Shown here piece after piece: positions 1-18,856 of a stretch of DNA of 18,856 nucleotides. The stretch is taken from UHGV virus genome UHGV-1698770. The stretch is one strand, 5' to 3'. This DNA is from a virus. The translations under genes were made by a program, and so were the position numbers. A model generated the notes under the pieces. The model made no database searches. It saw only the letters and a program-made list of their open reading frames with translations, and was not told where the DNA came from. Numbering within the stretch: the first letter of the stretch is position 1; each line of letters begins with the position of its first letter.

Positions 1-58
1 TCGAACCTGCCGATACCATGCTAATGAGACATGTGAGACGCCCTTTCTCTATACCCGC
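1..58 (-). tRNA. partial tRNA, 3' part cut by window edge; probable anticodon CAU (Met or Ile2 type)
   Basis: Minus strand reads GCGGGTA-TA-GAGA..TCTC (D arm) - CATGT/CTCATTA/GCATG (anticodon arm) - ..GCAGGTTCGA (T arm start) and runs off the window. Position 37 is U, which is unusual, so isotype is uncertain. Confidence 0.45.
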
Positions 59-150
59 AATTCTTAATGACCAGACCAAATCTCTTCTTTGTCCGATTTA
101 CCTTCAGATGAATAAGATTAAGTTTGCTGTAATTGGTCTTCTGTCAAAAC

Positions 151-228
151 TGGCGTTCCAGAAGGGATTTGAACCCTCAGATGTCCACTTTGAAAGAGTG
201 GTGACTTTACCATTTTGTCTACTGGAAC
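151..228 (-). tRNA. tRNA-Glu (anticodon UUC), CCA encoded
   Basis: Minus strand: acceptor GTTCCAG/CTGGAAC, anticodon stem CCACT/AGTGG with loop CTTTCAA (U33, UUC, A37), T arm GAGGG-TTCAAAT-CCCTT, discriminator G then CCA. Confidence 0.8.
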
Positions 229-235
229 ATTAATT

Positions 236-312
236 TGGTCTCTGTTGGAGGACTTGAACCTCCGGCCTTACCGCCCCAAACGGAACGCTCTACCAAGCTG
301 AGCTAAACAGAG
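236..312 (-). tRNA. tRNA-Pro (anticodon UGG), CCA encoded
   Basis: Minus strand: acceptor CTCTGTT/AACAGAG, D arm GCTC-AGCTTGGTA-GAGC, anticodon loop TTTGGGG (UGG), T arm GGAGG-TTCAAGT-CCTCC, discriminator A then CCA. Lies 7 nt upstream of tRNA-Glu. Confidence 0.8.
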
Positions 313-338
313 ATAAACTTTTCAAACTCTATGTAACC

Positions 339-368
339 ACTTTAACATTATTTTTTAGTGGTTGTCAA
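339..368 (-). promoter_or_regulatory. candidate promoter TTGACA-N18-TAAAGT upstream of tRNA-Pro
   Basis: Minus strand TTGACA (368..363), 18-nt spacer, TAAAGT (344..339). Overlaps a 7-bp inverted repeat AACCACT/AGTGGTT (335-361). Confidence 0.35.
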
Positions 369-430
369 GAACTTTTTTAAAATATTTTTCAGTATCTTAG
401 AAAAGCTCTCATTCCGTTTCTATGTAGAAC

Positions 431-459
431 ATATTAAAGGGTATTAAACACATTGTCAA
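431..459 (-). promoter_or_regulatory. sigma70-like promoter TTGACA-N17-TAATAT upstream of the tRNA cluster
   Basis: Minus strand TTGACA (459..454), 17-nt spacer, TAATAT (436..431). The -35 sits in the loop of an 8-bp inverted repeat AAGGGTAT/ATACCCTT (437-466) just downstream of the vWA gene stop. Confidence 0.5.
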
Positions 460-477
460 TACCCTTTTTAAAACTTT

Positions 478-1893
478 TTACCAGATATAACGGTCAATCA
501 TTACTGCTTTGAGCATTACGCTGATTGGGTCAAACTTCTCACCACCAAGCAGAGCTTTTAAAGTGGCTGGAGAGAAACCAGATACCATTGCTACACCGTT
601 ATCCTTAACAGACACTTCGCAAGTACCATTACGGTTTGCTAAGTACCAGAATACCAGTTGTGGCATTTCGTATCCAGCTTTTTTGTACTTACTCTGAATT
701 GCTTCAAAGTTTGTACGACCGTTAGCTCCATCAACCTGATTGAACTCCATATCGGAGAAGATGATAAGCTTACTTGGCATATCTTTCTGAGTCAAGTTGT
801 TTCTTTTGCCTGTCTCAAGAATGCGGTCAAAAGCTGCTTGTAAGTTAGTTGAGCCATATTCAACGTGTCGCATCACCTGACGATGACGGTTTCGTAAATC
901 ACCACTCAGTTCGATGAAGTGAGGGTTTGTTGAATAAACCATCAACTCATTCTTAAAGCAACCTGTATTGCGTTCTGCTACATACAAGGCAAGTGATACA
1001 CCAATATCCAGAGCAGTAATGGAGCCAAAATTCACCCAAGACATTGAACTTGATACATCAGACATACACAAGATGTTTTCACCTTCTGCCATCCAGTTTG
1101 GTAGTGCTTTCCACTGCTCATTAGCAACATCTGCATTACCATGCTTGACAGATTTAATCACATCGTATGGGTAAACAGCGCCAGCATTAATCTTAGCCTC
1201 ACCTTTTGATAAGGACTCAATGTAAGCTTTGTAACGTTCTCCATCCTTACGGTTAAACAGTTTTTGGTAACGTGCAGCAGCAAGTGAAGGAACCTTACTG
1301 TAGTCAATCTTGCCAAACTCATTAGCAGAGATTTTTTGCTCAACTGTATCAGATAGTGCAGATAACAGTGTGCGGTAATCTTTCTCGCTCAAGTTGGCAA
1401 ACTTGCAGAAACGTTTTACAAACTGCTTATGACGTGGTTTGACTCGTGGTAACCACTTAGCCGCCAAACCTGCTGTTGCAGGGTCTAGTAATGCTGCTTC
1501 TAAGTGTTTAAAGGCATCTGTCTCGAAACGAGTACCTACGAAGATTTTGAAGTCATCAAAACGACCAAGTTCTGCAATCTTATCCATAATGCGAAGAACC
1601 TGTGTAGGCTCTAAAACTTTATCTTCAATTGCTTGAAGCAAAACAGTTCTGAAGGCTTTACGCTCACCCATACCTTCTCGTATATCTCGCATATGCAGTA
1701 AAATACGAACTGCAACATCAACATCCTCACGCAAAGCTTTGTAGAACAAGTCTGGTAAGATTTCTACATTGCTACGGCTTGAACCAGCAGCTTTGTAAAA
1801 GTCTACAAGAGCAGACATTGATGAAGTATGGTTTACAGCACCATTTTCAGTTCGACCTGCATGAAGGTGCGCATGTTTAAATAATTCGCTCAT
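478..1893 (-). CDS. vWA domain-containing protein with large N-terminal helical region (Ro60/TROVE-like or DUF2828-like architecture, unverified)
   Basis: 471-aa ORF, ATG at 1893 with GAGAG-rich RBS. C-terminal third has vWA/MIDAS-type blocks (DVSSSM, YGSTNLQAAF, KLIIFSDMEF). N-terminal ~260 aa has no hydrophobic segment. Confidence 0.85.
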   Translation of the reverse strand: MSELFKHAHLHAGRTENGAVNHTSSMSALVDFYKAAGSSRSNVEILPDLFYKALREDVDVAVRILLHMRDIREGMGERKAFRTVLLQAIEDKVLEPTQVLRIMDKIAELGRFDDFKIFVGTRFETDAFKHLEAALLDPATAGLAAKWLPRVKPRHKQFVKRFCKFANLSEKDYRTLLSALSDTVEQKISANEFGKIDYSKVPSLAAARYQKLFNRKDGERYKAYIESLSKGEAKINAGAVYPYDVIKSVKHGNADVANEQWKALPNWMAEGENILCMSDVSSSMSWVNFGSITALDIGVSLALYVAERNTGCFKNELMVYSTNPHFIELSGDLRNRHRQVMRHVEYGSTNLQAAFDRILETGKRNNLTQKDMPSKLIIFSDMEFNQVDGANGRTNFEAIQSKYKKAGYEMPQLVFWYLANRNGTCEVSVKDNGVAMVSGFSPATLKALLGGEKFDPISVMLKAVMIDRYIW

Positions 1894-1932
1894 ATTTTAC
1901 TCTCTTCTCTCATTTGTTGTTTGATGTGACAG

Positions 1933-1962
1933 ACTTTAGAGCAACTTTGTAGAGTCTGTCAA
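1933..1962 (-). promoter_or_regulatory. candidate promoter TTGACA-N18-TAAAGT upstream of the vWA gene
   Basis: Minus strand TTGACA (1962..1957), 18-nt spacer, TAAAGT (1938..1933). Embedded in an 8-bp inverted repeat GACAGACT/AGTCTGTC (1928-1960). Confidence 0.4.
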
Positions 1963-1974
1963 CACCTTTTAAAA

Positions 1975-2346
1975 TTATTTTTTGAGGGTTGCAACAGCAG
2001 AGAACGTTGGTTTGTTATCTGTCTGAGACTGACCACCGTTATCAGGGGTCTTCTTAGTGTCTGCTGCAATTGCTTTCATCTCACCTGCTGAGTGAGTCAT
2101 GATGGTTTTACCAGCTTCCATCATCGACTTCAGGTTTACATCGTCAGTCGTCAAACCGAACTCTGCAAGCTTAGCAGCGTCCCTTGTAACAATCGCTTCA
2201 AACAACTTTGCAGCAAACTCAGCAGAATTATCAATGGTCAGTTGAGCTTTTACGAGAGAGCTTTTGTTACGTGAGCCTTTTGGTCTTCCAGATGGGTTTC
2301 CAGACTGGCCTTTTTTAAACTGGCCTTTGTTTGTTCTGTTTTTCAT
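1975..2346 (-). CDS. hypothetical protein with N-terminal GNPSGRPKG motif
   Basis: 123-aa ORF, ATG at 2346 with AAGAGG RBS 7 nt upstream. Lys/Ala-rich with basic N-terminus; motif resembles DUF5681-type phage proteins (from memory, unverified). Confidence 0.7.
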   Translation of the reverse strand: MKNRTNKGQFKKGQSGNPSGRPKGSRNKSSLVKAQLTIDNSAEFAAKLFEAIVTRDAAKLAEFGLTTDDVNLKSMMEAGKTIMTHSAGEMKAIAADTKKTPDNGGQSQTDNKPTFSAVATLKK

Positions 2347-2595
2347 TGGTATGCCTCTTATAAGACCTCTTAAAAGGCTTTTAAGATAAAAGATAGATAT
2401 CCAGAAAGATATCTGTTTAAATAGCCTTTTTAGAGGAACCTTTTAAGTTATCTTCTAAGTATTTATAAGCCTACACCTTGTCAAGTACTTTGTCAACAAC
2501 TTTTTTAACTTGCAATAGTTCTTGACTTGTTGTATGGATTACTGTACCATCTTACTTAAAGCTGTAGGTCTGCCTTGTTCTACAAAGGAGACTTA

Positions 2596-2757
2596 ATGAG
2601 AAAATCAAATAAACCGAAGAAAGGTAAGAATACCAATCACTGTAAGGAATCAAAAAGGGTAGAGTTAATCTACTATTCATCCTCTGAAATTGGTCTGTAC
2701 CTGTTCTTTCAAAATTACAGAAGACAAGAGGATTATCTATGTGTAGTTCCCAATTAG
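2596..2757 (+). CDS. small hypothetical protein (53 aa)
   Basis: ATG at 2596 with AAGGAG 5 nt upstream; the track start at 2575 has no RBS. First ORF after the divergent intergenic region. Confidence 0.35.
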   Translation: MRKSNKPKKGKNTNHCKESKRVELIYYSSSEIGLYLFFQNYRRQEDYLCVVPN

Positions 2758-2972
2758 AAATCGCAGATATTATAGATTTATATCAAACTGCAAAGAGTCA
2801 TGGCTATATAACCTCAATTGGAAAGAATAGTCACTATGATGCTTTGACTGGAATGTATTTCAGGGCAATGGCTCAATCTAGTGAACAACACTTAATGGTT
2901 TCTTCCAGTGAGTTTACTTCGTTTCTCTATTGCAGCAAAATTATAAATCGCAGGAGAACTGAAAAATGTTAA
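2739..2972 (+). CDS. hypothetical protein (77 aa)
   Basis: ATG preceded by GAGGA; overlaps the previous ORF by 19 nt and the next by 7 nt (coupled). Confidence 0.4.
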   Translation: MCSSQLEIADIIDLYQTAKSHGYITSIGKNSHYDALTGMYFRAMAQSSEQHLMVSSSEFTSFLYCSKIINRRRTEKC

Positions 2973-3556
2973 CAGTAAGTTTTAATTACAATAGTGATGG
3001 CTCTGTATCAATTAATTCACCATATGCAAATGACCTACTTAAAGAGCTAGTCAATCAGTGTGATAGAGGTCTTCACTATGTTCAAAATTCTTTTAAACAG
3101 AAGACTATTGCTAATAACTTGATGCGTGTAACAGTGACGCCATCGAATCCAAATTATGACTTTGATAGTGAAAGTCCGTACTCATTAGTTGCGCTTGGAG
3201 AGAGCAGCCAATTCAAACTTGTTTGCCACGACTCAGAAACATTCCTTAAGGTATTTTCCAACCTTATCCATAATAATAAGTACAGTTACGTTGATGGTAG
3301 TGTAAATTTCTATCCAGCAAACTATACATGTTTGTTGGTTGATAATATGAGAAAAAGTAAGCAAGAGCCTACGGAAATTTCATTTGATGTGAACTCTAGT
3401 CCAGACGCAGAAACAAGTAAGAACTTTGATATGAGTTACGCATTGTCACTCAGTAAGAAATCCGAGTTCATTGATTATGTCAATGGATTTGGTTTTAAGT
3501 TTGATGAGAGTATGAATCTTAAAAAACTTAAGAACCTACTTAAGACCAAAGCTTAA
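2966..3556 (+). CDS. hypothetical protein (196 aa)
   Basis: ATG at 2966 with AGGAGAA RBS; long ORF followed by a hairpin. Confidence 0.7.
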   Translation: MLTVSFNYNSDGSVSINSPYANDLLKELVNQCDRGLHYVQNSFKQKTIANNLMRVTVTPSNPNYDFDSESPYSLVALGESSQFKLVCHDSETFLKVFSNLIHNNKYSYVDGSVNFYPANYTCLLVDNMRKSKQEPTEISFDVNSSPDAETSKNFDMSYALSLSKKSEFIDYVNGFGFKFDESMNLKKLKNLLKTKA

Positions 3557-3564
3557 GTGTGAAT

Positions 3565-3590
3565 AGGGGCTGATGCCCCTTTAACTATTT
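3565..3590 (+). terminator. weak hairpin AGGGGC-tgat-GCCCCT followed by TT-rich tract
   Basis: 6-bp GC stem directly after the stop of 2966..3556; the T-run is interrupted. Confidence 0.35.
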
Positions 3591-3603
3591 ATAAGGATAT
3601 TTA

Positions 3604-3975
3604 ATGAAAGCTAAGAGTGCAAAAGACTTTTATTGCTTCCTACAATCCTATATCAATTCCGTGCAAAATGGTGAAAGGTACAACCTTAATGATGTTATCC
3701 CAACACCTTTGACATGGAGACTCAGTAAATGGCCTGAAGAAGATATTACACCAACAATCGAACAACGCACCTACAAACCCGAAATCAATATTCCAGACTC
3801 TGAGAATCTATTATATCCAATGTTCCATATTGTTGGTCTTGGAAGATTCCTTATGGATATCCAGTATGTAATTGGTAAAGGTTATAAGGTCAAAGGTATC
3901 GTTGTTGGTGATGTATCTCCGCATCACAAAGGTTATTTTAGACTAAACGCACATTTAGAGGCTAAAAAGAAATGA
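3604..3975 (+). CDS. hypothetical protein; stand-alone paralog of the N-terminal domain of the downstream Ig-repeat protein
   Basis: 123 aa, ATG with AAGGA RBS. Shares KAK..DF, WPE(E/A)DI, LLY and FLMD(I/L)QY blocks with residues 1-120 of 3972..5357 (about 30 percent identity by eye). Confidence 0.75.
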   Translation: MKAKSAKDFYCFLQSYINSVQNGERYNLNDVIPTPLTWRLSKWPEEDITPTIEQRTYKPEINIPDSENLLYPMFHIVGLGRFLMDIQYVIGKGYKVKGIVVGDVSPHHKGYFRLNAHLEAKKK

Positions 3976-5357
3976 TTAAAGCAAAGACTTACCCAGACTT
4001 CAAAGAGTTTGTAAAAGGTTTCGTTGCAAACGTAAAGGCTGGTAAGAGGTATGATTTTAGAACATATCAAGAAGCTATTTTACCACTTACCTATAGTTCG
4101 TATTGGCCTGAAGCTGATATTGCAGAAGTTAAGGAGTTTGATTACGAGCCAGACTATAAAGTTCCATTTAGTGATGAGTTGCTTTACAGCATTGGCGCTC
4201 AAATGAGAACTTCTGACTTCTTCATGGACTTACAATATGCAATTATCAATGGTAAAGACGTTGATACAGTTTATTGTGAATGGCTGGCAAGAGTTAAACC
4301 GTTCTCAATGTTGAATGCTAAGTTGAAGGATGCTATCAAGCCACCATCAATCACTCAGCAACCAACCAATCAAACAGTAAATGAAGGGGGTACACTTACC
4401 CTGAGCGTTATTGCAACTAATGCCACTGGATATCAATGGAAAAAGGGTGGTGAGGATATCACCAGCGCCACATCTGCAACCTACACAAAACAGTCTGTAG
4501 CACCCTCTGATGCTGGTTCTTATACTTGTGTTGTGTCTGGAGAGGCTGGGACAACTGTTACCTCAGATGCGGCAACAGTTACTGTCAACGCACTGCCTGT
4601 TATTACACAGCAACCTTCTAGCCAGACTATCAATGAGGGTGGAAACATCAGCTTGGGAGTGACTGCAACGGGTGCAACGGGTTACCAGTGGAAGAAAGAT
4701 GGCTCTGACATTCCTTCGGCTACAGAGGCTACCTATAGCAAGTCTGGTGCGCTGCCAGCAGATGCAGGTTCATACACTTGCGTTGTAACAGGTGCAGGTG
4801 GTTCTGTTACTTCTAGCCCTGCAACTGTCACAGTAAATGCTTTGCCAGTTATTACCAAGCAGCCAACAAATCAGGTAGTTAATGAGGGTAACTCTTTGAC
4901 ACTGAGTGTTGAGGCTACAGGTGCAGAAGGTTACCAATGGAAAAAGGACAATGTGAACATCCCTAGCGCAACTGGTGCGACTTACACGAAAGCTAACGCA
5001 GTTCCTGCCGATGCTGGTTCCTATACCTGTGTAGTTACTGGTGCAGGTGGTACAACAGCCACATCTAACGCAGCAACAGTTACTGTGAATGCACTTCCGG
5101 TAATCACTCAACAGCCAACCAATCAAGAAATCACTGAAGGTGAGACCTTAACGCTGAATGTTGTGGCAACAGGTGCGACAGGTTACCAGTGGAAGAAAGG
5201 TGAGGAAGACATCCTCGATGCAACTACTGCAACTTACACCAAAGAAGGTGCAACCACTGCTGATGCAGGAAACTACACTTGTGTAGTGACTGGCGCAGGT
5301 GGCTCTGTAACATCTAATGCGGCAACAGTTACAGTTAACCCAGCAGGGGAGGCATAA
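3972..5357 (+). CDS. Ig-like repeat protein: N-terminal domain plus four tandem ~83-aa Ig-like domains (Hoc-like decoration-type architecture)
   Basis: 461 aa. Four repeats of ITQQPTNQ..NEG..L.L.V.ATGA.GYQWKK.G..I..AT.ATYTK....DAGSYTCVVTGAGG..TS..ATVTVNALPV, with the W and Y-x-C signature of Ig folds. No signal peptide. Start overlaps upstream stop (ATGA). Confidence 0.9.
   Translation: MIKAKTYPDFKEFVKGFVANVKAGKRYDFRTYQEAILPLTYSSYWPEADIAEVKEFDYEPDYKVPFSDELLYSIGAQMRTSDFFMDLQYAIINGKDVDTVYCEWLARVKPFSMLNAKLKDAIKPPSITQQPTNQTVNEGGTLTLSVIATNATGYQWKKGGEDITSATSATYTKQSVAPSDAGSYTCVVSGEAGTTVTSDAATVTVNALPVITQQPSSQTINEGGNISLGVTATGATGYQWKKDGSDIPSATEATYSKSGALPADAGSYTCVVTGAGGSVTSSPATVTVNALPVITKQPTNQVVNEGNSLTLSVEATGAEGYQWKKDNVNIPSATGATYTKANAVPADAGSYTCVVTGAGGTTATSNAATVTVNALPVITQQPTNQEITEGETLTLNVVATGATGYQWKKGEEDILDATTATYTKEGATTADAGNYTCVVTGAGGSVTSNAATVTVNPAGEA
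4341..5340 (+). repeat. four tandem direct repeats of 249-252 bp encoding the Ig-like domains
   Basis: Repeat unit starts near 4344, 4596, 4845 and 5097; diverged but clearly alignable at nucleotide level; locally higher GC than surroundings. Confidence 0.85.
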
Positions 5358-5821
5358 TGCAACTCTCACAGAAAGGTTTAGAAGCTATTAAGTTCTTTGA
5401 AGGTCTTAAGCTAGAGGCTTACGAAGATTCTGCTGGAATCCCCACAATTGGGTATGGGACAATCCGTATTGCTGGCAAACCTGTTAAGATGGGTATGAAG
5501 ATTACCGCTGAACAAGCTGAACAGTATCTTCTCGCAGATGTTGAAAAGTTCGTTGCAGCAGTGAACAAAGTCATCAAGGTTCCAACTTCTCAGAACGAGT
5601 TTGATGCACTTGTAAGTGAAACATACAACATTGGCATCACGGCTATGCAGGACTCCACATTTATCAAGCGCCACAATGCTGGTAATAAGGTTGGTTGTGC
5701 AGAAGCTATGCAGTGGTGGAACAAGGTCACAGTCAAAGGTAAGAAGGTCACTTCAAACGGCCTGAAAAACAGACGTAGAATGGAAGCTGACATTTATCTT
5801 GACAGTGTATATCCAAAGTAA
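5357..5821 (+). CDS. lysozyme, glycoside hydrolase family 24 (T4-lysozyme-type endolysin)
   Basis: 154 aa. N-terminal FEGLKLEAYEDSAGIPTIGYGT carries the Glu, Asp and Thr catalytic positions of phage lysozymes; C-terminal NGLKNRRRMEADIY block. ATG overlaps the upstream TAA (TAATG) with GGGGAGG RBS. No N-terminal TM/SAR segment. Confidence 0.92.
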   Translation: MQLSQKGLEAIKFFEGLKLEAYEDSAGIPTIGYGTIRIAGKPVKMGMKITAEQAEQYLLADVEKFVAAVNKVIKVPTSQNEFDALVSETYNIGITAMQDSTFIKRHNAGNKVGCAEAMQWWNKVTVKGKKVTSNGLKNRRRMEADIYLDSVYPK

Positions 5822-5830
5822 TATCTTCAT

Positions 5831-5859
5831 AGGCTCCTTCGGGAGCCTTTTTTATTTTC
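5831..5859 (+). terminator. rho-independent terminator
   Basis: AGGCTCC-ttcg-GGAGCCT perfect 7-bp stem with tetraloop followed by TTTTTTATTTT, 10 nt after the lysozyme stop. Confidence 0.8.
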
Positions 5860-5872
5860 TAAGGAGAAAACC

Positions 5873-6271
5873 ATGAAACTTTGGGCTAGTGACTTTGGTA
5901 CTTTTAAGTACACCCGTAATGGCTCGCTTGTACGCATTGTCGGAAACAATGTGGTTTCAAGAGGTGACAAGGTATATACACGGTTTACTGTAGAGCTTGT
6001 TGAACTGTCACCTATTGAGTCTGTGAACAATGGCCTCTTCAAGTTTGAGACTTACAATGTCAATGAACATGGACAATTCAACCCTCTTGGTGAAAGTGGA
6101 CTTGATATTATTTCAGAACACCCATTGACAAAAGAGCAACTCGCAAGTTATTATAAAACTGTTCTTGAAAGGCAGTTAGCAACACATGAACAAGAAGCTA
6201 ACTACCATTTACAACATTGCGAAGCTTTAAGAGCAAAAATCGAACAAGCAGAGAGAGGTTTTTATGAATAA
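5873..6271 (+). CDS. hypothetical protein (132 aa)
   Basis: ATG with AAGGAGAAAACC RBS directly after the terminator. Confidence 0.7.
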   Translation: MKLWASDFGTFKYTRNGSLVRIVGNNVVSRGDKVYTRFTVELVELSPIESVNNGLFKFETYNVNEHGQFNPLGESGLDIISEHPLTKEQLASYYKTVLERQLATHEQEANYHLQHCEALRAKIEQAERGFYE

Positions 6272-6659
6272 TAACAGTCATATTCACGTTAAAGTTGATG
6301 TCAGTCGTTACAGCGAAAATGAAGAATTAGACCTGAAAGATGCTCTTCTCTTTGAGAAGAATGGTAACCTCCATTTGCATTTTGAAGGTACAAACACATA
6401 TCTCCACAGATGTCGAGATGATGCAGATGGTTGTCCTGTTTTTGCTTGGTATAATTTAGAGTTTCCTCTTTATGCAATCCACTACCCAGATGGTGGAGAA
6501 GACTGGACAACTCAGTCAATCTTTGATGAGCTTAATGGTGTTCCAGTTGAGCAAGAAGAGCAAGAGCCTGTTGAACTTACCTTCACTTTTATCAAAGAAG
6601 AGAAAGTAGGTGACTTGTCAGTAACTGAAGCAATTCAAGTCTCACAGGTTATTCGTTAA
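6264..6659 (+). CDS. hypothetical acidic protein (131 aa)
   Basis: ATG with GAGAGAGG RBS; overlaps the upstream ORF by 8 nt. Confidence 0.7.
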   Translation: MNNNSHIHVKVDVSRYSENEELDLKDALLFEKNGNLHLHFEGTNTYLHRCRDDADGCPVFAWYNLEFPLYAIHYPDGGEDWTTQSIFDELNGVPVEQEEQEPVELTFTFIKEEKVGDLSVTEAIQVSQVIR

Positions 6660-6952
6660 TGAGTAAAGTACAGGTTGTTTTCCCTATTTGTGACTTCTCA
6701 CTAGAGCGTGAACTTGACCTGTACGAAGAAATTACTGACGAGATTATCTGGTCTGTTGTAGAAGAGGCTATCAAGAAACTGTATGGTGGCCTCTTAAACC
6801 CATCAAGTAAAAAGCTCAATACTAAACAAGTAGCTGACCCATACGTTTCATATGATGCCTACAACAAACCTTTTGAGAATACCTGCTTTGACCTTATGGT
6901 AGGTAATAACAAAGTCAACTATTTCTTCGTCAGAGAGTTTAACGATGAGTAA
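6659..6952 (+). CDS. hypothetical acidic protein (97 aa)
   Basis: Start overlaps the upstream stop (TAATG); continuous ORF. Confidence 0.65.
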   Translation: MSKVQVVFPICDFSLERELDLYEEITDEIIWSVVEEAIKKLYGGLLNPSSKKLNTKQVADPYVSYDAYNKPFENTCFDLMVGNNKVNYFFVREFNDE

Positions 6953-7289
6953 GCTCCATGTCACAGTTTACAAAAACTTCTCAGATATCAAAGAGTCTTT
7001 AACAAATAAGCTTGACTTACAACGTAAAAGACTCTTTTTAATGTATGACATAGACAACTACAATCATCCTAAAGAGTTTAACTACAAAGATGGTACGAAG
7101 GTTGTTGAATTTGAAGATTCTGTAACGGTGTATGTCAAGCATGACTTACCAGCAAAGTACATAGGGATGTTAGAGTACTACATATTCAAACATACAGGTA
7201 TGCGTGGTGAAGCTGTTAAGATATCTTCTATAGAAGTTTTTGAGAAACCTAACACACAACTTAAAAAGTATTTAATGAGGAAACTGTAA
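6945..7289 (+). CDS. hypothetical protein (114 aa)
   Basis: ATG overlapping the 3' end of the upstream ORF by 8 nt. Confidence 0.65.
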   Translation: MSKLHVTVYKNFSDIKESLTNKLDLQRKRLFLMYDIDNYNHPKEFNYKDGTKVVEFEDSVTVYVKHDLPAKYIGMLEYYIFKHTGMRGEAVKISSIEVFEKPNTQLKKYLMRKL

Positions 7290-7870
7290 TGTCCGAAGAG
7301 CAACAGAATATTACCCCACAAGTAACATTAGTCCAACATTTTGGAAATATTGAAGGTTGTATTGCACTTTTTCAACCAAATATCAACTCTCCTGTAAAAG
7401 TTTGCAAGTTGACTATGAATGTCAACAATATCAGTGTTTGCCTTGTTGAAGAGGTTCAATATTTCAAGTTCAATGACAGAGAGGTTGATGCTGCACTATT
7501 GAAGTATCGAGCAAACCTCGAAAAAGATATTGACCACAAAGAACTTGTAACATTGTTTGGCGACCTTCACAAACTTCTTGAAAAAGTTATGAAGCGTACA
7601 TACTACATGAACAATGGTTCAATCATCACCACTTTGATTTCACCATGTATTTCAGAGCCAATTTTAACTGATGACGGTGGATACTACGTGGTGGCATCAG
7701 CAGATTCTGATTGGTGGATGAAGAACACGGCACTTAAGACGGTTATCGAGGCTATCCGTGAACATATCCCTTCATTCAGCCCGTGGAAAGGTAAAAGTGA
7801 TGACTTCATTGCACTATTGAGTGAAGAGAGTAACAAGCGCAGTGCATTGCTGCCTAAAAAATACTCTTGA
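7289..7870 (+). CDS. hypothetical protein (193 aa)
   Basis: ATG overlapping upstream stop (TAATG) with GAGGAA RBS. Confidence 0.7.
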   Translation: MSEEQQNITPQVTLVQHFGNIEGCIALFQPNINSPVKVCKLTMNVNNISVCLVEEVQYFKFNDREVDAALLKYRANLEKDIDHKELVTLFGDLHKLLEKVMKRTYYMNNGSIITTLISPCISEPILTDDGGYYVVASADSDWWMKNTALKTVIEAIREHIPSFSPWKGKSDDFIALLSEESNKRSALLPKKYS

Positions 7871-7877
7871 CCGAGTA

Positions 7878-7883
7878 TATAAT
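7878..7883 (+). promoter_or_regulatory. TATAAT -10-like hexamer preceding a stem-loop and RBS
   Basis: TATAAT at 7878-7883 lies 8 nt after the stop of 7289..7870 and 12 nt before the hairpin at 7896; no convincing -35. Confidence 0.3.
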
Positions 7884-7895
7884 ATTGATTATGAT

Positions 7896-7924
7896 GGGAG
7901 CTATCGAGAGGTAGTTCCCTTTTT
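7896..7924 (+). terminator. hairpin GGGAGCTA-tcgagagg-TAGTTCCC followed by TTTTT
   Basis: 8-bp stem including one G-U pair, then T5; sits between the TATAAT hexamer and the GGAGAG RBS of 7943..8488. Confidence 0.6.
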
Positions 7925-7942
7925 AGTTTCTGGAGAGTAGAT

Positions 7943-8488
7943 ATGGCTAAAGTGAAAGAACACGATAAAATCATTTTGTATGTTAAACAGAATCCTTCAA
8001 AGAGTGTTGAGGCTGTTGTAACACACATCTCGCACAATGGTACAGTTTATTTCCGACCACTGAAGAACTTAGACTTTGACACAACACCAAACCACACATT
8101 CAGTACTTCTGCAAGACTGTGTGCAGGAACTGTATACTCAACTGCTGAGATTGAGTCCTTATCTTTCACAGGCGCTTACAAAAACTTTATAGGGATTGCT
8201 CTAAAGGACTCTGAAGAATCTTTTAAATTTTTCATGGAGACTAATAAAGGTTGTTACACGCATGTTATGCCAGTCTATAAGAAAGTTGACACAGAGCTTA
8301 CCAGTAAGTGCGAAGAAATTAGTAGTGACCTGAAGGAGCGCAAAACAGCTACTCAGAATGCCATTTACATCATTGAGAGGAACCATTTAGAAGTTCTTTT
8401 CAGAGATATGCTAAAAGCTGGTTTTACTCCAAACGAAATTACAAAAGAAACACAACGCCAGTTCAGAAACGCTATGGTGAAAGAATGA
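7943..8488 (+). CDS. hypothetical protein (181 aa)
   Basis: ATG with GGAGAG RBS 6 nt upstream. Confidence 0.7.
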   Translation: MAKVKEHDKIILYVKQNPSKSVEAVVTHISHNGTVYFRPLKNLDFDTTPNHTFSTSARLCAGTVYSTAEIESLSFTGAYKNFIGIALKDSEESFKFFMETNKGCYTHVMPVYKKVDTELTSKCEEISSDLKERKTATQNAIYIIERNHLEVLFRDMLKAGFTPNEITKETQRQFRNAMVKE

Positions 8489-8703
8489 AAAAACTAACTA
8501 CAGTTGAAGACTACTACAAACTATCCCTGTTAGAACAGTATCGTAGGAGCCAGAATATCAGAAAATGCTATGGTAAACACGCTGAAGGTGACTTTTACCG
8601 TTGCTACGATGCAGATTTAAAAGGTGTAACACCTAGAGGGAAAGTCCTGCAAAGACTTGTTGACCTTGAGTGGAACAAACGATTGAGAGGGGTTGGAAAA
8701 TGA
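8485..8703 (+). CDS. hypothetical protein (72 aa)
   Basis: ATG overlapping upstream stop (ATGA) with GGTGA RBS. Confidence 0.6.
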   Translation: MKKLTTVEDYYKLSLLEQYRRSQNIRKCYGKHAEGDFYRCYDADLKGVTPRGKVLQRLVDLEWNKRLRGVGK

Positions 8704-9203
8704 TTTACGAAGAAAGATACAAAATAGATTACCAGAAGACTGGTCATCATACTTCACTAAGAGTAACCAAACCAAATGGGGATACTGGTATCATAGCACA
8801 TTTTGGCGGTGATTATTGGTATGGTACAGGTTGCTTTGAAGGCTACAATCAAGAATACTTGAAAGCTTTCTACAGAGACTTTACAAACGACTACAACAGG
8901 GTTGTTGATGAAAAGAACAAATGTATTAAGCATGAACACCGTGCCAGAGGCTGCCTAAGTATTGTTATGGTACTGGCGTTCTTCTTAGCAATGTTACTGA
9001 CAGTATCAGCAATCAGTTGTATAGCTCAAGACTTGACCATTACACAGATTACTGCAAAGGTACATGATGTTTGGTACTTGTATGCTGTTCCTTTAGCTGG
9101 TATCATCATCTCACTAATGAGGTTCAGAGTTCATAAGAAACGACTTAAGGACTCTGAGGTTAAACTTGAAGAGGTAAGTAAAGAATGCAACCTACAATTA
9201 TAG
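8700..9203 (+). CDS. hypothetical membrane protein (167 aa) with two hydrophobic segments
   Basis: ATG at 8700 overlaps upstream TGA (ATGA), RBS GAGAGGGG; preferred over the GTG start at 8670 in the track. Hydrophobic stretches LSIVMVLAFFLAMLLTVSAI and YLYAVPLAGIIISL. Confidence 0.65.
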   Translation: MIYEERYKIDYQKTGHHTSLRVTKPNGDTGIIAHFGGDYWYGTGCFEGYNQEYLKAFYRDFTNDYNRVVDEKNKCIKHEHRARGCLSIVMVLAFFLAMLLTVSAISCIAQDLTITQITAKVHDVWYLYAVPLAGIIISLMRFRVHKKRLKDSEVKLEEVSKECNLQL

Positions 9204-9279
9204 CTGTATGTGTTCGTTTTGCAATCGCTGAAATGATTAACAAGGCAATCTTAAAAGATGCCTATGGAGAGACTAAGTA

Positions 9280-9504
9280 ATGATTAAGACACCTGTACCG
9301 ATTTTTGGATTTCCTTCTATAGAAGAGTTTAAAGTTTATCTTGACAAAAACTTCTACAACGAGCAGCCTGTTACTTTGCTGAAGAGTGACTTATCAGAGC
9401 TTCTTGATATGGTTATCAAGGCAACTTCTGAGAAGGAACCTGAGCAGAAAGCTGAGAAGAAGACTAGTAAGAAATCCGATAAGAAGACTGAAAAGTCTGA
9501 GTAA
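9280..9504 (+). CDS. hypothetical protein (74 aa), Lys/Glu-rich C-terminus
   Basis: ATG with GGAGAG RBS. Confidence 0.6.
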   Translation: MIKTPVPIFGFPSIEEFKVYLDKNFYNEQPVTLLKSDLSELLDMVIKATSEKEPEQKAEKKTSKKSDKKTEKSE

Positions 9505-9510
9505 TAACTT

Positions 9511-9535
9511 AGGGGTTACTTGATAGCCCCTTTGT
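9511..9535 (+). terminator. weak hairpin AGGGGT..GCCCCT followed by TTTGT
   Basis: 6-bp stem with 9-nt loop just after the stop of 9280..9504; poor T-run. Confidence 0.3.
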
Positions 9536-9556
9536 AGAAACTTAGAAGGTAGCGAA

Positions 9557-10006
9557 ATGAAAGAGCTTATTGGTAAAAGATTGACAGTTTACTGCTCTAA
9601 AACAAAGAAACCACTCACTTCTGTGAAGGTTTTTGATGTTGACACCACTGGTGTAGAGTACCCAATCCAATGCACAATAATTACTCCATTCAATGCAGAT
9701 GATATGGACTTTAAAGAGTGTGAAGTGATATCTTTTAATGCTGATGGGTATTGGAGAGGTAAGTTAAACAAGCAATCAAAAGATTTTGATATGCAAATCC
9801 TTATCAATGAAGGCTATATCGGTGTAAAAGATATCCTCGTAGAAGCCTATGAAGAAGGTATAATAGATGTTGTGCATGATGTTGAAGAAGCTTTAAAGCT
9901 CATTATGCCACATTTAGAATCTGGAAAGCTGACTTTAGAAATGTTTAATAGGGTTATTCGGAGAGCTTATGAAAGTAAAAGAGATAGTGCAAAGAGCAAT
10001 GCTTGA
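9557..10006 (+). CDS. hypothetical protein (149 aa)
   Basis: ATG with GAAGG RBS. Confidence 0.7.
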   Translation: MKELIGKRLTVYCSKTKKPLTSVKVFDVDTTGVEYPIQCTIITPFNADDMDFKECEVISFNADGYWRGKLNKQSKDFDMQILINEGYIGVKDILVEAYEEGIIDVVHDVEEALKLIMPHLESGKLTLEMFNRVIRRAYESKRDSAKSNA

Positions 10007-10433
10007 CAACTCAACTAAAGATGAGATGTACACAGAAATTTGTGATAAGTTAAACTGTTCAAGACATGCTGCTAAGGTTCTTGTACACTGTTTTATCTGG
10101 GAATGCTCAGAAGCTTATATGAAACACGTAGCTTTTGAGAGTTCTCATTTACTCGGTGATGCAAAAATAGGTGTAGCACTAAAAGAGCCTGAGATGAAAA
10201 CAGTACCTAAAGTTGGTAATGTGTATAAACTAAAAAATTTTATTACAGGCGAGATTGTTGCAGAAGGTGAAGTGCAACAGGTTTATCATGATGGTAAATA
10301 TCTGTTTAAGATATTCGAGTATGATAGTCGTTACAGACACTTATGTGGTATTACATTTTTAGTTTCAGAGGATGACCTCATCAAGAACAATAGTAATAAA
10401 TTCGCAGTACCAGAATATCAAGTTTTACGATAA
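9969..10433 (+). CDS. hypothetical protein (154 aa)
   Basis: ATG with GGAGAG RBS; overlaps the upstream ORF by 38 nt. Confidence 0.6.
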   Translation: MKVKEIVQRAMLDNSTKDEMYTEICDKLNCSRHAAKVLVHCFIWECSEAYMKHVAFESSHLLGDAKIGVALKEPEMKTVPKVGNVYKLKNFITGEIVAEGEVQQVYHDGKYLFKIFEYDSRYRHLCGITFLVSEDDLIKNNSNKFAVPEYQVLR

Positions 10434-10446
10434 TGGTGTGATAGAT

Positions 10447-10995
10447 ATGGAAAAAGATAACTTAAAAGATGTTGAAGGTAACTATCTAGTCCTTGACTGG
10501 AAGGATGTTCGGGAAGCACTCTCCGAAGAAAATCTTGACTGGTTCGAACAAATTATCTTTGCAGTACGGCATAACAGAGAAGTTGAAAATGGTAAAGAGC
10601 CACTTGAAGGAATCTTTGTAGAAAGGTCTTATCCGTTCTATGAAGACACTTTGCAGAAAGTTAAAATGTACTTTAGACAGAAGAACCGTAAAGTGGTCAC
10701 TATGGTATCTCTTGGTGGACAGAGTATGTCTGTGATGGAAGATATCAACCCTAAGAGACCGAGTAAAGGTGTCTGTATAAAAATCACAGGTCATGAAGAG
10801 TATATCTCAGTGGATGATTTTAGTGTATTCTGTAATGGTTCTGCTGTCTTTAATGGATTTCACTATGATATCCGAGTGTATCCAATCAAGGGAGATGCTG
10901 TTATGATGCAGATATTTGATAACAATAATGGATTCACTCATTTTTATCAGACAACCAAGTCATCATTAAAAACAGTTCTGGAAACACTGATTTAA
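10447..10995 (+). CDS. hypothetical protein (182 aa)
   Basis: First non-overlapping ATG (MEKDNLKD...); the track start at 10372 would overlap the upstream gene by 62 nt. Confidence 0.6.
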   Translation: MEKDNLKDVEGNYLVLDWKDVREALSEENLDWFEQIIFAVRHNREVENGKEPLEGIFVERSYPFYEDTLQKVKMYFRQKNRKVVTMVSLGGQSMSVMEDINPKRPSKGVCIKITGHEEYISVDDFSVFCNGSAVFNGFHYDIRVYPIKGDAVMMQIFDNNNGFTHFYQTTKSSLKTVLETLI

Positions 10996-11006
10996 AATAT
11001 CTTAAG

Positions 11007-11037
11007 AGCCTCCTTAATTGGGGGCTTTTTAATTTTT
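11007..11037 (+). terminator. rho-independent terminator closing the plus-strand block
   Basis: AGCCTCC-ttaatt-GGGGGCT stem (one G-U pair) followed by TTTTTAATTTTT. Confidence 0.75.
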
Positions 11038-11640
11038 ATAAAATTTTATCGGTTGTCCCAACCTCTGGGTCACCATTATATGTGAACAAAATATCTACCC
11101 TTCTTAACAACCTTCTTAATCTTACTCTCTATATATAGTTATATAGTACTATATAGTATCTTAGTAACTATCTAGTGGTCTTAATAGCCCTCTGTATAGC
11201 CCTTCTAAATAGCCATCTAAACACTCTTCTAACAAGCCTTCTAAACAACCTATACAATCATCTTAACCATCTCTCTACACACTCTTAGAAGCTCCTATAC
11301 ACCTCTTAATCTCTATGTAAGCTATGATACCCTCTATAGGTGTTCACTAGGTATTACTAAGCCTCTATATAGACTGTTTTAACAAACTTAACAGGAATAT
11401 CTTCACAGACCTTATCTCACAAGGTCTAACACGGTACTAACAAGGTATCTTATAAGCCTGTTTATGCCTGTATTTTTAAAAGACTGTCTAGGTAATTATT
11501 CAGAATTTTAAAATTTTTATAAAATAGGACTATCAAGTCATTTTTTAGGGTCTTTGAAGGAACTGAAAAATATCTGTCTAGGATGTATATCTGCTTGGTA
11601 GCCCTTAACAGCTCCCTTACAAGTACTTTGCAAAATTTTA

Positions 11641-11880
11641 AAATATCCTTAACAATCTCTTAACAGTTCTCACATTTTCTTAACAACTCTTCAAAGGTCT
11701 TAACAGATTCTTAACAGAACTAACAAGGCTGTAACAAGTTCTTAACAGTCGATACATGGTCTTTACAGAGTCTTAACAGATGACTAACAAGAGCTAACAA
11801 GTTAATTTTTAAGAGTTATTTTGTTAAGATAATTAACAAGTTCCTAACAAGTATTTAATCTTTTTAACAAGCTATTAACA
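11641..11880. repeat. array of at least 15 TAACA(A/G)-core motifs (TCTTAACAG / CTAACAAG) phased at 10-11 bp
   Basis: Core starts at 11650, 11661, 11681, 11701, 11712, 11721, 11732, 11743, 11774, 11785, 11795, 11834, 11845, 11865, 11876; successive differences are 9-11 bp or multiples. No ORF in any frame. Confidence 0.7.
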
Positions 11881-12062
11881 TGGTCACTATCTCTTTCTTA
11901 TCGTTCCCTTTCCCTCTTAGTGATTCTTTAAACATACCTCTTAAAAGCTCTCTATAGCTCTTTATAAGCTCTTTTAAGCCTCTTCCTAGTATCTATCCCC
12001 CAACTGTACAAACACCTCTTTATAGAGCTTTACAGGAGCTTTTAAGGCTATGTCAAAGACTC

Positions 12063-12170
12063 TTACAAGGCTTTTACGTGGTCTTAACAGAGATTTAACA
12101 AGGGGCTAACAAGTCTCTAACAAGCATAACTATGTAGGGATTGTTAAGAAATTGTTAAGAAAATGTTAAG
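12063..12170. repeat. second cluster of the same motif: direct copies then three inverted copies (TGTTAAG)
   Basis: Direct copies at 12085, 12096, 12107, 12118 (11-bp spacing); inverted copies starting 12142, 12153, 12164 (11-bp spacing); orientation switches around 12125-12140. Confidence 0.6.
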
Positions 12171-12181
12171 GGGGCTAGCAT

Positions 12182-12233
12182 TTACGTAACTTTATAGCCT
12201 TTTTTACGTAACTTTGAAGTAACTTTATAGCCC
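12182..12233. repeat. direct repeat TTACGTAACTTTATAGCC x2, second copy with internal GTAACTTT reduplication
   Basis: Copies at 12182-12199 and 12205-12233. Confidence 0.5.
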
Positions 12234-12598
12234 CTATAACATGCTTTTTAGTGACTAGCAAGGGGGTTGTTTAACCATTCACAAGGTACTAACCAGCCTA
12301 TAAGCTTACACCCTTATAAGATTCTTTTAAGCCTCTATAAAGCCCTGTAAAGAGCTTTTTAAGATAGGTTAATGCAATCCCTTAAGTTAGGTTGATAAGG
12401 CTGTTATAGAGCTTTATAGAGCGTTTAAATGGGCCATCCCCTTTCTGGGGTTATTGGCTTTTATTTAAGTTGATTTGATAAGAGGTTATAGAGTAGACTA
12501 TAGAGTTATTGTTTTTAAGGTATGAGATAGGTTCTATCGAATCAGTGGGAAGATTCTGGAAAGGTGAGGGAAAGGGATTGTATAAGGATTCAATAGAC

Positions 12599-12653
12599 GT
12601 AAAAAAGCCCCTTTAAATAGGGGCTGTTGAGGTATCTGGGGCTATTTAGCCCC
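12599..12653 (-). terminator. tandem hairpins forming the intrinsic terminator of the minus-strand block
   Basis: On the minus strand: GGGGCT-aaat-AGCCCC (12638-12653), then AGCCCCT-atttaa-AGGGGCT (12606-12625) followed by TTTTTT. Confidence 0.75.
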
Positions 12654-12663
12654 GCTGCGTCGA

Positions 12664-12912
12664 TTAGTTATAATCTTGTTTGTCGTAGTACAGAGAGACA
12701 ATTTTTTCACCCCAATAGTGATAAGAATAACCCTCTTTGAGAACTTCCTGTTTTGTTTCTTTCCAGAACTCGTCAGAAGGATTATAGTCTTTGATGGTCT
12801 GACTGATAAGACCTTTCACCATTTCAAAGGCGTTATCAGTGCCTGCAATGTCAAATTTAACATCCAGAGAGGAAAAACCGAACTCGTTAACAGTAGCGCG
12901 GATAGTTGCCAT
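12664..12912 (-). CDS. hypothetical protein (82 aa)
   Basis: ATG at 12912 directly downstream of a type A cassette carrying an AGGAG RBS; last gene before the terminator. Confidence 0.7.
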   Translation of the reverse strand: MATIRATVNEFGFSSLDVKFDIAGTDNAFEMVKGLISQTIKDYNPSDEFWKETKQEVLKEGYSYHYWGEKIVSLYYDKQDYN

Positions 12913-13003
12913 TTTTGAATCTCCTAGTTTAAGGGTTTATTTAGTGGGGAGGTCATCCCTCCCCGTTGATTAGTAATTTACTGCATGTTGGCGTATGTTG
13001 CAA
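12913..13003 (-). repeat. type A cassette (promoter TTGCAA-N17-TAAATT, stem-loop GGGGAGG/CCTCCCC, RBS)
   Basis: Conserved unit TTTTGAATCTCC(T)AGTTTA(A)GG..TTTATTTAGTGGGGAGG..CCCCGTTGATT. On the minus strand: -35 12998-13003, -10 12975-12980, hairpin 12946-12964, AGGAG RBS, ATG 12912. Confidence 0.7.
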
Positions 13004-13241
13004 GCCTTTTTTCGTTGTATTTTGTAAGAATCTCACAAGATAGAACATCGTACTTTGTAACCGCGTTGCCTTTGTCGAGGTCAAAAAAGCCAAACGCTTT
13101 ACCATCTTTGAATCCGACAACTTCGTAAGACTCTTTGATGATTTCACCATTGAACAAATCGCTTTCGATACGGTGGAATAATGCTACATCTTCTTTGTCA
13201 GTTGCAATTTGTAAAAGTGTGGTTAATTCTACGTTTTCCAT
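12978..13241 (-). CDS. hypothetical protein (87 aa)
   Basis: ATG at 13241 after cassette A2; its stop overlaps the -10 of cassette A1. Confidence 0.7.
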   Translation of the reverse strand: MENVELTTLLQIATDKEDVALFHRIESDLFNGEIIKESYEVVGFKDGKAFGFFDLDKGNAVTKYDVLSCEILTKYNEKRLATYANMQ

Positions 13242-13333
13242 CTTGATAACTCCAGTTTAGGACTTTATTTAGTGGGGAAGGTCATTCCCTCCCCGTTGAT
13301 TGACAATTTACAGACTTTTAAGTGTCTCGTCAA
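13242..13333 (-). repeat. type A cassette (TTGACG-N17-TAAATT, stem-loop, GGAG RBS)
   Basis: Hairpin GGGGAAGG-tcatt-CCCTCCCC at 13274-13294; -10 at 13305-13310; -35 at 13328-13333 lies inside the upstream gene's 3' end. Confidence 0.7.
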
Positions 13334-13838
13334 TATCTTTTTCAATATCTTTTAAAGTTTTTTCTAAGTTCTTGATATTGAACGTTAAACCTTCACCAAG
13401 AGTCTTAGAGTAACCACTAGGACGTAAATTATACAGTTTAATTTCTTCCACTTTAAAGAGACTAACTAACTCACCGTTTACATCATAAGCCATTGAAACA
13501 GTATTTGCAGGTGCATTGTAAAACTTGTTTAGTGACTTGATAGAGCGTTCATAAGCCATTTTATAACCGTTTAAAAGGTTTTTAACGTGGTTGTGAACGT
13601 TTTTACACTCATCTAAGTAAATCTCTAAGAATAACGGTAATAATTCCGCTACAGCTTGCATAAAGTGAGAGACTACAACGGTTGAGACATTACGACGATG
13701 AACGTAATAAGCCCCGTTTTCTGATTTGGTGATTGTTGCGAAATGTACCCCATTACAACGGAATTCGTATGTATCTTTTACAGGCTTAGACATTACAGCA
13801 TTTGAACGAATGAAGTTGATAGCTTGAAATTTGTTCAT
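13308..13838 (-). CDS. hypothetical protein (176 aa)
   Basis: ATG at 13838 after cassette A3 with GGAG RBS. Confidence 0.75.
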   Translation of the reverse strand: MNKFQAINFIRSNAVMSKPVKDTYEFRCNGVHFATITKSENGAYYVHRRNVSTVVVSHFMQAVAELLPLFLEIYLDECKNVHNHVKNLLNGYKMAYERSIKSLNKFYNAPANTVSMAYDVNGELVSLFKVEEIKLYNLRPSGYSKTLGEGLTFNIKNLEKTLKDIEKDIDETLKSL

Positions 13839-13929
13839 TTTAGAATCTCCAGTTTAGGACTTTATTTAGTGGGGAGGTTATTGCCTTCCCGTTGATTAGT
13901 AATTTACTTGTTTTGATATTTGATTGCAA
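13839..13929 (-). repeat. type A cassette (TTGCAA-N17-TAAATT, stem-loop variant GGGGAGG..CCTTCCC, GGAG RBS)
   Basis: Hairpin 13871-13890; -10 at 13901-13906; -35 at 13924-13929. Confidence 0.7.
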
Positions 13930-14058
13930 GTAATTTTTTGAGCTTATCTATAAAGAATCTTTTAAGTGAATCCCTTTTAGATAACCCCCCTCGAACAAAG
14001 TTACCAATGTCAATGGGTATTGTCAACACTTTTTTAAAAGTTTTTTGTAAGTTATTGA

Positions 14059-14400
14059 TTAACTGATGAATATTTTTTCAGGTTTTACATAGCTGATACG
14101 CTGACTTTTTAGCAGGTCATCCCAGATTAGCGCGGCGATATGGGAGTAACCGGATTCACGTAAAAGCTTCATTGTTTTACTTCTCGTTTCAAAACGGCTT
14201 GCGTAGTACTCACTATTTAAAACCGTTTTATTCCCTTCGTTGTCTACATGGATAATCTGCATCACTTGAAAGGGGCTTGTGTCCTCGCCTTTATTCCACT
14301 GCTCAAAGTATTTTAGGCACTGCATAGGTGACATCTTATCACTTACTTGAGTTGACCAAGATGAATTTTCTTTATCGGTAATTACGGTTACATAAGCCAT
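14059..14400 (-). CDS. hypothetical protein (113 aa)
   Basis: ATG at 14400 after cassette A4. Confidence 0.7.
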   Translation of the reverse strand: MAYVTVITDKENSSWSTQVSDKMSPMQCLKYFEQWNKGEDTSPFQVMQIIHVDNEGNKTVLNSEYYASRFETRSKTMKLLRESGYSHIAALIWDDLLKSQRISYVKPEKIFIS

Positions 14401-14494
14401 TTTTGAATCTCCTAGTTTAAGGATTGTACTTAGTGGGGAAGGTCATTCCCTCCCCGTTGATTGACAATTTACAGATTTTTATCAGGCTTGTCTA
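14401..14494 (-). repeat. type A cassette (TAGACA-N17-TAAATT, stem-loop, AGGAG RBS)
   Basis: -10 at 14466-14471; -35 at 14489-14494 overlaps the stop codon of the upstream gene. Confidence 0.7.
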
Positions 14495-14725
14495 GTCTTT
14501 TTCAATGATAATTTCATACTGACCATCTACGCTGTCAAAATAGATACCGTCTTCATCTTCTGTCTTAAAGTAACATTGTATATCATCACTAGCGGGATAG
14601 TCTTGTCTTGCTATCTGGCAAACTTGAATAGCATTTTCTTTACTTCCTGTAAACTCTTCAAGCCCTTTAAAATCGCATGAATGACCATTACAAATAGAAA
14701 GGATGAGGTAAACGGTTGTAAGCAT
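14492..14725 (-). CDS. small Cys-containing protein with hydrophobic N-terminus (77 aa)
   Basis: ATG at 14725 preceded by GGGAGG RBS and a hairpin. N-terminal MLTTVYLILSICNGHSC is hydrophobic but lacks basic residues and a canonical lipobox; four Cys. Confidence 0.6.
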   Translation of the reverse strand: MLTTVYLILSICNGHSCDFKGLEEFTGSKENAIQVCQIARQDYPASDDIQCYFKTEDEDGIYFDSVDGQYEIIIEKD

Positions 14726-14742
14726 GATTTAAGCCTCCCAAA

Positions 14743-14759
14743 AGCCCCTGTAAGGGGCT
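14743..14759 (-). terminator. hairpin AGCCCC-ttaca-GGGGCT followed by UUU, immediately upstream of an RBS
   Basis: 6-bp GC stem on the minus strand after the stop of 14792..15334; only three U follow, so it may be a 5' stem-loop rather than a terminator. Confidence 0.4.
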
Positions 14760-14791
14760 AAATAGTGTTTATAAGGTGATTGCATAGGTTT

Positions 14792-15334
14792 TTAGAAAAA
14801 GCTCTTTAAATCCTCTTCTGCGATGTTTCCTGTCAGTGTATCCATGATGTCACAAAAAACCTGAATACTGTCCGACTGTTGAACACTTTTAGCAAGTAGT
14901 TCTAATGTCTCATCAAGATAGTTCATATTTGGGTTATCCAGTGAAGGAAGACAAAAAGGTGAATACATAGCGTTAAACTCTGTTGTATAGACCTTTTTAA
15001 TCCAGTTTACATCAAAGTACTCTGTAAAACTTGCTACACTCGACATATTATCACAAGAATAATCATCATTTAGCTCATCATCTGGAATATCGAGTTCTAA
15101 GATAACAATATTTTGGGTTTTCATCTGGAAGGCCGCCGTAATAGTGGCGTTCCCTAGAGCTTGCTGAATGCCCTCCGATGTTATCTCTTCATCATCGTCG
15201 CCATAGATTTTATTTTCTGGATACACGTAAAAATTGCCGTCCATATCCGAACAATTCCATGCGCCTGATGGTTTATCACCGTTATTAATCAGGTTGAGGA
15301 AATTTTCTTGAGTAGTTCCGTGATAACATTTCAT
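14792..15334 (-). CDS. highly acidic hypothetical protein (180 aa)
   Basis: ATG at 15334 after cassette B1. Hand count about 19 Asp + 13 Glu versus 8 Lys and no Arg; runs DDDEE and DIPDDELNDDY. Confidence 0.75.
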   Translation of the reverse strand: MKCYHGTTQENFLNLINNGDKPSGAWNCSDMDGNFYVYPENKIYGDDDEEITSEGIQQALGNATITAAFQMKTQNIVILELDIPDDELNDDYSCDNMSSVASFTEYFDVNWIKKVYTTEFNAMYSPFCLPSLDNPNMNYLDETLELLAKSVQQSDSIQVFCDIMDTLTGNIAEEDLKSFF

Positions 15335-15422
15335 TTTTGAATCTCCAGTTTAGGATTGAGTAGTAAAGCTCTTTATCTGGGGCTTACTTTATCGAACTAT
15401 AAGCCCCTTGTAAAGTGCTTTA
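15335..15422 (-). repeat. type B cassette (stem-loop GGGGCTTA/TAAGCCCC, near-palindrome TAAAGTGCTTTA, GGAG RBS)
   Basis: Conserved unit TTTTGAATCTCCAGTTTAGGATT(G/T)AGT(A/G)GTAAAGCTCTTTATCTGGGGCTTA..TAAGCCCCTTGTAAAGT. Hairpin 15379-15407. Confidence 0.7.
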
Positions 15423-15668
15423 TTTAACTTTCTTTGAGAAAACTAGTTTGACTGCAACTGTAGGAATCTCGCCAGCAGTTGTAACCAGCATTACTTTTTG
15501 AGTAACCAACCTATAGCCGTTCTTTGCAGCGTATGCGGTGAAACGGTTAACATTGTAACTATAAGTTTTTGCCGTGTTATCTGGCATGTGGTAAATGAAA
15601 GGTTTACCCAAATTTTCTTCTTGTGTCAATAATCTACAGGTATCGGGAATGTTAAAGTAGTTCATCAT
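15420..15668 (-). CDS. hypothetical protein (82 aa)
   Basis: ATG at 15668 after cassette B2. Confidence 0.65.
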   Translation of the reverse strand: MMNYFNIPDTCRLLTQEENLGKPFIYHMPDNTAKTYSYNVNRFTAYAAKNGYRLVTQKVMLVTTAGEIPTVAVKLVFSKKVK

Positions 15669-15757
15669 TTTTAGAATCTCCAGTTTAGGATTTAGTGGTA
15701 AAGCTCTTTATCTGGGGCTTAAGTTATCAACTTTTAAGCCCCTTGTAAAGTACTTTA
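15669..15757 (-). repeat. type B cassette (stem-loop GGGGCTTA/TAAGCCCC with variant loop, palindrome TAAAGTACTTTA 15746-15757)
   Basis: Same conserved flanks as B1; loop sequence differs while the 8-bp stem is preserved. Confidence 0.7.
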
Positions 15758-15958
15758 TTTGTTATTTTTGACAACTTTTAAAACTGCAAGATAGCCTAAG
15801 CAATAAGAATCACCGAAGAGAGTCCTACCCATGAAAGAATCCTCTTTGATATCCTTTGCAGTGACAGTTTTTTCTACGCCGTGGGAAAGGACTATATCAC
15901 CAACTTTGATATCTTTGATGTGTGTAGTTTCAATGGTTAAACCATTAATAATAGCCAT
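15755..15958 (-). CDS. hypothetical protein (67 aa)
   Basis: ATG at 15958 after cassette A5; stop lies inside the palindrome of cassette B2. Confidence 0.6.
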   Translation of the reverse strand: MAIINGLTIETTHIKDIKVGDIVLSHGVEKTVTAKDIKEDSFMGRTLFGDSYCLGYLAVLKVVKNNK

Positions 15959-16050
15959 TTTTGAATCTCCAGTTTAGGACTTTATTTAGTGGGGAAGGTC
16001 ATCCCCTCCCCGTTGATGTATAATTTAGCCTATCTAAAAATCAGTGTCAA
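15959..16050 (-). repeat. type A cassette (TTGACA-N17-TAAATT, stem-loop, GGAG RBS)
   Basis: -35 at 16045-16050 (perfect TTGACA), -10 at 16022-16027, hairpin about 15991-16011. Confidence 0.75.
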
Positions 16051-16060
16051 CAAAAATTTT

Positions 16061-16465
16061 TTATAGTTCTGCATAAATTGCATCGCAGATATTACGGAAA
16101 TCGTGATTTGCCAAATTACGCTGCAACCAAGTGGCGAAAAAGTCAGCGATTGCAAAGTTAGCATCATACTCGACAGATAACCACACTTTAACAGCAAATC
16201 GGAACATTTTCAAATCTAACTCTTTATTCATTACCTTAGATTTGCCTAACATGTCGGCCATTTCATGTTGTGCACCGTCTAGCGTGATACCTGCTGCAAC
16301 GTCAGTCAATGAGTTTTTTACGCTTTCAACGTCTAAGATAACACTTTGAATCTTCCCAATAATGTTTTGCAGTGTTTCATCTGGTGCTGATGACGTGATA
16401 ACATTAATCCGGTTAACGGTCAAACGTGCTTTTAAAATTGATAATTCACGGTTATTAATAGCCAT
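16061..16465 (-). CDS. hypothetical protein (134 aa)
   Basis: ATG at 16465 (MAINN...) with TTGGAGAAC RBS; the track start at 16480 is a TTG inside the cassette. Confidence 0.7.
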   Translation of the reverse strand: MAINNRELSILKARLTVNRINVITSSAPDETLQNIIGKIQSVILDVESVKNSLTDVAAGITLDGAQHEMADMLGKSKVMNKELDLKMFRFAVKVWLSVEYDANFAIADFFATWLQRNLANHDFRNICDAIYAEL

Positions 16466-16554
16466 TTTTAAGTTCTCCAATTTAGGATTTAGTGGTAAAG
16501 CTCTTTATCTGGGGCTTACTTTATCGAACTATAAGCCCCTTGTAAAGTACTTTA
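16466..16554 (-). repeat. type B cassette (stem-loop GGGGCTTA/TAAGCCCC, palindrome GTAAAGTACTTTAC)
   Basis: 14-bp perfect palindrome at 16542-16555; hairpin about 16511-16538. Confidence 0.7.
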
Positions 16555-16824
16555 CATTAAATGCAGTTTTTTGCCTTTTACTATAATGTAACTCGATGCG
16601 CTATTGCTTTGCACATCTTGATAAATTCTGCGTAAACGTCCTTCGTAGTATACTTTCCAACTGGTTGGAATCTTTTTCCCGTATCCTGTAGCAGTTTTTT
16701 GGAGTCCTGCAACTTGCCAATTTAAGATGTGTTGCTCAGCCCGTAAATCTTCAAAGCACATCACACCGTCTACATAGTGACGCAAGGTGACATTTAAGGT
16801 GCGACCATTGTTAGTAGTGTACAT
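16552..16824 (-). CDS. hypothetical protein (90 aa)
   Basis: ATG at 16824 (MYTTNNG...) with AGGAG RBS from a truncated cassette at 16825-16849; the track GTG start at 16866 would translate the cassette. Confidence 0.65.
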   Translation of the reverse strand: MYTTNNGRTLNVTLRHYVDGVMCFEDLRAEQHILNWQVAGLQKTATGYGKKIPTSWKVYYEGRLRRIYQDVQSNSASSYIIVKGKKLHLM

Positions 16825-16849
16825 TTTAAAAGCTCCTAGTTTAAGGGTT

Positions 16850-17008
16850 TTATTTTGACAGTTCACTAATTAAGACATCAAAGATTATATCATTATCTGC
16901 TACAGTTGCAACACCAGTGATATAATCAATTTCTAGGATAACAACAACTTTCGTACATAAACCGTCATCTATATCATTCCAGACAACTTTATCACCTGCA
17001 CAAAACAT
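16850..17008 (-). CDS. small hypothetical protein (52 aa), below the ORF-track length cutoff
   Basis: ATG at 17008 directly after a full type A cassette with GGAG RBS; reads MFCAGDKVVWNDIDDGLCTKVVVILEIDYITGVATVADNDIIFDVLISELSK; stop 25 nt before the next gene's start. Confidence 0.45.
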   Translation of the reverse strand: MFCAGDKVVWNDIDDGLCTKVVVILEIDYITGVATVADNDIIFDVLISELSK

Positions 17009-17101
17009 TTTCAGAATCTCCAGTTTAGGACTTTATTTAGTGGGGAAGGTCATTCCCTCCCCGTTGATGTGTAATTTAATCTATCTAAAAACCAGTGTCA
17101 A
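17009..17101 (-). repeat. type A cassette (TTGACA-N17-TAAATT, stem-loop, GGAG RBS)
   Basis: -35 at 17096-17101 overlaps the stop of the upstream gene; -10 at 17073-17078; hairpin GGGGAAGG..CCCTCCCC. Confidence 0.75.
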
Positions 17102-17430
17102 CAGTTTTGTTTTCGTTTGCTCAATTCTTGAACAATTACAGCGTAGTAGTCTTTTAAGTCACTGACATTTAAAGCATTTATCAGAGAATTATAATCATCA
17201 ACTAACTGAAAATTATCTTTGAAGATGTCACTTATCTGATAGGTTTTCGCTTTATATCTGAAGCTCATCTCTAGCCGCTTTATTTGCTCATCACTTAAAC
17301 GCCCTAGAAAGCTCTCTACAAGGTTATTGCTAACTTGCTGTGTGATTGCCTTATTTGCTAGATTATAGGCTTTATATGCCTTATATAGCGCGAAAATGGC
17401 AATGATTGCAGTGATACCAGTCATTAACAT
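17098..17430 (-). CDS. hypothetical membrane-anchored protein (110 aa), one N-terminal hydrophobic helix
   Basis: Start overlaps the upstream gene by 7 nt; N-terminal MLMTGITAIIAIFALYKAY is hydrophobic. Confidence 0.65.
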   Translation of the reverse strand: MLMTGITAIIAIFALYKAYKAYNLANKAITQQVSNNLVESFLGRLSDEQIKRLEMSFRYKAKTYQISDIFKDNFQLVDDYNSLINALNVSDLKDYYAVIVQELSKRKQNC

Positions 17431-17720
17431 GGTGTTTCCTCTTTACGTGATACTTTGCCACTTACAGTTATCTCATAGGATTCTAATAAATCGCTTTTAG
17501 ACTTTACTGGACTTTTAAAAGTGTCATCATAGATATTGACTTGCAATACAGGTTTTTTATATTCCCTACAACTATTCCATAAGCAAATCACTACACGACG
17601 GCCTTTTATTTTGCCGTGTAACCATTCCATAACATCATGACTATTCCTTGATGTTTCAATGAAATCAATTTTGTTGAGTAACTTGCTTAGGTTTTCACGG
17701 ACTTTATTTGATAATTTCAT
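17424..17720 (-). CDS. hypothetical protein (98 aa)
   Basis: ATG at 17720 preceded only by the RBS-proximal part of the cassette (17721-17735); no hairpin or promoter. Confidence 0.65.
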   Translation of the reverse strand: MKLSNKVRENLSKLLNKIDFIETSRNSHDVMEWLHGKIKGRRVVICLWNSCREYKKPVLQVNIYDDTFKSPVKSKSDLLESYEITVSGKVSRKEETPC

Positions 17721-17735
17721 TTTTGAATCTCCAGT

Positions 17736-17948
17736 TTAGGATAAAATAGTAATCGTAAAATTGTAATGACCATTAAGCTGATAAACATAACAGTTAGAAA
17801 ATACACCAACTAACCGAGGTTTTCCATAAATTTTCATGCGCTCTTTAATCTCTTTGAGAGATTTCAAACCTGTAAGGTCTTTATTGAAATAGTCATCATC
17901 TGTGAATAGGACTTGTGAGGCGGTTTTCAGTTTTTGATTAATGTTCAT
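17736..17948 (-). CDS. hypothetical protein (70 aa)
   Basis: ATG at 17948 after cassette B4; its 3' codons overlap the truncated cassette remnant. Confidence 0.6.
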   Translation of the reverse strand: MNINQKLKTASQVLFTDDDYFNKDLTGLKSLKEIKERMKIYGKPRLVGVFSNCYVYQLNGHYNFTITILS

Positions 17949-18036
17949 TTTTGAATCTCCAGTTTAGGATTTAGTGGTAAAGCTCTTTATCTGGGGCTTA
18001 AGATACCAACTTTTAAGCCCCCTGTAAAGTACTTTA
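17949..18036 (-). repeat. type B cassette (stem-loop GGGGCTTA/TAAGCCCC with variant loop, palindrome TAAAGTACTTTA 18025-18036)
   Basis: Hairpin 17993-18021; conserved flanks. Confidence 0.7.
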
Positions 18037-18327
18037 TTTGTTAATTTTCAGCTTTGCATAACTTCTCATTGTACGAATGGGGGATGTTAATGCTACGCGT
18101 CTAATGTATGCCTTTTTCGTGTATACATTTGTCTTCCCGATAGTGTTTACACATGTAAAAAGGTTTATCGGTGAATTTTTTAACTTCAACTGTTTATCAA
18201 CCTTCACGCCCCACCTTACAGCAGATTGTTTTCCGTTGTCAACCACTTTCCCGCATAACTTTTTAGCCATAACGCGAGCGTCATCACGAGTCTTTGCAGT
18301 AATTACAACGTTTTTGATAATAGCCAT
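18034..18327 (-). CDS. hypothetical basic protein (97 aa)
   Basis: ATG at 18327 (MAIIKNVV...) with TTGGAGAAC RBS; the track start at 18342 is a TTG inside the cassette. Confidence 0.65.
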   Translation of the reverse strand: MAIIKNVVITAKTRDDARVMAKKLCGKVVDNGKQSAVRWGVKVDKQLKLKNSPINLFTCVNTIGKTNVYTKKAYIRRVALTSPIRTMRSYAKLKINK

Positions 18328-18416
18328 TTTTAAGTTCTCCAATTTAGGATTGAGTGGTAAAGCTCTTTATCTGGGGCTTACTTTATCGAACTATAAGCCC
18401 CTTGTAAAGTACTTTA
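18328..18416 (-). repeat. type B cassette (stem-loop GGGGCTTA/TAAGCCCC, palindrome TAAAGTACTTTA 18405-18416)
   Basis: Near-identical to B1 and B3. Confidence 0.7.
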
Positions 18417-18797
18417 TTTGTTAATTTTGAAGATAGTTACATAACCATCGCTGCCGATGATTTGTGATGCTCCAGCTTTTTCTACTTGATAGCCCATATT
18501 TTCAAGATGGTAAACAGCATCATCATAACCATATGCGCCGCCCTGATAACGTCTCTTATCACATCTTACTAATACCTTTCCACGTCCTGCCAGTGCATTT
18601 AGTACGACTTTTTCACTTGAAAGTGTACCATCTAACATGGTTGCCGTGTAATGGTTGATTCTATTCCCGTTTACATCATACTTAAAATTGAATGCGTGAA
18701 CAACGATAATGTTACCTTTAAAATTCTCATCAAGTGACTTCTCCAGTGCGTTGCGAAAGTTGTCTTTGTTGATGAATTTAGGTGCACGATATGCCAT
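18414..18797 (-). CDS. hypothetical protein (127 aa)
   Basis: ATG at 18797 after cassette A7 with GGAG RBS. Confidence 0.7.
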   Translation of the reverse strand: MAYRAPKFINKDNFRNALEKSLDENFKGNIIVVHAFNFKYDVNGNRINHYTATMLDGTLSSEKVVLNALAGRGKVLVRCDKRRYQGGAYGYDDAVYHLENMGYQVEKAGASQIIGSDGYVTIFKINK

Positions 18798-18856
18798 TTT
18801 TGAATCTCCAGTTTAGGACTTTATTTAGTGGGGAAGGTCATTCCCTCCCCGTTGAT
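18798..18856 (-). repeat. type A cassette, truncated by window end
   Basis: TTTTGAATCTCCAGTTTAGGACTTTATTTAGTGGGGAAGGTCATTCCCTCCCCGTTGAT, matching the A2/A6 copies. Confidence 0.7.

What the first reader, a model, noticed from the sequence alone, without database searches (positions are those of the whole stretch)
1..1893. vWA protein with Ro60-like architecture encoded next to a tRNA cluster: possible phage RNP module
The 471-aa protein has a C-terminal vWA domain with MIDAS-type motifs (DVSSSM, GSTN, IIFSDMEF) preceded by about 260 aa of helical sequence. That layout is shared by Ro60/Rsr (TROVE plus vWA) and by DUF2828-type phage proteins. Bacterial Ro60 orthologues bind Y RNAs that contain tRNA-like modules and are usually encoded next to the protein gene. 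Here the gene lies immediately upstream of, and on the same strand as, a tRNA cluster with its own promoters and an unexplained 93-nt spacer. Co-localisation is seen in the sequence; the Ro60 relationship and any RNA partner are inference.
Basis: inference. Interest (0 to 1): 0.65.

Follow-up and report, generated by a model that had tools for sequence, protein, structure and literature searches.

The report
Phage Ro60-like protein and Y-like RNA
A Felix O1-type phage gene encodes a ring-shaped RNA-binding protein of the Ro60 kind, and the odd spacer among the neighbouring tRNA genes belongs to a family of small RNAs, not found described in the papers searched, that sits beside such genes in many phages, so the two probably form an RNA-protein particle that helps the phage resist bacterial defence.

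Summary

The RNA partner is the new part. The "unexplained spacer" (window 69-144, minus) is one of four paralogous elements in the tRNA cluster. They share a covarying closing stem and a CAGCAA motif. A fourth, 135-nt copy about 0.5 kb beyond the window's left edge is a permuted tRNA-like RNA with the V-T-acceptor-D arm order of bacterial YrlA Y RNAs. Covariance models find the same RNAs, always on the gene's strand, in distant DUF2828 phages. Hits are about 20-fold enriched within 250 nt of the gene and absent from tRNA-rich control phages. Rfam's YrlA model misses them at its gathering score.

Binding is inferred, not shown. Verdict: a divergent Ro60/Y-RNA module.

The parts
478..1893 (-). 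CDS of 471 aa: Ro60-like ring protein of the DUF2828 + DUF7788 family (PHROG 850). It is the orthologue of Bas63 gp130.
   Evidence: ORF and translation. Pfam DUF7788 E 1.8e-43 and DUF2828 E 3.2e-30. phrog_850 E 3e-184. 458/471 residues identical to bas63_0130. Fold matches to Ro60.
1084..1893 (-). N-terminal helical region, residues 1 to about 270. It is TROVE-like by structure only.
529..1074 (-). C-terminal vWA domain (residues 274-455) with an intact MIDAS motif (D279-x-S281-x-S283, T349, D381).
   Evidence: Pfam DUF7788 covers residues 274-455. The MIDAS residues are invariant in 60 homologues. 14 of 60 family members weakly hit vWA_Ro60 PF25045.
1933..1962 (-). sigma70-like promoter site upstream of the CDS (TTGACA-18-TAAAGT), embedded in an inverted repeat.
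   Evidence: Consensus scan; not tested for function.
431..459 (-). sigma70-like promoter site (TTGACA-17-TAATAT) inside a 12-bp-stem inverted repeat, between the CDS and tRNA-Pro.
   Evidence: Invariant across Felixouna- and Moogleviruses.
339..368 (-). Second sigma70-like promoter site (TTGACA-18-TAAAGT), also spanning an inverted repeat.
236..312 (-). tRNA-Pro (UGG).
   Evidence: ARAGORN; Rfam tRNA 57.7 bits.
151..228 (-). tRNA-Glu (UUC).
   Evidence: ARAGORN; Rfam tRNA 59.3 bits.
69..144 (-). The 5' arm AGACCAA is at 139-133, the single-stranded motif CAGCAA at 129-124, then a small variable hairpin, then the 3' arm UUGGUCU at 79-73 followed by G.
   Evidence: One of 4 paralogues per genome, whose arms covary between copies. 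R1 scores it 31.9 bits. R2, built without any Felix-like sequence, scores it 27.2 bits, E 1.7e-4, and it is the only significant hit in the window. It fits the family signature seen in 46 non-seed short forms. Two independent G-U-preserving substitutions in relatives fit pairing in the minus-strand RNA only.
1..59 (-). 5' part of tRNA-Met (CAU), cut by the window edge. Its RNase P site would define the 3' end of the spacer RNA (inference).
   Evidence: Annotated tRNA-Met at the same place in NC_041979 and MZ501086.

Best explanation
The gene encodes a divergent Ro60-type protein: a helical-repeat ring closed by a MIDAS-bearing vWA domain. It belongs to the phage family DUF2828/DUF7788. Its cognate RNAs are encoded on the same strand among the tRNA genes and are co-transcribed with them.

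There are three short RNAs, one of which is the window's Glu-Met spacer at 69-144. There is also one 135-nt RNA about 0.5 kb beyond the window's left edge and about 1 kb downstream of the gene. Its interior is a circularly permuted tRNA mimic with arms in the order V, T, acceptor-like hairpin, D, which is the architecture of bacterial YrlA.

All copies share a closing stem (A-U, G-C, then five freely covarying pairs). The stem is followed on the 5' side by (U)U-N-CAGCAA and on the 3' side by a conserved G. This is the likely protein-recognition module, playing the role that the GGUCCGA / GNCGAA stem plays for Ro60 and Rsr.

Processing of the flanking tRNAs by RNase P and the 3' trimming enzymes would release the RNAs. 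The resulting particle would act on RNA during infection, for example by gating or tethering a host exoribonuclease such as PNPase, or by shielding RNA ends. In the 97%-identical Bas63 orthologue the protein protects the phage against the Ppl (ATPase + PHP) defence system.

Shown here: the fold, the RNA family with its covariation, and its tight genomic linkage to the gene. Taken from the literature: the anti-Ppl phenotype. Inferred: protein-RNA binding, the processing route, and the molecular target.
For: Protein:
- Full-length structural matches to Ro60.
- Invariant MIDAS residues.
- Distant homologues are annotated 'Ro-like RNA binding protein' or 'RNA-binding protein'.

RNA in Felixounaviruses:
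- Four paralogous elements per genome. The arms covary between copies, AGACCAA/UUGGUCU against AGACCGU/ACGGUCU.
- The long copy folds into V, T, acceptor-like and D hairpins inside the closing stem.
- T arm GAAGG-UUCGAUU-CCUUC and D arm GUGU-AAUGGUA-GCAC are invariant, while the acceptor-like stem has three different sequences, all paired: 3 of 7 pairs change on both sides and 100% of cells are paired. This is the pattern Chen et al. 2014 describe for YrlA.

RNA in other phages:
- Model R1, built from Felix-like copies, finds full-length matches on the gene's strand in Bacillus phage FADO (67 bits), mycobacteriophage Krypton555 (100 nt after its Ro-like gene), Cronobacter S13 and many IMG/VR phages.
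- On 21 such matches, 93% of cells pair against 38-50% for slid controls. 32 of 34 pairs change on both sides, and the closing stem is 99.3% paired.
- Model R2, built without any Felix-like sequence, recovers the Felix long copy at 119 bits (E 1e-24) and the window element as the window's only significant hit.

Linkage and controls:
- Hit density is 0.26-0.43 per kb within 250 nt of the gene against about 0.015-0.02 per kb at 2-7 kb. 33 of 85 diverse loci have a hit within 500 nt. tRNA density is flat over the same range.
- Controls: 75 kb of phiEa21-4, a relative with the same tRNA cluster but no such gene, and a 40-kb T5-like tRNA region. They give only tandem-tRNA junction artefacts of 31.3 bits or less and no short form.
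- Rfam YrlA hits three of the same sites below its gathering score (38.9, 38.3 and 28.7 bits; E 4.5e-5 to 0.04).

Literature:
- Bas63 gp130 is Ro60-like and counters Ppl.
- Thermus phage Ro60 binds two adjacent Y-like RNAs and host PNPase.
- Listeria phage CKA15 has hugely abundant non-coding transcripts within 2 kb upstream of its homologue.
Against: - No binding data exist for any DUF2828 protein.
- gp130 alone, expressed from a plasmid or from the T7 genome, restores T7 plaques on Ppl cells. A phage-encoded RNA is therefore not needed for that phenotype, unless a host RNA substitutes.
- No Pfam TROVE match at E up to 10. Rfam YrlA does not reach its gathering score anywhere, and gives nothing at E up to 10 on the Felix copies.
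- The Ro60-binding motif GNCGAA is absent and CAGCAA stands in its place.
- The window's own element is short, scores modestly (27-32 bits), and is no more stable than shuffled sequence (z -0.7).
- About 32 of 85 loci show no hit in the DNA held.
- R2's seeds were picked by R1, and the covariation counts were made on model-fitted alignments, which lean towards the structure.
- Control DNA totals only 115 kb.
Confidence: 0.72

Rival explanations
1. The protein is a stand-alone anti-defence factor. It inhibits Ppl, or another host protein, directly through its MIDAS/vWA face. The spacer RNAs are unrelated passengers of the tRNA cluster.
For: gp130 expressed alone rescues T7, which has no tRNA cluster, on Ppl cells. 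The MIDAS motif, normally a protein-ligand site, is invariant. tRNA density around homologues is flat, so tRNA adjacency in itself means little. Homologues are found in virions or annotated as structural.
Against: This does not explain the roughly 20-fold enrichment of the RNA elements within 250 nt of DUF2828 genes across unrelated phages, always on the same strand. It does not explain their absence together with the gene in phiEa21-4. It also does not explain why the whole Ro60 ring, not only the vWA domain, is conserved.
Confidence: 0.15
2. The elements act in cis, as processing, stability or autoregulatory signals for the tRNA precursor or the DUF2828 mRNA, rather than as free partner RNAs.
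For: The elements lie in transcribed spacers or directly flank the gene. Some sit 13-100 nt upstream of the start codon. tRNA-like structures are natural RNase P / RNase Z substrates (established knowledge; Chen 2014 reports RNase P cleavage of M. smegmatis YrlA).
Against: They occur upstream or downstream of the gene, in one to five copies, and up to several kb away among tRNAs. This does not fit a UTR element. The conserved single-stranded CAGCAA next to a covarying stem looks like a protein-binding module. The architecture equals that of YrlA, a free RNA.
Confidence: 0.08
3. The covariance-model hits are artefacts of tRNA clusters: junctions of tandem tRNAs, or decayed tRNA genes.
For: Tandem tRNAs do score, up to 31.3 bits in the control loci. 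Chen et al. warned of the same artefact.
Against: The Felix long copy and the FADO copies lie in gaps that hold no tRNA. The acceptor-like hairpin is a closed 5-7-bp stem that covaries. Short forms have no tRNA part at all, yet keep the stem and motif, and many lie in loci with no tRNA within 10 kb. Long hits score 41-119 bits, above the control ceiling.
Confidence: 0.05

Closest known systems
Bas63 (Escherichia phage JohannRWettstein, MZ501086) gp130, from the PhageMaP preprint (PMC11482910)
   Same: It is the orthologue: 458 of 471 residues identical, with the same synteny (DUF5681 gene, this gene, then tRNA-Pro/Glu/Met...). It is described there as structurally Ro60-like and as lying directly upstream of tRNAs. 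Its deletion gives tiny plaques on Ppl cells, and it is transferable to T7.
   Different: That work only guessed that 'some tRNA genes are possibly Y RNAs'. Here the candidates are not the annotated tRNAs. They are four unannotated spacer elements, two of which lie under the probably spurious ORFs bas63_0137/0138.
Bacterial Rsr (Ro60) with YrlA/YrlB Y RNAs (S. Typhimurium, M. smegmatis; Chen et al. 2014, PMC4201824; Rfam RF02553)
   Same: A ring protein with a vWA domain. The partner RNAs are encoded within a few kb on the same strand. There is one long RNA with a permuted tRNA-like domain (V, T, acceptor-like stem-loop, D) and shorter RNAs that lack it. The T and D arms are nearly invariant while the acceptor-like stem covaries.
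   Different: The protein is not detectable as TROVE by sequence. The RNAs fall below the YrlA gathering score. The conserved motif is CAGCAA after the stem rather than GNCGAA(N)G. The RNAs are embedded in a phage tRNA polycistron. No rtcB/rtcA operon is present here, although a Listeria phage homologue lies 1.3 kb from an RtcB gene.
Thermus phage phiLo Ro60 with Yrl1/Yrl2 (PMC12135203; PDB 9L5Y)
   Different: phiLo Ro60 is deposited as a TROVE-domain protein. Its RNAs were picked by the CGAA motif, and that paper describes no tRNA-like domain. Only 14-17% of structurally aligned residues are identical.
'Ro-like RNA binding protein' of mycobacteriophages with 70-76-kb genomes, and PHROG 850 'RNA-binding protein'
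   Same: Same protein family: 33% identity over the full length and phrog_850 at E 3e-184. Krypton555 carries a YrlA-like RNA 100 nt after the gene (R1 37 bits, Rfam YrlA 38.3 bits).
   Different: The annotation is by similarity only. No RNA partner is annotated in these records.

Membership tests
DUF2828 / DUF7788 phage protein family (PHROG 850) | Pfam PF11443 and PF25043 matches above their gathering scores, and a full-length PHROG 850 match. | tested here: met
   DUF7788 148.8 bits (cut-off 27.1) and DUF2828 105.8 bits (cut-off 29). phrog_850 covers residues 1-471, E 3e-184. All 60 aligned homologues carry both domains.
Ro60 / Rsr (TROVE + vWA) proteins | TROVE domain recognisable by sequence profile (Pfam PF05731). 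| tested here: not met
   No TROVE hit at E up to 1 for the protein, nor at E up to 10 for any of 60 homologues. A profile search of PDB sequences finds no Ro60.
Ro60 / Rsr (TROVE + vWA) proteins | Fold: a helical-repeat region plus a C-terminal vWA domain, superposable on solved Ro60 structures over the full length. | tested here: met
Ro60 / Rsr (TROVE + vWA) proteins | vWA domain with a MIDAS motif (DxSxS ... T ... D). | tested here: met
   D279, S281, S283, T349 and D381 are invariant in 60 homologues. There are weak vWA_Ro60 PF25045 hits in 14 of 60.
Ro60 / Rsr (TROVE + vWA) proteins | Cognate Y RNA(s) encoded nearby on the same strand. | tested here: met
   A short element lies 334 nt after the stop codon (window 69-144). 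The long YrlA-like element lies 976 nt downstream, outside the window. The same linkage is seen in 33 of 85 diverse loci within 500 nt.
Ro60 / Rsr (TROVE + vWA) proteins | Binding of Y RNA on the outer surface and of RNA 3' ends in the central cavity. | not testable with these tools
   This needs EMSA, CLIP or a solved structure.
YrlA Y RNA-like family (Rfam RF02553) | A score at or above Rfam's gathering threshold (69 bits). | tested here: not met
   The only YrlA hit in the window is a 14.3-bit match (E 5.3) to the T arm of tRNA-Pro. There is nothing on the Felix long copy at E up to 10. Related phage copies reach 38.9, 38.3 and 28.7 bits.
YrlA Y RNA-like family (Rfam RF02553) | A permuted tRNA-like domain in the order V, T stem-loop, acceptor-like stem-loop, D stem-loop, enclosed by a terminal stem. 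| tested here: met
   This is met by the long copy (L001 5368-5502) and by long hits in other phages. It is NOT met by the window's own element, which has only the stem, the motif and a small hairpin, and so resembles the shorter YrlB.
YrlA Y RNA-like family (Rfam RF02553) | The GNCGAA(N0-1)G motif near the 5' end, the presumed Rsr contact. | tested here: not met
   The conserved motif is (U)UNCAGCAA directly after the 5' arm. No CGAA occurs in the window element.
Anti-Ppl counter-defence protein (Bas63 gp130) | Orthology to the tested protein, and protection of the phage on Ppl-expressing cells. | tested here: inconclusive
   Orthology is met (97% identity, same synteny). The phenotype is known only from the preprint and cannot be tested here.

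The most novel reading that the evidence does not exclude
DUF2828 proteins and the CAGCAA-stem RNAs form a widespread, phage-specific class of Ro60/Y-RNA particles. Their tRNA-mimic RNAs serve in counter-defence, for instance as decoys or adaptors that divert or block host RNA- or tRNA-directed immunity or host exoribonucleases. The protein may be delivered with the virion. If so, the RNA family would be the missing partner of an experimentally validated anti-defence gene.
Probability: 0.25. Interest if true: 0.85.

Novelty: new variant of a known kind. Interest (0 to 1): 0.64.

Why it matters
Ro60/Y-RNA particles are studied as RNA quality-control machines and as autoantigens. In phages they have been characterised once, in Thermus phiLo, and guessed at elsewhere.

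This gene's orthologue already has a defence-related phenotype (anti-Ppl) but no mechanism. Concrete, conserved candidate partner RNAs make that mechanism directly testable, because the recognisable binding module (stem + CAGCAA) can be mutated.

The result also suggests that hundreds of phage genomes carry unannotated small RNA genes. Some of these are mis-annotated as tiny ORFs or as over-long tRNAs. It further suggests that Rfam's YrlA model misses a large phage branch.

Tried and rejected
- **Rfam scans.** These were run at gathering and at permissive thresholds on the window, on 1-520 and on the full tRNA cluster. No Y RNA appeared. The only YrlA hit in the window is a 14-bit match to the T arm of tRNA-Pro.
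- **Region 313-477.** It holds two promoter-like sites, each inside an inverted repeat, and a hairpin. Its fold is more stable than shuffles (z -4.9 for 330-477). No Y-like element was found: R2's best hit there is 14.6 bits, E 0.17. It reads as promoter/leader sequence. A CGAA in relatives reads CGGAA in the window.
- **Thermodynamic stability of the spacer.** It is not significant (z -0.7), so folding energy alone would have dismissed it.
- **Sequence searches of PDB.** Neither the protein nor its profile found anything.
- **tRNA adjacency as evidence.** In 75 IMG/VR loci all 312 tRNAs are co-oriented with the gene. However, density is flat (about 0.25 per kb) from 0 to 10 kb, and 40 loci have none. 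Adjacency in itself was therefore rejected as a specific signal.
- **Conserved protein neighbours.** There is no common partner. DnaJ appears in 11 of 145 neighbouring ORFs, Band_7 in 5, RNA ligases in 5 and a CCA-adding-type enzyme in 2.
- **Spacer as a split promoter.** TTGACA and TAAGAAT lie about 70 nt apart. This was rejected because the paralogues lack the -35 hexamer.
- **Literature.** No paper was found that describes these RNAs. The supplement of Chen 2014 that lists its 22 phages is not held. No data on bas63_0137/0138 appear in the PhageMaP text.
Full report
**What the window is.** The first 2.4 kb are 97.6% identical to many Felix O1-like phages of E. coli and Salmonella (genus Felixounavirus). 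The ORF of the finding runs 478..1893 on the minus strand. Downstream on that strand lie tRNA-Pro (236-312), tRNA-Glu (151-228) and the first 59 nt of a tRNA-Met that the window edge cuts. In complete genomes 26 tRNA genes follow. The motifs DVSSSM, GSTN and IIFSDMEF are present, and their MIDAS residues (D279, S281, S283, T349, D381) are invariant in 60 homologues that share as little as 40% identity. The Glu-Met spacer is 91-92 nt. Two sigma70-like sites lie between the gene and tRNA-Pro; they are consensus matches only.

**The protein.** Pfam assigns DUF2828 plus DUF7788. PHROGs assigns family 850, 'RNA-binding protein'. No TROVE match appears for it or for any of 60 homologues, although 14 of them weakly match the Ro60-type vWA model. 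Sequence and profile searches of PDB find nothing.

**What was already known.** tblastn finds the family in 710 phage records, including Vibrio, Aeromonas, Campylobacter, Listeria, Staphylococcus, Bacillus and Mycobacterium phages. In some of these it is annotated 'Ro-like RNA binding protein'.

The window's protein is 458/471 identical to bas63_0130 of phage Bas63, in the same synteny. The PhageMaP preprint reports four things about this gp130:
- It resembles Ro60 structurally.
- It lies directly upstream of tRNAs, 'some of which are possibly Y RNAs'.
- Its deletion gives tiny plaques on cells carrying the Ppl defence gene.
- gp130 alone rescues T7 on such cells.

The protein has a counter-defence phenotype that does not need the phage's own tRNA region. 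A Thermus phage Ro60 has been shown to bind two adjacent Y-like RNAs and host PNPase. A Listeria phage study suspected Y RNAs near its homologue.

**Is tRNA adjacency meaningful?** Not in itself. The related Erwinia phage phiEa21-4 has the same tRNA cluster and the same upstream DUF5681 gene but no vWA gene between them. In 75 diverse IMG/VR loci all 312 tRNAs within 10 kb are co-oriented with the gene. However, tRNA density is flat from 0 to 10 kb, and 40 loci have none. Neighbouring proteins show no constant partner.

**The spacer.** Rfam finds no Y RNA in 59-150 or 313-477, and the spacer is no more stable than shuffled sequence. Reading the whole tRNA cluster of a complete relative showed that four spacers share one design. 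The design is a 5' arm AGACC(AA/GU), then (U)UACAGCAA, a variable interior, then the matching 3' arm (UU/AC)GGUCU followed by G. The arms covary between the copies. All four copies are present in the 24 Felixouna- and Mooglevirus loci whose held DNA spans the whole region. The window's spacer (69-144, minus strand) is copy 1.

Two substitutions in relatives (AGGCCAA, AGACCGA) keep pairing only as G-U in the minus-strand RNA. Copy 4 is 135 nt and lies 498-632 nt beyond the window's left edge, 976 nt downstream of the gene. It folds into four hairpins inside the closing stem: a V hairpin, a canonical T arm (GAAGG-UUCGAUU-CCUUC), a 7-bp acceptor-like hairpin, and a canonical D arm (GUGU-AAUGGUA-GCAC). 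That order is the defining architecture of bacterial YrlA Y RNAs. Across variants the T and D arms are invariant, while the acceptor-like stem has three different sequences, all fully paired.

**Is it a family linked to the protein?** A covariance model (R1) was built from the Felix-like long copies. It finds full-length matches, all on the strand of the DUF2828 gene, in the following:
- Bacillus phage FADO, with two copies inside the tRNA cluster just upstream of the gene.
- Mycobacteriophage Krypton555, 100 nt after its Ro-like gene.
- Cronobacter phage S13, under two over-long 'tRNA' annotations.
- Yersinia phage P778.
- Many uncultured phages.

On 21 matches, 93% of cells pair against 38-50% when partners are slid. 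32 of 34 pairs change on both sides, and the closing stem is 99.3% paired. This alignment is model-fitted, so it leans towards the structure.

A second model (R2) was built only from non-Felix matches. It recovers the Felix long copy as its best hit (119 bits, E 1e-24). With filters off, it finds window 69-144 as the only significant hit in the window (E 1.7e-4, next best 0.17).

Forty-six short forms that were in no seed share one signature: AAG, six variable bases, (A/U)U(A/U)CAGCAA, an A-rich stretch, the six complementary bases, CU, then G. The five variable stem pairs show no mismatch, apart from two G-U wobbles.

In 85 diverse loci, hit density within 250 nt of the gene is 0.26 per kb (long forms) and 0.43 per kb (short forms), against about 0.015-0.02 per kb at 2-7 kb. 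33 loci have a hit within 500 nt and 53 have one somewhere in the DNA held. Tandem arrays of short forms abut the gene in Listeria, Staphylococcus and Aeromonas phages.

**Controls.** Two controls were used: 75 kb of phiEa21-4, which has no homologue by tblastn, and a 40-kb T5-like region with about 25 tRNAs. They give only tandem-tRNA junction artefacts of 31.3 bits or less and no short form. Chen et al. warned of the same artefact.

Independently, Rfam's own YrlA model hits three of the same sites below its gathering score (38.9, 38.3 and 28.7 bits). Chen et al. searched only genomes annotated with a TROVE protein. This would explain why the DUF2828 branch was not covered. I found no paper describing these RNAs in the library searched.

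**Mechanism.** The best-supported reading is a divergent Ro60/Y-RNA module. The ring protein recognises the stem-plus-CAGCAA module of RNAs that are released from the tRNA precursor by tRNA-processing enzymes. One RNA carries a tRNA mimic as its effector part. By analogy with Rsr/YrlA/PNPase and phiLo Ro60, the particle would tether or gate a host exoribonuclease, or shield RNA. The documented outcome for the orthologue is escape from Ppl.

Binding, processing and the target are all inferred. The main counter-evidence is that gp130 alone suffices against Ppl in T7. The RNAs may therefore serve another function of the particle, or host RNAs may substitute.

**Verdict.** The protein part is already known. 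The RNA part is a new variant of a known kind and gives concrete, testable partners for a validated anti-defence gene.

Noticed in passing
window 10996-12663: A 1.7-kb stretch without any ORF of 50 aa or more lies between plus-strand and minus-strand gene blocks. It is packed with short iterated CTTAACA(R)/CTAACAAG repeats, about 10-11 or 31 nt apart, in both orientations, plus AT-rich palindromes. It looks like an iteron array or replication origin, or a regulator-binding region. The same gap is unannotated in Bas63 (70,493-72,154).
   Followed up: partly
window 1933-1962, 431-467 and 339-370 (minus strand): All three sigma70-like promoter sites near the gene have their -35 hexamer TTGACA and their -10 enclosed by an inverted repeat of 7-12 bp, for example AAAGGGTATTGACA...TAATACCCTTT. 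This recurring design suggests operator sites or hairpin-forming promoters. The sequences are invariant across Felixouna- and Moogleviruses.
   Followed up: partly
L039 20749-21023 (Bas63 MZ501086 82,748-83,022): The annotated hypothetical ORFs bas63_0137 and bas63_0138 lie on the opposite strand. bas63_0137 lies over Y-like elements 3 and 4 and is probably spurious; bas63_0138 starts just past element 4, in the same unannotated gap.
   Followed up: partly
L009 4896-5138 (Cronobacter phage S13) and L120 17393-17527 (T5-like phage JLBYU43): GenBank annotates 'tRNAs' of 113-135 nt here. In S13 they coincide with two tandem YrlA-like hits (R2 54.7 and 49.5 bits) 0.5 kb after the DUF2828 gene. The 135-nt 'tRNA-Phe(aaa)' of the T5-like phage was not hit by R1 or R2 and remains unexplained.
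   Followed up: partly
L015 5815-7026 (Listeria phage LP-083-2): An RtcB-type RNA ligase gene lies 1.3 kb downstream of the DUF2828 gene on the same strand, which recalls the rsr-yrlBA-rtcBA operon of Salmonella. In the IMG/VR loci, RNA ligases (5), CCA-adding-type enzymes (2) and, oddly, full-length DnaJ (11) occur among the 145 neighbouring ORFs.
   Followed up: partly
literature on Listeria phage CKA15 (PMC12282133); GenBank hits H96 and H99: The DUF2828 homologue CKA15_055 was detected in purified virions (57% sequence coverage). Jumbo-phage homologues are annotated as 'structural protein'. The protein may therefore be packaged and injected. In the same phage, small 'ORFs' 059-061 upstream make up to 67% of phage transcripts. 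Whether they coincide with the R2 hits could not be checked.
   Followed up: no
window 1975-2346 (minus strand): The gene just upstream encodes a 123-aa DUF5681 protein. It stays next to the tRNA cluster in phiEa21-4, where the Ro60-like gene is missing. The Ro60-like gene and the spacer RNAs therefore appear to have been gained or lost as one unit within the Ounavirinae.
   Followed up: partly

What the first reader, a model, noticed from the sequence alone, without database searches (positions are those of the whole stretch)
59..150. 93-nt spacer inside an otherwise tightly packed tRNA cluster: candidate small stable RNA
tRNA-Pro and tRNA-Glu are only 7 nt apart, yet tRNA-Glu and the next tRNA are separated by 93 nt. 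On the minus strand the spacer has a 7-bp terminal pairing (AGACCAA...TTGGTCT) enclosing about 53 nt, but no GTTC T-loop or cloverleaf that I could fold. T4 is known to encode two small stable RNAs of unknown function within its tRNA operon, so a processed non-tRNA RNA here is plausible. The only ORF over it (18..233, plus strand) also runs across the flanking tRNAs and is not credible.
Basis: partly seen in the sequence, partly recalled or inferred. Interest (0 to 1): 0.45.

Follow-up and report, generated by a model that had tools for sequence, protein, structure and literature searches.

The report
Y-RNA-like gene inside phage tRNA cluster
The long gap between two tRNA genes of this Felix O1-type phage holds a conserved, structured small RNA gene of a family found next to Ro60-like protein genes in many unrelated phages, so it is probably that protein's RNA partner and not junk spacer.

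Summary
Window 60-150 (minus strand) is a 91-nt gap between tRNA-Glu and tRNA-Met, with the stated 7-bp pairing and no tRNA features. The stem alone is not beyond chance, since 21% of shuffles have one, but comparative evidence makes it real.

- **Repeats:** the same element occurs four times in the tRNA cluster of Felixouna-, Moogle- and Suspviruses. It has two helices that pair in 198 of 198 cells, 5 of 11 pairs with compensatory changes, and a single-stranded UUACAGCAA.
- **Independent model:** a covariance model built only from unrelated phages finds one significant hit in the 18.8-kb window, exactly this spacer (28.3 bits, E about 4e-6).
- **Gene association:** in 81 loci around homologues of the upstream gene (478-1893), all 75 model hits lie on the gene's strand, mostly within about 2 kb of the gene.
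- **Protein:** the gene product is Pfam DUF2828/DUF7788 and is predicted to have a Ro60 fold.
- **Co-absence:** a related phage that lacks the gene lacks the element.
- **Long paralogues:** these carry a YrlA-type tRNA-like module.

Best reading: a Y-RNA-like partner of the phage Ro60-like protein, released by tRNA processing. Expression and binding are untested. The element is not matched at threshold by any Rfam family. Its closest weak match is the Dictyostelium Class I RNA family.

The parts
60..150 (-). Whole inter-tRNA spacer. It is the presumed precursor or primary form of the small RNA, 91 nt, running from the 3' end of tRNA-Glu to the 5' end of tRNA-Met.
   Evidence: tRNA coordinates come. 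The 5' 30 nt and 3' 22 nt are invariant between Felixouna- and Mooglevirus while the middle is unalignable.
71..141 (-). Core element as matched by covariance model R1, which was built from unrelated phages.
   Evidence: This is the only significant R1 hit in the window: 28.3 bits, E 4.4e-6, full model 1-63. The next best hit is 13 bits, E 0.13.
143..146 (-). Outer helix, 5' strand (UGAC).
   Evidence: Pairs with 68-71. Across copies and phages the pair types include UGAC/GUCA, UUAC/GUAA, GAGC/GCUC and UUGC/GCAA, and 3 of 4 pairs show changes on both sides.
140..142 (-). Invariant AGA, the 5' side of the asymmetric internal loop. The opposite side is G at position 72.
   Evidence: Invariant columns 7-9 and 33 of alignment A3.
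133..139 (-). Inner helix, 5' strand (AGACCAA).
   Evidence: Pairs with 73-79. The last two pairs switch AA/UU to GU/AC between copies. All one-sided changes are G.U wobbles that are allowed only on this strand.
124..132 (-). Conserved single-stranded UUACAGCAA, a 2-nt linker plus ACAGCAA. This is the family's signature and the candidate protein-contact site.
   Evidence: ACAGCAA is invariant in all 28 training elements from unrelated phages. At most one substitution occurs in the Felix-type copies.
80..123 (-). Variable loop of 44 nt, with no conserved sequence.
   Evidence: Unalignable between Felixounavirus and Mooglevirus/Suspvirus. Length and sequence vary across the family.
73..79 (-). 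Inner helix, 3' strand (UUGGUCU).
68..72 (-). Bulged G (72) and the 3' strand of the outer helix (GUCA, 71-68).
478..1893 (-). Gene for a 471-aa Ro60-like protein (Pfam DUF2828 + DUF7788/vWA). It is the presumed protein partner and ends about 330 nt upstream of the element on the same strand.
   Evidence: Pfam E 3e-30 and 2e-43. AlphaFold model pLDDT 89.7. The top 12 PDB fold matches are all Ro60/TROVE, E 6e-9 to 8e-7, TM 0.40-0.66. It is 33% identical over its full length to mycobacteriophage 'Ro-like RNA binding protein'.
431..459 (-). Sigma-70-like promoter (TTGACA-17-TAATAT) lying inside a 12-bp hairpin (467-436) just after the Ro-like gene's stop codon.
   Evidence: Consensus scan only.
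339..368 (-). Second sigma-70-like promoter (TTGACA-18-TAAAGT, with TG) upstream of tRNA-Pro.
   Evidence: Consensus scan only.
236..312 (-). tRNA-Pro (TGG), the first gene of the tRNA/small-RNA transcription unit.
151..228 (-). tRNA-Glu (TTC). Its 3' maturation would define the 5' end of the spacer RNA.
1..59 (-). 5' part of tRNA-Met (CAT), cut by the window edge. RNase P cleavage at its 5' end would define the 3' end of the spacer RNA.
   Evidence: Felix O1 locus L001 3983-4059.

Best explanation
The spacer is a gene for a small structured non-coding RNA that works like a Y RNA, the RNA partner of a Ro60-type protein.

1. **Transcription.** It is transcribed with the tRNAs on the minus strand, from the promoter-like sites upstream of tRNA-Pro or by read-through from the Ro-like gene (inferred).
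2. **Release.** The enzymes that mature its neighbours set it free. RNase P cutting at the 5' end of tRNA-Met sets its 3' end, and 3' processing of tRNA-Glu sets its 5' end (inferred from established tRNA processing).
3. **Fold.** It forms a 4-bp outer helix, an invariant AGA/G internal loop and a 7-bp inner helix. The conserved single-stranded UUACAGCAA and a variable loop follow directly (shown by covariation).
4. **Partner.** This module is proposed to bind the phage's Ro60-like protein, encoded about 330 nt upstream at 478-1893 (inferred from genomic association, co-absence and analogy).
5. **Paralogues.** The phage carries four such RNAs. Three are short, including this one (YrlB-like). 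One is long and has a tRNA-like V/T/acceptor/D module (YrlA-like).
6. **Function.** By analogy with Ro60-Y RNA particles, the RNP would gate or tether the ring protein for RNA surveillance or degradation during infection. It may also take part in the counter-defence activity reported for the Bas63 homologue (speculative).
For: **Repeats and structure**
- Four copies sit in the same orientation in the tRNA clusters of three genera.
- On 18 distinct copies, found by sequence motifs and not by pairing at the variable positions, 198 of 198 cells pair. Five of 11 pairs change on both sides. Every one-sided change is a G.U wobble valid only on the tRNA-sense strand. Slid controls pair at 20-47%.

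**Independent family model**
- Model R1 was built from 28 elements of non-Ounavirinae phages. It finds the spacer as the single significant hit in the window (28.3 bits, E 4.4e-6). It also finds Felix copies 2 and 3.

**Association with the gene**
- A strict descriptor gives 63 hits on the gene strand, 7 on the opposite strand and 7-21 in shuffles. Thirty-nine of the 63 lie within 500 nt of the gene.
- R1 gives 75 hits on the gene strand and 0 on the opposite strand over 930 kb. Forty-seven of them are outside the training set, and 49 of 81 loci have at least one hit.
- Erwinia phage Coenus has a syntenic cluster of about 26 annotated tRNA genes. It has no homologue of the gene (best tblastn E 0.35) and no R1 hit in 84.8 kb.

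**Partner protein**
- The predicted fold is Ro60. The protein is homologous to mycobacteriophage Ro-like proteins.

**Long paralogues**
- They use the same terminal stem and motif and fold into the YrlA architecture of V, T, closed acceptor-like hairpin and D arm. This matches the description in PMC4201824.

**Literature**
- A Bas63 study noted the Ro60-like fold of gp130 and guessed that Y RNAs hide among the downstream 'tRNA genes' (PMC11482910).
Against: - There is no expression, end-mapping or binding evidence.
- Folding energy is not better than shuffles (z -0.73).
- The canonical Ro-binding motif (GGUCCGA, or GNCGAAN0-1G/CGAA) is absent. Neither the Rfam Y_RNA nor the YrlA model matches the spacer or the long paralogue at E<=10.
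- 32 of 81 loci with the gene show no detectable element within the fetched flanks.
- The elements also tend to sit next to tRNA genes. Part of the association could therefore reflect a shared need for tRNA-processing enzymes and not protein binding.
- R1 E-values are rough because calibration was shortened.
Confidence: 0.7

Rival explanations
1. The element is a cis-acting processing or insulating hairpin of the polycistronic tRNA transcript, for example an RNase III or RNase E entry site or a folding insulator between tRNAs. It would have no role as a free RNA and no link to the Ro-like protein.
For: It lies between tRNAs and would be excised by tRNA processing. In several other phages the elements directly follow a tRNA gene, for example L013 after tRNA-Cys and L016 after tRNA-Met. 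Folding energy is unremarkable.
Against: Large tRNA clusters without the gene have no elements: Coenus with about 26 annotated tRNA genes, the T4 cluster, and the rest of the Felix O1 cluster. In mycobacteriophage Snenia three elements directly follow the Ro-like gene with no tRNA between or after them. An invariant 7-nt single-stranded motif kept across phages of Proteobacteria, Actinobacteria and Campylobacter hosts is not expected of a generic processing hairpin. Long paralogues have the Y-RNA-specific tRNA-like module.
Confidence: 0.12
2. The element is an operator or decoy that regulates expression of the Ro-like gene or titrates the protein, and is not a cofactor that directs its activity.
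For: In Vibrio phage PG216 an element overlaps the ribosome-binding site and start codon of the homologous gene (L012 4963-5008, R1 18.3 bits). Many elements lie immediately upstream of the gene.
Against: The window's copy is downstream of the gene and separated from it by a terminator-like hairpin and two promoter-like sites. There are four copies per genome, including a tRNA-like one, and up to about ten tandem copies in Aeromonas phage 4_4572. That suits trans-acting RNAs better than an operator.
Confidence: 0.1
3. The spacer is a degenerate tRNA gene (pseudogene), for instance a remnant of the tRNA-Ala that occupies the Glu-Met interval in Kolesnikviruses.
For: In Kolesnikvirus the interval between tRNA-Glu and tRNA-Met holds a tRNA-Ala, flanked by sequences resembling the ends of the element (TTTGACAG ... 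TGGTCTGGTCAAA).
Against: ARAGORN and the Rfam tRNA model find nothing in the spacer even at E<=10. There is no T-loop or D-loop. The conserved parts are the termini and ACAGCAA, not tRNA positions. The sequence matches an independent non-tRNA family model.
Confidence: 0.02
4. The repeats act at the DNA level, as promoters, homing-endonuclease targets or recombination sites in an HNH-rich tRNA cluster.
For: Copy 1 begins with TTGACA and copies 2 and 4 with TTTACA, both -35-like. The Felix O1 cluster carries three annotated HNH endonuclease genes.
Against: No acceptable -10 follows at 16-19 nt, and the promoter scan finds none in the spacer. One-sided substitutions are all G.U wobbles, which pair only in RNA of the tRNA-sense strand. 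All 75 family hits share the strand of the gene.
Confidence: 0.03

Closest known systems
Bacterial and phage Y RNAs (YrlA/YrlB of Salmonella and Mycobacterium; Yrn1/2 of Deinococcus; Yrl1/Yrl2 of Thermus phage phiLo)
   Same: - They are encoded within a few kb of a Ro60-fold protein gene and on the same strand.
- The 5' and 3' ends form a stem interrupted by an internal loop, followed by a conserved motif on the 5' side.
- There are several paralogues per genome: one with a tRNA-like V/T/acceptor/D module and others that are simple hairpins.
   Different: - The conserved motif is UUACAGCAA, not GGUCCGA, GNCGAAN0-1G or CGAA.
- Rfam Y_RNA and YrlA models do not match.
- The partner protein is the DUF2828/DUF7788 family. 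It shows no sequence-level match to solved Ro60 structures and resembles them only in fold.
- The genes are embedded in a tRNA operon.
- Binding is untested.
Dictyostelium Class I RNAs (Rfam RF01414)
   Same: - A short terminal stem starts with a conserved G that pairs with the C of a conserved 3' CUG(U).
- Genomic A residues precede the G.
- (CC)UUACAGCAA follows the 5' stem strand directly, and the remainder is variable and A/U-rich.
- RF01414 is the best non-tRNA-related Rfam match that overlaps the element in these scans. Scores are 19.7 bits here, 20.1 and 15.3 for copies 2 and 3, and 26-30 bits for elements of other phages, with E down to 0.003.
   Different: - All scores are below the gathering score of 41.5.
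- The phage stems are 7-8 bp and the Felix-type copies add an outer helix.
- This copy is longer than 42-65 nt.
- Class I RNAs are eukaryotic genes with an upstream DUSE promoter motif and a probable RNA polymerase III terminator, and are reported as unique to Dictyostelia.
- Their known binders are Rnp1A/CIBP, GuaB, NdkC and an Alba-like protein, not a Ro-like protein.
T4 species 1 and species 2 RNAs (rnaC, rnaD)
   Same: They are small non-tRNA RNAs encoded inside a phage tRNA operon and released by tRNA-processing enzymes. Their function is unknown.
   Different: There is no shared motif or sequence: only 7-nt chance matches by blastn-short, and no R1 hit in the T4 region. No Tequatrovirus (T4-type) record is among the listed tblastn matches of the Ro-like gene. 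The only Straboviridae listed there are Schizotequatrovirus Vibrio phages and Cronobacter phage S13. Absence from T4 itself was not tested.

Membership tests
Phage DUF2828/Ro-like-associated 'ACAGCAA stem-loop' RNA (family defined here, model R1) | Significant score against a covariance model built without any Ounavirinae sequence. | tested here: met
   28.3 bits, E 4.4e-6, full-length match at 141-71 (-). The next window hit is 13 bits.
Phage DUF2828/Ro-like-associated 'ACAGCAA stem-loop' RNA (family defined here, model R1) | A 7-bp terminal stem, a 2-nt linker and then ACAGCAA, with the 3' stem strand followed by G. | tested here: met
   AGACCAA-UU-ACAGCAA ... UUGGUCU-G. The pairing is supported by compensatory changes.
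Phage DUF2828/Ro-like-associated 'ACAGCAA stem-loop' RNA (family defined here, model R1) | Same strand as a DUF2828/DUF7788 gene and within about 2 kb of it. | tested here: met
   The gene is at 478-1893 (-) and the element at 71-141 (-), about 330 nt downstream. Family-wide strand ratio is 75:0.
Y RNA / YrlA (Rfam RF00019, RF02553) | A Ro60-family protein gene nearby on the same strand. | tested here: met
   The predicted structure matches Ro60/TROVE crystal and cryo-EM structures over its full length. There is no TROVE hit at sequence level.
Y RNA / YrlA (Rfam RF00019, RF02553) | Conserved Ro-binding sequence (GGUCCGA, or GNCGAAN0-1G/CGAA) in the terminal stem region. | tested here: not met
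   There is no CGAA anywhere in the 92-nt sequence (one search prints it). The conserved motif is UUACAGCAA instead.
Y RNA / YrlA (Rfam RF00019, RF02553) | Rfam covariance-model score at or above the gathering threshold. | tested here: not met
   No Y_RNA or YrlA match overlaps the spacer even at E<=10. None matches the long paralogue, and none is found in five other loci at gathering score.
Y RNA / YrlA (Rfam RF00019, RF02553) | tRNA-like domain (T arm, closed acceptor-like hairpin, D arm), which defines YrlA specifically. | tested here: not met
   It is absent from this copy. It is present in paralogue copy 4, outside the window (L001 3440-3299).
Y RNA / YrlA (Rfam RF00019, RF02553) | Physical association with the Ro60 protein. 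| not testable with these tools
   Needs RIP/CLIP or EMSA.
Dictyostelium Class I RNA (RF01414) | Terminal short stem starting with G, the adjacent 11-nt motif CCUUACAGCAA, and a 3' CUG(U). | tested here: inconclusive
   Nine of the 11 motif positions are identical, including all five universally conserved ones. The G...C closing pair and 3' CUG are present. Length and the extra outer helix differ.
Dictyostelium Class I RNA (RF01414) | Rfam gathering score of 41.5 bits. | tested here: not met
   19.7 bits, E 0.44.
tRNA or tRNA pseudogene | Cloverleaf with a T-loop, detectable by ARAGORN or Rfam RF00005. | tested here: not met
   No call in 60-150. No RF00005 match at E<=10.
T4 species 1/2 RNAs | Sequence or structural homology to rnaC or rnaD. 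| tested here: not met
   blastn-short finds only 7-nt matches at E 1.0. R1 finds nothing in the T4 region.

The most novel reading that the evidence does not exclude
The phage elements and the Class I RNAs of dictyostelid amoebae may be the same kind of RNA: Y-RNA-like partners of a TROVE/Ro60-fold protein.

**For:**
- Class I RNAs are abundant, have unknown function, and are reported as unique to Dictyostelia.
- Both share a G-closed terminal stem, an adjacent UUACAGCAA and a 3' CUG.
- D. discoideum has an abundant TROVE-domain protein, DDB_G0281913. Its level is highest in vegetative cells and falls during development, as Class I RNAs do.
- I know of no Y RNA reported for this organism (from my own knowledge; no literature search here addressed it).

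**Against:**
- The published pull-down recovered Rnp1A/CIBP, GuaB, NdkC and an Alba-like protein, not the TROVE protein.
- Canonical TROVE proteins elsewhere use a CGAA-type motif.
- All Rfam scores stay below threshold.
Probability: 0.25. Interest if true: 0.85.

Novelty: new variant of a known kind. Interest (0 to 1): 0.7.

Why it matters
- **A missing partner.** DUF2828/DUF7788 proteins are very common in phages. They match 710 of about 50,700 phage records and more than 3,300 proteins in the large database. One was recently reported to counter a bacterial defence system. Its authors guessed that Y RNAs might hide among the neighbouring 'tRNA genes' but identified none. This result identifies candidate RNAs, with a defined structure, a signature motif and a working search model.
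- **Annotation.** Some long 'spacers' in phage tRNA clusters are genes. Four are unannotated in Felix O1, a long-used Salmonella typing and reference phage.
- **Range of Y RNAs.** A second recognition motif appears to be tied to a divergent Ro60-like lineage.
- **Class I RNAs.** The result offers a cheap, direct test of what the long-unexplained Dictyostelium Class I RNAs might be.

Tried and rejected
- **tRNA or pseudogene:** ARAGORN and Rfam at E<=10 found nothing.
- **Thermodynamic stability:** not informative (z -0.73).
- **Rfam at gathering score:** only tRNAs in the window and in five other loci.
- **Rfam YrlA and Y_RNA on the long tRNA-like paralogue:** no hit.
- **Sequence searches of the protein:** PDB, singly and as a profile, and NCBIfam gave nothing useful. 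Only the fold search was decisive.
- **Promoter reading of the TTGACA at the 5' end:** rejected, because there is no -10 and the scan found none in the spacer.
- **T4 rnaC/rnaD homology:** rejected.
- **Class I pull-down protein DDB_G0281243 as a DUF2828 protein:** refuted, it is Alba-like.
- **AlphaFold-database fold search for a Dictyostelium homologue:** library unavailable.
- **Papers:** Avesson 2011 is not held. The Chen 2014 supplements are not held.
- **Literature searches:** queries for DUF2828, ACAGCAA with Ro60, and Felixounavirus transcriptomes found no prior description and no expression data.
- **First scripts:** one failed on a missing file and one on a search-range bug. Both were corrected.

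Full report
**1. Observation**

The window is 99% identical to Felix O1-type phages (Felixounavirus). On the minus strand, ARAGORN and Rfam place tRNA-Pro at 312-236 and tRNA-Glu at 228-151, 7 nt apart. The Felix O1 record shows a tRNA-Met whose 5' end is at window position 59. The spacer is therefore 60-150, or 91 nt.

ORF 18..233 (+) exists. No tRNA, T-loop or other Rfam family at threshold lies in the spacer.

Taken alone, the stem is not evidence. A perfect 7-bp inverted repeat occurs in 21% of shuffles, and the folding energy has z = -0.73. The cluster is also not otherwise tight: Felix O1 gaps are 7, 91, 83, 69, 5, 428 and so on.

**2. Context**

Transcription of the tRNAs runs from high to low window coordinates. 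The order on that strand is:

- a 471-aa ORF (1893-478);
- a hairpin and two sigma-70-like promoter matches (459-431 and 368-339);
- tRNA-Pro, tRNA-Glu, the spacer, tRNA-Met and further tRNAs.

**3. The spacer is one of four repeats**

Reading the Felix O1 cluster showed the same ends in four places:

- the Glu-Met gap, which is this finding;
- the Met-Asn gap;
- two adjacent copies in the 428-nt gap after tRNA-Asp.

All four are present, in the same orientation, in Felixounavirus, Mooglevirus and Suspvirus. Between genera the first 30 nt and last 22 nt of the spacer are invariant, while the middle cannot be aligned.

I located copies by their sequence motifs only. I cut out the variable loops and aligned 18 distinct versions. 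For the structure 'outer helix of 4 bp, AGA/G internal loop, inner helix of 7 bp':

- all 198 cells form standard pairs;
- 5 of 11 pairs change on both sides, for example AA/UU to GU/AC in the inner helix, and UGAC/GUCA, UUAC/GUAA, GAGC/GCUC and UUGC/GCAA in the outer helix;
- every one-sided change is a G.U wobble;
- sliding the partner by 1-3 columns drops pairing to 20-47%.

G.U wobbles pair only in RNA of the tRNA-sense strand. That argues against a DNA-level element.

**4. A family linked to one protein gene across unrelated phages**

The upstream ORF is Pfam DUF2828 plus DUF7788. Its homologues occur in 710 phage records from hosts as different as Vibrio, Mycobacterium, Listeria, Campylobacter and Bacillus.

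A simple scan of six such loci found stem-ACAGCAA-loop-stem elements right beside the gene and on its strand. I then fetched 80 further loci from viral contigs and scanned the 81 loci that are not near-identical to Felix O1. A strict descriptor (7-bp stem, 1-4 nt, ACAGCAA, loop, complementary stem) gave:

| Measure | Result |
|---|---|
| Hits on the gene strand | 63 |
| Hits on the opposite strand | 7 |
| Hits per shuffle | 7-21 |
| Gene-strand hits within 500 nt of the gene | 39 |

Twenty-eight short elements from phages outside the Ounavirinae aligned cleanly. They carry 19 different stem sequences, but they were selected for pairing, so that count is not itself a test. They were made into covariance model R1.

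| R1 search target | Result |
|---|---|
| The 18.8-kb window, both strands, filters off | One significant hit at 141-71 (-), 28.3 bits, E 4.4e-6; next best 13 bits |
| Felix O1 locus | Copies 2 (35.1 bits), 3 (29.0) and 1 (28.3) |
| T4 tRNA region and the rest of the Felix O1 cluster | No hit |
| 81 loci, 930 kb, both strands | 75 hits at E<=0.1, all on the gene strand; 47 outside the training set; 49 loci with at least one |

R1 E-values are rough because calibration was shortened.

Erwinia phage Coenus (Kolesnikvirus) has a syntenic cluster of about 26 annotated tRNA genes. It has neither the gene (best tblastn E 0.35) nor any R1 hit in its whole genome. The elements therefore track the gene, not tRNA clusters as such.

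**5. The protein has a Ro60 fold**

An AlphaFold model built from 45 homologues has pLDDT 89.7 and pTM 0.89. Its 12 best PDB matches are all Ro60/TROVE structures: Xenopus and human Ro60, Deinococcus Rsr and Thermus phage phiLo Ro60. They match over the full length, with E 6e-9 to 8e-7 and TM 0.40-0.66. Isolated vWA domains follow.

Sequence-level searches see no TROVE domain. The protein is 33% identical over its full length to proteins annotated 'Ro-like RNA binding protein' in mycobacteriophages. A preprint on phage Bas63, which I know to be a Felixounavirus, reports three things:

- gp130 lies directly upstream of the tRNA genes and has Ro60-like structure;
- it counters the Ppl defence gene;
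- the authors speculate that some downstream 'tRNA genes' are Y RNAs.

That gp130 is the orthologue of this ORF is my inference.

**6. Long paralogues look like YrlA**

Copy 4 of Felix-type phages and long elements in other phages were folded independently. Each gives the same terminal stem and ACAGCAA, followed by a V hairpin, a T arm (GGUUCGAUUCC), a closed acceptor-like hairpin and a D arm. The acceptor-like hairpin differs between genera while staying self-complementary (sequences).

This is the architecture described for YrlA, the tRNA-like Y RNA bound by bacterial Ro60. YrlA is accompanied by shorter YrlB-type hairpins that share its protein-binding motif. The spacer in the window is one of the short forms.

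**7. Mechanism**

*Shown by computation:*

- a conserved two-helix structure with an adjacent invariant single-stranded motif, on the tRNA-sense strand;
- membership of a family tightly linked to a Ro60-fold gene.

*Inferred:*

- co-transcription with the tRNAs;
- release by RNase P at tRNA-Met and by 3' maturation of tRNA-Glu;
- binding to the Ro-like protein through the stem and UUACAGCAA module;
- a Y-RNA-like role in gating or tethering the ring protein, possibly within phage counter-defence or RNA repair and surveillance.

Nothing is known about expression.

**8. Comparison with known families**

*Y RNAs.* The element works like a Y RNA but fails two defining tests. It lacks the GGUCCGA/GNCGAA/CGAA motif, and the Rfam Y_RNA and YrlA models do not match it. 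The earlier phage survey was restricted to TROVE-annotated proteins and used mycobacteriophage ET08, so the DUF2828 lineage was not covered.

*Dictyostelium Class I RNA (RF01414).* This is the best non-tRNA-related Rfam match that overlaps the elements in these scans. Scores are 19.7, 20.1 and 15.3 bits for Felix copies 1-3. They reach 29.6 bits (E 0.003), with seven hits in one Aeromonas phage array, and 28.9 and 26.9 bits in two other contigs. The gathering score is 41.5.

Shared features are a G-closed short terminal stem, genomic A residues before the G, (CC)UUACAGCAA directly after the stem, and a 3' CUG(U). Class I RNAs are reported as unique to Dictyostelia and of unknown mechanism. One idea was tested and refuted: the uncharacterised pull-down protein DDB_G0281243 is Alba-like, not DUF2828. 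Dictyostelium does have an abundant TROVE-domain protein whose level falls during development. I treat the link as an open hypothesis with probability about 0.25.

*T4 species 1 and 2 RNAs.* These are analogous only in being small RNAs inside a tRNA operon.

**9. Novelty and limits**

I found no description of these elements in Rfam 15 or in the searchable literature. Subscription journals are largely outside that library.

Limits of the evidence:

- it is entirely comparative;
- many of the 81 loci are related to one another;
- 32 loci show no element within the fetched flanks;
- the elements often neighbour tRNA genes, so a processing-related role cannot be fully separated from protein binding without experiments.

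Noticed in passing
L001 (Felix O1 NC_005282, reverse strand) 3981-3907, 3527-3443 and 3440-3299: Three further unannotated copies of the element lie just outside the window. They sit in the Met-Asn gap and, as two adjacent copies, in the 428-nt gap after tRNA-Asp. The last copy (about 140 nt) has a YrlA-type tRNA-like module.
   Followed up: yes
window 436-467 (minus strand): A 12-bp hairpin lies immediately after the stop codon of the Ro-like gene. It contains the -35 hexamer of a near-consensus promoter (TTGACA-17-TAATAT), so a terminator-like structure and a promoter overlap.
   Followed up: partly
L012 (Vibrio phage PG216) 4963-5008: An element (R1 18.3 bits) overlaps the ribosome-binding site and ATG of the homologous Ro-like gene. 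This suggests autoregulation in that phage.
   Followed up: no
L013 (Aeromonas phage 4_4572) 3988-4959: About ten tandem short elements of 48-66 nt fill the whole interval between tRNA-Cys and the Ro-like gene. Seven of them hit Rfam Dicty_Class_I_RNA at 19-30 bits.
   Followed up: partly
L023 5277-5369, L024 3134-3231, L028 150-279, L031 1266-1372, L041 5734-5828: A third class of long elements has the same terminal stem and ACAGCAA. Its conserved insert is GAACCUUUCUGGAGGGGAAAGCAAAAACUCGCC, and it has no tRNA-like module.
   Followed up: no
L014 (Cronobacter phage S13) 6895-7015 and 7025-7137: Two 'tRNAs' of 121 and 113 nt (Rfam tRNA 56.9 and 40.9 bits, not called by ARAGORN) sit directly before the YrlA-like element at 7154-7288. 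They may be intron-containing or tRNA-like RNAs.
   Followed up: no
L009 (Erwinia phage Coenus), minus strand about 887-880 and 768-756: This phage lacks both the Ro-like gene and the elements. Even so, the tRNA-Ala in its Glu-Met interval is flanked by TTTGACAG and TGGTCTGGTCAAA, which resemble the two ends of the Felix-type element and may be a remnant.
   Followed up: partly
L001 1293-1382 and 2999-3075: ARAGORN finds a tRNA-Ser (TGA) and a second tRNA-Met (CAT) that are not annotated in the RefSeq Felix O1 record.
   Followed up: no
L064 7928-7982 and 11715-12132: A viral contig carrying the Ro-like gene also has a near-threshold match to the cyanobacterial sRNA NsiR1 (38.6 bits against a gathering score of 39) and a tmRNA gene (88 bits).
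   Followed up: no
Supplement of PMC12821622 (Dictyostelium proteome): D. discoideum expresses a TROVE-domain protein, DDB_G0281913 (Q54T94). It is abundant in vegetative cells and declines through development, the same trend reported for Class I RNAs.
   Followed up: partly

Follow-up and report, generated by a model that had tools for sequence, protein, structure and literature searches.

A Felix O1-like phage unit with a four-Ig Hex-Dec head-decoration protein, an upstream anchor-only paralogue and an endolysin

A three-gene unit of a Felix O1-like myophage is best explained as a whole as a head-decoration cassette (probability about 0.9), composed of an orthologue of the capsid protein Hex-Dec, a late-expressed paralogue of its anchor and an endolysin. 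The window, i.e. the whole stretch of 18,856 nt that was analysed, was 96% identical over 3.5 kb to Felixounavirus genomes and belongs to Felixounavirus. What Hex-Dec is, how it folds, where on the capsid it sits, where its gene lies and how its Ig number varies are known from work on close relatives published in 2025. Possibly new are the conserved and selected anchor-only gene directly upstream of Hex-Dec, the occurrence of four-unit forms beyond Bas63, and the nature of the Ig units as old orthologous cassettes with a fixed pattern of gain and loss and with chimeras as traces of recombination. Three open reading frames were found on the same strand at 3604–3975 (123 aa), 3972–5357 (461 aa) and 5357–5821 (154 aa), with the following features:

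3566..3590, + strand: hairpin GGGGC-TGAT-GCCCC with an interrupted T-run, from the sequence, conserved, equal to Felix O1 terminator t38
3604..3975, + strand: anchor-only 123-aa paralogue of the Hex-Dec capsid-binding domain (BLASTP, phmmer, AF2)
3972..4343, + strand: Hex-Dec capsid-binding domain (CapBD), aa 1–124, with Arg79 and Arg107
4344..4595, + strand: Ig unit 1, aa 125–208 (Pfam Ig_3/I-set), in nearly all relatives
4596..4844, + strand: Ig unit 2, aa 209–291 (Pfam), only in three- and four-unit relatives
4845..5096, + strand: Ig unit 3, aa 292–375 (Pfam), cassette specific to four-unit forms
5097..5357, + strand: Ig unit 4, C-terminal tail and stop codon (Pfam, unit boundaries)
5357..5821, + strand: endolysin, GH24 phage lysozyme, Felix O1 gp35 (PF00959, E=1e-40; phrog_7 endolysin)
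5831..5858, + strand: strong intrinsic terminator AGGCTCC-TTCG-GGAGCCT with T-run, equal to Felix O1 t35

The hairpins at 3566..3590 and 5831..5858 are identical to t38 and t35 of Felix O1 (PMC3185647, Table 2), both carry a terminator annotation in AYO145A, and in the upstream one the stem was kept across loci with varied loops; they mark the upstream and downstream limits of the three-gene unit. A scan for sigma-70 promoters between the upstream hairpin and the 123-aa gene found none, and with ~24 nt between hairpin and ATG there is no room for one. An Rfam scan of the window returned two tRNAs and no other match. The unit was present in all 26 complete loci (26/26) as well as in a divergent contig of 87 kb from metagenomic data. 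Both stop/start overlaps described in the first-pass annotation were seen, as ATGA at 3972–3975 between the 123-aa and 461-aa genes and as TAATG at 5355–5359, where the Hex-Dec stop overlaps the endolysin start; the third gene was likewise recognised as a lysozyme (Phage_lysozyme). The motif GGGGAGG (5346–5352) precedes TAATG, the last Hex-Dec codons doubling as the lysozyme Shine-Dalgarno sequence, and judged from this motif and the overlap, translational coupling from Hex-Dec to the lysozyme is plausible. In Mooglevirus, however, the overlap is not kept, and RT-PCR in Felix O1 gave the lysin a peak at 25 min, a time different from that of ORFs 36/37 (PMC3185647).

By homology, the 461-aa protein is the orthologue of Hex-Dec and, like Hoc, an accessory protein of the capsid. 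Using phmmer, it was matched to Bas63 Hex-Dec (9ncf_S) at E=3e-269 with ~93% identity and to Sf14 gp20 (9c2d_S) at E=1e-205 with ~70% identity. Its CapBD was ~96% identical to that of Bas63 in 9NCF_S, differing at ~5 of 124 positions, and contained both Arg79 and Arg107, which were invariant in 28/28 loci and which form salt bridges to Asp221 of the MCP (PMC11821841). Four Ig_3/I-set domains were detected with Pfam (E=1e-43), in agreement with the four tandem Ig-like domains read earlier from the sequence. As in its relatives, the gene is located directly 5' of the GH24 endolysin and outside the structural module; this site, >10 kb off, and an Ig number of 1–4 are already in print. The orthologues were located on the capsid, Sf14 gp20 by cryo-EM and mass spectrometry and Bas63 Hex-Dec by cryo-EM, and Felix O1 virions contain gp36 with 44% coverage (PMC3185647). 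In the cryo-EM structures of Sf14 and Bas63, the centres of the hexamers at the facet edges, 60 in the T=9 head, are plugged by the ~118-aa N-terminal domain, with one anchor each and the Ig array pointing outward.

Extrapolating from the 93% identity to Bas63, the two-lobed anchor of ~118 aa would occupy the centre of each of these 60 hexamers as a monomer, held in place by the salt bridges of Arg79 and Arg107 to MCP Asp221, and the four I-set Ig domains would project as a flexible acidic fibre, amounting to ~240 Ig domains on each head. The array probably mediates weak adhesion or aggregation, judging by analogy with T4 Hoc. The Ig protein had been considered unusual at first; it is a Hoc-like virion decoration protein, and it is ordinary because it has already been characterised as Hex-Dec, with cryo-EM in two relatives.

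The Ig units measured 84, 83, 84 and 86 aa, with a DNA spacing of 249/252/249 nt. Among themselves they shared ~71% amino acid and 60–70% nucleotide identity, with third positions near saturation and with longest common exact words of 10–19 nt. Tandem Repeats Finder did not report the ~250-bp repeats, their divergence being too high; seeded repeats and protein motifs were used to find them. The units are old duplicates acting as orthologous cassettes, some of them chimeric. Copy number, which the first-pass annotation had proposed to compare among relatives, varied from 1 to 4 in a regular pattern: four-unit forms read Ig1-2-3-4, three-unit forms Ig1-2-4, two-unit forms Ig1-4, and single-unit forms carry an Ig1/4 chimera. 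Between lineages, complete units are gained or lost in frame. The proposal that the repeats serve as a recombination substrate stood in part, as they are poor substrates for homologous recombination, whereas the chimeric units show past unequal exchange. The complete Ig3 cassette, the unit most diverged relative to Bas63, was found in at least 13 GenBank phage records in addition to this window; four-unit forms occur outside Bas63, which according to the Bas63 paper is the only one with four units among ICTV species.

The 123-aa gene is a real, late-expressed gene and a true paralogue of the anchor. Its suspected origin as a duplicate of the Hex-Dec N-terminal module was borne out by BLASTP (101 residues, 34% identity, E=4e-16) and by phmmer against 9ncf_S (E=6e-12, residues 2–117); the two modules match each other's PHROG families and have 32 invariant columns in common. 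Homologues are named Felix O1 gp37, Sf14 gp21 (YP_009618566) and VpaE1 ORF40 (phrog_4463), gp37 in FO1a being the anchor-only paralogue. Word-index searches for homologues retrieved close relatives only, and an exhaustive profile search for anchor homologues yielded 12 clusters only. An AF2 model computed from a shallow alignment reached a pLDDT of 58, with sequence-driven fold matches, and a more diverse alignment was used instead, which gave a pLDDT of 80 and a pTM of 0.80. In Foldseek, this model was aligned to 9c2d_S with TM 0.78/0.80 and to 9ncf_S with TM 0.75/0.76, with no further match in the PDB below E=0.3. The 123-aa protein is thus predicted to keep the whole Hex-Dec anchor fold, the prediction being partly sequence-driven.

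The gene was found directly upstream of Hex-Dec in ~92% of sequenced relatives, and its dN/dS of 0.126 indicates purifying selection. In the viable phages REP9 and Z31, it has decayed to a remnant. The protein (~14 kDa) is basic, with a pI of 9.1 versus 5.2 and an opposite net charge. Arg79 of Hex-Dec is aligned to Gly78 of the paralogue in 30/30 loci and also in the divergent P0099; Arg107 is aligned to Q, H, N or K in 30/30 loci and to Arg in P0099. Loss of the two arginines is no proof of lost capsid binding, because distant fused homologues are without one or both of them and P0099 has Arg107. The block had been described as early-gene-like, which is contradicted by RT-PCR in Felix O1, where transcripts of ORFs 36 and 37 reach their maximum at 60 min, alongside morphogenesis genes (PMC3185647).

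In the Felix O1 virion list, which includes only proteins covered to 25% or more, gp37 is missing (PMC3185647). The 123-aa protein is unmentioned for the Sf14 virion, including the supplement, the Sf14 table being one of chosen structural proteins only, and it does not appear in the cryo-EM reports of Sf14 and Bas63, whose maps are icosahedrally averaged. Neither structure paper discusses the anchor-only gene. Virion lists and maps could overlook a protein that is small, substoichiometric or averaged over 3-fold axes.

Our best guess is that the paralogue would bind capsid hexamers or Hex-Dec while heads mature, as a non-structural protein or only transiently; it may be dispensable in the laboratory. 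It seems unlikely that it is itself a capsid component, which fills Hex-Dec-free hexamers (e.g. the 20 on true 3-fold axes) or competes with Hex-Dec and in this way sets the number of Ig fibres per head. The predicted complete anchor fold (TM 0.78) and the invariant columns common with CapBD are in favour of such a plug, as are the co-transcription with Hex-Dec, likewise late, the basic charge of the protein next to the Asp lining known for hexamer centres, and the retention of the gene under purifying selection beside Hex-Dec in three lineages. However, both cryo-EM studies reported no density on the other hexamers, the protein is absent from the Felix O1 list although gp55 (11.7 kDa) and gp23 (9.7 kDa), of similar size, were detected, every copy has Gly instead of Arg79, and some viable phages carry only a decayed copy. 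A function of the paralogue as late regulator of decoration, which would bind hexamers in the procapsid, at the 20 three-fold positions or against Hex-Dec and would tune the display of Ig fibres, is similarly doubtful. To our knowledge, no decoration-tuning partner has been described for Hoc-like proteins. If the paralogue touches the capsid, it would offer a simple handle for studying and engineering the loading of decoration proteins, with relevance to phage display that uses therapeutic phages of the Felix O1 type.

For the 461-aa protein, a role as an early or non-virion Ig protein tied to lysis, e.g. as a carbohydrate-binding accessory delivered with the lysozyme, is very improbable. The stop/start overlap with the endolysin, the shared terminator-bounded unit and the distance of >10 kb from the structural module would fit this role, but cryo-EM places orthologues on the capsid, and mass spectrometry detected them in virions. 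Moreover, expression of the Ig gene is late in Felix O1 (PMC3185647), and the overlap with the endolysin was not kept in Mooglevirus, where gaps of +1 to +8 were found.

Even less credit was given to a programmed −1 frameshift at T AAA AAG, by which the anchor-only module would be fused to Hex-Dec as a double-anchor protein. A −1 slip at AAG (3967–3969) reads AAA GAA ATG and enters the Hex-Dec frame. The dnaX-type heptamer is A AAA AAG, and the junction with T AAA AAG is one base short of it. Fusion was rejected since the motif varies among relatives: loci L012 and L013 contain GAA AAG, locus L034 contains GTA AAA ATA, and Mooglevirus has AAG AAA, AAT AAA or AAT AAA AAT. In addition, gp36 of the Felix O1 virion corresponds in mass to the unfused form, and cryo-EM shows one anchor per hexamer. 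The GenBank annotation as tail or major tail protein, carried as a 'tail protein' label by most records and phrog_3995 and going along with the name major tail protein given to gp36 in the Felix O1 paper, can practically be discarded, as it has already been refuted by two structures: cryo-EM locates the protein to capsid hexamers, and in the Bas63 paper the annotation is flagged as wrong.

The head-decoration cassette was compared with known systems. T4 Hoc resembles Hex-Dec as a monomer at hexamer centres with a small anchor and a string of Ig-like domains, and is likewise acidic with a variable number of domains; Hoc is non-essential. Hoc carries its anchor at the C-terminus and Hex-Dec at the N-terminus, and we know of no stand-alone anchor paralogue for Hoc. 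Compared to the Hoc anchor, that of Hex-Dec is larger, topologically distinct and pseudo-C2 symmetric (PMC12609058). No Pfam or PDB match connected the Hex-Dec anchor with Hoc, and 'Hoc-like' PHROG matches covered aa 121–454 only. T5 pb10 (5LXK, 8ZVI) has a homologous Ig domain (5lxk_A, E=8e-12) but only one, the match covering only aa 299–374, and its anchor was without sequence match. The same N-terminal anchor module was found in the distant fusion relatives P0101–P0105 (profile E=7e-11 to 2e-5), in which the display part is Big_2, a single I-set or a Lys-rich tail and Arg79/Arg107 are not consistently kept. Sf14 gp20 (9C2D/9C3A chain S) is orthologous, endolysin-adjacent and preceded by the upstream paralogue, with three Ig units versus four here. 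Bas63 Hex-Dec (9NCF chain S) is orthologous too, the differences of both from the 461-aa protein being matters of detail; like Sf14 gp20, it has the same CapBD, Arg79/Arg107, I-set array, endolysin neighbour and upstream paralogue.

Three plus-strand open reading frames were found exactly where the first-pass annotation had placed them, with stop and start codons overlapping at both junctions.

3604-3975, plus strand: ORF, stand-alone anchor paralogue (123 aa)
3972-3975, plus strand: ATGA overlap of paralogue and Hex-Dec
3972-5357, plus strand: ORF, Hex-Dec (461 aa); Pfam four Ig_3/I-set, E = 1e-43
5346-5352, plus strand: strong lysozyme Shine-Dalgarno sequence, GGGGAGG, ahead of TAATG
5355-5359, plus strand: TAATG overlap of Hex-Dec and lysozyme
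5357-5821, plus strand: ORF, lysozyme (154 aa); Pfam Phage_lysozyme, E = 1e-40

The four tandem Ig-like domains were recovered at ~250-nt spacing (249/252/249), and the N-terminal module is doubled as the upstream gene: the 123-aa product matched the first ~100 residues of Hex-Dec (34% identity, E = 4e-16), and each matched the other's PHROG family. As an observation, the earlier description was confirmed in full. More than 180 felixounavirus relatives (Escherichia, Salmonella and Shigella phages) matched the region at 90-96% identity over 3.5 kb, Salmonella phages DaR-2019b and vB_Si_DR094 being closest (96.4%).

The Ig protein had been presented as an oddity; its orthologues are already characterised as head decoration in phages Bas63 and Sf14. 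PDB sequence search returned 9NCF chain S (460 aa, Bas63 icosahedral capsid; E = 3e-269, ~93% identity) and 9C2D/9C3A chain S (372 aa, Sf14 capsid; E = 1e-205). Since the two capsid papers cover these orthologues, Hoc-like decoration proteins named Hex-Dec in Bas63 and gp20 in Sf14 (PMC12609058, PMC11821841), the central protein is known and structurally characterised. Its capsid-binding domain (CapBD), the two-lobed, pseudo-C2 N-terminal ~118 residues, sits at the centre of pentamer-proximal (facet-edge) hexamers of the T=9 head, one copy per asymmetric unit; true three-fold hexamers are without it, and the flexible Ig domains give no resolved density (PMC12609058, PMC11821841). Sf14 gp20 was found in virions by mass spectrometry, and its Arg79 and Arg107 are salt-bridged to major capsid protein residue Asp221 (PMC11821841). 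The window Hex-Dec has both arginines, as do 28/28 related loci, and in every membership feature testable by sequence the window protein agrees with the Ounavirinae Hex-Dec/gp20 family. The Bas63 study placed the gene >10 kb outside the structural module, counted 1-4 Ig domains among Felixounavirus homologues and called the 'tail protein' annotation wrong (PMC12609058). That annotation was likewise rejected here on the capsid structures, as was a lysis-accessory role, which the capsid location contradicts.

Timing was considered from Felix O1, whose gp37, gp36 and gp35 correspond to the 123-aa gene, Hex-Dec and the lysin, respectively (FO1a numbering). By RT-PCR, ORFs 36 and 37 peak at 60 min, in the class of morphogenesis genes 51, 53, 63, 64, 72, 73, 76 and 77, and lysin ORF 35 at 25 min (PMC3185647). 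The suggestion of an early-gene-like block is therefore unsupported, as ORFs 36 and 37 belong to the late morphogenesis class. Two hairpins flank the locus.

3566-3590, plus strand: upstream hairpin, GGGGC-TGAT-GCCCC then an interrupted T-run; letter-for-letter Felix O1 t38 (PMC3185647)
5831-5858, plus strand: downstream hairpin, AGGCTCC-TTCG-GGAGCCT then a T-run; letter-for-letter Felix O1 t35 (PMC3185647)

Between the upstream hairpin and the ATG at 3604 there are only ~24 nt, an AAGGA Shine-Dalgarno sequence included. A scan of this gap found no sigma-70-like promoter; the unit is therefore probably transcribed by read-through past a weak terminator, or else from a promoter type outside the scan's model. 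Given this short distance and the interrupted T-run, the hairpin resembles a leaky terminator, or an element for RNA stability or processing, more than a sharp transcript boundary. Across the related loci (3566-3603 and homologous positions, L001-L035) the GGGGC/GCCCC stem is kept, with a TGAT, TAAT, ATCA or GAAA loop.

The -1 overlap of Hex-Dec with the lysozyme and the Shine-Dalgarno sequence were kept in every Felixounavirus locus examined; Mooglevirus loci have gaps of -1 to +8 (+1 to +8 except in locus L028), with the Shine-Dalgarno sequence retained. From these junctions, translational coupling of Hex-Dec to the lysozyme is plausible, with caution because the lysin RT-PCR peak differs in Felix O1. 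The last Hex-Dec codons (…NPAGEA; window 5341-5357) are the same DNA as the GGGGAGG signal, and the C-terminal tail is therefore doubly constrained, by coding and by a translation signal.

The Ig units were delimited by splitting at PxITxQP.

4344-4595, plus strand: Ig unit 1, 84 aa
4596-4844, plus strand: Ig unit 2, 83 aa
4845-5096, plus strand: Ig unit 3, 84 aa
5097-5354, plus strand: Ig unit 4, 86 aa

The four units of the window protein share 70-72% protein identity versus 60-70% DNA identity; identity at third codon positions is 25-48%, close to saturation, and the exact words in common reach 10-19 nt at most. Judged by this divergence, the duplications are old and were therefore missed by TRF, which did not report the ~250-nt repeats in the window, and the repeats are poorly suited to classical homologous recombination. 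Hex-Dec lengths across 28 loci were discrete (210, 294, 377 and 461 aa), and the units behave as orthologous cassettes.

4-unit Hex-Dec: Ig1-Ig2-Ig3-Ig4
3-unit Hex-Dec: Ig1-Ig2-Ig4
2-unit Hex-Dec: Ig1-Ig4
1-unit Hex-Dec: Ig1/Ig4 chimera (L005, L020)

An Ig3/Ig4 chimera was present in HY02 (L014), and chimeric units are read from their sequences as the footprint of occasional unequal exchange. The proposal that recombination varies the Ig number was thus right in its outcome, visible as length classes and chimeric units in relatives; the process itself appears rare and ancient, not ongoing. A complete Ig3 cassette was found in 13 GenBank phage records, 10 of them colinear with the window over the whole 3.5 kb, and 461-aa forms are also encoded by two IMG/VR contigs. 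The four-unit Hex-Dec is therefore a minority form, but one not restricted to Bas63 in the way a species-level survey had suggested (PMC12609058).

The stand-alone module was 122-124 aa long in 30/30 loci, with a median pairwise dN/dS of 0.126 (Hex-Dec CapBD, 0.051; Ig1, 0.106; lysozyme, 0.076), which marks a real gene. Of 253 matching phage records (Felixounavirus and Mooglevirus), 233 carry it intact and ~8% do not. An 87-kb metagenomic contig, itself divergent, has a copy with 45% identity (P0099) in the same arrangement of paralogue, Hex-Dec (2 Ig) and lysozyme, and the anchor duplication is accordingly dated as old from sequence comparison. A profile of both paralogues against 1.84 billion representatives gave only 12 clusters, marking a very narrow family at the sequence level. 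In its distant members (P0101-P0105) the same N-terminal anchor is fused to Big_2, a single I-set or a Lys-rich disordered tail, which suggests a reusable capsid module with swappable display domains. An AlphaFold2 model of the paralogue (pLDDT 80, pTM 0.80), built from a diverse alignment and partly sequence-driven, matched the Sf14 (TM 0.78/0.80) and Bas63 (0.75/0.76) anchors over the full length, with no other credible PDB match (next best E = 0.35); the paralogue is thus predicted to keep the whole anchor fold. No discussion of it was found in PMC12609058 or PMC11821841; gp21, its Sf14 counterpart, is absent from the Sf14 main text, and the supplement mentions only SPP1 gp21. What may be new here is the conserved anchor-only paralogue, together with some detail of cassette evolution.

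The paralogue departs from the anchor of Hex-Dec at the known capsid contacts. The Arg79 position is an invariant Gly (30/30 loci and P0099); the Arg107 position is a variable Q/H/N/K in 30/30 loci and Arg in P0099, and lies in the same loop as the model's sole low-confidence stretch (residues 105-108). The two also contrast in charge, the paralogue being basic (pI 9.1, +3.8) and the anchor of Hex-Dec acidic (pI 5.2). In the isolated, plaque-forming phages Z31 (Shigella; L030, 2998-3570) and REP9 (Escherichia; L031, 2806-2997) a shared decayed remnant has lost the start codon and carries an internal deletion of ~220 bp, so the paralogue is dispensable in some lineages. The Z31 Hex-Dec gene is itself split into two ORFs (405 and 168 nt) by a frameshift or sequencing error, which suggests that Hex-Dec may also be dispensable.

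The paralogue is best read as a late protein that partners the capsid hexamer or Hex-Dec either non-structurally or just transiently. That it is instead a substoichiometric plug without Ig domains on the capsid is unlikely: the list of 17 Felix O1 virion proteins with ≥25% coverage does not include it, though smaller proteins are on it (PMC3185647), and in both cryo-EM studies hexamers left empty by Hex-Dec show no density (PMC12609058, PMC11821841), although these negatives are not decisive, because a 14-kDa monomer on the three-fold axis would be averaged out. Fusion of the module to Hex-Dec by -1 frameshifting at T AAA AAG, a slip that would lead into the Hex-Dec frame, was rejected, as the motif is not kept in L012, L013, Mooglevirus or L034 and the Felix O1 virion protein has the unfused mass (PMC3185647). 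Separately, an extra, unassigned C3 density was reported at the tip of the Bas63 baseplate hub (PMC12609058), a virion component with which small proteins made late, the 14-kDa paralogue among them, could be compared.

Elsewhere in the window, tRNA-Glu(UUC) and tRNA-Pro(UGG) (151-312, minus strand) start a Felix O1-type tRNA cluster. An ORF-free zone of ~2.3 kb (11000-13300), between plus-strand genes ending at 10995 and minus-strand genes from 13308, is packed with short-period repeats and contains a GC-skew sign switch. The window holds 38 copies of YTAACAR (22.5 ± 4.7 expected), 26 of them within 11104-12158 and 23 of these on the plus strand; the repeats of the zone could be an iteron-like/regulator-binding array or a replication-related region. 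One Felix O1-like match was labelled 'Staphylococcus', and in the VpaE1 annotation table a 123-aa protein with 99% identity is separately credited to 'Staphylococcus phage SA1'; a Felix O1-like sequence of enterobacterial origin seems to carry the name of a staphylococcal host, which suggests mislabelling or contamination.

By extension from its relatives, Hex-Dec would be synthesised late, its anchor would plug 60 hexamer centres through Arg79/Arg107, and each copy would display four Ig domains, a fibre that may serve in weak adhesion or in aggregation, by analogy with the proposal for T4 Hoc. Hex-Dec resembles T4 Hoc and T5 pb10 in how it works, yet it stands outside both anchor families: Hoc carries a C-terminal anchor that is unrelated to the N-terminal one of Hex-Dec, and with pb10 only the Ig domain matches (5lxk_A, E = 8e-12, about aa 300-374).

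Follow-up and report, generated by a model that had tools for sequence, protein, structure and literature searches.

A 1.6-kb stretch without genes occupies positions 11,041–12,600 of the viral sequence UHGV-1698770, whose 18,856 nucleotides (18.9 kb) are referred to here as the window. The first-pass annotation had described this stretch as lacking ORFs of 60 codons or more and as bounded by intrinsic terminators on both sides. Both statements were borne out: the longest ORF encodes 37 aa, and terminator-like hairpins lie at 11,004–11,029 on the plus strand and at 12,606–12,625 on the minus strand. The former is part of an intrinsic terminator (11,004–11,039, plus strand) that closes the left arm, whose genes run towards the genome end, and a homologue of this terminator is annotated in ASO1A; the latter is part of the intrinsic terminator or terminators of the right-arm early genes (12,596–12,653, minus strand), also annotated in ASO1A. 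The ORF-free status was rejected as a signal in its own right: no run without a stop exceeds 65 codons, compared to 79 ± 17 for the longest in shuffled sequences, 21% of which are equally short, and such a status is ordinary for AT-rich DNA. Stop triplets, 263 against 227 ± 10 expected, are enriched to a level reached in 0 of 500 shuffles. The plus strand is G-poor, as claimed, with a GC skew of −0.38 to −0.13 over 11.0–12.2 kb; beyond 12.2 kb the skew is positive.

Sequence comparison identifies the stretch as the concatemer junction of a Felix O1-type phage (Felixounavirus), at which the two physical ends of the genome are joined. The region matches 256 phage records, nearly all from Felixounavirus, and exact repeats of 580–651 bp with identical borders are present in four independent GenBank records. 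The record of phage Pr103Blw carries a 581-bp direct terminal repeat (DTR) annotated at both ends, and in blastn both of these ends converge on a single copy in the window, at 11,597–12,175. Exact DTRs stand at both record ends of E9 (580 bp), NBEco005 (651 bp) and SeKF_63 (613 bp), all of which begin GCCCCCTTAACA and finish TGTTAAGGGCTACC. With the borders transferred from relatives of 80–93% identity, the DTR of the present phage measures 579 bp (11,597–12,175). It is found as one copy between left-arm and right-arm genes because the assembly collapsed. Since the region consists of the DTR between two flanks, what had been called a convergent intergenic region is this junction, and transcription in either arm runs towards the genome end.

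Published mapping of genome ends agrees with this assignment. The ends of a close relative, UAB_Phi87, were determined by Bal31 digestion and run-off sequencing, yielding a DTR of 608 bp; two specific fragments were lost on Bal31 digestion and the restriction pattern was unaltered by heating, indicating that there are no cos ends (PMC4837284). Applied to the UAB_Phi87 sequence (JN225449), the border anchors of the present analysis give 614 bp. DTR packaging was called by PhageTerm for Pr103Blw and Ro111lw, and DTRs of 581 and 613 bp were obtained with this program in the same two papers (PMC8303462, PMC6454146). Both the length of the DTR (571 to 652 bp) and the copy number differ among isolates. 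A headful pac site with permuted ends was rejected, as the related records show exact repeats with fixed borders. The earlier statement that no annotated feature explains the stretch holds for most records, but not for at least one GenBank record, MW481326, in which a terminal repeat is annotated over the homologous stretch, nor for the mapped ends of UAB_Phi87 (PMC4837284). The identity of the region is already known; its anatomy and a candidate binding protein, described below, appear not to have been reported.

The left DTR border is contained in 11,589–11,610 (plus strand), with the putative cut between ATCTGCTT and GGTAGCCCTTAACA. The DTR ends of Pr103Blw, E9, NBEco005 and SeKF_63 fall exactly at 11,596/11,597, where 21 alignment columns are invariant across 10 phages; GTATATCTGCTT is kept at this border in Erwinia phage phiEa104 as well, and the record of vEam_W_25 stops at this point, followed by an Illumina adapter remnant. 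The right border is contained, together with a short array (array C), in 12,141–12,175 (minus strand, GCCCCCTTAACATTTTCTTAACAATTTCTTAACAA), and four records start exactly here. The homologous point is the start of Erwinia phage Roscha1 and of an IMG/VR Kolesnikvirus contig. The window contains just two copies of the sequence CCCTTAACA, at 11,602 (plus strand) and 12,172 (minus strand), with 0.19 copies expected; there is one copy per border, in inverted orientation with both reading inward, and each is preceded on its own strand by a TGCTW|G cut context. Across 10 phages from three genera these border sequences do not vary, and they are recognisable in Erwinia Kolesnikvirus. Such a geometry would be expected of staggered nicks that are subsequently filled in: a plus-strand nick between 11,596 and 11,597 would make 11,597 the 5' end of one mature strand, and a minus-strand nick between 12,176 and 12,175 would make 12,175 the 5' end of the other. 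PhageTerm borders may be off by a few bases, and the exact nick positions are therefore provisional.

Two other readings of the borders were dropped. ATCTGCTT resembles ATCTGTT, the class II or concatemer-junction pause signal of T7, but has an extra base in a signal that tolerates no change, and the likeness is superficial in a phage without a T7-type polymerase. Using a wedge model, the most curved 126-bp segment of the window starts at 12,126 and straddles the border at 12,175; border-linked intrinsic curvature was discarded, as the maximum lies elsewhere in five of seven relatives.

Between the borders, the repeat carries approximately 28 (C)YTAACAR cores, mostly direct, which are in phase at 10.4 bp across about 510 bp. 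Clustering of TAACA(A/G) and a spacing of 9–11 bp had been claimed from inspection, and both withstood comparison with dinucleotide shuffles: 24 plus-strand copies are present in 11,041–12,600 (1.8 ± 1.3 in shuffles; 42 in the whole window), and 12 neighbouring gaps measure 9–11 bp (0.01 in shuffles). Array A (11,606–11,881, plus strand) comprises 18 direct (c)(T/c)TAACA(A/G) cores located at 11,606–11,876, with gaps of 11, 33, 11, 20, 20, 11, 9, 11, 11, 20, 11, 11, 10, 39, 11, 20 and 11 bp. Its phase is approximately 10.3 bp (Rayleigh R of 0.83 at 10.3 bp, equalled in 0 of 2000 random placements) and its higher-order unit 31/62 bp; Tandem Repeats Finder returns periods of 11, 31 and 62 bp. 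An inverted pair inside this array, TTGTTAA-GATAA-TTAACAA (11,820–11,838), is unchanged in nearly all 10 phages. Array B (12,063–12,123, plus strand) consists of six direct cores at 11-bp steps and includes the cluster described earlier at 12,085–12,118; it shares the helical phase of array A, the two being 187 bp, or 18 turns, apart. The three inverted TGTTAAG copies are found as described, at 12,142, 12,153 and 12,164, and the "orientation switch" that they had suggested is the mirror symmetry of the two DTR borders. Over the whole DTR, R reaches 0.70–0.81 at 10.36–10.46 bp in 11 phages, values that were given no separate null test.

Arrays A and B are separated by a central C/T-rich part of the DTR (11,882–12,062) that carries the CTCTATAG / CTTTATAAG / CTTTTAAG family, and the orientation of CTCTATA flips near 12,020. 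On the left, the repeat is bordered by a unique non-coding flank (11,040–11,596) that follows the left DTR in the virion, is G-poor on the plus strand, and contains CTCTATA copies, a few TAACAR cores and an AT-rich tract at 11,495–11,530. The triplicate ATATAG (11,133, 11,141 and 11,151) and CTTCTAA (11,202, 11,226 and 11,238) motifs noted previously are present. In a 10-phage alignment, the mean identity of this flank to the window is 0.91, as compared to 0.87 for the adjacent CDS. On the right, a second unique non-coding flank (12,176–12,596), G-rich on the plus strand, precedes the right DTR in the virion and contains TTACGTAACTTT repeats, a hairpin at 12,436–12,451 and four copies of TATAGAG, the reverse complement of the CTCTATA of the left flank. 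A duplicated TTACGTAACTTTATAGCC had also been listed; its second copy proved imperfect and split (TTACGTAACTTTGAAG + TAACTTTATAGCC).

Conservation is concentrated in the cores. In the 10-phage alignment, 90% of core columns are invariant as opposed to 48.5% of spacer columns (Fisher p = 7e-16), and the four indels within the arrays measure 11, 22, 22 and 11 bp. Comparison with related genomes showed that the array layout is kept in four Ounavirinae genera; it is retained in Suspvirus, Mooglevirus and Erwinia Kolesnikvirus despite similarity as low as 75% over 85 bp. A scan of IMG/VR for three phased TTAACA motifs was dominated by chance matches and gave one relevant contig, that of the Kolesnikvirus starting at the same border.

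Packaging and partition were among the functions that the first-pass annotation had offered for such phased motifs. A packaging or terminus site fits, as the phased motifs are inside the DTR and the polarity switch coincides with its two borders. A partition site is not supported, with no par genes among 20 window proteins searched against Pfam and PHROGs; the description of Felix O1-type phages as lytic also counts against it.

The likely binder of the arrays is a 123-aa DUF5681 protein encoded at 1975–2346 on the minus strand, which we propose as a candidate for the hitherto missing small terminase of these phages; no small terminase has been reported in the literature for Felix O1-type phages. 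The protein is conserved in all Ounavirinae; its N-terminal arm, FKKGQSGNPSGRPKGSRNK, is invariant and leads into a predicted helical hairpin. In four of six distant metagenomic relatives, the DUF5681 gene is directly upstream of or overlaps the gene for the large terminase (TerL), while in the other two no TerL follows the gene within the short contig. Linkage is looser elsewhere: the DUF5681 gene opens the TerL operon in phages Barba5S and phiPMW, and in Felixounavirus it is located approximately 7 kb upstream of TerL, with an RNA-binding protein gene and a tRNA cluster in between. A 66-aa ORF directly upstream of TerL was rejected as the small terminase, being acidic and without a match to a known family.

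Beyond DUF5681, searches of Pfam, NCBIfam and PDB sequences gave no match for the 123-aa protein, and a Foldseek search with its predicted model (a helical hairpin, mean pLDDT 71) gave no significant match, known small terminases included. The invariant arm by itself has a single PDB match, short and not significant (E = 0.24), to the DNA-bound AT-hook of HMG-I(Y), GRPKGSKNK as compared to GRPKGSRNK in the arm, which looks AT-hook-like. In the HMGA structures (PDB 2EZD/2EZE), the matched hook, the second of that protein, lies in the minor groove of A/T tracts, and the iteron core contains TTAA, which may serve as an A/T target for such an arm; HMGA has three hooks per chain, whereas the DUF5681 protein has one arm per subunit. 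No comparable phased arrays were found near the DUF5681 genes of other phages.

These results have led us to propose a model in which the DTR junction carries phased arrays for a packaging protein together with mirrored nick signals, and the arrays are bound by the DUF5681 protein acting as the small terminase. We assign a probability of roughly 60% to this combined reading. Most probably, the arrays offer an oligomeric packaging protein a landing site on one side of the helix. Both DTR borders carry one signal, 5'-TGCTW|G(N2-4)CCCTTAACA with one or two further cores behind it at 11-bp steps, read inward on opposite strands. Recognition of the TTAA core would be through its minor groove, by the AT-hook-like arm of the DUF5681 protein. 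Terminase would probably nick the plus strand at 11,596/11,597 and the minus strand at 12,176/12,175, and both 3'-OH ends would be extended by strand displacement, as in the general mechanism of the T7 concatemer junction (PMC10438801); by virtue of this extension, each daughter genome would receive a full repeat. A bolder version, which we put forward tentatively and consider possible but doubtful, holds that the DTR is a purpose-built scaffold: a DUF5681 small-terminase oligomer would place AT-hook-like arms on the approximately 28 one-faced TTAA cores, wrap about 500 bp, and offer the large terminase the mirror-image border sites (TGCTW|G...CCCTTAACA) at which it would make staggered nicks. 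No demonstration that DTR phages require particular sequences within the repeat was found in the accessible literature.

The proposed junction shares features with several known systems. In T7, as reportedly described by Dunn and Studier in 1983, the junction contains a 160-bp terminal repeat, and short repeats (CCTAAAG-type; SRL/SRR) form arrays both within and beside it. T7 and the present phage have in common a short exact direct terminal repeat, with one copy per concatemer junction and the second made during packaging, and dense arrays of a 6–7-bp motif at the junction. Unlike in T7, most cores in the present phage are inside the repeat, locked to the 10.4-bp helical repeat and mirrored at both borders, and the phage, a myovirus, has neither a T7-type RNA polymerase nor the ATCTGTT signal. 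The pac site of P1 has clusters of four and three TGATCA/G hexamers, bound by the recognition subunit of terminase, flanking the cleavage region, and resembles the present arrangement in that hexamer clusters lie to either side of the cleaved DNA; P1, however, packages by the headful with permuted ends and Dam-regulated hexamers, whereas in the present phage the ends are exact and two precise cuts would be made 579 bp apart. In lambda, cosB comprises the gpNu1 sites R3, R2 and R1 and an IHF bend. The likeness resides in several small-terminase sites beside nicks, one of them inverted, binding in the present case being a candidate assignment; lambda has cohesive ends, nicks 12 bp apart and three 16-bp sites, whereas the present phage has approximately 28 short cores. 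The parC site of plasmid R1 consists of two sets of five 11-bp iterons, cooperatively bound by ParR, and provides a parallel for direct repeats at 11-bp steps on one face of the helix that build a large nucleoprotein scaffold, again with binding here as a candidate only; unlike in R1, the window proteins scanned include no par genes and the arrays coincide with genome ends.

Other explanations for the cores were weighed against the packaging model. If the cores were iterons of an origin located in the terminal repeat, a phage or host initiator would bind them cooperatively and open the AT-rich tracts at 11,495–11,530 and 11,628–11,645, and any role of the DTR in packaging would not involve the cores. 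Direct repeats in helical phase beside AT-rich tracts are typical of origins, the motif is kept in four genera, and the GC skew changes sign within the region, a switch that is attributable to convergent transcription. An origin would be compatible with packaging at the same place. On balance we regard an origin as unlikely: no DnaA box within one mismatch is present in 11,041–12,600, ten neighbouring proteins lack a Pfam family and match only PHROGs of unknown function, with no known initiator among them, the cores (6–9 bp) are much shorter than classical iterons of 17–22 bp, and an origin does not predict mirror copies exactly at the DTR borders. Those same inverted copies at the cut sites are better explained by an end-making enzyme than by an end-capping role, in which a phage-injected, early or host nucleoid protein would coat the arrays at both virion ends, shielding the entering ends from RecBCD or organising the DNA during ejection or concatemer formation. 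Being within the DTR, the arrays are indeed present at both genome ends, the core motif begins the 5' termini themselves, and one-face phasing over about 500 bp would suit a filament or wrap; no protein emerged as a candidate for binding the ends, the arrays bear no likeness to known end-protection systems, and we give this explanation little weight.

The arrays could also be a neutral by-product of slippage and unequal crossing-over that amplified a 31-bp unit in non-coding DNA, with the DTR acting through homology only and terminase recognising only a few border bases. The 31- and 62-bp higher-order periods do indicate a duplication history, and, as described above, isolates differ in copy number and in the length of the DTR. 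Against this, cores are much better conserved than spacers, the layout persists in Erwinia phages whose surrounding sequence has diverged past easy alignment, and array indels of 11 or 22 bp correspond to about one or two helical turns; a neutral origin is accordingly improbable. Least probable by far is that the region specifies an abundant non-coding RNA with the repeats as RNA elements. The DTR has folding z-scores of −3.1 (plus strand) and −2.4 (minus strand), a signal that arises because the direct arrays pair with the three inverted cores and that reflects symmetry at the DNA level. No Rfam match at E ≤ 1 was obtained within 11,041–12,600, promoter-like sites are at chance level (9 as compared to 7.7 expected), and the terminators on both sides point inward.

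Felix O1-type phages are widely used in typing and biocontrol of Salmonella and E. coli, and in most of their database records this stretch is left blank and the genome is opened at an arbitrary point. Placing the ends at 11,597 and 12,175 corrects both annotation and genome orientation. The element is of a known kind, and its fine structure appears to be previously undescribed. The way in which DTR phages recognise their terminal repeat and make its second copy is understood in outline only, mainly for T7; a conserved cut signal in mirror-image copies, taken together with the phased array and the small-terminase candidate, provides a concrete model open to testing by mutation. If the DUF5681 protein is the small terminase, a role would be assigned to a domain that reaches beyond Ounavirinae, for example to Rheinheimera and Pseudomonas phages. 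Should the scaffold version of the model hold true, it would represent a mode of packaging-site recognition described for no phage so far, and the poorly understood duplication of the repeat in DTR phages would become directly testable.

The window derives from a Felixounavirus, a Felix O1-like myophage, and its ORF-free region at 11041–12600 matches 256 phage records, 198 of them over 80% or more of its length (80–95% identity). Most of these records leave the region unannotated, and for them the statement of the first-pass annotation that no annotated feature explains it holds; that claim fails for Escherichia phage Pr103Blw (MW481326), where a 581-bp "short direct terminal repeat", called by PhageTerm (PMC8303462), is annotated at both ends. 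Both ends of Pr103Blw converge on window 11597–12175 by blastn. Several records start exactly within the region, and exact repeats at both ends are found in records from other laboratories (E9, 580 bp; NBEco005, 651 bp; SeKF_63, 613 bp) with a common start, GCCCCCTTAACA, and a common end, TGTTAAGGGCTACC. Bal31 digestion followed by run-off sequencing of UAB_Phi87 identified a 608-bp direct terminal repeat (DTR) and no cohesive ends (PMC4837284); the border anchors are 614 bp apart in its record. PhageTerm also assigned a 613-bp DTR to Ro111lw (PMC6454146), and short terminal repeats had already been inferred for Felix O1 from genome size (PMC3185647). Since the DTRs of related records map there, the 1.6-kb region is, judged by sequence correspondence, the concatemer junction of the Felixounavirus genome, made up of one 579-bp DTR copy and unique non-coding flanks of 557 bp and about 420 bp. 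Its identity as the Felixounavirus DTR is already known from the literature and at least one GenBank annotation. The NBEco005 record (MN994499.1) is flagged circular although the 651-bp terminal repeat stands at both ends; because both copies were retained, the repeat is counted twice.

The longest ORF in any frame of 11041–12600 is 37 aa, so the absence of long ORFs holds. This absence is unremarkable at 33% G+C (longest stop-free run, 65 codons versus 79 ± 17 in shuffles); there are more stop triplets than in shuffles (263 versus 227 ± 10). The flanking genes are convergent and terminators bound the region from both sides, as previously noted: one on the plus strand at left (11004–11029 plus T run) and one on the minus strand at right (12606–12625). 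The reported G depletion of the plus strand was likewise recovered, with GC skew down to −0.38 over ~11.0–12.2 kb and a G-rich strand beyond. Convergent terminators and a switch in strand composition are explained by transcription of both genome arms towards the physical ends.

Elsewhere in the window, two families of 64–99-bp cassettes lie upstream of most small minus-strand early genes at 12903–18856 (12 copies listed, including 13237–13335, 15324–15422, 15954–16052, 16456–16554, 17005–17103, 18318–18416 and 18793–18856). Each contains a hairpin followed by a Shine-Dalgarno sequence and start codon, with TTGACA in about five copies, and the cassettes correspond to the 57-bp and 39-bp repeats of the Felix O1 genome paper (PMC3185647); the word AAGAGCTTT is common to one cassette family and the DTR flank. 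A 461-aa protein with four immunoglobulin-like domains (3972–5357, plus strand) is encoded directly upstream of a phage lysozyme gene (5357–5821).

The motif TAACA(A/G), termed the core, occurs 24 times on the plus strand of the region (42 times in the whole 18.9-kb window) against 1.8 ± 1.3 expected from dinucleotide-preserving shuffles, and 12 neighbour gaps of 9–11 bp are observed where 0.01 are expected. Phased iterons are thus upheld against the very control that the first-pass annotation had named for them, count and gaps both lying far above it. All three motif clusters noticed there fall within the DTR: array A (18 direct cores, 11606–11881), array B (six direct cores, 12063–12123) and three inverted cores (12142–12170) abutting the right border. 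The 18 cores at 11606–11876 are separated by steps of 9, 10 or 11 bp or multiples of these and are coherent at 10.3 bp (Rayleigh R = 0.83), a value matched by 0 of 2000 random placements. Arrays A and B are in mutual phase in the window, 187 bp or 18 turns apart, and phasing over the whole DTR in 11 phages (DTRs of 571–652 bp) gives best periods of 10.36–10.46 bp with R of 0.70–0.81. Tandem Repeats Finder returns periods of 11, 31 and 62 bp, indicating that the core array grew by duplicating a three-turn unit. Alignment of 28 copies yields the consensus (c)(T/c)TAACA(A/G)(g). CTCTATA forms a second motif family, with 10 copies inside the region versus one in the remaining window, the left copies pointing one way and the right copies the opposite way. 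Array A also contains a perfect 7-bp inverted pair, TTGTTAA-GATAA-TTAACAA (11820–11838), which may be a separate dimer-binding site.

Ten phages from Felixounavirus, Suspvirus and Mooglevirus were aligned, and nearly all contain this inverted pair unchanged. Invariant columns make up 90% of TAACA but 48.5% of the intervening spacers (Fisher p = 7e-16, a value that overstates independence because the aligned sequences are related). All four indels within the arrays are close to one or two helical turns in length (11, 22, 22 and 11 bp); NBEco005 has an insertion of 49 bp in the C/T-rich DTR centre. In the Erwinia phages (Kolesnikvirus) the alignable part of the region is just 85 bp at ~75% identity. 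Their left border keeps GTATATCTGCTT; direct cores follow at spacings of 9, 11 or 20 bp, then another cluster of direct cores, and three inverted cores in 11-bp steps stand against the right border. The motif family, whose absence from related genomes had been named as grounds for rejecting it, is therefore present, with its layout kept even in Erwinia phages. The homologous right border is where the Roscha1 record and one IMG/VR Kolesnikvirus contig begin. In the vEam_W_25 record (PP079183.1), only the last 9 bases, AGATCGGAA, lie beyond the homologous left border, and these are an Illumina adapter remnant in the deposit that marks the physical DNA end. Conservation of the non-coding flanks equals or exceeds that of the adjacent genes (mean identity to the window of 0.91 and 0.78 versus 0.87 and 0.72). 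The right flank of the DTR of Erwinia phage phiEa104 (L016 2290–2640) holds at least 14 copies of TTAGAAG, and its reverse complement, CTTCTAA, occurs three times in the left flank of the window; since usage differs in this way, flank motif families vary by genus, unlike the TAACA cores.

Neutral expansion of the arrays is unlikely, given that cores are so much better conserved than spacers and that Erwinia phages retain the layout. A replication origin, which would be compatible with a packaging role, is less likely: the region lacks DnaA boxes, no initiator gene was recognised among the neighbours, and an origin gives no reason for mirror copies at the DTR borders. It is unlikely that the region encodes a non-coding RNA, as Rfam gives no match, promoter-like sites do not exceed chance, and inverted repeats at the DNA level can account for the fold signal. 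A function in end protection or ejection is possible, the arrays being present at both virion ends, but no candidate protein for it was found. Among the roles first suggested (replication origin, partition site, packaging site or array for a DNA-binding protein), the packaging or terminus element is the one that fits, so that the earlier interpretation is partly right.

A packaging role is consistent with the DTR borders. The nonamer CCCTTAACA occurs just twice in the window (0.19 expected), at 11602 (plus) and 12172 (minus), a few bases inside the respective border and reading inward. Written 5' to 3' on the strand that provides the mature 5' terminus, with a slash at the border, one reads ...ATATCTGCTT/GGTAGCCCTTAACAG and the other ...GTAAATGCTA/GCCCCCTTAACAT; both share TGCTW/G, then the nonamer, then more cores at 11-bp steps. 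We infer that terminase would nick the plus strand between 11596 and 11597 and the minus strand between 12176 and 12175, each on the 5' side of the repeat, whereupon strand displacement would extend both 3'-OH ends to provide a complete repeat for both neighbouring genomes. The border arrangement is as expected for such a nick-and-extend scheme, which is generally accepted for T7-type phages (PMC10438801). On this reading, the previously reported orientation switch, confirmed by the inverted cores, would represent the mirror symmetry of the two proposed cut sites. In a wedge model, DNA curvature over 126 bp is greatest, for the whole window, at 12126–12252, straddling the right border; in most relatives the same calculation did not reproduce the peak at the homologous position.

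In the Felix O1 and UAB_Phi87 papers, the large terminase (TerL) was the sole identifiable terminase subunit. A 66-aa ORF directly upstream of TerL was considered as the small terminase and rejected, its product being acidic and matching no family. We propose instead that the missing Felix O1-type small terminase is a 123-aa protein with a Pfam match to DUF5681 (1975–2346, minus strand), based on TerL-adjoining relatives and an AT-hook-like arm. The protein is conserved in all Ounavirinae and its gene heads the transcription unit leading to TerL, with a Ro60-like RNA-binding protein gene and a tRNA cluster between. The 471-aa protein at 478–1893 (minus strand; DUF2828/DUF7788, PHROG 850 "RNA-binding protein"), adjoining tRNA-Glu and tRNA-Pro (tRNA genes at 151–312), is probably the Ro60-like protein tied to the tRNA cluster in the Bas63 study. 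In Barba5S and phiPMW, the DUF5681 gene opens the TerL operon 0.7–1.4 kb upstream. Gene context was checked for six distant relatives from metagenomes: in four, the DUF5681 gene immediately precedes or overlaps a gene for the large terminase (two with Pfam terminase domains, two matching PHROG 38 at E = 5e-72 and 2e-99), and the other two, on short contigs, lack an adjoining terminase. Judged by gene order, this is the classical small-terminase position.

The invariant part of the DUF5681 family is an N-terminal arm, FKKGQSGNPSGRPKGSRNK (invariant K12, G13, N17, G20, R21, P22 and N27), which the AlphaFold model (mean pLDDT 71) shows as disordered, ahead of a helical hairpin; the model has no fold match to known small terminases. 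The sole PDB-wide match to the arm is the second AT-hook of HMG-I(Y) on DNA (2EZD; E = 0.24), GRPKGSKNK in the hook versus GRPKGSRNK in the arm. AT-hooks occupy the minor groove where A/T tracts are short, and TTAA forms the centre of the iteron core; the arms may read the phased cores.

T7 carries heptamer arrays in and beside its 160-bp terminal repeat, and its concatemer junction is the closest known element to that of Felixounavirus. The Felixounavirus cores differ in that they fill the repeat, are locked to the helical period and are mirrored at both borders, and the T7 pause signal is absent. P1 pac, lambda cosB and R1 parC follow the same logic of clustered short sites building a nucleoprotein complex but differ in end type or function. 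The searchable literature, covering few subscription journals, contains no description of how the DTR is organised internally, of the symmetry of its borders or of DUF5681 as a candidate. Signals at the ends of a DTR phage will not surprise a specialist; the anatomy described here provides an unusually explicit, testable model.

Follow-up and report, generated by a model that had tools for sequence, protein, structure and literature searches.

The gene block and its upstream elements

The window, which means the whole stretch of 18,856 nucleotides analysed here, comes from a Felixounavirus and is about 94% identical to phage KhF2. From 18797 down to 12664 it carries 16 minus-strand ORFs (f00 to f15), whose upstream elements comprise seven of type A, five of type B, two with a ribosome-binding site (RBS) module only, one translational coupling, and one hairpin with its own Shine-Dalgarno (SD) sequence. 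A sequence-only reading had given each small gene a cassette of its own, which proved right for the 7 of the 16 ORFs that have type A and not for every gene. The cassettes occupy 18.8% of the array and make up almost all of its intergenic space. According to the terminator scan, the sole strong terminator of the block lies at the array end (12625-12606, minus strand); this intrinsic terminator equals t23 of Felix O1 (Table 2), in which the block is bounded by terminators t13 and t23 and contains no other promoter.

Behind the type-A cassettes, in order from 1 to 7, lie f00 (18414-18797, 127 aa; phrog_4495, of unknown function), f05 (16850-17008, 52 aa), f08 (15755-15958, 67 aa), f12 (14059-14400, 113 aa), f13 (13308-13838, 176 aa), f14 (12978-13241, 87 aa) and f15 (12664-12912, 82 aa), the last gene of the array. 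Type-B cassettes 1 to 5 precede f01 (18034-18327, 97 aa; phrog_5089), f02 (17736-17948, 70 aa), f07 (16061-16465, 134 aa), f09 (15420-15668, 82 aa) and f10 (14792-15334, 180 aa). The genes f03 (17424-17720, 98 aa) and f06 (16552-16824, 90 aa) have only the RBS module in the window; KhF2 and Moogle have type A ahead of f06. Finally, f04 (17098-17430, 110 aa) overlaps the end of f03, to which it is translationally coupled, and carries the promoter of type-A cassette 2 in its own 3′ end, and f11 (14492-14725, 77 aa) has its own hairpin and GGGAGG upstream.

The cargo had been described as 16 uncharacterised small proteins, and this agrees with the searches: 15 of the 16 match PHROG families, all of unknown function, f05 has no PHROG match, and none of the 16 reaches the Pfam cut-off. 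A role in host takeover or anti-defence is a guess. The distant homologues of f13 extend to Erwinia phages. Since duplication can generate tandem arrays with similar upstream regions, the repeats might be regarded as passive relics, without a role, of the tandem duplication of one ancestral gene together with its upstream region. This is hardly credible, because the genes are not paralogues but fall into 16 unrelated families with separate PHROGs, the leader is better conserved than the coding DNA (87% identity to Moogle versus 67-75% for adjacent coding DNA), and it is the stem, the SD and the hexamers of the promoter that are kept above all.

Structure of the type-A, type-B and RBS-only units

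The type-A unit is about 95 bases long. It opens with a -35 box, separated by 17 nt from TAAATT; 4 nt further on comes ATCAAC, then the GGGGAGGG/CCTTCCCC hairpin, after which a leader rich in A runs to GGAG and the ATG. The seven copies claimed directly upstream of minus-strand ORFs were all found, each ending at the ATG of its ORF, and ATCAAC plus hairpin starts at 18856, 17068, 16017, 14461, 13896, 13300 and 12970 on the minus strand. The 32-nt core gave five matches at three mismatches or fewer against 0.00 expected from 200 shuffles, the two remaining copies having 1-2-nt deletions within the hairpin; TAAATT-N4-ATCAACGGG gave six matches against 0.01 expected, and the seventh copy ends at the window edge before its promoter. 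The sigma70-like promoter with its 17-nt spacer to TAAATT was indeed seen in the six complete copies, whose -35 boxes are TTGACA (two), TTGCAA (two), TAGACA and also TTGACG. The stem-loop after the -10 is likewise present, with the correction that the gap given as 8-10 nt is a fixed 10 nt in every copy.

All units lie on the minus strand. In cassette 1 (18795-18856), ATCAAC occupies 18856-18851 and the hairpin 18850-18830, followed by the leader with GGAG and the ATG at 18797-18795; the promoter lies beyond the window end, and the counterpart in relatives has TTGACT-17-TAGTAT upstream. Cassette 2 (17006-17101) has TTGACA at 17101-17096, TAAATT at 17078-17073, ATCAAC at 17068-17063, its hairpin at 17062-17042 and the ATG at 17008-17006. 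Cassette 3 (15956-16050) has TTGACA at 16050-16045, the -10 at 16027-16022, a hairpin with the loop GAUGA at 16011-15991 and the ATG at 15958-15956, and cassette 4 (14398-14494) has TAGACA at 14494-14489, the -10 at 14471-14466, its hairpin at 14455-14435, the RBS allele CCTTAAACTAGGAG and the ATG at 14400-14398. In cassette 5 (13836-13929), TTGCAA lies at 13929-13924, the -10 at 13906-13901 and the ATG at 13838-13836, and the weaker hairpin GGGAAGGCAATAACCTCCCC (13890-13871), one pair of which is an A.C mismatch in sense RNA, folds at -7.1 kcal/mol. Cassette 6 (13239-13333) has TTGACG at 13333-13328, the -10 at 13310-13305, its hairpin at 13294-13274 and the ATG at 13241-13239, and cassette 7 (12910-13003) has TTGCAA at 13003-12998, the -10 at 12980-12975, the hairpin GGGGAGGGATGACCTCCCC with seven Watson-Crick pairs at 12964-12946 and the ATG at 12912-12910.

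As had been proposed, the promoter boxes are embedded in the 3′ end of the preceding gene. The upstream stop TGA lies inside TTGACA of cassette 2 (17100-17098) and TAG inside TAGACA of cassette 4 (14494-14492), while in cassettes 6 and 7 the stop TAA forms the first three bases of TAAATT (13310-13308 and 12980-12978).

The type-B unit has a TTTACA-17-TAAAGT promoter with the GGGGCTTA/TAAGCCCC hairpin inside it, followed by the RBS module common to type A; its first copy, at 18325-18415, has all these parts. The other four lie at 17946-18035 (-10 TATCTT), 16463-16553, 15666-15756 (-10 TAACTT) and 15332-15421. The RBS-only modules are CCTAAACTGGAGATTCAAAAATG at 17718-17745, ahead of the 98-aa gene f03, and the CCTTAAACTAGGAG allele at 16822-16851, ahead of the 90-aa gene f06, which forms the right-hand edge of the f05 insertion. 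The 3′ half of the type-A leader is common to the type-B and RBS-only units.

Promoter conservation and predicted start site

In 79 distinct copies from relatives in four genera, T, T and G of the -35 are kept in 79, 69 and 77 copies, and T, A and the last T of the -10 (T-A-n-n-n-T) in 78, 78 and 79. The register of 17-nt spacer, -10 and then 10 nt to the stem is constant, so that the sigma70 determinants are conserved at fixed positions among variable bases: the spacer sequence varies, and so do the hexamers (TAAATT, TAAAGT, TAATAT, TAGTAT, TATAGT). The 17 nt 5′ of the -35 are 78% A+T. In the relatives compared, the units are confined to a single variable block of small genes, and all 83 copies found by the model search are oriented in the same way as the genes.

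Each type-A unit would be read by host sigma70 RNA polymerase from a promoter that lies for the most part within the 3′ end of the gene before it. Bases 7-9 past the -10 are the C-A-A of ATCAAC, within which the start is predicted, 2-3 nt ahead of the 8-bp G/C hairpin, so that the mRNA would bear a 5′-terminal stem-loop. In Erwinia phage Pistou, which has TTGACA-18-TAAAAT with a hairpin overlapping the -10, the seventh base falls on the A that opens the same ATCAAC. No promoter activity, transcript or mapped 5′ end for any Felixounavirus cassette was found in the searchable literature, and we infer activity, start site and early timing. As for timing, RT-PCR in Felix O1 showed that ORF21 and ORF22, both behind type-A units, peak at 5 min; contrary to this, ORF19 and ORF23, which are also type-A genes, peaked at 25 min in the same phage by crude RT-PCR.

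Structure and possible function of the hairpin

For almost every copy of the type-A hairpin, the folding energy is -10 to -15 kcal/mol. Among 210 related leaders there are 53 distinct hairpins with 39 different loops, and only two distinct leaders are without one. The outer three pairs are always G-C in the 53 hairpins, and pairs 4-5 are G-C, A-U, C-G, G.U or U.G. The sense RNA folds more stably than the antisense in 36 of the 53, and the antisense folds better in 17, including the window copy at 13890-13871.

Covariance analysis, suggested earlier as a check, showed no compensatory change in the model-fitted alignment, which covered Felixounavirus, Mooglevirus and related loci; the pairs are 94.4% formed, no better than in shuffled columns. 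Structural support comes from the more distant genera only, in which the slot is kept with different stems and loops, and where indels blur the pairing register. Within Felixounavirus, then, the stem sequence itself is conserved and not just the pairing, as would suit a binding site; the inverted repeat, at +3 to +23, also has the classic operator position just past the start and is present in all copies, as a regulon would predict. It might accordingly be a DNA operator at which a phage protein shuts off the early promoters, or else an RNA site bound by a regulator of translation or stability that controls the early genes jointly. Such a function is improbable: SUSP1 and other relatives have different inner stem and loop sequences (GGGGC..GCCCC, GGGA..UCCC, GGGC..GCCC; 39 loops) but retain slot and pairing, which argues against sequence-specific recognition beyond the GGG/CCC clamp; moreover, the G.U pairs leave the two DNA half-sites unequal, and no candidate regulator was identified.

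A role in termination has to be considered on both strands. On the minus strand, the hairpin could act as a terminator, attenuator or 3′-end protector of upstream transcripts, insulating each gene and leaving a protective 3′ hairpin on the upstream mRNAs. What is constant in type A, type B and Kolesnikvirus is a G/C hairpin just past the upstream stop and before the next SD, and such a role could explain the hairpin before the start site in type B and Pistou; in RB49, a polyG/polyC stem-loop of a canonical promoter-early stem-loop (PeSL) cassette cut lacZ expression as strongly as rrnB T1 (PMC2839356). We consider it unlikely for type A, yet the most plausible of the alternatives, because the hairpin is flanked by the promoter and the gene of its own cassette, and an efficient terminator there would silence that gene. 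The stem is followed by ACUAAAUA, with 2 U in 8 nt and thus no U-tract, and the terminator scan calls the type-A hairpins on neither strand; the only strong terminator is that at the block end. On the plus strand, the GenBank records of KhF2 and KhF3 place a "Rho-independent terminator" exactly over type-A hairpins (e.g., KhF2 16846-16866). This annotation is very probably wrong, since the tail GTTGATTG has 4 T in 8, the main-type fold is weaker on that strand (-10.3 versus -13.7 kcal/mol) because G.U becomes A.C, no plus-strand genes or promoters enter the array, the plus-strand unit stops at its own terminator (11004-11029), and the 83 copies are all co-oriented with the genes.

Lying about 2-3 nt past the predicted start and lacking a U-tract, the type-A hairpin is therefore read as a 5′-terminal mRNA-stabilising stem-loop and not as a terminator. 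It would block 5′-end-dependent decay by RppH and RNase E, and would be followed by a short A-rich leader, the GGAG SD 8-10 nt before the ATG, and a small gene unrelated to the others. The hairpin is missing from one SUSP1 leader and is thus dispensable for at least that gene. Type B and Kolesnikvirus have a similar G/C hairpin 5′ of the predicted start, where 5′ protection is impossible, which suggests that the three kinds of hairpin may have some other function in common, either in the DNA or in transcripts that read through.

Breakpoints between relatives and proposed recombination

The comparison of gene content between relatives, also recommended earlier, showed that 7 of 8 distinct events (indels or replacements versus close relatives) break inside cassettes at both ends. 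Six of the events are simple deletions or insertions; each has left a single hybrid copy of the repeat, and the flanking alignments of the relative overlap by 25-100 nt, which is the repeat length. Gene content varies: f05 is missing in 8 of the 11 relatives compared, f09 in finno, radambza, nataliec, ESCO56 and UAB_Phi87, and f14 in Felix O1, radambza, nataliec and UAB_Phi87, and f02 gives way to an unrelated gene of 170 aa in KhF2, KhF3, finno, nataliec and UAB_Phi87. The same gene may have a type-A, type-B or RBS-only module depending on the phage, f15 is found behind three different promoters in different phages, and the rare stem variant GGGGCGGG stands ahead of two different genes in finno and likewise in nataliec.

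The sequence comparisons thus give the best support to the claim that related phages gained, lost and swapped small genes by recombination within shared leaders. A leader of about 60 nt, near-identical before many neighbours and sharing its 3′ half with type-B and RBS-only units, would serve as a portable homology patch; recombination in it would delete, insert or replace whole genes, and the recombined gene would get the promoter carried by whichever gene is now upstream. It should be considered that the cassettes fill nearly all of the intergenic space, so viable breakpoints would land there without any special mechanism. Wherever the sequence allowed a check, the earlier reading was borne out: the layout of the units, the conserved promoter determinants, the persistent hairpin, the restriction to a single gene block and the breakpoints within cassettes are all seen directly. 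Taken together, the type-A unit is somewhat more probably than not a self-contained early-expression cassette with a host sigma70 promoter, a 5′ stabilising hairpin and a leader acting as a recombination patch.

Relation to known leaders

The layout, a hairpin close to the predicted 5′ end followed by a leader and an SD, has single-gene parallels. In the T7 gene 10 leader (GGGAGACCACAACGGUUUCCC..AAGGAG), which is much like type A in layout and length, the 5′ stem-loop has a G-rich 5′ arm and G.U pairs. For the ompA and papA leaders of E. coli, as reviewed in PMC3997798, 5′-terminal stem-loops were shown to block RppH/RNase E decay (Emory 1992; Bouvet and Belasco 1992; Arnold 1998); ompA hp1 and papA also have a stable hairpin a few nt from the 5′ end, then an A/U-rich leader and a strong SD. 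The difference is that in ompA, papA and T7 gene 10 these are single-gene features with a function shown by half-life, whereas here the feature is repeated before many genes and its function is proposed from position only.

Promoter-early stem-loop (PeSL) cassettes are known in the T4-type phages RB49/phi1, PST/T4 and nt-1/KVP40, for which gene shuffling via shared leaders was already proposed (Arbiol et al. 2010, PMC2839356; Comeau et al. 2014, PMC4122927). In both, a repeated composite unit joins an AT-rich stretch to a sigma70-like promoter, a polyG/polyC stem-loop that includes G.T pairs, and SD plus ATG. The units are grouped in a variable region, where they precede uncharacterised small ORFs, and the indel or replacement breakpoints between close relatives lie within them. 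Type B, whose stem lies between -35 and -10 and overlaps the -10, has the layout of the commonest PeSL subclass. Hence the match claimed before holds for layout, location and breakpoints and not for descent: the phage belongs to the Ounavirinae and is not T4-type, there is no sequence homology, and the type-A units are an analogue and not a homologue of PeSLs. Furthermore, the type-A stem-loop starts 10 nt past the -10, beyond the predicted start; it would thus be transcribed into its own mRNA and is unlikely to terminate, so the terminator role shown for the PeSL stem-loop probably does not apply to type A. The upstream stops here are often inside the -35 or -10 and not in the AT-rich region, and about 60 nt of leader with one RBS module recur nearly verbatim across the units.

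The Felix O1 genome paper (Whichard et al. 2010, PMC3185647) lists the same sequences as direct repeats of two lengths: one of 39 bp, TTGACACTGGTTTTTAGATAGATTAAATTACACATCAAC, which corresponds to the promoter portion of type A, and one of 57 bp, which corresponds to type B. That paper gives them no promoter, hairpin or shuffling reading and omits them from its promoter list. In this way a Felix O1-type phage places one promoter-hairpin-RBS leader of about 95 bases ahead of many unrelated small, putatively early genes, an analogue of the PeSL in a different lineage.

Identity of the Window and Setting of the Array

When the window was compared by megablast with 50,697 phage records, 261 records matched, nearly all of them labelled as Escherichia, Salmonella, Shigella or Citrobacter phages or as Felixounavirus, and every matched record whose taxonomy was inspected belongs to the Ounavirinae. 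The closest one is phage KhF2, with 94% identity over 85% of the window. The window is Felixounavirus DNA, and its minus strand is equivalent to the Felix O1 plus strand. The array of 16 small minus-strand genes (f00-f15) at 12664-18856 is the counterpart of the Felix O1 ORF14-23 region; it is located downstream of rIIA/rIIB and the macro-domain phosphatase, and it ends at terminator t23 (window 12625-12606). Seven units of type A, which carry the hairpin behind the promoter, and five of type B, a second cassette with the hairpin embedded in the promoter, are packed in 6.2 kb.

The units are not scattered at random in related genomes. In the whole 86-kb genome of Felix O1 they are confined to 8.4-12.06 kb, and a covariance model made from the seven type-A copies detected 83 in 347 kb of sequence from relatives, every one on the gene strand, with no copies in the other 56 kb of Felix O1. 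The gene content of the block varies among the 12 genomes compared. As for the cargo, the sequence-only reading had described 16 uncharacterised small proteins, and the searches agree: the proteins form 16 unrelated families; for 15 of them the match is to PHROG families without an assigned function, and the remaining one has no match. None reaches the cut-off in Pfam, and a PDB sequence search with the two largest proteins gave no significant relatives. The roles in host takeover or anti-defence suggested for them are conjectural.

Several other features of the window were also recorded. Between two convergent gene blocks, about 11030-12600, lies a 1.6-kb stretch without credible ORFs, whose position is conserved in Felix O1, Moogle and SUSP1. 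It holds some 20-30 copies of short repeats of the CTTAACA/CTAACAAG type (families D5 and D13), as well as motifs of the CTTTATA/AAGAGCTTT type, and it could serve either as an origin or as an array of sites for a DNA-binding protein. On the minus strand at 478-1893, a 471-aa protein, annotated in relatives as vWFA, DUF2828 or "RNA-binding protein", looks like a Ro60 (TROVE)-type protein. Ro-type proteins are usually paired with a Y-RNA-like partner; the gene adjoins tRNA-Glu and tRNA-Pro, with which the phage tRNA cluster opens, and the interval noted together with it is 154-312. On the plus strand, a 461-aa ORF at 3972-5357 contains four tandem-like repeats of 249-252 nt (family D7), the copy number of which appears to vary between phages; in relatives the annotation of this ORF is immunoglobulin I-set domain or tail protein.

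Anatomy of the Type-A Unit

The type-A unit is a real, non-random regulatory repeat. The seven copies expected upstream of minus-strand ORFs were all recovered on that strand, with agreement between the repeat finder, the fuzzy motif search and the alignment. The 32-nt core ATCAAC-hairpin-ACTAA gave 5 matches at up to 3 mismatches, compared with 0.00 expected from 200 shuffles, and the two copies outside these matches have 1-2-nt deletions in the hairpin. Moreover, TAAATT-N4-ATCAACGGG gave 6 matches against 0.01 expected; in the seventh copy the window ends before the promoter is reached. The order of parts is the same in all copies: a -35 element (TTGACA, TTGCAA, TAGACA or TTGACG in the window), 17 nt, TAAATT, 4 variable nt, ATCAAC, the hairpin, ACTAAATAAAGT, then CCTAAACTGGAG or CCTTAAACTAGGAG, 7-9 nt and ATG. 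The distance from GGAG to ATG is 8-10 nt in all seven. The stop codon of the upstream gene falls within the -10 in two copies and within the -35 in two others.

That each small gene has its own cassette proved true in part. Among the leaders of the 16 ORFs, seven are type A and five are type B, and the remaining four have neither: two ORFs (f03 and f06) are preceded by the shared RBS module only, a third (f04) overlaps the gene before it, and the fourth (f11) has a hairpin and SD of its own.

Type-B Unit and RBS Module

The type-B copies are located on the minus strand at 18415-18325, 18035-17946, 16553-16463, 15756-15666 and 15421-15332. CTTTA..TAAAG borders their hairpin and lengthens the stem beyond a 3x3 internal loop; the common RBS module comes next. 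In Erwinia phage Pistou (Kolesnikvirus) the type-B stem is GGTGTTTA/TAAGCACC, a double change from G-C to U-A, and the TAnnnT of the -10 slot is retained in both SUSP1 and Pistou despite their differing loops.

The RBS module occurs as two alleles, for example CCTAAACTGGAG at 17740-17729 and CCTTAAACTAGGAG at 14421-14408, which differ by a paired insertion, that is, an additional T after CCT and an additional A before GGAG. Through this insertion, a small predicted stem that covers part of the SD, UCC(U)-UAAACU-(A)GGA, gains one U-A pair. In 26 related loci the alleles were counted in 134 and 64 copies, with 0 single-insertion intermediates.

Conservation of the Predicted Promoter

In order to examine the promoter, 79 distinct type-A copies were gathered from Felixounavirus, Mooglevirus and IMG/VR contigs. 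The first IMG/VR pattern, ATCAACGG..CCACTAA, was too loose and returned 120 stretches, mostly by chance, and an nhmmer profile was used as the filter. The T, T and G of the -35 are kept in 79, 69 and 77 of the 79 copies, and the first T, the A and the last T of the -10 in 78, 78 and 79. Counted as motifs, TTG.. is present in 77 and TAnnnT in 78 copies, in a register fixed relative to the hairpin, while the spacer sequence varies between promoter families and the -10 hexamer itself is found as TAAATT, TAAAGT, TAATAT, TAGTAT or TATAGT. The 17 nt 5' of the -35 are 78% A+T. Such a pattern is what would be expected from selection on sigma70 contacts, not from mere repeat identity. By sequence, the proposed sigma70-like promoter with a 17-nt spacer is therefore borne out. 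In addition, two intrinsic terminators, t13 and t23, flank the Felix O1 block, so that genes between them need internal promoters.

In Felix O1, end-point RT-PCR has been reported to show a peak at 5 min for ORF21 and ORF22, each of which follows a type-A unit, and at 25 min for ORF19 and ORF23. A search of the literature on Felix O1-type phages found no transcription-start or RNA-seq study. A second promoter 3' of the hairpin (TAAAGT in the leader) was considered and rejected: there is no -35 at 16-18 nt and no TG extension, and the hexamer is lost in variants. A separate good promoter match is held in the 130-nt gap between f12 and cassette A5 (minus strand, 14058-13930), with TTGACA at 14026-14021, 17 nt, TAACTT at 14003-13998 and then GAGGGGGG. 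This gap has no convincing ORF in the window; at its position, Sf18 and pEC-M719 annotate an ORF of 39-46 aa.

Structure and Conservation of the Hairpin

The main hairpin, GGGGAGGG/CCTTCCCC, has 8 pairs including one G.U and a folding energy of -13.7 kcal/mol. When the full leader was folded together with 30 nt of coding sequence, it was the dominant predicted structure in all seven copies. In the alignment fitted by the model to Felixounavirus, Mooglevirus and related copies, 94.4% of the helix is paired and compensatory changes number zero, no better than shuffled columns, so that in these copies it is conservation and energy that back the hairpin. Plain MAFFT alignment of the hairpin variants misplaced indels and was unusable for pair counting. 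For both reasons, copies from more distant genera were folded one sequence at a time, and there pairing was found to be kept while the sequences vary. A pattern with the hairpin sequence left unspecified (ATCAAC, 14-40 nt, RBS module), with Suspvirus SUSP1 included, collected 210 leaders, among which 53 distinct hairpins occupy the same slot and only two distinct leaders lack one. The outer three pairs are G-C without exception; pairs 4 and 5 may be G-C, A-U, C-G, G.U or U.G; and 39 different loops occur, GNRA tetraloops included. The sense RNA is the stabler strand in 36 of the 53 hairpins (Wilcoxon p = 2e-4, a value that is indicative only, as the sequences are related). Since indels shift the register, support for a predicted RNA hairpin on the gene strand of the leader is rated as moderate. 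An Rfam 15 scan of the window gave two tRNAs and two sub-threshold, chance-level matches, none of them on the type-A unit; one of the latter is mir-980, on the plus strand over a type-B hairpin.

Position and Proposed Role of the Hairpin

The type-A stem begins 10 nt after the -10, whose last base is 11 nt before it, and would be at about +3 relative to the predicted start. This start, 7-9 nt after the -10, falls on the C-A-A of ATCAAC and leaves 2-3 unpaired nt before the stem. In the related Pistou unit (TTGACA-18-TAAAAT), ATCAAC is again present, and its first base stands exactly 7 nt after the -10, which fits ATCAAC as the start region. In the Pistou units upstream of 5638 and 5942, a GAGGGG-TTAAAAT-CCCCTC hairpin overlaps the -10 and precedes ATCAAC. 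That is to say, the hairpin lies before ATCAAC in Kolesnikvirus and after it in Felixounavirus type A, and it has therefore crossed the predicted start site during the evolution of the subfamily.

The type-A hairpin would thus form the 5'-terminal stem-loop of the mRNA of its own cassette. Stabilising stem-loops of the ompA and papA type are characterised by a few unpaired nt at the 5' end of the primary transcript and by an mRNA half-life that shortens, in dependence on RNase E and RppH, once the hairpin is removed or opened; in type A the predicted start would leave 2-3 unpaired nt. The leader of T7 gene 10 has nearly the same layout as the type-A leader. In E. coli, stem-loops at the 5' terminus stabilise mRNAs against decay that depends on the 5' end (Emory 1992, Bouvet and Belasco 1992, Arnold 1998, cited in PMC3997798), and mRNA stabilisation is the role that we infer as the most likely for the type-A hairpin. 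Against it stand the type-B units and Kolesnikvirus, where a similar hairpin is placed before the start and a 5' role cannot apply, and one SUSP1 leader without any hairpin.

Termination was weighed as another role. The type-A stem has no U-tract and is followed by ACUAAAUA; on either strand the tail composition speaks against a terminator, and the terminator scan calls neither. A terminator or attenuator of upstream transcription meets the same objections, and the stem moreover lies within its own transcription unit, where a strong terminator placed between the promoter and the gene that it serves would make no sense; for type A the terminator role is thus disfavoured. In the KhF2 record, the type-A hairpins at 16846-16866, 18005-18025, 19563-19583, 20428-20448 and 23077-23097 are annotated as rho-independent terminators on the strand opposite the genes, and several in the GenBank record of KhF3 are likewise annotated as antisense. 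These features are probably mis-annotations by a terminator finder. The only terminator-like element inside the array is the hairpin AGCCCCTTACAGGGGCT followed by TTTTGGGAGG, directly before f11 (minus strand, 14759-14733), which resembles a weak terminator with a tail that extends into the SD of f11.

A further proposal, which we regard as improbable, is that the shared leader is a cis-acting RNA signal, the GGG/CCC-clamped 5' hairpin and the SD-occluding stem UCC(U)/(A)GGA being read by a phage or host factor, so that a changeable set of early genes would come under one post-transcriptional control as a phage "RNA regulon". If it were true, a gene captured between two leaders would gain expression and regulation together.

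Gene Shuffling between Cassettes

The oriented array was compared with 11 relatives by blastn, with collinear matches chained, and eight distinct gene-content events were found among Felixounavirus genomes. Three losses have two type-A units as breakpoints: f14 in four genomes (overlap 56-63 nt), f08-f11 in Felix O1 (68 nt) and f12-f13 in KhF3 (96 nt). The loss of f09 in five genomes has two type-B units as breakpoints (92-100 nt). RBS modules are the breakpoints of the 149-bp f05 insertion in the window, which is absent from 8 of the 11 relatives (seven Felixounavirus and Moogle; 33-36 nt), and of the loss of f01-f02 in radambza (25 nt). In five genomes f02 is replaced by an unrelated 170-aa gene, from the ATG after the type-B unit to the next RBS module, and in ESCO56 alone there is a replacement with one end outside a cassette; overlap does not apply to these two.

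Both ends thus lie in cassettes in 7 of the 8 events, although cassettes make up 18.8% of the array; nearly all intergenic DNA of the array is cassette, and viable breakpoints would concentrate there anyway. Each of the six simple losses or gains has left a single hybrid copy, which is seen as the 25-100-nt overlap, and an overlap as long as the repeat is the hallmark of crossing-over between direct repeats. Promoters, leaders and genes occur in mixed combinations across phages: one gene may have a type-A leader in one phage and a type-B or RBS-only leader in another, f15 is found behind three different promoters, and in finno, as in nataliec, two different genes stand behind the rare stem variant GGGGCGGG. 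Compared with Moogle, the leader is 87% identical and the flanking coding DNA 67-75%. Gene content in relatives accordingly upholds the proposed shuffling via the cassettes, and the sequence-only reading as a whole is supported.

Comparison with PeSL Cassettes

The promoter-early stem-loop (PeSL) cassettes of T4-type phages are defined as composites in which an AT-rich region and a sigma70-like promoter are combined with a polyG/polyC stem-loop that includes G.T pairs, and with an SD plus ATG. Such units cluster before ORFans in hyperplastic regions and contain indel breakpoints; they fall into five subclasses by the position of the stem-loop, and one stem-loop has been shown to terminate (PMC2839356, PMC4122927). 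PeSLs are further characterised by mini-circles, excised in the course of infection, that inverse PCR can detect. The units of the window resemble them in composition, position and comparative behaviour. They are repeated, intergenic and directly before small ORFs of unknown function in a variable block; by sequence they carry an AT-rich upstream region and a sigma70-like promoter with a spacer of about 17 nt; they have a stable stem-loop with G.U, and the SD and start codon at the 3' end; and indel or replacement breakpoints between close relatives fall in them. The commonest of the subclasses accommodates type B, and type A comes closest to the one "downstream of the -10", but its stem probably lies beyond the predicted start. 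In PeSLs the stem-loop may stand upstream of the promoter, within it or just after it, and before the transcription start; the type-A stem would be at about +3.

The proposed match to PeSLs therefore holds for the design and not for descent, since the units are in Felixounavirus, not in T4-type phages, and have no sequence relatedness to PeSLs. Against the 50,697 phage records, the 67-nt unit was found in Ounavirinae only, save for one anomalous record; this, together with the different host lineage, makes it a PeSL analogue and not a homologue. The exception, GU169904.1 (Staphylococcus phage SA1, 147 kb), has five type-A copies at about 92% identity, which suggests that this record includes Felix O1-like sequence through contamination or chimeric assembly. 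In summary, the units are a member, in another phage lineage, of the known promoter/stem-loop/SD cassette class that mediates modular shuffling, with the twist that in type A the stem-loop probably serves as part of the 5' leader and not as a terminator. The genome paper of Felix O1 lists 39-bp and 57-bp repeats without interpretation (PMC3185647), and those of wV8, UAB_Phi87 and AYO145A do not describe the units; in the literature searched, no paper both mentions PeSL and treats a Felix O1-type phage.

Significance

Felix O1-type phages are widely used for typing and biocontrol of Salmonella and E. coli. The findings correct the records that name the hairpins antisense terminators, and for engineering they offer the leaders as natural landing pads for inserted genes to be expressed early and as a small part for use in E. 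coli that combines promoter, 5' hairpin and RBS. They also explain why the block of small early genes differs between isolates that are otherwise 90-95% identical, and they make the interchangeable genes prime candidates for host-specific functions. More generally, they would show that promoter/stem-loop/SD cassettes serving as recombination linkers are not peculiar to T4-type phages, and that such cassettes would have had an independent origin in the Felix O1-type phages.

Follow-up and report, generated by a model that had tools for sequence, protein, structure and literature searches.

A phage-restricted family of strongly acidic proteins with a predicted ADP-ribosyltransferase fold, encoded in the early region of Felix O1-like phages

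ADP-ribosylation is central to the conflict between phages and bacteria, as illustrated by T4 Alt, ModA and ModB, AcrIF11, DarTG, CmdTAC and the NAD-depleting defences. Within the ADP-ribosyltransferases (ARTs), Alt and the Mod proteins fall in the R-S-E (cholera-toxin-like) branch and are larger than the protein described here. As ARTs of a virulent myovirus that are produced or delivered early and that reprogram RNA polymerase, ribosomal protein S1 and further host proteins, they serve below as a functional model; Alt was recently tied to the evasion of defences as well (10.1101/2025.11.20.689424). AcrIF11 is diphtheria-toxin-like, and its key residues are non-canonical (H-F-H-D, or H/Y plus D/E). 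The catalytic Asp/Glu is part of its best-conserved loop, a helical region recognises the target by contacting lysines of the target complex, and the enzyme inactivates the DNA-binding site of a host defence protein (PMC12421852).

Here we describe a protein that combines a predicted ART fold with extreme acidity. Its gene lies in the window, by which we mean the whole 18,856-nt stretch of DNA that was analysed. This DNA represents the early region of a Felix O1-like coliphage; the region shares 98.6% identity with Escherichia phage vB_EcoM_ULIM8 and matches 246 phage records, nearly all of them Felixounavirus.

Gene, upstream cassette and family distribution

The gene and the elements upstream of it are located as follows.

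14792–15334, minus strand: acidic-protein gene, complete including the stop codon (ORF listing; ATG start, 180 aa)
15335–15422, minus strand: upstream regulatory cassette, a type B repeat (repeat family, promoter scan and sequence check)
TTTACA at 15414–15409 and TAAAGT at 15391–15386, minus strand: promoter-like TTTACA-N17-TAAAGT (promoter scan of the cassette)
15400–15407 and 15379–15386, minus strand: arms of an 8-bp GC-rich hairpin in the cassette (sequence check)
15343–15346, minus strand: GGAG, 8 nt before the ATG (sequence check)

The ORF is a real gene, because its protein is conserved at 30–99% identity in 376 phage records. The encoded protein contains 19 Asp, 13 Glu, 8 Lys, one His and no Arg, with a pI of 4.05 and a charge of −24.4 at pH 7. 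The preliminary description had given the same length and the same acidic and basic counts, with a charge near −24, and the recomputed composition is identical. The acidic runs that it listed (DDDEE at residues 46–50, DIPDDELNDDY at 82–92 and AEED at 172–175) and the N-terminal YHGT (residues 4–7) are likewise all in place. Of the 34 gene-like ORFs in the window, this one, at −24, carries the most negative net charge; the charge per residue is −0.133, a density matched within the window only by two smaller ORFs, 14492–14725 and 6264–6659. With Arg at the frequency seen in the other genes of the window, a protein of 180 residues without any has p ~0.001. Avoidance of Arg as an Arg-specific self-protection was considered and rejected: the query has none, but the family has a median of 4 Arg.

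The gene had also been credited with a type B cassette of its own, and such a cassette is found. A 99-nt direct repeat occurs in five copies at 15.3–18.4 kb, and one copy (15324–15422), with the promoter-like sequence, lies directly upstream of the ORF. The cassette repeat has also been described for Felix O1 (PMC3185647). Annotated relatives list the gene as a ‘hypothetical protein’ amid a long run of small early-region genes, between which promoters and terminators are predicted.

Neither tblastn nor the family HMM detected a copy of the gene in the whole genome of Felix O1. In a DNA alignment to Felix O1, window positions 14461–15953 are missing between ORF20 and ORF21, with the junction formed by cassette copies. 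This missing block comprises four genes, including the acidic-protein gene. Since Felix O1 does without the gene, we regard it as accessory within the genus. The Felix O1 ORFs 20, 21 and 22, which flank the site, reach their transcription maximum 5 min after infection; in the genome paper, no RNA-polymerase-modifying function was apparent and temporal regulation was left unexplained (PMC3185647).

Single-sequence searches of Pfam, NCBIfam, PADLOC and the PDB sequences gave no usable match to the protein. It does match PHROG 3303 (E 6.4e-91; protein residues 1–179 on profile positions 1–184 of 186), a family that has no known function. A word-indexed protein search returned relatives only from Felix O1-like phages. 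The profile search against 1.84 billion representatives recovered 405 clusters, defined at 50% identity, at E ≤ 1e-3, with 198 of these at E ≤ 1e-10. Nearly all of these relatives are stand-alone proteins of 170–200 aa that are covered over their full length.

By tblastn, the gene occurs in 376 phage genomes and is annotated ‘hypothetical’ throughout. The carriers are Felixounavirus, Erwinia Kolesnikvirus, a Hafnia phage, Vibrio phages of ~133 kb and 80 Pseudomonas phage records; among the matches listed, the Pseudomonas carriers have genomes of ~92–94 kb, and the one examined, Adele, is a Pakpunavirus. The hosts of the 376 carriers are Escherichia, Salmonella, Shigella, Citrobacter, Erwinia, Hafnia, Vibrio and Pseudomonas. 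No family match was obtained in 5,426 complete E. coli genomes or in 72,556 plasmids. One metagenomic context (DUF932, SprT-like, LPD18) had suggested a link to plasmid leading regions, an idea that was dropped in view of the zero matches in the plasmid set.

The contexts examined are all arrays of small unannotated genes. When five of them (the window, Pakpunavirus, phiEa104, a Vibrio phage and a metagenomic contig) were compared by all-against-all BLASTP, the acidic protein alone was common to all, and no conserved partner gene (eraser, antitoxin or NAD enzyme) emerged from the comparison. PaAdele_177, annotated as an ‘ADP-ribosyltransferase fold protein’ and located three genes from the Pakpunavirus homolog, was considered as a paralog and rejected, as hhalign showed the two to be unrelated.

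These proteins are most aptly regarded as a new family inside the ART superfamily, one restricted to phages. Our literature search returned no paper in which this gene of Felixounavirus or Pakpunavirus is assigned to the ARTs, and the Pfam, NCBIfam and PHROG annotations likewise do not assign the family to the ARTs. In these annotations and in the literature searched, the family, its size, its motif set, its conserved acidity and the ART assignment are all absent; a resemblance in fold had already been noted for one ortholog in a single sentence of a preprint.

Predicted fold and conserved residues

Two independent AlphaFold2 models of the protein were built, the first from 16 sequences (pLDDT 83) and the second from 103 diverse sequences (pLDDT 93.9, pTM 0.89, with all five models at or above 92.8). 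Among the 60 best structural matches, 58 are proteins of the ART superfamily. DarT-like and Arr-like phage proteins were also matched when predicted viral structures were searched with Foldseek. The structural alignments with ARTs cover the N-terminal ~100–120 residues and leave residues 121–180 outside. In the predicted structure, this N-terminal part displays the core layout of ARTs, a split beta-sheet in which strand-helix-strand-helix is followed by 3–4 strands. On these grounds, residues 1–120 very probably carry an ADP-ribosyltransferase fold. The helical domain behind it (residues 121–180) is a candidate target-recognition module.

14975–15334, minus strand: ART-fold domain, residues 1–120 (predicted strands 2–8, 35–39, 74–82, 102–104 and 112–120; predicted helices 9–16 and 48–70)
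14795–14974, minus strand: C-terminal helical domain, residues 121–180 (secondary structure of the model; acidic, family median charge −7)

The preliminary description had proposed a DNA mimic and had found no enzyme fold that could be supported from YHGT. Its emphasis on acidity stands. Its view of the fold has to be revised, as the prediction gives an ART fold and no known mimic fold, and YHGT reads as an NAD-binding motif (see below).

Weighing against an enzymatic activity, ART folds can be catalytically dead, and RCD1, SRO1 and PARP13 are found among the structural matches.

Conservation was counted in an alignment of 103 diverse members that are 22–40% identical to the query. W26, Y36, D91 and S93 are invariant; H5, G6, S29, C94, N96 and M97 are conserved in at least 90% of the members, and T7, T8, D32 and A101 are highly conserved. 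They group into three blocks. The first, H-G-T-[TS], lies on strand 1; the second, W-x-[CV]-S-[DE]-x-D ... Y-[FVL]-[WY], runs into strand 2; and the third, [ED]-D-D-x-S-C-[ED]-N-M-x(2,3)-A, falls between later strands. In the query, they are located as follows.

15311–15322, minus strand: H-G-T-T, residues 5–8, the H-G-[ST] motif on strand 2–8 (H in 102/103 members, G in 99/103, T in 88/103)
15239–15259, minus strand: W-N-C-S-D-M-D, residues 26–32 (W26 invariant, S29 in 98/103, D32 in 88/103)
15218–15232, minus strand: F-Y-V-Y-P, residues 35–39, predicted strand with Y36 (103/103)
15044–15067, minus strand: D-D-Y-S-C-D-N-M, residues 90–97, the best-conserved loop in this family (invariant D91 and S93; C94 in 96/103, N96 in 94/103, M97 in 100/103)

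Several profile comparisons point faintly, yet consistently, to the first block. Weak, sub-threshold matches to PARP (PF00644) were obtained for 11 of the 103 relatives (best E 0.0045), and the query itself gave none even at E ≤ 10. In a 389-aa fusion relative (P0201), the PARP match lies on the FFHGTT block (profile positions 21–70; 13.4 bits against a cut-off of 26.7). A search of the PDB sequences with the profile of the 103-member alignment gave chance-level matches together with a faint match to Tpt1 on the HGT block (E 1.3). Using hhalign, the query segment KCYHGTTQENFLNLINNG was paired with the KptA segment FLYHGTASRFLDEIKKQG, that is, YHGT and the following helix. The KptA profile comprised 30 sequences, was built from E. 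coli K-12 kptA and has invariant R21, H22, R69 and R125. Membership in the Tpt1 family (PF01885) was rejected, with no Pfam match and an hhalign alignment to this profile of 18 columns at 3.4% probability. Because the PARP matches and the hhalign pairing with KptA fall on the HGT block, YHGT is, judged by sequence, the H-G-[ST] NAD-binding motif of the diphtheria toxin/PARP/Tpt1 branch of ARTs. H5-G6-T7 lies on strand 2–8, consistent with the first NAD motif of the H-Y-E branch of ARTs, an H-G-[ST] on strand 1, where the R-S-E branch has Arg.

Y36, located 31 residues after H5 on strand 35–39, is a candidate for the ‘Y’ of the H-Y-x triad, which in ARTs is an aromatic residue of the following core strand that stacks on nicotinamide; this equivalence is based on order and spacing. 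The block at residues 26–32 may contribute to the NAD pocket. Loop 90–97 is modeled with pLDDT 95–98 in the deep-alignment prediction and is flanked by acidic positions. It is a candidate catalytic or acceptor-binding loop and contains D91, the sole invariant acid among the 103 members. Across the 103 members, the classical third position, which in ARTs holds a catalytic Glu (or Asp, or a substitute) on or before a later core strand, has no invariant Glu, and this counts against catalysis. AcrIF11, with H-F-H-D, is however an example of an active ART that does without this Glu. E80 was tried as the catalytic Glu and rejected; it is conserved within Felix O1-like phages, but is Glu in 52 of the 103 family members and mostly hydrophobic in the others. 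From their order, spacing and conservation, the motif residues may surround one NAD pocket.

Acidity and possible modes of action

Acidity is a property of the whole family: net charge in 103 homologues has a median of −21 (range −31 to −6), and both domains contribute to it (median −14 in the core, −7 in the C-terminal domain). The positions that are acidic in at least 60% of the members adjoin the motifs (30, 32, 82, 85, 89–91 and 95), or are found at the start of the long helix (47–50) and in the C-terminal helices (165–170). Individual acidic positions are mostly variable and the uncharged motif residues are constant, a pattern that suggests an enzyme or ligand-binding site set in a selected acidic surface rather than a pure charge mimic. 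The conserved acidity probably serves contact with a basic surface, and a basic protein surface would be the natural partner.

Genetic data are available for an ortholog. bas63_0107 of phage Bas63 (JohannRWettstein, MZ501086) encodes 180 aa at 93% identity and has the same downstream neighbours. According to the PhageMaP preprint, losing g107 costs Bas63 more on E. coli S17-1 than on BW25113, DH10B and MG1655, an effect observed in a pooled screen without clonal validation (PMC11482910). The counters and triggers that the preprint lists for 12 defence systems do not include g107; gp107 is not called an ART there, and neither its acidity nor its family is mentioned (PMC11482910). A host-interference or counter-defence role is plausible for the acidic protein, because it is acidic, separately promoted, early, accessory and dispensable on laboratory K-12 strains, and reportedly has more weight on one host.

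Based on these findings, we tentatively favour a model in which the gene product is an ART, early and accessory, that uses NAD+ to modify a host protein, with the acidic surface steering the enzyme to a basic site and with a strain-dependent target. H5-G6-T7, the W26-x-C-S29 block and Y36 would hold NAD+. The loop D91-x-S93-C94-x-N96-M97 would provide the catalytic acid (D91) and touch the acceptor, and ADP-ribose would be moved onto a host protein. The net charge of about −20 could guide the enzyme to a positively charged, probably nucleic-acid-binding, surface of its target; a charge of −24 and the lack of Arg make DNA or RNA implausible as the substrate. The target would probably be a host factor or a defence component found in some strains only, which would account for the accessory status of the gene and for an effect of its loss on S17-1 but not on K-12 laboratory strains. 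The gene, its charge, its family, the predicted fold, the conserved motifs and the place in the early region stand on the data above; NAD+ binding, catalysis, the role given to D91, the protein acceptor and the purpose of the acidity are the parts of this model that we infer.

The strongest rival, possible though rather unlikely in our estimate, is a non-catalytic acidic inhibitor, in which an ART scaffold with a nucleic-acid-like surface stoichiometrically blocks a DNA- or RNA-binding protein of the host or of a defence system, such as a restriction enzyme, BREX, a nucleoid protein or RNA polymerase. DNA mimics with diverse folds are known. A net charge of −24 (family median −21), a small, early and accessory gene, the absence of the classical catalytic Glu and the presence of inactive ART domains such as RCD1 and PARP13 among the structural neighbours would all suit such an inhibitor. 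The conservation pattern argues against it, as the most conserved residues are uncharged and pocket-type (H, G, T, W, S, Y, S, C, N and M) plus one Asp, and the H of H-G-T is kept in 102 of 103 members; a mimic acting by charge alone would show the reverse. The genetic data bear on the restriction variant. In the preprint, T7 depended more on gene 0.3 (Ocr) in strains whose type I restriction is intact, MG1655 among them, and the same assay did not flag the Bas63 g107 knock-out on the EcoKI-proficient MG1655, where Ocr was thus detected (PMC11482910). This missing effect speaks only weakly against an anti-EcoKI role, because the Lar-like gene 32 of Bas63 could mask it. Thus, the preliminary idea of a DNA mimic or anti-restriction factor holds in several respects (a small, very acidic, early and accessory protein with its own promoter-like cassette); a plain mimic that has no enzyme fold is disfavoured by the HGT motif and the pocket-type conservation.

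A hybrid of the inhibitor and the host-modifying ART is also conceivable, though unlikely: a ‘nucleic-acid-mimicking enzyme’ whose DNA-like charge would enter a DNA- or RNA-binding cleft, where a non-canonical ART site would ADP-ribosylate a basic residue, so that inactivation would be catalytic and not stoichiometric. If this were true, the protein would stand for a new ART family that is confined to phages and has a catalytic motif of a new kind (H-G-T, Y, D-x-S-C-x-N-M), and would be the first identified host-protein-modifying enzyme of Felix O1-like, Pakpuna-like and related virulent phages.

We consider it improbable that the protein is a ligand binder whose pocket takes NAD+ or an NAD-derived molecule (ADP-ribose or a cyclic-ADPR-type signal), acting as a sponge, a sensor, an NAD+ glycohydrolase or another NAD consumer that has no protein acceptor. 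Phage sponges for NAD-derived signals are known; we know of none with an ART fold. An ART fold with the NAD-motif block and no canonical catalytic Glu would be compatible with this function, as would the investment of these phages in NAD+ metabolism: the Felix O1 genome contains nadV, PRPP synthetase and an ‘NAD synthetase’, and g79 and g80 of Bas63 counter NAD-depleting defences (PMC11482910). Strong acidity, however, is unneeded for an anionic nucleotide and, if anything, disfavours its binding; an NADase would oppose the NAD+ reconstitution genes of the phage itself; and the D-x-S-C-x-N-M loop and the helical domain seem to resemble acceptor-recognition elements.

A Tpt1/KptA-like or DarT-like nucleic-acid enzyme, which would remove RNA 2'-phosphate in tRNA repair or ADP-ribosylate DNA or RNA, is highly improbable, since the protein starts at the HGT strand and so is devoid of the N-terminal RNA-binding domain of Tpt1, its charge of −24 is incompatible with polyanion binding, and the R-H-R-R catalytic tetrad of Tpt1 is impossible in a protein that has no Arg.

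Comparison with known systems

If the protein is an active ART, its target would reveal, in Enterobacteria and Pseudomonas, either a strain-specific defence or a step of host takeover. Several of the carrier phage groups are used or proposed for therapy. The family is experimentally tractable as well, as the 93%-identical ortholog sits in the model phage Bas63 and a host-specific phenotype has been reported for its knock-out.

Among the DNA mimics, T7 Ocr, ArdA and T4 Arn are, like the acidic protein, small, very acidic, early and accessory, and its density of −0.13 per residue lies in their range. It shares with them the negative charge, and no relationship in sequence or fold to a known mimic family was found. 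Arr, the rifampin ADP-ribosyltransferase, acts on a small molecule and is encoded by a resistance gene of bacteria, and no sequence relationship between it and the acidic protein was detected; Arr and the other minimal ARTs, DUF952/CC0527 and BC2332, lack the extra helical domain and the acidity. The RNA 2'-phosphotransferase Tpt1/KptA (PF01885; PDB 9LD3, 7KW9 and 7YW2), whose NAD-binding domain is C-terminal, has H as its second motif, where the acidic protein has Y, and is basic, unlike the acidic protein; with a profile comparison that is not significant, the latter is not a member. Nor is it a PARP (PF00644) as defined by the gathering threshold and the H-Y-E triad. Compared with Alt, ModA and ModB, it has H-G-T in place of the Arg motif and shows no sequence similarity (no Pfam match).

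AcrIF11 (about 130–170 aa; PDB 6KYF and 8DWQ) is, like the acidic protein, a small, stand-alone protein of mobile elements with an ART fold, too diverged for annotation by sequence. The structural similarity between the two is weak, with no sequence relationship shown, and the correspondence of loop 90–97 to the D115/E116 loop of AcrIF11 (PMC12421852) is an analogy only. AcrIF11 occurs on plasmids and prophages, whereas the acidic-protein family was found in virulent phages only, and the family differs further in its loop (D-x-S-C-x-N-M), its extreme acidity and the absence of a CRISPR link. The protein is thus a member of none of these groups. By analogy, it may work most like AcrIF11 or like Alt, ModA and ModB of T4 and, if active, would represent a new ART family in which the catalytic loop and the charge-based targeting logic are both unusual.

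Repeat cassettes and possible gene exchange in the early region

Almost all of the small early genes in window 12900-18856 are preceded by a member of one of two repeat families, 64-99 nt in length:

15324-15422, 15659-15757, 16456-16554, 17938-18036 and 18318-18416: examples of first-family copies
12908-12971 through 18793-18856: copies of the second family

In both families, every repeat combines a ribosome-binding site with a promoter-like site and a GC-rich hairpin. This hairpin shares positions with the -10-like hexamer and has no T-run after it; it may act as a terminator, a regulator or a recombination site. Felix O1 lacks the four-gene block 14461-15953, which is flanked by cassette copies at its edges, suggesting that the cassettes are recombination points through which early genes get shuffled. 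This block includes the gene directly downstream of that encoding the acidic 180-aa protein:

14492-14725, (-) strand: gene for a 77-aa protein

The 77-aa product is highly acidic as well (net charge -11, pI 4.08). Its N-terminal sequence, MLTTVYLILSIC, resembles the signal peptides of lipoproteins and includes LSIC, which is similar to a lipobox. Two other proteins of extreme charge are encoded in the window:

18034-18342, (-) strand: early protein of 102 aa, net charge +19, pI 10.6
6264-6659, (+) strand: 131-aa protein, net charge -17, pI 4.4

Two convergent gene arrays are separated by a stretch of ~1.67 kb (10996-12663; GC 0.32-0.37) that contains no ORF of at least 60 aa and in which no Rfam family was found. 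Its length is unusual for phage non-coding DNA. The counterpart in Felix O1 (12305-13928) is likewise unannotated, and the same is true in phage ASO1A.

A further protein annotated as ART-fold, and a fusion relative

In the Pseudomonas phage Adele locus L002, PaAdele_177 (5273-5752; 159 aa), annotated by its depositors as an "ADP-ribosyltransferase fold protein", lies three genes away from the Pakpunavirus homolog of the 180-aa protein. Comparison with hhalign revealed no relationship between PaAdele_177 and the family of the 180-aa protein. Given this proximity of unrelated proteins, Pakpunaviruses may carry two distinct small ART-fold proteins within one early region. In the metagenomic relative P0201 (389 aa; 32 member sequences), the family domain spans residues ~185-389 and is fused to an unannotated N-terminal domain of ~180 residues, which might provide a clue to target or localisation.

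Counterparts of Bas63 g130 and g124

Two further genes of the window correspond by position to genes of the model phage Bas63. The features concerned are:

151-312, (-) strand: tRNA-Glu and tRNA-Pro
478-1893, (-) strand: 471-aa protein with DUF2828 and DUF7788 domains, beside the tRNAs
3972-5357, (+) strand: 461-aa protein with four immunoglobulin-like domains, adjoining the endolysin gene
5357-5821: endolysin gene

By position alone, the 3972-5357 gene corresponds to Bas63 g124, which, like g107, the ortholog of the gene for the 180-aa protein, was reported to be more essential on E. coli S17-1 (PMC11482910). The 478-1893 gene corresponds to Bas63 g130, judged by position and length alone, since both are 1416 nt long and both adjoin tRNA-Pro/Glu. 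Bas63 g130 has been described as Ro60-like and as countering the "ppl" defence system, possibly acting with tRNA-like RNAs, as suggested in the same study (PMC11482910); the location of the 478-1893 gene next to tRNA-Glu and tRNA-Pro fits this suggestion.
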